47,232 bases of DNA from Prorocentrum cordatum (taxonomy: Eukaryota), in the NCBI GenBank assembly GCA_963575745.1, contig CAUYUJ010000159.1:620001-667232 (forward strand). Reading direction: 5' to 3'. A model generated the notes under the pieces. That model was not told where the DNA came from and did not search any database. It saw nothing but the letters and a program-made list of their open reading frames with translations. Below are positions 1-47,232 of the stretch, piece after piece. The translations under genes and the position numbers were made by a program. Every line of letters starts with the position of its first letter. Within the stretch, counting starts at the first letter, position 1.

Positions 1-198
1 TCGGAGTGAACACCTCACCTCAGGGCGTCTCGGAACCCAGAAATGCGAGCGTGTCTCAAGCGAAAGTGCCCGGACCACCGTGGGGCAGGGCACCTCCGCG
101 GTCAGAGTGTCGAGGATGTCTCAGGCGAAAGTGGTCTGACCAACTCAGGTCAGAACGTCTCGGAACCCAGAATTCTGAGGATGTCTCAGGCGAACCGG
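1..198. repeat. 64-bp tandem repeat, about 3 units; same family as 29290-30682
   Basis: GAG(G/C)(A/G)TGTCTCA(G/A)GCGAA recurs near 47, 112 and 177, with CTCGGAACCCAGA between copies. Confidence 0.85.
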
Positions 199-780
199 GC
201 CTCCTCCTGCGCTTCCTCCTCCTCCTCCTCCTCCTCCTCCTCCTCCTCCTCCTGCTCTTCCTCCTCCTGCTCCTCGTCCTCCTGCTCCTCCTCTTCTGCC
301 TGGATGCTGCGCCGGTTGCGAACGCCTGCTCCTCCACGAAATTAGTCCTCATCCGCCTCCCCTTGCCCATGTCCCTCCCCGCCTCCTCGCTCTTTCTCTC
401 CTCCTCCTCCTCCTCCTCCTCCTCCTCCTCCTCCTCCTCCTCCTCCTCGTCGTCCTAATCCCCCCCTGTCCTGTCTTCATCCTCCCACTCCTCCTCCCTC
501 CTCCTCCTCCGCTGGCCGAGCCGGGCCGGGCCGGGCCGAGCCGAGCCGGCGGAGGAATAGTCTGATTATGGAAGGGAGGGGGAAGAGAACGAGCAGGAGG
601 AGGAGGAGGAGGAGGAGGAGGAGGACATGGATGAGGTGCTTTTTCGAACGGCCGAAACGGTCCTCCTGGTCCCCTCCACCTCCTACTCCTTCTGGCTCTA
701 CCCTCGGCTCGGATTGCGCTGGACGCCTGCCCGACGTTCACTCCTCCTCCTTCTCCTCCTCCTCATCCTCCCTCCTCCTT
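199..780. repeat. (CCT)n/(GGA)n microsatellite cluster
   Basis: Long CCT runs at about 215-450 and 742-780; GGA run at about 595-625. Confidence 0.95.
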
Positions 781-868
781 CCCGGGTGCCCGGGGGATGC
801 CCGGATGCCCCGGTGCCGGGGTGCCTGCAGTGCCCGGGTGCCCAGGTGCCCCGGTGCCCGGGTGCCCG
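781..868. repeat. ~8-bp GGTGCCC(C/G) minisatellite
   Basis: About 10 degenerate GGTGCCC units, followed by a 13-bp tandem duplication GGGTCTTCCGTGC at 874-899. Confidence 0.85.
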
Positions 869-904
869 ACAGGGGGTCTTCCGTGCGGGTCTTCCGTGCG
901 GCGA

Positions 905-2994
905 CAGTGCTCTCGCTGTTGAAGGATGCGAATCCAAGGGCGCAGTTGTACGACCGAATGTGCTGCATGAAGTGGTCGTGGGAAGGACCCGGACGAAGGA
1001 GCTGAGCCATTTCGGCCGGAGCGGGAGGCAGTAGGGGGATGCCAGCCAGGGCTCCGTACCTGCAGCACGCGCCGAAGTCCTTTCTGCGTGCTGCCGGGCA
1101 ACGCGCGCGTTCGGCGAAGAAGTGCAAAGCCCCGCACGTTGCGCAGGCTCCTTGGAAGTGGCCGGTCGGAGAGAGCGACGCTTTCGGAACGCGGTTGCTG
1201 CACCATTCGTCTGTCGACCACCAGCCGGCGCGGTGGCCGGTGCGTACGCCAAGAGAAGTCCCAGGCACGGGTTCTGCGAACCAGTTCCGATGCGCTGCGC
1301 AGGCGGGCGGACAGCTGGACGAGTTCGGAAATGCTACGCGGGTGGACTTGAGGCGACACCACGGCACGGAACATTTCGGCGAGTCACGCGCTCGGAGGTA
1401 CATGCGGACGGCTGCCGCCACCTGCTTGCGGAGTGCTTGCAACGGATCACTACGTGGACGGGCGTGGGACACCAGAAGACCCCGACGTCAGAGGATGATG
1501 GGGCCCGGCGGCGGCGGTGGCTACCGCGGCATGTCGGACGTGGTCGGGGCAGTATCCGGTGGCGTACATTGCTTTCGTCAACTTTCTGTCGCACAATGGG
1601 AGGGAACATGTGGGTTTAAAGCAACGTTCGCACATGCCGCTGTTGCGCGGCACTGCGCGTCGCGCGCCATGGCGGGCGGGGGCGCGGCAGCCGGCCTTTC
1701 CGGGCCCCTGGCAAGGGGGCCCCGCGAGGCAACAGTGCCTACATTCCACCACGGTGCCGAGAGGGCCCACGAGAAAAGCGCACCCAATGGCACGATTGCT
1801 ACATGGCTTCCGTTTCCGAATGCGCGCGATGCAGAGGCCGTCGGACGACTTCCGTTGAGCTACACCGTTGCACCCAGACGAGCTACAAGGGCGTTCAGCT
1901 TGCTCGTAGGATCGTTTGGGAGGGGATGGTAGTGGTTGTGGTGTGGACAGCCCACACGTTCGACACAGGCCTGCTGAACCAGGGGTGGAACGGCCGTCGC
2001 ACCTACGCGTCGCGCTTGGGAAACAGGACGAAATGCAAAGACAGCACAAAGTGTCCTCTCGCGACTCGACTACGTTCATACACGCGGGCGTGCGGCAGAA
2101 GTGGAGCAGGGCGGGCGGTTGGCAGACGAGGCAATGCTGTCCGTGTTGTCGAGGAACGCGGAAGTTGCAGGTGGCCGTGGCGCAAGGAAAGACCCCGACG
2201 ATGCATATGGGGCATTGCGCGCCCGTTCGAGATGTGCTTTCTTACACCGCTGGCGCCCCGCACTTCGGAGTGCTACATCGCGAGGGCGTAGATGCAAGCG
2301 CCGTCGAAGACTGCGCTGGAGCGGCTAGGGAAGGGCTGGCGGCTGGGCTGGCTCCGCCACAGTGAGCGCACAAATCTGGAGTTCCGGGCGCTCCTCGGCG
2401 CGAAAAGCACACTGTGCACGGTCGACGTCCGGCTTGGCGTGGGACGCAAGTACTGCGGGCTGCATCGCTCCGTTCCTCCTGGCAGCCAGGCGATGCGCAG
2501 GCGAATTGCCGACCAGGGTTGTAGTGGCAAGAATGGTTGTTTTAATGGTTAACGCATTGCGGAAGCCGGCCTGATGCATTTTTGACCTTTCGCCGGACGT
2601 GGGAAGGACACCCCAGCACCGCGAAGCGACAGGGCAGGGAGCCTTCAGAGCACGGAAAGCACGGGCCAGATGATTTGTTGGTTGCCAGAAGGCGGCAGCC
2701 GACGCGGGCGTTCCTACACAAGTTCCATTCGCGCGTGGTATTGTGGCATGGGTCGGAATAGTGCGTTGCGCAGAAAGTAGGCGTGACATGTGTTTTTGGC
2801 CGTCGGAAGGGTGGAGCTACAGGGGCCTCGCACTGGGGGTGGGAACACCGTGCATCTGCCGAAAGGCACCGCTTGCAAAATCTTTGACGTTCTCGTTTGT
2901 TGGTGCCTTCGACTGGGATCGGAGCTTAGAATCCACTGCAAATTGGATAGTTATGACACGTGTGTCGCGGCCTCTCAGTAACAGCTGAAGCCAT
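905..2994 (-). pseudogene. Decayed Helitron-type Rep/helicase 5' portion with an N-terminal array of about 15 Cys-rich zinc-finger-like modules
   Basis: One frame runs from ATG 2994 to ~1450 with in-frame TAA at 2926-2928, 2542-2544 and 2242-2244. A frameshift at ~1380-1470 leads into ORF 738..1472, which reads CATCGALHFFAE...FGACCRYG...PLLPPAPAEMAQLL...HFMQHIRSYNCALGFASF. This matches the Helitron RepHel N-terminal signature (CxxCxAxxFxxE...CCxxG...HFxxxIRxYNxxxxFxS). No HUH or PIF1 motifs follow within the window. Confidence 0.8.
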
Positions 2995-3356
2995 GACCGC
3001 GAATGCGGAGGTGCAGGGAGCGGCGGCTCGACCCGCGATATGGATGGCAGCCTCCAATGCCGTAGAAGTAAGCAGGAGAATACTGACTGGTGACTGCGGA
3101 GGCAGCAGCATCATGTCTTCAGCCGATATGGGGTACGGGGCCGGTGGAGAAGGACGCGGAAGTGCAACTCGGAGACCTTGTTGGAAGCTCCGGGAACAGC
3201 CTCGGCGCTGACCTGGGCCCCGTCATGGCTCCATGGATGGGCCAATGGTTGTGCACGGAAACGGAAAGAGCGCTGAAGGAACTTGCCCGAGACGGTTCAT
3301 GGCACCCTTCGCTCTTGGGAGCGTAAAAATGTTAAGGGCTGGTTACGTCACTGCTC

Positions 3357-3583
3357 CCCGTCCTCCTTTCCTCCTCGTCCTCCTCCTCCTCCTCCTCATC
3401 ATCATCATCAGCCTCCTCCATGTCCTCCCCGCTCTCTTCAATCTGCCGCTCCTTCTCTTCCTACACCTCGTTCTCGTCCTTCCTCACCTCTAGTCACTCC
3501 CCAGTCCTCCTCATCCTTCGCTCCCCTTCCATCCTTGTCATCAGCATCCTTCGCCATCATTACTTACGCCTCCTCATCATCAT
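3357..3583. repeat. Degenerate (CCT)n/(CAT)n low-complexity tract
   Basis: CCT and CAT triplet runs. Confidence 0.9.
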
Positions 3584-3639
3584 AATGTATGGTGTGGCTC
3601 TCGCGTGGCCATCATTGGGCTGTCTTGGGGCCTCGCATG

Positions 3640-5330
3640 ACCCTCTCGGGGTCAGCTTTTGGAGGCATACTGGAAGTCTCTGGGGCGTATTGGGAGGAGT
3701 TGTTGGGCCTCTTGGGAGCCTCCGGGGAGCCTTTTGAGGGGCGCGTGGGTGGCCTCGGGGGGTTTCTTGCGGCCTCGTGGTGCCCTCTTGGGGTCCGCTG
3801 GGCTCGCTTAGGCAATCTTGAGGCCATGTTCGGGGCCCCGTAAACCCGGACACGCTAAACCCGGACACCCAACATCCCTTGAAACCAATTTTTCCAGACG
3901 GCGGCAGGAACAAAACAAGGCACTGCAGCGCTTCCAGAATAAATCCGGACACAAGCCCGTGAAGCCTGTAGAAACCTCGCTAAACCCGGACACAAACCCG
4001 AATCCTGCAGTGCAGCATACAGAAAATGCACGGGTGCTGAAAAATGTGAATTTGCAGAAGAAGGAGCCGTTTCCTTGGTTTCCCGTGTCCTGGTTTATCT
4101 GTGTCCTGGTCTCTGGGGGCCTGACATGTCGGGGCCCTCCTGGGGCCGTCTTGGGCGACTCCTGCGCCGTCCTGGGGCGCTCTTGGGCCGTCTTGGGACG
4201 CCTTTGGGGGCGTCTTGGGCCGTCTTGGGCCCGGTTTAAGGGTCTCTTGGGCCGTCCTGGGGCTCTCTTGGGGGCCTCTTGGGCCGTCTTGGAGCGTCGG
4301 AAAGCAAAAAAAGCAAGAACGCGAAAAACATCGAAAGAACCAATGACAAATCAGCGTTTGTGGCCTCTTGGGGTTCTCTTGGGAGGCCTCTTGGAGGCCG
4401 CTTGGGGCGTGTTGGTGGCCTGTGGGCTCGTCTGGAGGCCATGCTGGCGCGTGTTGGAGGCTCGCTGGCCTTTTAGGCAGTCGTCAGGCCATGTCGGGGC
4501 CCTCCTGGGGCTGTCTTGAGCGGCTCCTGGGTTGTCTTGGGGCTCACTTGGGCCATCTTGGGACGCCTTTGGGGGCCTCTTGGGCTGTCTTGGGGCCGGC
4601 TCAGGGGCCTCTGGGGCCGTCCTGGGGCTGTCTTGGGTGCCTCTTGGGCCGTCTGGCAGCGTCGGAAAACAGAAAAAGCGATAAGGCAAAACAAATAGAA
4701 AAAAAAAATGATAAATCAACGGTTGTGGCCTCTTGGGGCTCCTTGGGAGGCCTCTTGGAGGCCGCTTGGGGCGTGTTGGTGGCTTCTGGCCTCGTTTGGA
4801 GGCCATGCTGGCGCTTGTTGGAGGTCCGCTGGGCTCGCTTAGGCAGTCTTCAGGCCATGGCGGGGCCCTCCTGGAGCTGTCTTGGGCGGCTCCTGGGCCG
4901 TCCTGGGGGCCTTTTGGGCCGTCTCGGGACGCTTTTGGGGGCTTCTTGTGCCGTCTTGGGGCCGGCTTAGGGGCCTCTTGGGCCGTCCTGGGGCTCTCTT
5001 GGGGGCCTCTTGGGCCGTCTTGGAGCGTCGGAAAGCAGGAAAAAGCGAGAAGACAAAAAACAATGGAAAAACCAGTTAAAACAAAACAGCGTTTTTTGCC
5101 TCTTGGGGCTCTCGTGGGAGGCGTCTTGGAGGCCGCTTGGGGCGTGTTGGTGGCCGCTGGGCTCGTCTGGAAGCCATGCTGGCGCGTGTTGGAGCGTTCG
5201 CGGGCTGTTTTGGCTGGGCTGGAGCCCGCCCTGGCGGTCTCTGGAACCGAACGGGAACCCTTCCGAGCGGCCCTGGGGGCCCTGCACCCCCATGCGCCCC
5301 CGAGGTCCTTGGGCTCGGCCGGGGGACCTC
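3640..5330 (-). repeat. ~365-bp tandem repeat (3-4 units) built from GGGCC(T/G)TCTTGG subrepeats; related to the 190-bp satellite
   Basis: G(G/C)AGCGTCGGAAA recurs near 4291, 4657 and 5022 (spacing ~365). Its core is the reverse complement of the 190-bp monomer core. Confidence 0.85.
3830..4124. mobile_element. 295-bp MITE with imperfect ~40-bp TIRs and a 5-bp TSD (CATGT)
   Basis: Left end TCGGGGCCCCGTAAACCCGGACACGCTAAACCCGGACAC; right end reverse complement TCAGGCCCCCAGAGACCAGGACACAGATAAACCAGGACAC. CATGT at 3825-3829 and 4125-4129. The empty site AGGCCATGTCGGGGCCCTCC is in the next repeat unit (~4486). Confidence 0.9.
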
Positions 5331-5340
5331 GTCCCCCGGG

Positions 5341-5384
5341 ATATATATATATACGTATACATATACATATACATATACACATAC

Positions 5385-5428
<44 letters not shown>

Positions 5429-5470
5429 ATACCTATGCATATGCATATACATAAACATATACATACACAT
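5341..5470. repeat. (TA)n/(TACATA)n microsatellite
   Basis: Read directly. Confidence 0.95.
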
Positions 5471-5630
5471 ATCCTTATTCCTTATTATAATATACTCCTA
5501 CTCCCCCCTCAGGCCGGCAGATAGCGGGCGCATCCGGGTGGTCCCATCCTAACCCGTAAGAAAACAATACATAATCAACATTTTTTTTATTTTTTCCTCT
5601 CGACATGGACGTCCTGTCGTCCACGGCGAT

Positions 5631-6018
5631 AATCCATTGCACAAAATACCACAAAGAGCACACGCGCGCGTTCATGTCAGAATCCTACCGAACACCGTGT
5701 GTTTGCAAGCATTTCAACATAAAAACATCAAAAACCCAATGCTTTTTCACAAAAAATTGTACAAATTTCCCGCCCGGGCTCTCTTGCTGAAATCATAGGA
5801 AAACCATAGGAATCTTAAGAATTCGGTCAAATCCAGCGATTTCACGTCATCGCGCGGTGCACTCGCGATGCTCTGTCATGCACCCAGGCCGCGAATCCTG
5901 TGCAAAAAATACTACAAAGAGCACACTCGCGCGTTCATGTCAGAATCCTACCGAATACCGTGTTTTTGCAAGCATTTCAACATAAAAACATCAAAAACCA
6001 AATGCTTTTTCACAAAAA
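5631..6018. repeat. ~125-bp direct duplication (about 5631-5756 and 5894-6018)
   Basis: ACAAAGAGCACAC.CGCGCGTTCATGTCAGAATCCTACCGAA...GCTTTTTCACAAAAA is present twice. Confidence 0.9.
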
Positions 6019-6298
6019 TGCTTTGGGGTGTCCTGTCAGACCGTCGGGCTTCCTCCGGCCACCTCTGGCTTCCTGCGGTGTACCGGGCCATTCTCGACTC
6101 GTCTGGCAATGCGTGCGCGGCATTCAACACGCGCTCGCCAGTTCCCGTCGGCAACCGCCATCGCGGCCGCATCAGCTGTACCAAACCGGCTGGCCGGTGT
6201 GACTTCGGCCCCCAGTTGTGCCAGCTTTGTTTCTTATGTTGTGGGAGGGCGGGTGGGACTGGGCATGCCATGCTTGACTCGCTCGAGCTGGCTAGCTT

Positions 6299-6348
6299 GA
6301 CACATACACATACACATACACATACACATAGATACATACATACATACA

Positions 6349-6387
<39 letters not shown>

Positions 6388-6865
6388 ATGCATGCATGCA
6401 TGCATACACATATACGTACATACATACACACCTACGTGCCTGCCTACCACCTACCTACCTACGTACGTACGTACGTGCGTACATACATACACACATACAT
6501 ACATTCATGCATGCATACATACATACATACACACATACATACCTGCAAACATACATACATACATTCATGCATGCATGCAGGTATACATACAGAAAGACAT
6601 ACATATACTCATACATACATACATACATACATACATACATACACACACATACATACATACATACATACATACATACATACATACATACATACATACATAC
6701 ATACATACATACATACATACATACATGCACACATGCATGCATGCATGCATGCATGCATACGTACGTACGTACGTACGTACGTACGTACATACATACATAC
6801 ATACATACATGCACGTGTATGTGTATCTTCATATATATATATATATGTATATATACATGTACAAC
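6299..6865. repeat. Compound tetranucleotide microsatellite (TACA/TGCG/TGCA/TACG)n
   Basis: Read directly. Confidence 0.95.
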
Positions 6866-6929
6866 GTATGAATTATAATGCAGAATGGTTTGGAGGGGGG
6901 TAGGCAAAGGTGCCGGCTGCACCTTTGGA

Positions 6930-7634
6930 GCCTCAGGGGGCCCCAAAACGGGCCAAGAGGGCCCCAAAAGGCCCCCCGGACGGTCCAAGAGGGCTACGAG
7001 TCGCCGAAAGATCGCTGCAAGACGCCCAAGATTGCCTCCAGACGGTCCCAGAGGCCTCCAAGACGCCCCAAGAAGTCACCAAGAGGCGTCCCAAGAGGCC
7101 TTCCAGAATCAAACATCGTACCATTCCCTAGGGAAAACGTATAGTCTTAGCACATTCGCCTCTTAAGCTTTCACGAGGCCAACAACCGCCATATAAGCCT
7201 TACAGATCGACCCAAGATAGCCCAAGAGGCCCCCAAGATGGCTCCAAGACGGCCCAGGAAGACGGCCCCAGAAGCGTCCAAAACGGCCCAGGAGGGCCCC
7301 AGGACGGCCCCAAGAGGAGGCCCAGAGGGGGAACAATAATGGACATTTCGATCCCTCGGCCTCGAAAAAACCTGGGGAGGCGAGAGGAGGCCCCCAAGAG
7401 GCTCCCACGAGGCCCCCGAGAGGCCTCAACACGGCTCCCAAGAGGCTTCAAAAGTGCGACCAAGAGAGTCCAGAGAAGCCCAAGAACAGAGCCGCGATCC
7501 GCCAACCGCCCCCGACGAAATCCCAAGAAACTGAAACCCCAAGAGTCCCCAGAGATCGCGCGCGATCCGCAAACTCCGTTTATCCCTCTTGCTGCCGCCC
7601 CAAGGGGTCGGCGGTGCGGCGTCAGCCAATGAAT
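6930..7634 (+). repeat. CCAAGA(G/C)GGCCC-rich dispersed repeat, inverted relative to 3640-5330
   Basis: Many CCCAAGAGGCC units; ends in CGGCGG..GGCGTCAGCCAATGAAT. Confidence 0.75.
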
Positions 7635-7643
7635 CATAATTAA

Positions 7644-7799
7644 TTAGGGGGCCACTTGCGAGCCCTACCCCTACCCCCCACGATTTCTGAGGGGGAGGGT
7701 GGGGTTCACTTAGTTCGGGAGCTCCCGAGCGAAGTGAACCCCACCCTCCCCCTCAGAAATCGTGGGGGGTAGGGGCAGGGCTCGCATGTGGCCCCCTGA
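7644..7799. mobile_element. 156-bp near-perfect palindrome (foldback MITE), probable TAA TSD
   Basis: Symmetric about GAG|CTC at 7721/7722 with only a few mismatches; ends T(T/C)AGGGGGCCAC; TAA at 7641-7643 and 7800-7802. Confidence 0.85.
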
Positions 7800-8580
7800 T
7801 AATGCAAACTATTTGATTATTTCCTCTCCCGGTCCGTTTCTTATTCAAGGAGGGCCCACGTCGACCCTCTGCCGAACGGCCCCGGAAGAACAGTGCGCGC
7901 AGCGGCGGCGATTACATCCCACGCCCAACTTGGCCGAACTACAATGACATGATACTTGCTCGCAAAACCACCCAGGACTTGCGAGAGAAACTCAAGGCAC
8001 GGGCAGACAAGAACACAAGGTGCACCGCCTCCGAATCAAGAGGCGGCCTGAACATCGATAGGGCAAGATAACTCTGAATTCTCGAGGGCAGGGGCTGGGC
8101 CTCGGATTCGACATGGTGAGAGGAATGAGACGGGACCAGGGCCGAACTACCTGTTTGATTGAGGGCATCCCTGGCGAGGATGCCTCCTGCAGCGGCGGAG
8201 GAGAGGAGGATGACGAAAGGAGGAGGAGGAGGAGGAGGAGGAGGAGGAGGAGGAGGAGGAGGAGAAGAAAGGGGAGGAGGAAATGGATGGGGACGACGAT
8301 GAGGAAGGGGAGGAGGAGTACGAGGACGAGGAGCAAGAGGAACTGCGCAATCACAGCTTGAGAGCGAAATAATTTCGAGCACCCAGAAAACTATCGAAAT
8401 AATGTATGCCCGACACGCTAGCGAAGTGTGAAAGGAGTATCGCCTCCAAGGTCCCGACGCGCCAAAAAACACTTGAGTTTCGGTACTTCTTGGTGCTCGA
8501 AATTCCTTTTGGTGAGCACGGCCAAAGTAGGCTGGAACATCATCAAGCTTGAGAGCGATCTGGCTCCACCTGACTACCTA

Positions 8581-8732
8581 CCAGACCACCCCAACCCAAC
8601 CCGAAGACCCGAACTTCGGGCTGGGTGGGGGGTACGGGTTCTATGTGTGCTTTTCAACGAATGTTCCCGGACCTCCCCACACTGGAAATGGAGGGCAAAC
8701 TGAAGCCTTCGGGTTGGGTTGGGGTGGCTTGG
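8581..8732. mobile_element. 152-bp MITE-like element with 26-bp TIRs
   Basis: CCAGACCACCCCAACCCAACCCGAAG (8581-8606) versus reverse complement of 8707-8732, CCAAGCCACCCCAACCCAACCCGAAG; no clear TSD. Confidence 0.7.
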
Positions 8733-9219
8733 AGGGCGGCGACCACCGTGTCCTCCACCCCCCTCCCCACCTGCGGGCCCCAAGAATATACACCACCACC
8801 ACCTCCATTCCCCCTCCCTCCTCTACTTTCCTCTACCCCTCCTCTTTCCTGAGAGTGGCAGGGGGTGAGGGAGGTGGTGGTGGTGGTGGATATTTTTGGC
8901 CCCCGTAGCCACCATGCCTCCCTCCCGCGGGGGTGGAGCAGAAGCTCGGACCCACGCCGAAGGAAGGCGGCACCCGGGTCCAGCTCACAAGGGCCTCTCT
9001 GCACGACGGGGCGCGGTGCCCGTGCTGGCCGCGCCCGGCGGCGCGTCTGGCGCCGACCGTGCGCAGCGACCCCCCCTACAGGCGGATGTTGGACGAAGAG
9101 TAAGGAAGACTCAAAACATATGCAGAAAGAGTCCAAATTAGTCAAAAGAACCTCCACTTACTATTTTTTCGCTATTTCTGAATATTTCTCCGGTAGAGGG
9201 ACAGGCCCGACTTAACACA

Positions 9220-9414
9220 AGGGGAACAAACAATGACATAAACATGAAAACTCGCAGGTCCGTGCGGATTCCTCGGAGCAGCGCTGGACCCCCCGGCGGC
9301 GCCTCCGGCGCCGCCCCTGGCGCGCTCCGCGCGCCATGCAGGGGGGTCCAACGCCGATCCAAGAAATCCGCGCGAAGCTCGGAGTTTTTCGTTTCTGTCT
9401 CTGTTTGGTCCCCT
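9220..9414. mobile_element. ~195-bp foldback element with a T-shaped head (copy 1)
   Basis: Imperfect arms 9220-9284/9351-9414; perfect stem 9285-9294/9341-9350; inner hairpins GGCGGCGCC-TCC-GGCGCCGCC and TGGCGCGC-TCC-GCGCGCCA. Confidence 0.85.
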
Positions 9415-10013
9415 ACCCCCGCGGCAATCTCAGACGAAGCCATCACGAGGACACCTTCGGGGCAAGATACCTCGAGCATCTCTGAGATCTGGCGGCTCTG
9501 GAGGATGCCTCGGGCGCCGCGGCCTTCTCGGAGCGTTCGGGAACGCTCTGAAGACAGGGGGGGAGGAGGAGGAGGAGGAGGAGGAGGAGGAGGAGGAGGA
9601 GGAGGAGGAGGAGGAGGAGGAGGAGGAGGAGGCCGAGACGGAGCGCTCCGGAGCGGACTTCCCCTCGTCCTGGCCCCTCCCGACGAGCGGCAATCCCCGG
9701 CCAAAGCTCGGCGGCGCGCCCATCCGGAGCCCGGGGGCACACAAAGAAATACACACGAAAATCCCAGGGTCCCCCGTGCTTTCTGATATCTTCTGGAGTT
9801 TCGTCTTCCCACCATCCCCCTTCTCATATCTTCCGGGGGATCGACGATGTTTCCTCCTGGGGGGAAGGTGGAGGAGCCGGAGTCTCTTGGAGGGGGAGAG
9901 GACGGGGACCACGACCAAGGCCGAGCACAGAAACGCAGTGCCGATCTTGGTCACTGTCGATCCTGGGCAGCGCCAACTCGTGCATGGGTCCCGTGTCCTT
10001 CAGTCGATACATG

Positions 10014-10150
10014 GGGTCGGAGGATCGCGCCGCATCGCCGAAGCATCGGCGACGTCGGCGATGCACTGGCGCTGTCGGCATGGAGAATGTCGGGCCCCAC
10101 GTCAAGCCGCATCACCGATGCATTGTCGATGCGGCGCGATCCTCCGACCC
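10014..10150. mobile_element. 137-bp MITE with GGG...CCC termini and a 3-bp TSD (ATG)
   Basis: Perfect 24-bp TIR GGGTCGGAGGATCGCGCCGCATCG (10014-10037 and 10127-10150), extending imperfectly to ~45 bp; ATG at 10011-10013 and 10151-10153. Confidence 0.85.
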
Positions 10151-10307
10151 ATGGGGGAGGCCCAGATGGTCAGGAGGCTCGTACGGCCTCGGGACTCCCG
10201 AGAAGCTTTCTGAGCTTCCTCCGAAGCCACTCGGGGGCGCCTGGGAGCGCAAGGGAACGCTTGGGATCACCTGGGAGCGCCTGGGAGTGCTTGGGAGGAG
10301 CATGATC

Positions 10308-10467
10308 AGGAGGAGGACGAGGAGGAGGAGGAGGAGGAGGAGGAGGAGGAGGAGGAGGACGAGGAGGAGGAGGAGGAGGGGGAGGGGGAGGGGGAGGAGG
10401 AGGAGGAGGAGGAGGAGGAGGAGGAGGAGGAGGAGGAGGAGGAGGAGGAGGAGGAGGAGGAGGAGGA
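10308..10467. repeat. (GGA)n microsatellite
   Basis: Read directly. Confidence 0.95.
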
Positions 10468-11554
10468 CTCGTCGTTCGTCGTGAAAGGTGTCAATCTATG
10501 GGGCAGGGAGCACACTACTGCTGCGGGCTTTTCTTGGGCTCATCTCTGGAGGCTCGTCTGGGACAAGCTCGACGACTGGGGGGACGGGGTCCAGGTCATT
10601 AAGGTCAGGTCCCACGTCACCCAGAAGGCTGTCTTGGAAGGTGTCCAGTCCTATCGGCATACCTTTGGGAACAAGTGTGCAGATGAAGAGGCCAAAGTTC
10701 GTGCTCATGATCGCAGGCCGGCCCTCCAGTTTCAGAAGCTGACCGCTCAGCATCAGAAGTTCGCGCGAGGCCTCGGTGTGTGGATCGCGCAGGTTGGTGC
10801 GGTCATGGCCGAGACAGATTGCTTGCATCGAGTGAAGAGGCCACGGCGTGAAGCTCCTCCCTCACTCAAGCCTGTCAAGCCCCAGCCGCTCACCTTAGCT
10901 GAGAGAGTTGCCCAGTCCCAGGTGCCCCTCTTGGCCAAAGGTTTACGTTTTCACCAGCTTTACGCTTTTTCGGTCCCGACCCAGCCGAAACCTACCGAGG
11001 TTGTTTGTTGTGGCAGGTGCGGGGCCTTTGCGTCTAGGAGGCTGGTCTCCCTTGCTGGGCCTTGCCCTCCACGAGTCCCCAAGTGGGCCCACACTATTGC
11101 CAGGAGGCTCGACAAAGGGGAATTTAAGCTAGATAAGGTTGTGCATTGCGTTTCAGATTTGCGACGGCTGCCGCCGCCGACCCTTTCTGATGAGCGTTTG
11201 CCTGTTGAAGCGGCTGCTGCAGCGGCGGCCGCTTCTTCTTCCACTGATGCGAGACGGCCCATGCGGCCGTCCACTGGCGATGATGATAGGAGTGCCATGC
11301 GTGCAGGCTCTGCCAGTGACGGCCCCAGGCATGAATGGGGCACGGCGCACATTCCTCCATCTGAGCCATCTTCCATGTTGGACGTCGCTGCTGCTGCCGC
11401 CGCGTCGTCTGCCTCTTCCTCTTTGCCGCCCCGTCCAGCCCAGCACGCCATCGGTGCGTGCCCGCAGCTGGAGGCCGTCCGTCAGCGCCTTCGGTTGGAG
11501 GGTGGAGGCGGCGGGGGCTGGTGGGAGGATGAGGTTTCAGAGGGCTCGGACTAA
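10466..11554 (+). mobile_element. 5'-truncated non-LTR retrotransposon ORF: C-terminal half of RNase H plus a Cys/His finger
   Basis: Open frame DSSFVVKG...WAHLWRLVWDKL...VIKVRSH...GNKCADEEAK carries the RNase HI DS, KVxxH and GNxxADxxA motifs. It is followed by HQL...CGRCGA...LAGPC and a TAA at 11552. The first two catalytic residues are missing. Confidence 0.85.
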
Positions 11555-11738
11555 CCGCAGTATGCGGTAAACTTGTCCGTGCCTTTCAGCTTTTGTGCTG
11601 TTTTTTCGGCCCCTGCCGAGCAGGCCCTGAGCCTGATGTCCGATCCGCGCGGCCATAGGCGGTTGCAAGGTGCGCCGATGGCCGCGCGTTTCACTCGGTG
11701 GCGGTGGACAGACTCTGTCGGCCGCTAGCTGGTGCCCA

Positions 11739-11850
11739 GGAGGAGGAGGAGGAGGAGGAGGAGGAGGAGGAGGAGGAGATGGAGGAGGAGAACGAGGGGG
11801 AGGAGGAGGAGGAGGAGGATGAGGAGGAGGAGGCGGAGGAGGAGGAGGAG
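11739..11850. repeat. (GGA)n microsatellite directly after the putative 3' UTR of the RNase H fragment
   Basis: Read directly. Confidence 0.95.
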
Positions 11851-13480
11851 GCAAAAGGGTTTCTGAGAAGCCCACCCGCCTGCCGAGAAGGCCCGGGGCC
11901 CCCCTCTCGGACGCCTGGTGGCTCTAGGGTTAGGTCGGGCATGTCCTCCTACAGGCGGATCGTGAAGGACAAATAAACATAATCCACGCAAATAATCATA
12001 CGTAATCGAATAATCGTCCCCAGACTATTATTTACAATGTTTGAACATTCTTCCTGTATCGGAACATGCCAGGCTTAACTTTAGGGTCCTCGCTCGGCTC
12101 TCGCGTGGCACTTCGGGACGAGTGCACCTGCCAACCGACGAAAACGCTCGAAAACCTCGTGCCCCGAACCCCAAACTCGGGGGCGCGCAAACATGGATTA
12201 GCGATCCTCGGTCGGATTTTGGCGCGCGGTCGCCAAATCCATGGATCGGGGGAGGTGCCCTCCCCAAAATGCGGCCGATGCCGCCTCGCTCGGCGGCGGA
12301 AATCCGCGACTTCCCATGGAAACGAAACCCGTCCCTGGTCCACGCCCCACTGATCCATGTCTGCGATCGCCTGACACACCCCGCTGACCCGCCAGGCATC
12401 TGCCCCCCAGGCCCCAGCCGGGAGGCCCGGGCCCGCGCGCCTCCGCCGAGGTCCCCGCGGAGTGCCGACGGGAGAGGGGGCTCGAGTCGGCCCCGGGTGG
12501 GCGGGAGGCGCGTTCTCGAGCCGTGCGCCGCCGTGTCCGCGGGCACGCTCCGGGAGCCCCGAATTGGAGGCCTGGGGATGGGCAACAGCACCCATACTGA
12601 GGGGTGCCCCCTCTGGAGGAAGATCACACTGGATTATGGTGCTGGTGGTGATGCTTCGGCCATCTGGGAAGCGCGAATCTTACCACCATCAGTGAGATCG
12701 GGATCCACCGCCGATACTGGTGTTGGAGGTCAACTTCGAGGCCTCCGACCGAACCCGAAACTCCCGGACTTCTCCTGAGCGCGCCGCCGAAGGACCCCGC
12801 GCGCGGAGCTGGGCGGGGGCAGGCCGCTCCAGCAGGCGGGCGGGCGCGGCGGCGGCGCAGACGCACCTGCGGCGCGCCCGGACACGGGGCCGAGGGGGGG
12901 CAGGCCACCAGAGGGGTCAGGACTCGAGCAGGAGATCGACTACAGCATCGCCTTACGTAAAATTGATGTTCCCCGTTGAACCTGCGAGCAATACGTAACA
13001 TGTTCCGTAGATCGGCGGCACAGTCCATGTATTTTTCGCAGATTCGGTGACAGAGTCAATCTTGGGGTAGATCGCTTCCGGAGTAGTCGATCCCATACTC
13101 GAACGACAAGGGGGACCGACCACTCACGGATCGCCGACGTTCGTGGGAGACGAACATGTCCGTATCTGCGACCTCGCGGGCCAAGCCCCTGGGCCGCGGC
13201 CTCGCAGGTACAAGGCGTTTTTGCGCGGATACCCCGCGCGGAACGCATCCGTGCGACCGCGTACCCCTGGGAAGGCGCCCTGGAATCCAGACCATGAGGG
13301 CGCGGACACGGACACGTCCACAGTCCACAGGCCTTGAGACGTCGCATGCTCACGCGACCGTGGGTCCCCGGAACTTTTGACCGCATGCGGGAACCGCGCA
13401 TCTATGCACACTGAGCTCTGTCCCATGGGGCTCTGCAGAAGCGCCACAGGACAACGTGTAGTGTATGCGTGTGTATATAT

Positions 13481-15090
13481 GAAGGCGTTTCTTTATGTTC
13501 TGCGATGACGGGCGTCATGGGGGGGGGGGGAGGGCGGGGGGGGGTATGACGTGACGCCCCCCCCCCCGCCGTGTGGCTCCGGCACCACAGCCGCGCCCGC
13601 GCGCACGACGCGACGAGCGACGAGCGACGAGCGACGACGACGACGCGAGCAGCATGTAAGTGGCGATCTGCCTATTGCGCCTGTGTGCACCACAACGCTC
13701 GCCGCGTGCACCACGCCGCGCGCGTGCACCTCAGCGCCTGCGTACACCGCAACAGCCGTGTGCAACGCACCGCCCGTGTATACCACAATACTTGGGAGCA
13801 CTACGTCGCCGGTGTACATACACCGCAGCAGCCATGTGCAACACAACGCGTGTGTACACCACAGTGCTTGCGTGCACCGCAGCGCCCGTGCACGCCACAG
13901 CGCCTGTCTACACCACAGCATCCGCGTGCAACGCAGCGCTGGTGTACACCACAGTGCCTGCGTGCATAGGACAGGTAGAAGGAGCATGTACGTCAGGATC
14001 TGATGCGGACAACTAAACGCCACGCCAGGAAAGTTCTGATAATCGAATGCGACGTTTTTCCCTTCTCCCTCCTCCTCAACCTCCTCCTCCTCCTCCTCCT
14101 CCTCCTCCTCCTCCTCGTCCTCCTGTTCCTCCTTCTTACCCCGTCGTGCGGCTTGGCGTTACAACGCACGTGCGCATCTCAGCGTGCACCGCAGAATGGT
14201 CCATTGAATCGGTCCACTCGGTTCTCGGACGGCCAGTTCAGCTGAAGCCTCCTGGACGCAAGTGGGAGTTAGGGTGATGCGGGCGGACTTGGGGGGACTC
14301 GTAGATTCCAGCGGCGCTCCTTTGTCCATGAAGATTTGTTGTCCACACGCGCTCCATTTTGTCACAAGGATTACTTCTGAAATTCTATACACAACAATGG
14401 TGTTGTGTTGCACACGGCTGATGTGGTGCACACAGGCGCCGTGGCGTACACAGGCACTGCAATGCACGCAGGCATTGTGGTGTACACTGGTGCTGTGTTG
14501 CGCACGGCTGATGTGGTGTACGGAGGCGCTGTGGTGTACACAGGAGTTGCTGTGTCCGCAGGCACGGTGGCACAAGCTGACGCTGTGTTGCACGCGGCTG
14601 CTGGGGTGTACATCGGCGGTGTGGTGTACACAGGCGCTGTGGTGCACGCGGGCACTGTGATGTACACAGGCGTTGTGGTGCATATCGCCACCTACATGTT
14701 CGTGCTACCCGTCCTCCGTCATTCCTAACCATTCCCAAACGCCGCCGGCGCGAAACGTGACGTCATCGACCTCCTCCCCCCCCCCAGATGATTGCCGTCA
14801 TCGGCGCGGACTTAAAAATAGGCTCCAGCCGCGTCCGCGCGCACGACGACGATGAGCGACGAACGACGAACCACGAGCGACGACGACGAACGACGACGAC
14901 GAACGACGACGACGACGCCTGCGGACCAGACACTTGTGCGGATTCCTGCGCGGACACCTACGCGGATCCCAATGCGCAATGCGCACGGCGGCCGTGCCCG
15001 GAGCGCACTGGGGGGGGGAGCGTTACGTCATACGGGGGGGGGGAGCGGGGGCCATGACGCCCGTCATGCCCCAAGCAATCAAGAAATGGC

Positions 15091-15093
<3 letters not shown>
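13481..15093. mobile_element. ~1.6-kb non-autonomous foldback-type element in TA repeats, with two inverted internal 18-bp arrays
   Basis: Ends GAAG..TTTCTT...ATGACGGGCGTCATGG...GTATGACGT(G/A)ACGC are inverted copies. GTG(T/C)ACCACAGCGCC arrays lie at ~13680-13970 (+) and ~14385-14690 (-). TATA tracts flank both ends. Confidence 0.7.
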
Positions 15094-15126
<33 letters not shown>

Positions 15127-15334
15127 TGTCTGGCCTGTTCTCCGGGCGACAGACGTTGAAACACATATATGCGATAGCACCCCGCAGTTGCGGATAAAAG
15201 TGAGGGGGCGGCGGGGACGTCGGCAGTCTGCGAGGCTCTGAAGAAGCTCGCAGACTCTCGAGGCTCTGCGGTGCAGGCGCCGAAGTTTGACAAATTCTAC
15301 CACGAACCTGCTGCAAGCGCCGGTGAGTCGCAGG

Positions 15335-15560
15335 TGAGTCGCGGGCCGGGTCGCGGGTGGGTCGCGGGTGGGTCGCGGGCCGGGTCGCGGGTGGGTCGCG
15401 AATGGGTCGCGGATGGGTCGCGGATGGGTAGCGGGTGGGTCGCGGGGTGGGTCGCGGGTTGGCTCGCGGGTTGGGTTGCAGGTTGGGTTGCGGGTGGGTC
15501 GCGGGGTGGGTGGCGGGGTGGGTCGCGAGTGGGTCGCGGGTGGGTCGCGGGTTGGCCGCG
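15335..15560. repeat. ~11-12-bp GGGTCGCGGGT minisatellite
   Basis: Read directly. Confidence 0.9.
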
Positions 15561-17970
15561 GGCCTTGCCGACGACGACAACAAACAACAAAACACATACA
15601 ACGCAAAAACCATCCGGGACCATCCGACTTCAGCCACGCGCCCAGGGAAACCGTTCGGCCCCCTCACTCTGACACTGTGTTTGGCCGCCCCTTGCCGCTA
15701 CTACATTGAATGGAGAACTAAACCAATCAAAATCATCCCCGCCCCTGGACAACCTGGACAACCCATGCTGATGAATGACGACAAGACGACCCACTCCAGA
15801 CAACGGGGATCCGAACAACCCCTCCAGACAACCCCCTTGGACAAGCCCCCCGGGATCTCCCTTCCATGAGATATCCTAAGTAATGGGTGAGCCATAACGC
15901 GTTTTGGTGGACATGCTCTTGGCCCCGACTTGACCCCTATGCCTGGGACACAATTTTCGCCCCGTGCCGCGTCTCGCTCTCGATGGCCTGGAGCAGGCCT
16001 CCCGGGGCCGAGCCGACCGTCCATTCGGCCTCTTCGGGACGCCTCTGAGGAGCGGAGAAGTCTCCGCAGCTCCTAGGCAGGACTGGAGGACAGACAATGA
16101 AGGAGAACGTCGGGGGGGAACCAGCGCGGGGGGGGGGGGAACATCGACATGGGATCGGCAAGATATCGCCGATAGATCGGCGGTAGGCCCCCACGATGGC
16201 GAATCTGGATGGTCCTGGGCGAGGCGGGCCAGCAAGCCCCTATCGGCGATCAATGGGCGATTTGGGGTCGATGCGTCCGCTCTTGAGTTGCCCCTGACCA
16301 CCAGGAATCCAACAGTTGTGAAGGCAGACGGACTGAGCTGGATCGTGTCGCCAGATCGAATCGGACAGTTTCGCCTGCACGTTCCGATCCGAACCAAGAT
16401 CGGATCGCCGCGCCAGGCTCTGGCTGGCCCTGGCCGATGCTGGTGCATCGGACCGACTTGAACCAAATCGGAATTGCCGCCCCAGCCGGCAAATCGAATC
16501 GTATCGAATCGGATCGTAGGCGGCACTGACAAGTCCACCTTCGTCATCCTTCGTCCCCCCTCCTCATGTAAACCTGCTTCCCTCCCTTCTTGGAAAAAAA
16601 GAGAGAACGGGGGAACGGAATGGAGCTGCCCTGTTGTGGGCCTTGGAGACGGCAGGACCGTGATTCGTTGTATCCAGCGCTTTCCGCGTCAAGAGCAACA
16701 TTTTGCTGGGGAAGCGGTGCAGGACCCAACGGCCCTGCCGCGCACGGTCAGCTGCAAGACAGGTCAGGTCGAGCCTGCGCGCCCGCGGGGGCGGCCACCC
16801 AGGGCACAGGCGGTGGGTCACAGGCGGTGGGCCACAGCGGGGAGCACGGTGATATGACCTTCGCCGCCATCGTCGACCGAGGACTCGAAGAGCGAGGACC
16901 GTCCGGGCGGCCTTTGGAAGGCTCTCGAGGCTGGGTGCGCTGCATCACGCGCATGCGGCCCCAGCGCCTGGCAATTGTTCTGGCATCCCCGACCCACCCC
17001 CTGATTTCTCGCACAGAACCTGCCCTGACCTCCGCCCCCTAGCTTTTCCACAGCTCCCGGCGTCTGCTTCTTCCTTGAACCCCCCCCCCAAGATTACTCG
17101 CCTAGAATCTACCCCGACACCCACCCCGACCCCAACCGCGCTCGACATCTCTCACCCCTCAGCCCCAGCTCCCACCTTCCGTCTTGAAATCTCCGTACAC
17201 ACACGTGATTTCTCACCCAAAACTTCCTCAAGCCCTCACTCCGATCACCATGCACCGCGCCCGACACGCCTCACCCTCCAGCCCAGCTCCTGGCTTCTGG
17301 TTGGACACTTCCCGCACAACCCCTCGCTGTCTTGTCTTCAGGGCCCCCCGACCGGCCCGGTCGCCCACATGGTCTCGACCCCCCCTGACACCCTTCCCCA
17401 GACCCAAGTCTCGGCTGCCTTGTCAGGCATCTCCAGCCCCTCGATTGTCTCACCAGGACCGACCCTGTCGTCCTCCTTGCCTTGCCTCACCCCTGACATC
17501 CTGAGATCCATCCTCAGTCCAGCCCCAACCACTCTCCGTCTCGTTCGTTTGTCAAGGCCCCCCACCATCTCGATTCTCGCACCCGGATCCTGTCGCTCAC
17601 CTGGTCTCGTCCCACCCTTGGCACTTGGCATCTTTCCCCGATGTCCGACTCTGATTCTCGTGTTCGATGACGTCCCCACCCCCCATCGATCTTCGCACCA
17701 GGACCGACCCTGTCGCCCGCAGGGTGGTCTCGACTCCCCCTGACGTCCTCCCGCAACCCCAACCTCCGTAGCCATCTCGCCCATCTGCTCTCCAACCCAG
17801 CTGGCACCCCCCCTCTGCCACTACCAGGGGGTGTCGTCGGGGAATCGCGACCACCTAGAGCGCCCGCGATGGCCCTAAGTGGACCGAGTACTGCACCAAA
17901 TGACCTCCCAGACGGCGCAAGGACCTCTCCTCCTACCGCGCCTCCCCCCCTCCCTCCCCCCATCGTTGGA

Positions 17971-18133
17971 GGAGGGAACAACATAAACATAAACTTTCGG
18001 ATGTCCGCCCAGACTTCTTCGATCGGCACTGGGCCCCCTCCCTGGCGCGCGGAGCGCGACAAGGACGGCGCCAGAGGTCTGTCCAAGAAATCTGCGCGGA
18101 GCTCCGAAATCTGATGTTTAAGCAATGCTCTCC
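17971..18133. mobile_element. T-head foldback element copy 2 (head inverted, partly deleted)
   Basis: Shares GGGAACAA..ACATAAACAT and CCAAGAAATC(T/C)GCGCG(G/A)AGCTC with copy 1; 18030-18084 aligns to the reverse complement of 9285-9350. Confidence 0.75.
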
Positions 18134-18859
18134 TTCGGTTACCCCTTCCCTCCCCCCTCCCTCCCTCCATCGTCACTGCCCCCACCTCCTTTTCCCCACC
18201 GCCGCCGCGGCCGTCTAGGTCGGGCGCAAGCCGCACAGCAAGCTCCAGAGGAGGCCCGCGAGGTCGCACACCCCATCTCCGACGGCGTCGAAGGCGTCCC
18301 CGATGGTCATCAAGATCTCCTGGCGACGACGGGGGACGATCAAAGGGGGATGGTCAAGGAACAACTTATAGCCGGAATGCAGTATCCCCAAACAGGGTTT
18401 TTCAAATCCGCCGACCCCAGAGGCGTGTGAGGGAAAGTGACCAAACTCGGCCACACCCCCACCCCAGGTAGCTGTGATCACGCCCTCTGCTCTTGGGAAC
18501 CCCGACTCGACATTTCCTGGACCCGAACCATCAACGCCCCCCACCTGGACCCCTTCCTGGCCTGGCATTCCTTGCCGGGACCCCTCCACCACGGTTTCAC
18601 CGCGACTGACACCGCCAGCCTCCTGAGGCCCCTGGGCATACGTTCTTCGGGCCCCCGCACCCTGCAAGATCCTCGCCGGGACCCTTCCACCACGGCTCCA
18701 CCGCGTCTGACCCCGCCAGCCTCCGGAGGCTCCTGGGCATACGTTCTTCGGGCCCCCGCACCCTGCAAAATCCTTGTCGGGATCGTCTGACACCGCCAGC
18801 CCCCCCCCGCTCCGGCACCCCCCCTCCTGCGCCCTGCATGCCCACCCATCCCGAAAGAA

Positions 18860-21800
18860 AAGGCTGTTCTTGGGCCCCCCCACAATGCAAAAACCTCTCC
18901 GGGACCCCCCACCGCGCTCGGCACCACGCCGCCCCAACATGCCAAAATCGGGCTGGCACCCCGCCGCCGCAACAGGCCATTATCGTTGATGCCCATTGAT
19001 TTGTTCAATGTTTTTCGCTTTCACGCTCTCCGACGCTCCACGACCGCCCAAGAGGCCCCGAAGGCCGCTCCCCAAGCCTCTGGAGCTCTGAGTTTGGGCC
19101 CCCCCACTCTGCAAAAACCTCGCCGGGACCCCCCACCGCGCCCCGGCACCCCGCCGCCCCAACAGGCCAAAATCGTTCATTCCCATTGATTTTCTCAATG
19201 TTTTTCGTTTTCCCGCTCTCCGACGCTCCACGACCGCCCAAGAGGCCGCCAAGACCGCTCACCAAGCCACTGGAGCTCTGTTTTTGGGCCCCCCGACTCT
19301 GCAAAAACCTCGCCGGGACCCCCCACCGCGCCCTGGCACCTCGCCGCCCCAACAGGCCCAAATCGTTGATCCCCGTCTTTTTTCAATGTTTTTCGCTTTC
19401 CAGCTTTCCGACGCTCCACGACCGCCCAAGAGGCCCCGAAGACCGCCCCCCAAGCCTCTGGAGCTCTGTTTTTGAGCCCCCCGACTCTGCAAAAACCTCG
19501 CCGGGACCCCCCACCGCGCCCCGGCACCCCGCCGCCCCAACAGGCCAAAATCGTTGATGCCCATTGATTTTTCAATGTTTTCCTTTCCCGCTCTCCAACG
19601 CTCCACGACCGCCCAAGAGGCCCCCAAGACCGCTCCCCAAGCCTCTGGAGCTCTGTTTTTGGGCCCCCCCACTCTGCAAAAACCTCGCCGGGACCCCCCA
19701 CCGCGCCCCGGCACCCCGCCGCCCCAACACGCCAAAATCGTTGATCCCCATTGATTTTTTCAATGTTTTTCACTTTCCAGCTCTCCGACGCTCCACGACC
19801 GCCCAAAAAGCTCCCAAGACCGCCCCCGAAGCCTCTGGGGCTCTGTGTTTGGGCCCCCCGACTCTGCAAAAACCTTGCCGGGGCCCCTCACCGCGCCCCG
19901 GCACCCCGCCGCCCGAACAGGCCAAAATCGTTGATTGACTTTTTCAATGTGTTTCGCTTTCCAGTTTTCCGACGCTCCACGACCGCCCAAGAGGCCCCGA
20001 AGACCGCTCCCCAAGCCTCTGGAGCTCTGTTTTTGGGTTCCCCGACTCTGCAAAAACCTCGCCGGGACCCCCCACCGCGCCCCGGCACCCCGCCGCCCCA
20101 ACAGGCCAAAATCGTGCATTCCCATTGATTGTTTCAATGTTCTTCGCTTTCCCGCTCTCCGACGCTCCACGACCGCCCAAGAGGCCCCGGAGACCGCTCT
20201 CCAAGCTCTTGAAGCTTTGTTTTTGGGCGCTCCGGCTCTGCAAAATCCTCGCCGGGGCCCCCCACCGCGCCCCGGCACCCCGCCGCCCCAGCAGTCCAAA
20301 ATCATTGATTGATTCCCATTTGATGTTTCAATGTTTTTCGCTTTCCAGCTTTCCGACGCTCCACGACCGCTCAAAAAGCCCCCAAGCCCGCTCCCCTAGC
20401 CTCTGGAGCTTTGTTCTTGGGCCCCCCGACTATGCAAAAACCTCGCCGGGGCCCCCCACCGCGCCCTGGCACCCCGCCGCCCCATAAGGCCAAAATAGTT
20501 GATTCGCATTGATTTTTTCAATGTTTTTCGCTTTCCAGCTTTCCGACGCTCCACGACCGCCCACGAGGCCCCCAAGACCGCTCCCCAAGCCTCTGGAGCT
20601 CTGTTTGAGCGCTGTCCCAACAGGCCAAAATCGTTGATTCCCATTGATTTTTTCAATGTTTTTCGCTTTCCAGCTTTCCGACGCTCCACGACCGCCCAAG
20701 GGGCCCCGAAGACCGCTCCCCAAGCCTCTGGAGCTCTGTTTGCGGGCCCCCCCACTCTGCAAAAACCTCGCCGGGACCCCCCACCGCGCCCTGGCACCCT
20801 GCCGCCCCAACAAGCCAAAATAATTGATTCCCATTGATTTTTTCAATGTTTTTCACTTTCCAGTTTTCCGACGCTCCACGACCGCCCACGAGGCCCCCAA
20901 GACCGCTCCCCAAGCCTCTGGAGCTCTGTTTTTGGGCCCCCCGACTCTGCAAAATCCTCGCCGGGGCCCCCCACCGCGCCCCGACACCCCGCCGCCCCAA
21001 CAGTCCAAAATCATTGATTCCCATTGGATTTGTTTTAATGTTTTTCGTTTTCCAGCTTTCCGACGCTCCACGACCGCCCAAGAGGCCCCCAAGACCGCTC
21101 CCCAAGCCTCTGGAGCTCTGTTTGTGGGCCCCCCGGCTTTGCAAAAACCTCGCCGGGACCCCCCACTACGCTCCGGCACCCCGCCGCCCGAACAGGCCCA
21201 AATCGTTGATTCCCATTGATTTTTTCAATGTTTTTCGTTTTCCAGCTTTCCGATGCTCCACGACCGCCCAAGAGGCCCCGAAGACCGCTCCCCAAGCCTC
21301 TGGAGCTCTGTCTTTGAGCCCCCCGACTCTGCAAAAACCTCGCCGGGGCCCCCCACCGCGCCCCGGCACCCCGCCGCCCCAACAAGCCAAAATCGTTGAT
21401 GCCCATTGATTTTTTCAATGTCTTTCCCTTTCCCGTTCTCCAACGCTCCACGACCGCCCAAGAGGCCCCAAAGACCGCTCCCCAAGCCTCTGGAGCTCTT
21501 GTTTCGGGCCCCCCCCACTCTGCAAAAACCTCGCCGGGACCCCCCACCGCGCCCCGGCACCCCGCCGCCCCAACAAGCCAAAATCGTTGATTCCCATTGC
21601 TTTTTTCCATGTTTTTCACTTTCCAGCTCTCCGACGCTCCACGACCGCCCAAGAAGCTCCCAAGACCGCTCCCGAAGCCTCTGGGGCTCTGTGTTTGGGC
21701 CCCCCGACTCTGCAAAAACCTTGCCGGGACCCCTCACCGCGCCCCCGCACCCCGCCGCCCGAACAGGCCAAAATCGTTGATTTCCATTGACTTTTTCAAT

Positions 21801-24800
21801 GCGTTTCGCTCTCCAGCTTTCCGACGCTCCACGACCGCCCACGAGGCCCCGAAGACCGCTCCCCAAGCCTCTGGAGCTCTGTTTTTGGGTTCCCCCACTC
21901 TGCAAAAACCTCGCCGGGACCCCCCACCGCGCCCCGGCACCCCGCCGCCCCAACAGGCCAAAATCGTTGATTCCCATTGACTTTCTCAATGTTCTTCGCT
22001 TTCCCGCTCCCCAACGCTCCACGACCGCCCAAGAGGCCCCCAAGACCGCTCTCCAAGCTCTTGGAGCTCTGTTTTTGGGCGCTCCGACTCTGCAAAAACC
22101 TCGCCGGGACCCCCCGCCGCGCTCCGGCACCCCGCCGCCCCAACAGGCCAAAATCGTTGATCCCCATTGATTTTTTCAATGTTTTTCACTTTCCAGCTTT
22201 CCGACGCTCCACGACCGCCCAAGAGGCCCCGATGACCGCTCCCCAAGCCTCTGGAAGCCTCTGGAGCTCTGTTTGTGGACCCCCCGACTCTGCAAAATCT
22301 TCGCCGGGGCCCCCCACCGCGCCCTGGCACCCCGCCGCCCCAGCAGTCCAAAATCATTGATTCCCATTGGATGTTTCCATGTTTTTCGCTTTCCAGCTTT
22401 CCGACGCTCCACGACCGCCCAAGAAGCCCCCAAGCCCGCTCCCCTAGCCTCTGGAGCTCTGTTCTTGGGCCCCCCGACTCTGCAAAAACCTCGCCGGGGC
22501 CCCCCGCCGCGCCCTGGCACCCTGCCGCCCCAACAGGCCAAAATAGTTGATTCGCATTGATTTTTTCACTGTTTTTCACTTTCCAGTTTTCCGACGCTCC
22601 ACGACCGCCCACGAGGCACCCAAGACCGCTCCCCAAGCCTCTGGAGCTATGTTTGTGGGCCCCCCGACTCTGCATAATCCTCGCCGGGGCCCCCCACCGC
22701 GCCCCGGCACCCCGCCGCCCCAACAATCCAAAATCATCGATTCCCATTGGATGTTTCAATGTTTTTCGCTTTCCAGCTTTCCGACGCTCCACGACCGCCC
22801 AAGGGGCCCCCAAGCCCGCTCCCCTAGCCTCTGGAGCTCTGTTCTTGGGCCCCCCGACTCTGCAAAAACCTCGCCGGGACCTCCCACAGCGCCCCGGCAC
22901 CCCGCTGTCCCAACAGGCCAAATCGTTGATTCCCATTTTTTTGCTTCCCAGCTTTCCGACGCTCCACGACCGCCCAAGAGGCCCCCAAGACCACTCCCCA
23001 AGCCTCTGGAGCTCTGTTTTTGGGCCCCCAGGCTCTGCAAAAACCTCGCCGGGACCCCCCATTACGCTCCGGCACCCCGCCGCCCGAACAGGCCAAAATC
23101 GTTGATTCCAATTGATTTTTTACATGTTTTTCGCTTTCCAGTTTTCCGACGCTCCACGACCGCCCAAGAGGCCCCGAAGACCGCTCCCCAAGCCTCTGGA
23201 GCTCTGTTTTTGAGCCCGACTCTGCAAAAAACCTCGCCGGGACCCCCCGCCGCGCCCCGGCACCCCGCCGCCCCAACAGGCCAAAATCGTTGATTCCCAT
23301 TGATTTTTTTCAATGTTTTTCCCTTCCCGCTCTCCAACGCTCCACGACCGCCCAAGAGGCCCCCAAGACCGCTCCCCAAGCCTCTGGAGCTCTGTTTTTG
23401 GCCCCGGACTCTGCAAAAACCTCGCCGGGCCCCCCCACCGCGCCCCGGCACCCCGCCGCCCCAACAAGCCAAAATCGCTGATGCTCATTGATTTTTTCAA
23501 TGTTTTTCGCTTTCCAGCTCTCCGACGCTCCACGACCGCCCAAGAAGCTCCCAAAACCGCTCTCGAAGCCTCTGGGGCTCTGTGTTTGGGCCCCCCGACT
23601 CTGCAAAAACCTTGCCGGGACCCCTCGCCGCGCCCCGGCACCCCGCCGCCCGAACAGGCCAAAATCGTTCATTCCCACTGTTTTTTTCAAAATGTCTTTC
23701 GCTTCCCAGCTTTCCGACGCTCCACGACCGCCCAAGAGGCCCCCAAGACCGCTCCCCAAGCCTCTGGAGCTCTGTTTGTGGACCCCCCGACTCTGCAAAA
23801 TCCTCGCCGGGACCCCCCGCCGCGCCCTGGCACCCCGCCGCCCCAGCAGTCCAAAATCATTGATCCCCATTGGATGTTTCAATGTTTTTCGCTTTCCAGC
23901 TTTCCGACGCTCCACGACCGCCCAAGAAGCCTCCAAGCCCGCTCCCCTATCCTCTGGAGCTCTGTTCTTGGGGCCCCCGACTCTGCAAAAACCTCGCCGG
24001 GACCCCCCACCGCGCCCTGGCACCCCGCCGCCCCAACAGGCCAAAATAGTTGATTCGCATTGTTTTTTTTTCAATGTTTTCCACTTTCCAGTTTTCCGAA
24101 GCTCCACGACCGCCCACGAGGCCCCCAAGACCGCCCCTCAAGCCTCTGGAGCTCTGTTTTTGGGCCCCCCGACTCTGCAAAATCCTCGCCGGGGCCCCCC
24201 ACCGCGCCCCGGCACCCGGCCCGCCCAACAGTCCGAGGCATCGAGTCCCCATTGATGTCGTCACTTCATTGTGAGCGACGCGGCCAACGCTCACCGACCG
24301 ACCAAGAGGCCCCCAAGCCCGCTACCCTAGCCTCTGGAGGCTCTGTTCTTGGACCCCAGCCCCGACTCTGCAAAAACCTTGCCGGGACCTCCCACCGCGC
24401 ACCGGCACCCCGCTGTCCCAACAGGCCCAACTCGTTGATTTTCATTGATTTTTTCAATGCATTTCGCTTTCCAGCTTTCCGACGCTCCACGACCGCCCAA
24501 GAGGCCCCCAAGACCACTCCCCAAGCCTCTGGAGCTCTGTTTTTGGGCACCCCGGCTCTGCAAAAACCTCGCCGGGACCCCCGCTGCGCTCCGGCACACC
24601 GCCGCCCGAACACGCCAAAATCGTTGATTCCCACTGTTTTTTTCAATGTCTTTCGCTTTCCAGCTTTCCGACGCTCCACGACCGCCCAAGAGGCCCCCAA
24701 GACGCTCCCCAAGCCCTCGACAGCTCATGTTTGTGGGCCCCCAGACTCTGAAACACACCCGCGGGGACCCCCCGCGCGCCCCTGGCCACACCGCCGCCCC

Positions 24801-27800
24801 AACAGGCCAAAATAGTTGATTCGCATTGTTTTGTTGTTTTTTTCGAATGTTTTCAATGTTTTTCACTTTCCAGTTATCCGACGCTCCACGACCGCCCACG
24901 AGGCCCCCAAGACCACTCCCCAAGCCTGTGGAGCTCTGTTTTTGGGCCCCCCGGCTCTGCAAAAACCTCGCCGGGACCACCCGGTACGCTCCGGCACCCC
25001 GCCGCCCGAACAGGCCAAAATCGTTGATCCCCATTGATTTTTTCAATGTTTTTCGCTTTCCAGCTTTCCGACGCTCCACGACCGCCCAAGAGGCCCCCAA
25101 GCCCGCTCCCCTAGCCTCTGGAGCTCTGTTCGTGGGCGCCCCGACTCTGCAAAAACCTCGCCGGGACCTCCCACCGCGCCCCGGCACCCCGCTGTCCCAA
25201 CAGGCCCAAATCGTTGATTCCCATTGATTTGTTCAATGTTTTTCGCTTTCCAGCTTTCCGACGCTCCACGACCGCCCAAGAGGCCCCCAAGACCGCTCCC
25301 CAAGCCTCTGGAGCTCTGTTTTTGGGCCCCCCCACTCTGCAAAAACCTCGCCTGGACCCCCCGACATACGCTCCGGCACCCCGCCCGCCGAACAGGCCAA
25401 AATCGTTGATTCCCATTGGTTTTTAAAATGTTTTCGCTTTCCAGCTTTCGACGGCTCAACGACCGCCCAGAGGCCCCGAAGACGACTCCCAAGCCTCTGG
25501 AGCTATGTTTTTCGGGCCCCCCAGACTCTGCAAAATCCTCGCCGGGACCTCCCACCGCGCCCCGGCACCCCGCCGCCCCAACAGGCCAAAATCATTGATG
25601 CCCATTGATTTTTTCAAATGTTTTTCCCTTTCCCGCTCTCCAACGCTCCACGACCGCCCAAGAGGCCCCCAAGACCGCTCCCCAAGCCTCTGGAGCTCTG
25701 TTTCTGCGCCCCCCCACTCTGCAAAAACCTCGCCGGGACCCCCCGCCGCGCCCCGGCACCCCGCCGCCCGAACGGGCCAAAATCATTCATTCCCATTGAT
25801 TTTTTCAATGTTTTTCACTTTCCAGCTCTCCGACGCTCCACGACCGCCCAAGAAGCTCCCAAGACCGCTCCCGAAGCCTCTGGGGCTCTGTGTTTGGGCC
25901 CCCCGACTCTGCAAAAACCTTGCCGGGACCCCTCACCGCGCCCCGGCACCCCGCCGCCCGAACAGGCCAAAATCGTTGATTCCCATTGACTTTTTCAATG
26001 TTTTTCGATTTCCAGCTTTCCGACGCTCCACGACCGCCCAAGAGGCCCCGAAGACCGCTCCCCAAGCCTCTGGAGCTCTGTTTTTGGGCCCCCCGACTCT
26101 GCAAAAACCTCGCCGGGACCCCCACTACGCTCCAGCACCCCGCCGCCCCAACAGGCCCAAATCGTTCATTCCCATTGATTTTTTCAATGTTCTTCGCTTT
26201 CCCGCTCTCCGACGCTCCACGACCGCCCAAGGGGCCCCCAAGACCGCTCTCCAAGCTCTTGGAGCTCTGTTTTTGGGCGCTCCGACTCTGCAAAAACCTC
26301 GCCGGGACCCCCCGCCGCGCCCCGGCACCCCGCCGCCCCAACAAGCCAAAATCGTTGAACCCCATTGATTCGTTCAATGTTTTTCACTTTCCAGCTTTCC
26401 GACGCTCCACGACCGCCCAAGAGGCCCCGAAGACCGCTCCCCAAGCCTCTGGAGCTCTGTTTGTGGGCCCCCCGACTCTGCAAAATCCTCGCGGGGCCCC
26501 CCACCGCGCCCGGCACCCCGCCCCCAGCAGTCCAAAATCATTTGATTTCCCATGGTGTTTCAATGTCTTTCGCTTTCAGCTTTCCGACGCTCCACGATCA
26601 GCCCAAGAAGCCCCCAAGCCCGCTCCCCTAGCCTCTGGAGCTCTGTTCTTGGGCCCCCCGACTCTGCAAAAACCTCGCTGGGGCCCCCCACCGCGCCCTG
26701 GCACCCCGCCGCCCCAACACGCCAAAATCGTTGATCCCCATTGATTTTTTCAATGTTTTGTCACTTTCAAGTTTTCCGACGCTCCACGACCGCCACGAGG
26801 CCCCCAAGACCGCTCCCCAAGCCTCTGGAGCTCTCTTTTTGGGCGCCCGACTCTGCAAAATCCTCGCCGGGGCCCCCCACCGCGCCCCAGCACCCCGCCG
26901 CCCCAACAGTCCAAAATCATCGATTCCCCTTGGATTTTTCAATGTTTTTCGCTTTCCAGCTTTCCGACGCTCCACGACCGCCCAAGAAGCCCCCAAGTCC
27001 GCTCTCCTAGCCTCTGGAGCTCTGTTCTTGGGCCCCCCCGACTCTGCAAAAAACCTCGCCGGGACCTCCCACCGCGCCCCGGCACCCCGCTGTCCCAACA
27101 GGGCCAACTCGTTGATTCCCATTGATTTTTTCAATGTTTTTCGCTTTCCAGCTTTCCGACGCTCCACGACCGCCCAAGAGGCCCCCAAGACCACTCCCCA
27201 AGCCTCTGGAGCTCTGTTTTTGGGCCCCCCGGCTCTGCAAAATCCTCGCCGGGACCCCCCACTACGCTCCGGCACCCCGCCGCCCGAACAGGCCATTATC
27301 GTTGATTCCTATTGATTTTTTCAATGTCGTTCGCTTTCCAGCTTTCCGACGCTCCACGACCGCCCAAGAGGCCCCGAAGACCGCTCCCCAAGCCTCTGGA
27401 GCTCTGTTTTTGAGCCCCCCGACTCTGCAAAAACCTCGCCGGGGCCCCCCACCGCGCCCCGGCACCCCGCCGCCTCAACAGGCCCAAAACGTTGATTCCC
27501 ATTGATTTTTTCAATGTTTTTCCCTTTCCCGCTCTCCAGCGCTCCACGACCGCCCAAGAGGCCCCCAAGACCGCTCCCCAGGCCTCTGGAGCTGTCTTTT
27601 TGGGTTCCCCCACTCTGCAAAATCTTCGCCGGGACCCCCCACCGCGCCCCGGCACCCCGCCGCCCCAACACGCCAAAATCGTTGAACCCCATTGATTCGT
27701 TCAATGTTTTTCACTTTCCAGCTCTCCGACGCTCCACGACCGCCCAAGAAGCTCCCAAGACCGCTCCTGAAGCCTCTGTGGCTCTGTGTTTGGGCCCCCC

Positions 27801-28885
27801 GACTCTGCAAAAACCTTGCCGGGACCCCTCACCGCGCCCTGGCACCCCGCCGCCCCAACAGGCCAAAATCGCTCATTCCCATTAATTTTTTCAATGTTCT
27901 TCGCTTTCCCGCTCTCCGACGCTCCACGACTGCCCAAGAGGCCCCCAAGACCGCTCCCCAAGCCTCTGGAGCTCTGTTTTTGGGCGCTCCGACTCTGCAA
28001 AAACCTCGCCGGGACCCCCCACCGCGCCCCGGCACCCCGCCGCCCCAGCAGGCCAAAATCGTTGACTCCCATTGATTTTTTCAATGTTTTTCACTTTCCA
28101 GCTTTCCGACGCTCCACGACCGCCCAAGAGGCCCCGAAGATCGCTCCCCAAGCCTCTGAAGCTCTGTTTGTGGGCCCCCCGACTCTGCAAAATCCTCGCC
28201 GGGGCCCCCCACCGCGCCCCGGCACCCCGCCGCCCCAGCAGTCCAAAATCATTGATTCCCATTGGATTTTTCAATGTTTTTCGCTTTCCAGCTTTCCGAC
28301 GCTCCACGACCGCCCAAGAAGCCCCCAAGCCCGCTCCCCTCGCCTCTGGAGCTCTGTTCTTGGGACCCCCGACTCTGCAAAAACCTCGCCGGGACCTCCC
28401 ACCGCGCCCCGGCACCCCGCTGTCCCAACAGGCCCAAATCGTTGATTCCCATTGATTTTTCAATGTTTTTCGCTTTCCAGCTTTCCGACGCTCCACGACC
28501 GCCCAAGAGGCCCCCAAGACCGCTCCCCAAGCTCTGGAGCTCTGTTTTTGAGCTTCCCGAATCTGCAAAAACCTCGCCGGGACCCCCCACCGCGCCCCGG
28601 CACCCCGCCGCCCCAACAGGCCAAAATCGCTGATTCCCATTGATTTTTTCAATGTTTTTCGCTTTCCCGCTTTCCGACGCTCCACGACCGCCCAAGAGGC
28701 CCCCAAGACCACTCCGCAAGCCTCTGGAGCTCTGTTTGTGGGCCCCCCGACTCTGCAAAAACCTCGCCGGGACCCCCCACCGCGCCCTGGCATTCCGCCG
28801 CCCCAACAGGCCAAAATCGTCGAGTCCCATTGATTTTTTCAATGTTTTTCGCTTTCCAGCTTTCCGACGCTCCACGACCGCCCCA
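18860..28885 (+). repeat. 190-bp satellite array (about 52 monomers) with a ~10-monomer higher-order repeat
   Basis: Monomer GGCCAAAATCGTTGATTCCCATTGATTTTTTCAATGTTTTTCGCTTTCCAGCTTTCCGACGCTCCACGACCGCCCAAGAGG...CCCCAACA at 190-bp spacing; diagnostic variants recur about every 1.9 kb. Confidence 0.97.
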
Positions 28886-29289
28886 GATGGACCCAAAACT
28901 CCCACAAAAAAATCGAAGACAACCGCAGAAGACACAAAGGAGAGAGGAAGAGAGCGAGAGAAAGAGAGGAAAAAAACACGCCCAAACACACGCGCGCATT
29001 GCCCTGGCCTACCCATACTCCATATGAACACTACCCCCCTGTTGCAGGAAAGCTCGCGGGGACCAACTGAAACCAAAGAAAACACGAGGCCCGATTTGGG
29101 GTCGGCGGCAGAGGCCCCCCCCCCGGCAGCTTTAAATTAAACCCAATGCTGTTCCCAAATCCGCGAAGAGTTGGTCCAGTGCGGGCTGGCATGGCATGTT
29201 AGAACATGCCTCCTCCTCCTCCTCCTCCTCCTCCTCCTCCTCCTCCTCCTCCTCCTCCTCCTCCTCCTCCTCCTCCTCCTATTCATCCC

Positions 29290-30682
29290 GAACGGCATCT
29301 CGGAGCCCAGAGATGCGAGGATGTCTCCAGCGTAACGGGCTGGACCACCTCGCACGCGGCATCTCGGACACCAGAGTTGCGCCGATGTCTCAGACGAAAC
29401 GTGCTGCGAGGAAATCTCAGGCGAAACGGGCCGGACCTCCTCGAGCGCGGCGTCTCAGAGCCCCGAGTTGCGGGGGCCTCCTGGGCCTCCTGGGGCCTCC
29501 TGGGGACCTCCTGGGGCTTCCTCCTCCTGGGCCTCCTGTGGCCTCCTGGACCCCACTTGGGGCTTCCTGAAGTCTCTTGGGGCTCCCAGTGGGGGATATC
29601 TAACATGTGGCCGTCGAGGCCCCTCAAATGGCACAAGAGCAGGAAAAATCAACGAATCGGCATCGGATGTGTATTAACTTGACACGTTCTGATAGGGGCC
29701 TCCTGGGGCCTCCTGGGAGCCTCCTGGGAATCTCCTGGGGACCCCTGGGGCCTGTCCTGGGCGTCCTGCGGCCTCCTGAAGCTCTCTGGGACCTCCTGGG
29801 GCTCCCAGGGTCCCAGGGGGGATATGTAACATGTAGTCTTCTGGGCCCCAGGCTGGACCACCTCTTGCGCGGCATCTGGGTGCGAGAATGTCTTGTGCGA
29901 AACGGGCTGGACCACCTCGCGCGCGGCATCTCAGAGCTCAAAGTTTCGAGGATGTCTCAGACGAAACGGGTCGGACCACCCCACCTCTCGCGCGGCATCT
30001 CGGAATGCAAAGTGCGAGGATGTCTCAAGTGAAACGAGCCAGACCACCTCTTGGGCGGCATCTCGGGGCTCAGAGTTTGGGAGATGTCTGAAGCGAAACG
30101 GACCGGACCACCTCTCGCGCGGCATCAGAGAGCGCAGAGTTGCGAGGATGTCTCAAGCAAAAAGGGCCGGACCACCTCGCGCACGGCATAGCAGGGCTCA
30201 GAGTTTGGAAGATGTCTCAGGCGATACGGGCCGGACCACCTCTTGCGCGGCATCTCGGAACCCAGAGTTTCAAGGATGTCTAAGGCGAAACGGGCTGGAC
30301 CACCTCTTGCGCGGCATCTCACAGAATTCAGAGTTGCGAGGATGTCTCAGGCGAGACGGGCCAGACCACCTCGCGCACAGCAGCTCAGAGCTCAGAGTTT
30401 GGAGGATGTCTCAGGCCATACGGGCCGGGCCACCTCTCGAGCGGCATCTCAGAGCTCAGAGTTTGGAGGATGTCTCAGGCGAAACGGGCCGGACCACCTC
30501 TTGCGCGGCAACTGGGAGCTCAGAGTTTCGAGGATGTCTCAAGCGAAACGGGCCAGACCACCTCTTGCGCGGCATCTGGGAACTCAGAGGTTGGAGGATG
30601 TCTCAGGCGAAACGCCCAATCCTGGACAAGTCAGAAACGAGAGTTGCGAGGATGTCTCAGGCGAAACGGCCCCGACCACCAA
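29290..30682 (+). repeat. 64-bp tandem repeat array, interrupted by a CCTCCTGGGG-rich block at ~29470-29850
   Basis: GAGGATGTCTCAGGCGAAACGGGCCGGACCACC near 29948, 30016, 30081, 30144, 30208, 30272, 30338, 30402, 30466, 30530 and 30594. Confidence 0.95.
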
Positions 30683-30765
30683 ATTTTGTTTAGGACGTCT
30701 CTGCTTTGAATTCCCTCGGCCAGAGTTAGTTCGATCACAACAGCACTCCGTTCAGCAAGCTGTTT

Positions 30766-30900
30766 GGGGAAAAATCTGAACGAACACTAACTATCGCAGG
30801 TCCACGCAGGTTTCTTGGATCGTTGAAGGCGCCGCCAGGGACCAATGCCAACCCAAGAAATCCGCGCGGAGTTCCTAAAGTGTGACATGCTTACACAGCT
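30766..30900. mobile_element. T-head foldback element copy 3 (internally deleted)
   Basis: CGCAGGTCC..GTTTCTTGGATCG left arm, residual GGCGCCGCC, and CCAAGAAATCCGCGCGGAG right arm. Confidence 0.6.
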
Positions 30901-31559
30901 GAGCTAAGCGACGACAATTTGAATTGCGCGGCGGCTTGTGCGGGCCGCCGGCGCGGCACGCCTCATTGGAAGCGAAGGCGCTTACGCGCGATCTTCCGCT
31001 GGCAGCTTGCGCGCCAACGTCGGGGAAGACGGCCCTGATCTCTTTCGGCGTGCAGCTGATTGTCCTTCGGGATGACCGACGATGGGGAACAACTGGGAGA
31101 CGGATTCGCCGTCTGGAGGCCTTCCCCGACAGAGCGTGCCCGTGGTGCACTCCCAAAAGGGGGGGGTCCCCCCTTAGCTATCCCCCCCAACTGGACCTCA
31201 CCTGACGGAAGCCCCCCCTCTCAGATCTTCCCGCCCCTCGGAAGCTCCCACCCTCCCATTCGCGCTCCGGAAGCTTACCCCCCCCTCCCTTTCCAAAGGG
31301 GGGGGGCTTAGCTCCCCCCCCCTTGGACCTCCCCTGCCGGAAAGCCCCTCCCCCTTTCCCCCCCCCCCCCCTCGGAAGCTCCCCCCCTCGTACCTCTCGC
31401 GCTCCGTAAGCTGCCCCCGCCCCTCTCCATTTCCCACGGGGGGGGGGGGGCTCAGCTATTCCCCTCTCTTTGAATTCTCCCTGCGGGGAAGCCCCACCCG
31501 CCCACCCTTTTTGGCTAGTGATGGGGGGCGGGCTTGGAAGCCCCCCCTTTTGGCTAAAG

Positions 31560-33660
31560 GATCGCCAAAGACCAAAAGGGCGCCGAAAGCCAACGTAGCG
31601 CCGACAACAAAAGCGGCGCCGACAACCGAAAGAGTGCGAAAACCAAAAGGGCACCGAAAACCGAAGGAACGCCGAATACCGAAAGGGCGCCGAAAGCAGA
31701 GGGCGTGCGCCGAAAACCAAAGGGCGCCGAAAACCACAGGAGCACCGAAAACCAAAGGAGCGCCGAAAACCAAGTGGGCGCCAAAAAACTGACAGGGCGC
31801 CGACAAACCAAAGAGAGCTGAAAACCGAAGGAACGCAGAAAACCACAAGAGCGCCGAAAGCAAAAGGGCGCCAAAAACCAGAAGGCGCCAAAAACAGAAC
31901 GATCGCCGAAAACCAAGGGACCCCGAAAACCCAACAAGTCTCCGAAAACCAGCCGGGCGCCGAAAACCAACGAGACGCAGAAAACACAAGAGCACCGACA
32001 ACCAAAGCAACGCCGAAAACTAGAAGGGCGCCGCAAACCACAGAGCTCCGAAACCCAAAGAGCGTCACACCAAAGGGTCGCCGAACTTGATAAGGTCGCC
32101 AGAAGACACAGGGGTGCCGAACACCATTGGGGCGCCGACAGCCGAAGGGTCGCCAAACCCCCAAAATGCACCGAAGACAAAAACGTGCCGAAAACCAAAG
32201 AAGCGCCGAAAACCCAAAGGGCACCGAAAACCCAAACGGCGCCGAAAACACAAAAACGCCGAAAACCAAAGGGGCGCCGAAAACCACAGAGGCGCCGCGA
32301 ACCGAAGGAGTGCAGAAAACCGAAATGGTGCCGAACACCAAAAGAGCGCCGAAAACCAACGGGGCGCAGAAAACCAACGATGCGCCGAAAACTCACAGGG
32401 CGCTGACAAATCAAAGGGGCGCCGATCACCAGAAGGGCGCCGCAAACGAAAAAGGCACCGAAAATAACAAAAAGCTCCGAAGATGGACAGGGCTCCGAAA
32501 ACAAAAAAAACGCTGAAAACCAAAGGGGCGCCGAAAACCAAAGCGGCGCCGAAAACCAGAGGGCGCCGAAAACCGAAGAAACACCGAAGACCAAAAGGGC
32601 GCGCCGATAACCAAAAGGGCGCCGAAAACCGCAGGAACGCCGAAAACCAAAGGCGCGCCGAAAGATGCAAAGCAGGAAGTAAGATATTCAGGAAGATGCA
32701 AAGCAGTTCTTTTCTGTGGGGGGGCGAAGAAAGAAGGGGGAAGACGAGGGGGAAACAAAAGAGGATGAGTGTGAGAAAGGTGAGGATGACAACGAAGCCA
32801 CGGACGAGGAGGAAGACGAGAACGAGGAAAATAGAGAGAAGCAGGAAGGGGAGGAGGAGGAGGAGGAGGAGAGATGAAGAGGAGGAGCAGCAGCAACAGA
32901 AACGTCAACTGAAATAGCAAGGGGCCAGCGGAAGAAAGATACGCTTGATGCATTCTGCACGCGGTGGAAGCAGGAGGGGCCCGCCGGCATCACTACCCGA
33001 GGTTATCCGACGACAACTCCGAAGCACGCGCAACTTACAAATTCGCTTCAAAATTCAAAACTTTGTTTTCCGCGCACATGCGGATCGCACATTTCGCCGA
33101 GACCTTTCGAAATCCACTCAAGATTCAATGCTGAAGCATTGCAGCGCAAAAAGGGCGTCCAAAACCAAAGGGAAGCGGAAAACGAGCGCCGAAAACCAGC
33201 AAGGCGCCGAAAACTTAAAGGAACACCGAAAACCAAAAAAAGCGCCGAAAACCAAAAATGCACCGGAAACCAGAAAGAAGCGCCGGAACCCAGGAGGGCG
33301 CCGAAAACCAACGACGCACCAAAAACACCAAGTCGTGCAAAAAACCACAAGGAACGTCGAAAACCAAAGGTGCGCCGGAAACCAGAACGGAGCGCTGGAA
33401 CCCAAGAGGGCGCCGAAAACCAACGACGCGACGAAAACCAAAAGGCGCGCAGAAAACCACAAGGAACGCCGAAAACCAAAGGCACGCCTAAAACCAAAGG
33501 GGTGCCGAAAACCAACGGAGCGCCGAAAGCCAAAGACACTCCGAAAACCAAAGGGGCGTCAAATGCCCATGGGGCGCCGAGAAACTACAAAAAGCACTGA
33601 AAACCAAAGAAGCGCTAAAAAACTACAAGTGCGCCGAAAACTCAAGGGGAACCGAAAGAC
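31560..33660 (+). repeat. 18-bp minisatellite (GCGCCGAAAACCAAAGGG)n in two blocks split by ~32670-33145
   Basis: Read directly; flanked on both sides by CGGAAGCCCCCC-type repeats. Confidence 0.95.
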
Positions 33661-34499
33661 AAACAAGGAAAGTAGTTTCGACGCCCCCTCTTCAGCCAGG
33701 GCCCTCCGTCTGGAAAAGCGAACAGAAAGTTGGGAGGGGGGGCACCTTCGGAAGCCGCCCCGCGCGTTGGAAGCCAGGAGCCCCCAAGCTACAAAGTCCA
33801 AACAAAAGAAAGAGGGGGGGTAATTTCGGAAACCCTTTCAGCTGATAAGAGGGGGCCGGGTTAGCCCAACGCCCTGAAAAGGAAGTGGAGGGGGGTCCAA
33901 GCCCCATCCTTGAACTAGGGCCCCGCGCAGTTAAGAAATCCAGGACAAAAGGGGGGAGGGGCGGGTAGTTTCGGAAGCCCCCCCTTTCCAAGGCAGGGGG
34001 GGGGTTGAAGCTGGGGCCCTTCTTTTATTGAGAGGCGTGCCGCGAGCGCGCTCTCTCTTCCACAGGGGCCTCAGAGAACCTGGCGCCTCTGGGAAGCCGC
34101 CGCTGACACTTTGGGGCCCAGGCCCCAGAGCGCCGGCGGTGGAAAGACGCGGGGGAGCAGCGAGGGGGAGGGGGAATGGAGGGCGCGGGTGGAGGCGCGA
34201 TGTGTATGCGCGCGCCGATTTTGGCCAGGGCCACCACGCGGATCGAGGCACGAGCACCATGCACATGCACCAGTCCTGTCCAGGCCCACCCTGGGCCCGG
34301 GATCGGAGCGCGCGCCCTCTGGGCTTGGCAGGGGAGGCATGCGCGCCGGCCCTGGGCCCAGAACGGGCCCTGCCAGGATCGTCGCGCGCGCGTCTTGTTC
34401 ACCGCCCGAACGGAAAAGGGATGAGAAAGAGAAGGCAGAGGGCCCTGCTCCGTGTCTTCATGACCTCCTCCTCCTCCTCCTCCTCCTCCTCCGCCTCCG

Positions 34500-34533
<34 letters not shown>

Positions 34534-34979
34534 CTCCTCCTCCTCCTCCTCCTCCTCCTCCTCCTCCTCCTCCTCCTCCTCCTCCTCCTCCTCTCCCATC
34601 GCGCGTGCTCCGCGCAACTGGGTCCCTCAAGCAGTGGCACTCGGCCGCCGCGCCTAGAATCTGACCGCGCGGATGACGGAGACTCTCTGGGCAGGGGGGG
34701 CGGCGGCGGCGCGGCAGCAGCGCGCAACGACGCACCAAAGATGGCGCGGGCCTCATGAAATCCGCCGATCCGGCGTGTGAGTTTCAAGGAGTCTCAGCTA
34801 CAGCCTCGAGGCTGAGCCTCAGCCTCTGGGGGGGTTGCCGGGGTGGCTCTGCCGGGGAAGGGGGGGTGGGGGGGGTGGGGGGGTGGGGGGGGTGCGAGTT
34901 TCCGGCGGATGCGTTTTTTGACACTCCTCACAAGGATCGTGGCCTCCGAGGGGGTTTCGAACTCGAGTACCACCCCTCC

Positions 34980-35353
34980 GCACCAAGAGGCTCCGAGGAG
35001 GCCTCCAAGAGGCCCCAAGGGGCGCAGAAGAGGCCCCCAAGAAGCCCCAAGAGGCTCCCAAGAGACCCCCAAGAGGCCCTCTAGTGGCCCCAAGAGGCCC
35101 AAGAGGCCCTCAAGAAGCCCCAAGAGGCGCCCAAGAGGCCCCCAGAAGTCCCAGCCAACCACGAGATCCCAACCAGCATCCATGAGGCCTCTGACCCACC
35201 ACCCACGCACGGTGGCGGGATAGGCCGACGGCCACTGGATAAATGCTGAGTGAGAGGAGGGGAACGAAAAAACAAAGGAGGGACGAGGGCGAAGAAGGAT
35301 CACATCAGTCGGAGCGCCCCGGATCGGCGGCACTGGCCGAAGGCCACTACAAT
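34980..35353 (+). repeat. CCAAGAGGCCC-rich dispersed repeat abutting the LINE 3' end
   Basis: Same subrepeat as 6930-7634; ends in GGCCGA(C/A)GGCCACT motifs at 35223 and 35335. Confidence 0.7.
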
Positions 35354-36099
35354 AAGTAGACAGCGCGCGCAACAGTTCCAAACGACTGGCGACTAGGATG
35401 GCGGACTTCGGACTAGTATAGGGGGTCGCCAGGAAGAGGGCGCCCCATGGCGTTAGAAATGAGATCCAGCAGGGAAACGGGCCAAAGTCAAGAACGTAGA
35501 AATTTTCAACAGCAGTTCCTGCAACCTACAAAGCAGCGAGAGGAGGGTTTGAAAATTCGGCCCGTCGCCCACGCCCCGCCCCAGAGAGGCCCCCGCGCGC
35601 GGCAGCGCGCCGCGAGGGAGGGCGGAGGCAATCGCGCCTCGATGAGCTTCTCAATCAACCAAGTAAATCTCTCAAGTCCTATCGGGGTAAGCATTTTTCT
35701 CAATCTCTGGGCGGAGGTCCTTCGCGCGCTCTCACGATGCATCTAGCCCCGTAACTCTTCGCCGAGGACACCCTGCACATGAGCAGCTTTTCAAAATGCC
35801 TGCGGCCCGAAATCTCTGAAGCGCCCCGGGGGCGAGTGCGCCAGAAATCGGGAGAGACTCGGCCGCGGACCCTGCTCAGGATGGGGGCGCGGGTCATTGC
35901 AGCCCCCCCCGCGCCCTCGAAAGCTGGGCGCCGCGCTTCAGAAGTCACCGACCCCGCGCGCGCGAGGCGGTTCAGCGCCAGCATGCCAATGCGAGCCGGC
36001 CCTCCCCGCGCAGAGACGCGGAGCCAGCCGGCGCGCTCAGGGTGGGAGCATGGCATCTTGAAGATGTTTGAAAACTGCGCGAACGCAGCGTGGCCCAAG

Positions 36100-37330
36100 A
36101 GTGCGGGAGACGCGAAAACCGCGAAACATGACCCATGGCCGCGACGCACCTTCGGATGCAAGTGCGCGCTGCAATCTCCGCTGCGTATTCTCGGGCCCCC
36201 GCTGCTCCGCGGCGCTCGGAACGCTCGATCTGCGGGGCAAGCCGCTTGCCCCCCCGCGCGCCAAGGCCCCGCCGCGCGCGCGGGCGCTGCGCTTTTGGGC
36301 GCATCTCGAAGCCCCTCCATTGAAAAAAAGAATTCCCCAGCCGTCGTTCGCATTGACGCTCGAGCGCGCCATTGAACAGCTGGCCCAAGGGGACCAAACG
36401 CACGCTTAACCGTCTGCAGGACGACGTGGGCGATGTCCTGCACTTCCTTGCAAATCGCGCGCGCTTGCCAAAAAGCGGCGGCCCCTGAAGAAAGTCGCGC
36501 CAGCGTCGCCAGAGCTGGCGCGGACCTCCCTCTCCTGAACGCGCCCGAAATCTCCTGCACCTCTGCGAAAAAATCCGGGCACACCGAGGATAGCCCCCCC
36601 CATCCAGGTCAACCCTGGAAAATGCCGCTCATGATCGAGAATGCATCCGAGACCCCCCCCCCTGGGATCCCCGAGCAAATTGATTGCGCCGGCGAGCGGG
36701 GGGGGCGCGAATTTCATCTGAGGCTATGGAGCCAGTCAGGTAAGGCCAGGCCGCCGTCGGGGGCCTCGCGCGCGACGACGGCGAGGGCGCGCCCCCGCAA
36801 TCGCGGCGCCCGAGAATCGGTTGCTCCCAGGGGGCCTCGAGACTCAAGATTCTAGCGCGCGTCAGGATCCAGGACGTCGTTCCCGAAAGTCCGCCCGCGA
36901 ACGAACCTCGCCGGCTTGCGTCGAGGCGCAGGGGGCCCGCCGAGCCAGACGACTGAAGACGGCCCCGCCAGGATCTTGATGTCGCAGTTGAGCCCCGAGG
37001 GCACTGCATTCGAGTCGCCCCGCACAACTACCTGGAAATCGTCGGGCCCATCGCCCGGCGGCGCTGAGATCGTCGAGGAGCGGCCCGCCGCGGAAGACGC
37101 GCATCGCACTACCGCGCAAGACATCTACTCCGCGAGGCGCCCGTTGCCAGGCCGCGCGAGGCGCCGCGCCAGGGCGAGGGGCCGAGCGCCGCAGCCGCCC
37201 CGGGCGGGCCTTCAGCGACGCGAAAGACGGGCGCGGGACGTCGCGACGTCGAGGGCCTGCGCCTCGACGGGCCGCTGTCCGAAGAGAAGTGCCGCCCTCT
37301 CCTTGTCGAAAAGCTTTGCCGCGAACGCCT
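36100..37330 (-). pseudogene. Non-LTR reverse transcriptase domain remnant
   Basis: In order: GLNCDIKILA (~36970-36995); RFVRGRTFGNDVLD (~36866-36908); ILDHERHFP (DFxxAF position); EISGAFRRG (SGVxQG position); EVQDIAHVV (YADD position); RLVPLG...WRGF. Confidence 0.75.
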
Positions 37331-37822
37331 GGCCCCGGCGCTCCACCGAGGCTGCTTTGATCTGCCAGGGCTGACTAACCGCCCGGCCGCTTCCGTCTGG
37401 GACTCCCCGAGAATATGCGCTCATCAGGAAAAGTCAATCAAAGTGCAGCTCTAGTCACGCGCCTTGCTCGCGTCCTAAAACGACGTCGTTGCGCTCGCAC
37501 TGGGTTCGCCGAGCAGCCCTGGCGAGGCGGGGCCTGTTCCGCGCGCCAACTCCCCTGCGCAGATAAGACGACGCCATCGAAGAAAGCAGCGGGAACCACT
37601 CGTCGCGCTCCTCGCTGCGCGCAGTCGATCGACACTCGCTCGCGGGCAAGAGTGGGACTTGGGGGGCTCCTCGGCCAGCGCCTGGGCTGGCTTCCTGCAA
37701 ATAAACATGTCCCCGGCGCTTCGGGCGGCTTCCATCGTCGACATTTCGCGATGCCGACGCGGCCCTGGATCCGCTGTCTCATCGGGGCGCCCCACTTCCA
37801 CGGACTTCGTTTCCAAGAAATA

Positions 37823-38365
37823 TGTGATCGTTCTTTTATTCTGGGTTTCGTCATTTGGCGCAAGGGGGGGAGGGGGGGGGTCCGGCTCTCGTCCCGTAGT
37901 CAATGCCTCCGATTGAATCATCTTGAAATTTTCAACATAGCTTAAAATTCAACATTTGAGCCTCATGAGGCGTGAAACTGGTAAACAAACTCATTCCAAC
38001 AATTACAGTGCAACGCAAATATTTATGAAACTTATCGATAATTTAAAATGTATTATGATATATTGTGAAATGTCTTAGTCAATATATTTCTGACGTGTAG
38101 AATCAACGCATCTTTTTGGCGATCGGGCCCGGCGCCCCTGAGCCCTTTCGTTATGGCTCCAGAAGAATAGCAGGAAAAAGTTCGCACAGTTGCGCCATGC
38201 CGACAGGCCATCGTTTTTCTACGGAGGGGGGGGGGGGGAGGGGGCGCCGGCCCCGTTAGTTTTCGTCCGAATCGAATGAAAGCAGGTGCCAAATCAGCCC
38301 AAATTCTTACGGGGGGGGGGGGGGGGGGGGCGGGGGGTTCGCGAAAGCAAAAAAAAAACGATCAC
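37823..38365. mobile_element. ~543-bp AT-rich MITE nested in the LINE, TA TSD (Tc1/mariner-like signature)
   Basis: TIR GTGATCGTT(C/T)TTTT at 37824 and as reverse complement ending 38365; TA at 37821-37822 and 38366-38367; excision rejoins the LINE frame as VFTCE|YFLETK. Confidence 0.8.
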
Positions 38366-38449
38366 TATTCGCACGTGAAAACAAGCCCCCGGGCATCGGG
38401 CGGCCATCTGGCGCGGGCCCCTCGCGAGCTCCAACGGTCGTCGCAGCCG

Positions 38450-39220
38450 CGGGCTGGTCGGACACCTGCCTCGCCCAGATGACCCCCCGTGCCCCCGCGC
38501 CCCCCCCCCGCTCTAATGCCGATTGGCCGCCCGCCCAGGACAATCCGCGCATGCGCGGCCAAGCGAAACAAACGTTATACCAGGATGACAATAGGAGGGC
38601 CCTCGTCGACGAGTCCCGCGAGCGACCGCAGCGCTTCCGGCCTGGGGCGCGCGGCTGACGGCACGCAAAGCACCGGGCGATCATTCTGCAGGAGCGGTCG
38701 CGCAGCAGCGAGCCAAACGTTGAACCGCCGCGCTGCCATGTCAATTGGGCAATATCGAGCCATGGACATGAGAAAAAACGACCGCTTTCTGGGGCCGACA
38801 TAGATCATGCCCATGGATCTGCAAGTGAGAAATCCAAGACGCATTCGAAACCAAAGAGCCAATGACCAAGTGAGCAACGCTCGCCCGGGAGCGATTTCGA
38901 TCCCGGCAATGCGCGGGAGGGGGGGGGGAGGGGGGGCGGACAGGCCCGCCTGCGAGCCCCCGCGGGTTAAGGTCAGGGGAAAACGCGACGACGCCACCCG
39001 CGCGGCGGGAGTCCGGAGAGAAAGACGAGGTGAGAGACGAGAACAAGGTCAGGTTCAAGGAGTGGGGGACATCCTGAATCTCTCGGTCAACGCCATGCAC
39101 CTCATGCGCAGCATTCGGGGCTCCAGGACGGGGCAACTTCTCGACGTGGACGAACTTGACCAGCCGCGCTCCACTCTCGCGGTGGAGCATAACCGCTGCG
39201 CTCCAAGTCTTGACGCGGCA
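38450..39220 (-). pseudogene. AP-like (EEP) endonuclease domain remnant of the LINE
   Basis: RVKTWSA (TWN position), HEVHG (QEVHG position), SSF...AGGVVAF, EIAPGRAL and VSDQ (SDH position), in the expected order. Confidence 0.75.
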
Positions 39221-40429
39221 CGGGACACCCCCCAGATGCCCTCCAGCCCGCAAAATGCGGGCCCTGCGAAATGCTCCGCTCAGACGCGCGGGCGCCCGTC
39301 CGCAAGGCTGCGCGGCGGGGTGTGTCAATCCGCGCGAGCTGGGAGCCTTCGGGCGCGAGGTTGGCCTCCGCAGACATGACGGGCACTTCAGCATTTGGTG
39401 CACGTTTGATCTTGATGAACGGTTTCCGGCACGCCGAGATGGAGCCCACGTCCGCGAGCGAGCCCGACAGCACCCTCTTCGCGCACTGTGGCGCGTCCTC
39501 CCTCTGGGTGTCTCCGCGTTCTTACCAGGGCCCGCGTTGATCTCCGCCGCCGTGCCATCGACGGTTCCGCCCATGAACTTCCGCCACTGGCCATCCCTCT
39601 GCCGCGGGCGCAGGAGCGTGAAAACATGCGCCAGCCTTCCCGGAGAAAACACCCTGCCCCTTTTGATCCGCGCGATGTATTTTTTTGACGTCGACTCCAA
39701 CTTCCATTCGCCGTCTGGACTTTTCGTACCTCCCAGCAAAACTCGCATGAAGTTGAACACGCTCTGTTTCGGCATGAGCGCGGGTCGACATCACGCGAAA
39801 AGGTCGTGCCTGGACCTGTGCCTAGAATGGGCGCGGGTGTGACTGAACGTGCAATGCCAAGCTGCCCCCCTTTTCCGTGCGCAGCCGCTTGATCTCGCCG
39901 CCCAGTACTTCCAGTCGCCCGCGACGATCGGCGACCTGCGACTCGATCGGCGCAGTATTTTGTTTTACGGTATCCTACTCCTGAAGCACGTGATGCCCCA
40001 GTCCACGACACGTGTCCGACATTTGCCTCGACTGCGCGTCAAGCGACTGGTAATTCTTGACCACCGAGTCATTGACCGTCTTCTGAACCTCTTCCTCAAG
40101 TGAATACCGTCGGTGTATGTTGTGAACCCCGCGCCGTTTTGGAACATTTGAGATCCCCCACGGCCCACGGGCAGCACCATCTCTTCAGCTGGTCTCTTGT
40201 CGCTGGGGGCCCCTGATCCGCCAGTCGCACCACCAGATCGAGCTGCCGCCAACATTCTGCTTCGCTCTGAACGAACACCCACAAGCAGATGAACGAGGCA
40301 GCGAGGAAAAGACAAAGAGACTTGATCGCGACCTGAAAGAAAGGGGCGCTGTGCCCGAACTTCACCAACTGACGGATATCCCGAAGCTAATCCGGATTCG
40401 CTATTTCACTTTAGCATCACCCGTTTAGC

Positions 40430-40451
40430 CTTGAGCCAAAAATGCTACGAA
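40430..40451 (-). other. Relict dinoflagellate spliced leader (DinoSL)
   Basis: Minus strand TTCGTAGCATTTTTGGCTCAAG versus DinoSL DCCGTAGCCATTTTGGCTCAAG: 19/22, with the 3'-most 12 nt exact. Confidence 0.85.
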
Positions 40452-42989
40452 CCCTCCTCCTCTTCCTCACTTTCCTCCCCCTCCTCCTTCTCCTCCTCTT
40501 CCTCCTCCACTCCCTATTCGGGGGCTCCGCAGCCTAGCGCTCGAGGCAAGGCGCTGGGCTGGACAGCTCGGAATAGCCATCTCGGGCTTCGCGGCTCGCG
40601 ATACGGCAGGTCTCGTTCTGGCGCCCGTGGCAGCGCCCACACAGCGCGGCGACGACGGGGCGGAAATCCAGCAGGCGCTACGCGAGGACCCTGGGCCTCT
40701 GGTGTAAACGGGCAAGGGTCCTGAGGGATGGGGTCCTGAGGAACGGGTGCCTCAAACAACGTGATTCCACTCTTGGACCCCTTTCTTTGAACAACCAACG
40801 GCTCTTGGGCCAAAACTCTGGCCTCCGGCGGCCGTTCGGGACGACTGGGGCACCCCAGGAACGCTCTCGGGGAGGCGCAGCCACTGGAGAACATCCCGAG
40901 GCTGGAAAACCACCGAGAACAACGAAAATGCTCGAAAGCCTCGAGCTCGATAACCCAGAGGGGACCACAGGGGGCAAACCAGGCTTCTGCCGCATGCGCG
41001 GAGTCTTGCGCCAGCGGCGGCTCTGCCCGCCGAAAGCCCTCGAATGGCTCCTGCAGTCGAACAATGATGGATGGGGACTACTTTGAGCTCTACAGCTCGC
41101 AGTGCACCAAAATGCATGAAATGACGGCAGTGTGGGATGCCAGCTCGGCGACAGGCTCACTTCAAACGAGATGAACCATCGAATCGTATTGCATGTGTGG
41201 ATTTTCATACCCCTCCTGCTGTATGTGAGTGAAAGTCCTTCTTGCATAACGTATTTCAGCCAGTCCTGGTCGCCATTAACTGAGAATCGTTGAGATCTGG
41301 CAGCGTTCGAGGATGCATCGGACGCCGCGGCCGTCTCAAAGCGCTCTGGAACGCTCTGAAAGCGTTCTGACGCGCTCTGGAACGATTTGCTCCTGTCCTA
41401 TCGCACCGTCCGACAACTTGCTCCTACAGCGGGACTGAGCAGGGCCGACCAGCGGAGGAGAAGCGACCAGAGCAGGCTCGTGCCCTACAAAAATAGGCCC
41501 GAAGGACCTGGCTCCTGGGCTGCCCGCGGGGTCTTGACCTCGCCGAGGGTAGGGACCTCTGGGGGAGCTGAAGAGGGGAGCGTCCAAGAGGGGGCGGTGC
41601 AAATCATGGCCGGCGGCACGTGCGCGGCCCCAGGGGTGGGGGTGGGGACGCATTGCAACAAGAAGAGGAGCCATGAAATCAGGGGAGGTATCGTGGCCCC
41701 CACCATGATATCCCCTCCCTACTGTTGATGGGGCATAATCCCCCCCCGGATCCGCTGGGGAGGTTGGGCCCGTGCTGTCGGAATGGGTAGAGGGGCGACT
41801 GGAGGAAGAGGAGGAGGAGGATGAGGACGGGCAGAAGGATAGAGGGGGGCGGGATTGGGCAGGCTCAATCAACATGTTAATCACACACACACACACCCCT
41901 GATAAAAAGAGAAACAAAAAACATCCAGAGCAGTCATCACCACCCTCTGGGCCGTCCCCGAGACCTGCCCGACGACGTTGGAGGCTCGAGACCCCCGGGG
42001 CAGAGGAGGGCAGGCGCGACGAAGCTCAAGGTTGCACGGCGCTCCAGGGCGGACGCCCCTGGTGAGCAGGTTTCGGGCCAGTTTGGGCCAACTGAAGAGA
42101 ACCTCCCCTGGGTGAAGGCTCGGGGGAGGGAATCCTCGACGCGTGGGTCAACTCTCTTGAGTGCTGAGTCGGACTCAGGGCGTCCGACTTTGAGACATCA
42201 TGGACAATCAGGCTGTAGCACGTCGCCAACAGCCAATCCCCTCTCCTCCTCCTCCTCCTCCTCCTCCTCCTCCTCCTCCTCCTCCTCCTCCACCCCATCC
42301 TGCCCCCATCCCCCTCCCCCTTCCCCCTACAATCTACACAATATGAATACTACTCTCCTCTCTCCCCTGACGACGTCCAGAAAATATCCGCTCCCCCTCC
42401 GCGTACTGTTGTTTCAAACAGGAATGGCTTAGGTTTGAAATGTTGCTCCCGCTGCAGCGCTGGCTTCATTTTCGCGCGTCCGCTCGTCCCGAATCGTGCT
42501 CCAGCTGCAGCGCTTGCGTCATCATTTCCAGCGCCATGCCACCGCATGATTTTCAGTCCTTCCAGACAGGCCCAAAAATCTAGAAAATGGCCTCCAGAAA
42601 AAAGAACACAGAAGTGATTCCACATTCGGTGTCGATTCGTTGATTTTCTGGGCCGAAGAAGCCCCCCGTTTGGGGGCGTCGCCACGCCATGCTATATCAT
42701 GCTACGCGTTGATCTTCAACACCATACTATGCCATGCAATGCTGTGCCATGCTACCCCATCCGACTGTGCGAATGGAGAGGAGATCCACGCCATGGTAAG
42801 GGATGGGACGGAGGGGTAGGACGTCAGATATGGCGCGAACGCACCTAGTTTGCCCCCTCCCCCTCCCCCCCTCCTCCATCATCCCGCCTGATAAGTAACT
42901 CCTCCTTGTCGCACCCCGAGGCCGGCCGAAAGAAAGGGCGGGCCTGGTGTTTCGCCTGAAGACTACCTCACCACTTATGAGACTTACAC

Positions 42990-43410
42990 ATTGAAACAGC
43001 TTCACGTATGGAGGGCGGGCCGCCTTCAGCATGTGTGGATATCGCCCAGTGCCGCACACATTCGCTGCAAGCATTTGCAAGAGCTTCATGGATGGAGGGC
43101 GGGCCGCTGTCAAAATGTAGCTCTCGCCTTAGCGCTGCGCACATGCGTTTGAAAGTTTGCAAACGCTTCACGGATGGAGAGCGGGTCCCTTTAAAAATAT
43201 GGCTCTCGCCTTAGCGCCGCATACATTCGTATGAGAGTGCGAAAACTTCACGGATGGAGGGCGGGTCGTTTTCAAAATGTGGCTCTCGCCTCAACGCCGC
43301 ACACATTCGTCTCATAAGTTCGCCAGAGCTTCAAGGATGAAGGTCAGTTCGGCTTCAAATGTGGGTCTCGCCTTGGCGCCGCGCACATTCGCCGTAAGAA
43401 TTTGCATACA
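42990..43410 (+). repeat. ~82-bp tandem repeat, 5 units
   Basis: TTCACGGATGGAGGGCGGG...ATGTGGCTCTCGCCT..GCGCCGCACACATTCG near 43001, 43085, 43167, 43247 and 43330. Confidence 0.9.
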
Positions 43411-44019
43411 TGTCAAGGATCCCATGGATAACGCCCAAACAATGGTTATCTGGAACGATGTCGGAAAATCAGGGCGCAACCGTCACATTGGCTCGCGGTG
43501 TTGAAGTCTTAAGACTGCCTTCTGGCACGATTCATGCTCGTCAGGACGCAACAGTAACGGTCATTCGCGACGTGGAAGTCCCAGGAATGGGTTCCTGGTA
43601 ATGTTTCAATATTCAAATGGTTGCTCAACGGGGCACCATTTCCCTCAGTTGGAACAAATTGCTTCTTCTAGATGCCTATGAAGAGGGGCCTTGGAGGGAG
43701 GGTCCATTGCAATACAGTTGATGAGTCTTCGGCTTACACTGGTCCTCTTCCTCATCCCCCTTCCTCCCCCTCCTCCTCCTCCTCCTCCTCCTCCTCGCCT
43801 TCCTCCTCCTCCTCCTTGGATCGCCGCGACCGTCCCGCCCGAATGCGCGCGAGCGGGGGGTGCCGCCTCGTGGAACCTCGGCTGCTCCTGGTGGACGCGG
43901 ATGACTCGACTGCGGTCGCCCTCGGCGTGCGCGCGCGCGCACTGGAGGTGGCCACTGACGAACTCGCGGCGACGACGACGACGACAATGACGACAAGGTG
44001 TCCGGAGGTATCCGAAGGT

Positions 44020-44500
44020 TTGCAGAATTGTCCCTTTGTACACACATGGCGCGCGCAGCTCGTTTTGGACATCCAGTTGCGCCCTGGCGCGCGCATTCGT
44101 GAAATTGCTTTGGCGGGTGGGTGATACCTACCCAGAAACCTTGGGTGTACTGGCGCTGGCCTCTCTTGCGGAATCTGCCTATACTTCTGCAGGCTTACGT
44201 CAAACTTCGGCCTGCGGAATCGTCCCCAATGTACTTCGGAGACGTCTGGAGGAGCGGCGATTCAACAATATTGCCCGACACGCTGCCGCCACCAAGAGCC
44301 AATGACAGATCGTGCCAAATTTGGTGGACATCCCTGGTCAATGCCACAACACCACCGAAGTCACGAGACGGAAAAACGAGAATGATGACGCGGGGGCTAG
44401 CAAACATGTGTTCAAAAAATACGTCCGATCCGCCCATCCACGACATAGTAGAACACAGACGGGGGGTTCTCCACCATCCCGCCTGCACATCACCCCTCGT
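44020..44500 (-). pseudogene. Possible second LINE endonuclease fragment
   Basis: PVCVLLC, SRDFGGVVAL, SAGRSLT and VCTKGQF parallel the motif order of the 38450-39220 domain; very degenerate. Confidence 0.35.
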
Positions 44501-45375
44501 CTTTCAAAATGGCAGGGGGCAACCCTTTCCCCTCGCTCCACCAGTTTTCCCCTTCCATTCGTTCTCGTTCCTCACTTCTCGTCCACATCCTCCATGTCCT
44601 CTTCCTCCTCCCTCCTCCTTCTCCGCCTCCCTATCCCCCCTCTCCTCCACCGCCACATCATCATCGTGTCCTCCACCGGTTTCTCCCAAAACAAACGGGG
44701 GGCCACCGACATCCCGCCTGGCTCCTCGGCCACAAGACTCCGGCCTGCCCGAAAATGTCCGCCCTCCGCCAAAATCTCGGCCTCCCGATCCCCTCCACCG
44801 GATGGGAAGCAACAACACTACGGTCAGAACCTGCACAACTGAAAGATACGATGATGGTTAGAAGACTACCGAGAGGACCACCCTGCGGGTGATAAGGAGG
44901 TTGGGGGGGGAAGGGGGAGGCGGTCGATTTGCGATGGTTCTGGGTTCTTGGGTGGTCTCTTCAATGGTGGCCTCTTCAACTTTTTTATTGACGCGCACAT
45001 CTGCCCACCTTTCCATTGACCGAAATGTCTAATGAATTATTCGGGACGTCATTATGTCAATATGTCACTATCTATCCAGATAATATCAATATGTCAGTCG
45101 ATCAACCTGCCATACAAACAACCAATCAATCAACCAATCAACATATACATATGTACGTATAAATATAACGTTCGATCTACATGTACATATGCGCGTGTGT
45201 ATATTCAATCAATAACTATGCATATATACATATAAATATATAAACATCTAGATGTATGTATTTACATGTTTTATATCTCTATCTCTATATATATATATAT
45301 AAACCTAGCTGTATATCTAGGTATGTACATATATATATATACCCCTACCTCTCTATCTCTCTATATCTCAGCCAA

Positions 45376-45700
45376 CGGGGCAACCATCGGGACAACAATC
45401 GCGACAGCCATCGGGACAACCATCGGAACAAACATCGGGACAACCATCAGGACAACACGTAACACTATCTATCTATTTATCGATCAACCATCGGGGCAAC
45501 CATCGGGACAACCATCGGGACAATCATCAGGACGACCATCGGGACAACCATCGGGACAATGATCGGGACAACAATCGGGACAACCACCGGGACAACCATC
45601 GGGACGACAATTGGGACAACCATCAGGGCAACCATCGGGACAACCATCGGGACAACCATCGGGACAACCACAACCGTCGGGACCACCGCCGGGACAACCA
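45376..45700 (+). repeat. 12-bp minisatellite (GGGACAACCATC)n
   Basis: Read directly. Confidence 0.95.
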
Positions 45701-45889
45701 GGGGCCACGCCCGGCGCTCGAGGGGCGGCCCTTTTGGCAATATACGGCCTCTGCTAAGGATGGAACTTGCGCAGCTTCGCCTCGCCCCCACGCACGACAC
45801 GAACCGAAACCAGAACCGATTTCCCGGTTGGGGCCACTACCGTTCCAACCCCCCAACCTCCGACGACTCTGGTTACTTCAATGAAACCG

Positions 45890-46106
45890 ACTACCATGAT
45901 TTACGTCTACTACACTACGTATCACGTACTAAGGACTACGTACGACTAACAGTGCTACTCCTACTGGTACGACCACAGATACTACTACTTCGACTCCGAC
46001 ATAGGACTACGACTACAAATGACTACGGCTTTGACGAGTATCCCAGATGCCACCACGCTGACCCTCACTATCACTACTACTACGACTACTCCTACGACTA
46101 CTACTG

Positions 46107-46142
<36 letters not shown>

Positions 46143-46163
46143 CGACTACTACTACTACTACTC

Positions 46164-46194
<31 letters not shown>

Positions 46195-46334
46195 GATTGC
46201 TTCGACTACTGCTGCTACTAATCACTGCGCACAAACGACAAAGGGTACGACGACTAGAACTACAACTACAAGTACCACGACTGCCGGCAACACGACAACT
46301 ACTACTACTATTACTACTACTACTACTGCTGCTG

Positions 46335-46371
<37 letters not shown>

Positions 46372-46783
46372 CATGAATACAACTACTACAGCTACTACGA
46401 CAACTACTACGACGACGACTACGACTACTACGACTACTACTACTGCCAGTACCACACTCCTATTGTTAATGCTACTACTACTACCGCCACTCCATCTACT
46501 ACTACTAGTACTACCACTTCTACTACCACTTCTTCTACTACTACGACTACTACTACGATTGTTACGACTACTACTACGATTGGTACGACTACTATTAACA
46601 CACATCTCCCGCCATGACTACTACTACCACTCCCGCCATTACTACTACTTCCCCTACTGCTACTACCACCACGACCACTAGTACGAATACTACTACTATT
46701 ACTACCACTGCGACTACAACTACGGCTGCTAAACATTACTAGCTGTACTACCTCTGATACTGCTGTTGCTACTACTACTACTG

Positions 46784-46821
<38 letters not shown>

Positions 46822-46849
46822 GCTATTACTACCACTACTACTACTATTG

Positions 46850-46891
<42 letters not shown>

Positions 46892-46929
46892 GTACTACTA
46901 CTCTACTAATACTAGTTCGGCTACTACTA

Positions 46930-46985
<56 letters not shown>

Positions 46986-47181
46986 TTACTACTACTACTA
47001 TTACTACTATTACTACTACTACTACTACTACTACCACCACTTCTACGACTGCTACTACTACGACTACTAATACTACTACTACGACTACTACTACCACTAC
47101 TACTAGTACTACTACGACACATACGATCACGAGTACTATTACTACTACTACTACTACTACTACTACTACGACGACTATTAT

Positions 47182-47232
<51 letters not shown>
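45890..47232. repeat. Long degenerate (ACT)n microsatellite running off the window end
   Basis: Read directly. Confidence 0.97.

Follow-up and report, generated by a model that had tools for sequence, protein, structure and literature searches.

T-shaped DNA termini that occur as flip and flop isomers arise from rolling-hairpin replication by HUH Rep proteins, in parvoviruses such as AAV. A foldback of the same outline (hereafter copy 1) lies in a 47,232-nt stretch of the genome of the dinoflagellate Prorocentrum cordatum, the whole of which was analyzed and is referred to below as the window, and an earlier note on this DNA had read it and two further copies as apparent flip and flop isomers of a tiny element that is copied through a hairpin intermediate or contains an invertible segment. 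The question raised by this locus is therefore whether a repeat of a cellular genome is propagated in the manner of a parvovirus terminus, or whether it is an ordinary foldback repeat with an unusual center. If the head of the element inverts freely, this would point to a hairpin-based mode of copying that cellular repeats are not known to use; the answer also bears on dinoflagellate genomes in general, which are huge and whose repeats are mostly unclassified, the present family being apparently among the abundant ones. The window itself is about 60% G+C and rich in tandem and dispersed repeats, and its composition matches the high G+C reported in the accessible part of the P. cordatum preprint (10.1101/2022.07.25.501386).

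A Foldback Capped by Two Perfect GC Hairpins

Folded as single-stranded DNA, copy 1 forms one long stem with a T-shaped head (table 1) at a free energy of -73.1 kcal/mol, as opposed to -37.4 +/- 3.7 kcal/mol in 200 shuffled sequences (z = -9.55), none of which folds as well (0/200). Its 64-nt core (9286-9349) still reaches z = -6.29 when folded alone, and an identical structure is obtained when copy 1 is folded as RNA (z = -9.83). The arms are 73.6% complementary over 201 nt in a self reverse-complement BLAST, forming an imperfect stem of about 75 nt per arm, and the two head hairpins, B and C, are flawless and stand 2 nt apart at the center of this stem. Because a spacer of 4 nt follows hairpin C on one side only, the head is asymmetric. 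Across the window, with microsatellites excluded, there are about eight perfect hairpins of at least 8 bp, compared with a mean of 3.5 in Markov simulations. The architecture claimed at the outset, a stem of about 74 bp capped by two perfect GC hairpins with TCC loops, is thus borne out by the folding scores of the entire element and of its core.

Table 1. Coordinates of the foldback copies, their parts, and related features in the window.
Feature	Position	Strand	Basis or remark
Copy 1, full-length foldback	9220-9414	.	DNA/RNA fold z, self reverse-complement BLAST
Copy 1 left arm	9220-9294		
Copy 1 head	9295-9340		
Copy 1 right arm	9341-9414		
Head hairpin B, 9-bp perfect GC stem, TCC loop	9295-9315	.	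Fold, hairpin scan
Head hairpin C, 8-bp perfect GC stem, TCC loop	9318-9336	.	Fold, hairpin scan
4-nt spacer after hairpin C, right side only	9337-9340		
Copy 2, degraded	~17967-18136	.	Head in reverse-complement order (C', truncated B'); inner right stem partly lost
Copy 3, degraded	30766-30900	.	Both mid-arms kept; most of head and inner stems lost
Diverged partial duplicate of copy 2 head, right arm, and 3' flank	17870-17969	.	Local alignment
Possible fourth relative, right-arm-like stretch only	29060-29180	.	nhmmer E about 4
Other high-copy repeat adjoining copy 1 left end	9164-9219	.	Depth profile, loose ends at 9215

By these scores (z = -9.55 for the whole, -6.29 for the core), copy 1 has the T-shaped hairpin that characterizes a parvovirus-type ITR. 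As in the AAV-type ITR, a long stem is capped by two small hairpins and two head orientations are seen among copies; unlike that ITR, the hairpin here is the entire element, with no unique coding sequence held between two termini. On reading of the sequence, the stem of copy 1 shows no evident tetranucleotide repeat, and neither a Rep-binding repeat nor a nicking site was recognized in it. The hairpin at the 3' terminus of Helitrons can likewise be short, perfect, and GC-rich with a tiny loop, but a Helitron is an asymmetric element with a single hairpin near its 3' end, whereas the present element has two hairpins at the center of a 195-nt palindrome.

Two Decayed Relatives in the Window

Copies 2 and 3 are related to copy 1: a 19-nt right-arm motif occurs exactly three times in the window and once more with three mismatches (0.10 occurrences expected), an nhmmer profile run over the window recovered the three copies and nothing else that was convincing, and the similarity between copies ends at the boundary of the foldback. 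When the copies are aligned in six rows, the plus-strand head of copy 2 matches the minus-strand head of copy 1, which upholds the reverse-complement order that had been proposed for copy 2; its structure fares less well, the B hairpin being truncated and the fold modest (z = -3.1). Copy 3 folds no better than its shuffles (z = +0.37). Only a 9-mer of its head is left, and either reading of this 9-mer needs deletions, so that the head orientation of copy 3 is ambiguous, and the B' arm that was said to lie beside its right arm is not confirmed. The possible fourth relative (z = -0.44) was left out of every tally.

Target-site duplications were sought at the three copies. Copy 1 has no flanking direct repeat at a seed of 6 nt. 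A direct repeat of about 45 nt around copy 2 was considered as a long target-site duplication and rejected, as it corresponds to a local tandem duplication of the right half of the copy together with its flank. At copy 3, where the right end of the element is degraded, the candidate duplication TTTGAATT was rejected as well because it sits 53 nt beyond the element end. The direct repeat at copy 2 runs from 17925 to 17964 and from 18128 to 18167, and the diverged partial duplicate that precedes this copy aligns locally with a score of 61.5, relative to 31.4 +/- 4.2 (maximum 45) in 200 shuffles. Copy 2 and its 3' flank are tandemly duplicated as a block (17870-18173), the upstream unit of which is reduced to about 100 nt. 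The copies have therefore decayed in ordinary ways, through internal deletions in copies 2 and 3 and a tandem duplication at copy 2, with copy 1 lying against another repeat.

A 190-bp satellite occupies 18899-28887, with about 52 units and a plus strand that is strongly C-rich (GC skew about -0.35); copy 2 flanks it on the left, and the possible fourth relative and copy 3 flank it on the right.

A Very Abundant Family with a Conserved Center

A search of sequencing runs had found only small shares (at most 0.15), with no RNA run among those listed. The family was then traced in Logan contigs from four of the public runs, which were aligned to 8700-9545 at a likeness of at least 80%. The contigs placed on this stretch, which also includes other repeats, numbered 3995, 1388, 11365, and 148, and their depth peaks at 9280-9366, over the head and inner stems. 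In three of the runs, head and inner stem occur together in more than 100 different contigs apiece, and the majority letter of the family at 9337 is carried by at least 116, at least 100, at least 121, and at least 8 contigs in the four runs, respectively. The unique stretch 8932-9047 has zero cover, so that depth sums do not represent copy numbers; in the same runs, the surroundings of copy 1 hold high-copy repeats at 8700-8757, 9164-9221, and 9454-9545.

The high-copy repeat that adjoins the left end of copy 1 mostly continues differently past 9215 in its other copies, and a joint from 9215 to 9466 with 28 other letters between was found in one contig each in X1 and X3. Judged from these junctions, copy 1 looks like an insertion into that repeat, the paralogs of which are too diverged for the junction to be placed.

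At 9255, 9263, 9271, 9337, 9339, and 9351, copy 1 has private letters, most of the family reading another. Within 9295-9336, by contrast, the head of copy 1 is identical to the family majority, and no variant reaches 10% among those listed. The same constancy is seen after translation (see below), where hairpin C reads LARSAR in all six aligned sequences and the head as a whole is nearly invariant in five unrelated predicted proteins. There are also hints of covariation between paired stem positions: in Logan contigs, 9288 A>G accompanies 9347 T>C in partial shares, and 9355 C>G occurs in the family with the complementary change in one contig.

Copy 1 has the small size, lack of coding content, and inverted ends by which MITEs and foldback elements are recognized, and its family shows their many dispersed copies (three in 47 kb, more than 100 contigs in each of three runs, and six translations). 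We conclude that copy 1 is one worn member of a foldback family that is non-coding and reaches very high copy number in a dinoflagellate genome. The suggestion of a tiny non-autonomous element is reasonable in this light, given the very many copies and the absence of any Pfam domain in the ORFs of the window.

Coding Content and Searches of Sequence Collections

The Pfam search covered 145 ORFs of at least 110 aa, chosen from 261 by dropping low-complexity frames and starts within 18.5-29 kb. At the curated cut-offs none of them matched (0/145), the few weak matches all being to low-complexity families; no Rep, SF3 helicase, or transposase domain was found in this set, from which intron-split or distant genes would escape. 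Across the whole window, no Rfam family reached its gathering score. Larger elements or viruses that end in this hairpin and carry a Rep gene had been envisaged for the family. The window offered no Pfam domain that would belong to one, and the viral and prokaryote collections offered no motif match: the right-arm 19-mer gave no match in the viral contig collection, and viral and prokaryote genome contigs contained no match to the head 26-mer, an arm 22-mer, or a gapped head pattern. The 19-mer pattern required the terminal AG variant of the window, so that copies with the GAC form of the family escape it. Its 23 matches in metagenome contigs were rejected as chance, since BLAST aligned only the pattern itself (19-26 nt).

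No description of the family emerged from the searched literature on dinoflagellate foldback and MITE elements or on flip/flop hairpin transposons, and none of the papers searched contains any of three motifs taken from the element; the supplementary introner tables of P. cordatum lay outside this search and might list such introns.

Additional Copies Recovered from Predicted Proteins

Gene callers read through a G+C-rich repeat of this kind, and on this rationale copy 1 was translated and searched against protein collections. One frame of copy 1 led to P0002 and another to six proteins at E <= 0.001, among which P0003 (2321 aa, no aligned stretch) was left out and P0004-P0008 were kept; in each of these five, the head is read as AAPPAPPLARSARQGGG or as a closely similar peptide. 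A search for longer proteins returned none, and neither did a second frame. In P0006, the repeat (residues 15-75) lies in frame upstream of a glycosyltransferase DXD domain (144-222). The source of P0002 is labeled as a EukProt entry of the green alga Pyramimonas sp., which is not a dinoflagellate, and this label could mean either that the entry is contaminated or that the family has a broader range of hosts.

These matches are relevant to annotation, in that predicted proteins containing AAPPAPPLARSARQGGG represent read-through of the repeat, and gene models of this group of organisms may carry translated repeat at their 5' ends.

A Single Arm Marker and the Orientation of the Head

Because the stem is palindromic, an inverted head between constant arms amounts to a reversal of the whole element, unless the two arms differ from one another. 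Compared over all columns, the arms of any two copies are as similar in the same as in the inverted orientation (86/148 vs. 90/148 for copies 1 and 2, 79/151 vs. 78/148 for copies 1 and 3, and 85/148 vs. 84/148 for copies 2 and 3), and among the doubly asymmetric columns the division is 2 to 4, 2 to 2, and 2 to 0. Taken whole, the arms carry no polarity. The consistent arm asymmetry invoked in the earlier note consequently fails over the full set of columns and survives at a single marker column, where it is a real feature of the family beyond the window.

At this marker, the left arm reads GGAGGTCC versus GGAGCTCC and the right arm GGAGCTCC versus GGACCTCC; copy 1, read with B before C, has GGTCC on the left and AGCT on the right. 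In the six protein-derived copies the marker bases fall at codon positions that change the residue. The left-arm GGTCC form is present in four, possibly five, of the six: P0002, P0004, P0005, and P0008 have Val at this position (base G), P0007 has Arg (not C), and P0006 has Phe (T). The right-arm AGCT/AGTT form is present in four, probably five; here P0005, P0006, and P0007 have Ala and P0008 has Val (base G), whereas P0004 has Pro, the paired state (base C), and P0002 has Ser (ambiguous, probably G). From this back-translation of single codons we infer the marker bases, and the G-G mismatch that they form in the stem is then a feature of the family, with the same polarity as in copy 1 when the head is read B then C. 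All six protein-derived copies read the head in that order by construction, and the marker residues are two of about 56, so that little retrieval bias is possible.

The linkage between marker and head is clear in four copies (copy 1, P0005, P0007, and P0008) and probable in two (P0002 and P0006), P0004 being symmetric and copy 3 having no assignable orientation. The reversed combination is found in none of the six protein-derived copies, and copy 2, discordant at both marker bases, is the sole exception. Rolling-hairpin replication predicts flip and flop at about 1:1, and under such a ratio the one-sided probability of at most one exception lies between 0.06 (n = 7) and 0.19 (n = 5). Counted against the arm marker, head orientations among these few copies (four clear and two probable linked cases, one exception) appear to depart from the near-equality that free flip and flop would produce; with one-sided P at 0.06 to 0.19, a 1:1 ratio is disfavored rather than rejected, and copy 2 may represent an occasional head inversion. 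The G-G mismatch provides a handle for orienting the copies of an otherwise palindromic element, and makes the flip/flop question testable on the full assembly.

Several further candidates for orientation signals were rejected. Joints on opposite strands (9291-9299 / 9331-9344) could be taken for flop isomers, but the same joint arises without inversion because the left arm of copy 1 is diverged, so that the arms of other copies fit its better-kept right arm on the other strand. Loose ends that show B' or C beside the stem are uninformative on account of the same divergence, and an "inner stem" marker for copy 2 comes down to private divergence of the left arm of copy 1. A second arm marker, the base opposite 9361 (G in the loose-end consensus), was abandoned because four protein-derived copies read the paired base; at this position P0008 has C, like copy 1, and P0002 is unreadable.

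Probable Origin of the Family and Possible Origins of Copy 2

We consider it probable, at roughly 0.6, that copy 1 represents an old and mutated member of a highly repeated MITE-like foldback family, which is non-coding and organized around a conserved core of two GC hairpins. An enzyme whose gene lies elsewhere, most likely a transposase recognizing the inverted ends, would mobilize the copies in trans; the core may act as a binding or structural site, and insertion could take place in either orientation. As the stem is a near-perfect palindrome, elements inserted in opposite directions give the appearance of constant arms around a head that has been inverted. MITEs and other foldback non-autonomous transposons, including the introners of dinoflagellates, are likewise about 200 nt long and non-coding, with inverted ends that pair over the full length, and are likewise very high in copy number, dispersed, and found in or near gene models in both orientations. 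The nearest relatives in kind, as far as the accessible parts of these sources describe them, are the introners of Amoebophrya (PMC7789003), of Polarella and Symbiodinium (10.1101/2020.10.14.339549), and of P. cordatum (10.1101/2022.07.25.501386), from which the present element differs in that its best-conserved part is the central pair of perfect GC hairpins and not the termini. On present evidence this is a foldback of ordinary type whose core is unusually neat, in a family that is unnamed and of a kind already known.

Some observations count against a MITE-like foldback moved by a transposase in trans. The conserved part of the element is its center, whereas a transposase acting on terminal repeats alone predicts conserved termini, although this comparison covers the center only, since the outer arms of copy 1 have diverged too far for contigs of the family to be aligned to them; no target-site duplication was demonstrated, and neither an autonomous partner nor a transposase was found in the window or in the collections searched. 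A plain transposase model also leaves unexplained why the stems of the head are near-invariant while loops and arms vary, and why there are hints of paired changes in the stem. These two features sustain, at low probability, the bolder reading of copying through a hairpin.

Copy 2 needs an additional step under the same reading. It could have undergone a rare secondary inversion of the loop between its arms, through recombination or template switching within the palindrome; alternatively, repeated mutation at the marker site may have produced the same state, for instance if a symmetric type (such as P0004) acquired the same substitution. By mutation alone, copy 2 is two specific substitutions away from the common type and one away from the symmetric type. 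In plastid non-coding DNA, hairpin loops bounded by short inverted repeats are known to undergo small inversions, and an event of that type, here a rare nuclear one, would explain copy 2 without a dedicated enzyme, though not the spread of the family.

The proposal that motivated this study, that an HUH-type Rep copies the element via a single-stranded hairpin and yields flip and flop in about equal numbers independently of the arms, has become very unlikely. It draws on the T-shaped head with two perfect and strongly conserved small hairpins, on the head of copy 2, which is inverted relative to a stem marker that is valid beyond the window, and on the hints of joint change at paired stem positions, as would fit arms that are copied from each other. 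However, the hairpin stands alone and terminates no longer unit, and the element departs further from an AAV-type ITR in that the ORFs of the window contain no Rep, helicase, or other domain, the viral contig collection yielded no match to its head and arm motifs, and the head is for the most part linked to the marker (four clear and two probable cases, with one exception). A comparably slight chance attaches to a gene-less cellular counterpart of the parvovirus telomere, in which the double-hairpin core would be the functional part of an element copied by way of a folded single strand, whether HUH-like or fold-back-primed, a process that would keep the arms complementary and occasionally invert the head; if true, this would explain both the complementarity of the arms and the inversion in copy 2.

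An introner-type origin, with copies inserted in transcribed regions and spliced out, would make the GT (or GC) of the left-arm marker a donor and the AG of the right-arm marker an acceptor. In keeping with this, all three window copies read (A/T)G followed by GT on the left and AG followed by (C/T)T on the right of the plus strand, and a GTAAGG, preceded by a unique open frame with an ATG start, is found 120 nt upstream of copy 1; moreover, the accessible parts of the relevant papers report introners with inverted ends as enriched in P. cordatum introns (10.1101/2022.07.25.501386) and as present in other dinoflagellates (10.1101/2020.10.14.339549; PMC7789003). We nevertheless regard it as unlikely. 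The element is translated without interruption in six predicted proteins, in one of which a genuine glycosyltransferase domain follows it, so that it is not removed in those models, and the base that follows the putative AG is C or T. Introners are defined, in the accessible text, by inverted repeats of 8-20 nt at both ends and direct repeats of 3-5 nt at the borders (PMC7789003); inverted ends are seen at copy 1, but no convincing short direct repeat accompanies them. In the cited introner papers, the defining feature of the elements is a set of short inverted and direct repeats at the termini, and the accessible parts of these papers do not describe the present family. The least credible account is a structured-RNA gene, such as the precursor of a small-RNA hairpin, in place of mobile DNA: the same fold does form as RNA (z = -9.83) and copies do lie within transcript-derived or predicted gene models, but no Rfam family matched the window at its gathering score, copies 2 and 3 no longer have this structure, both strands are equally foldable as expected of a DNA palindrome, and thousands of diverged contigs suit a repeat better than a gene family.

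Other Features of the Window

The unique open frame upstream of copy 1 extends over 8913-9105, with its ATG in a CACCATG context and a textbook AG/GTAAGG donor at 9100/9101; on this arrangement of signals, copy 1 may be located in an intron. Runs of short repeats are also found near copy 1 and beyond it: an (AGG)n run (10308-10467) and a (CCT)n run (34464-34593) form an inverted pair of 130 nt at a distance of 24 kb, and further GAG-rich runs occupy 8176-8364 and 9510-9686. Another inverted repeat, with arms of 149 nt that are 77% complementary and lie 494 nt apart (13819-13967 / 14462-14610), overlaps a 90-nt tandem repeat. Finally, two arrays of an A-rich 18-nt unit with the consensus CGCCGAAAACCAAAAGGG extend over 31556-32663 and 33180-33641, with an extreme AT skew of +0.64.
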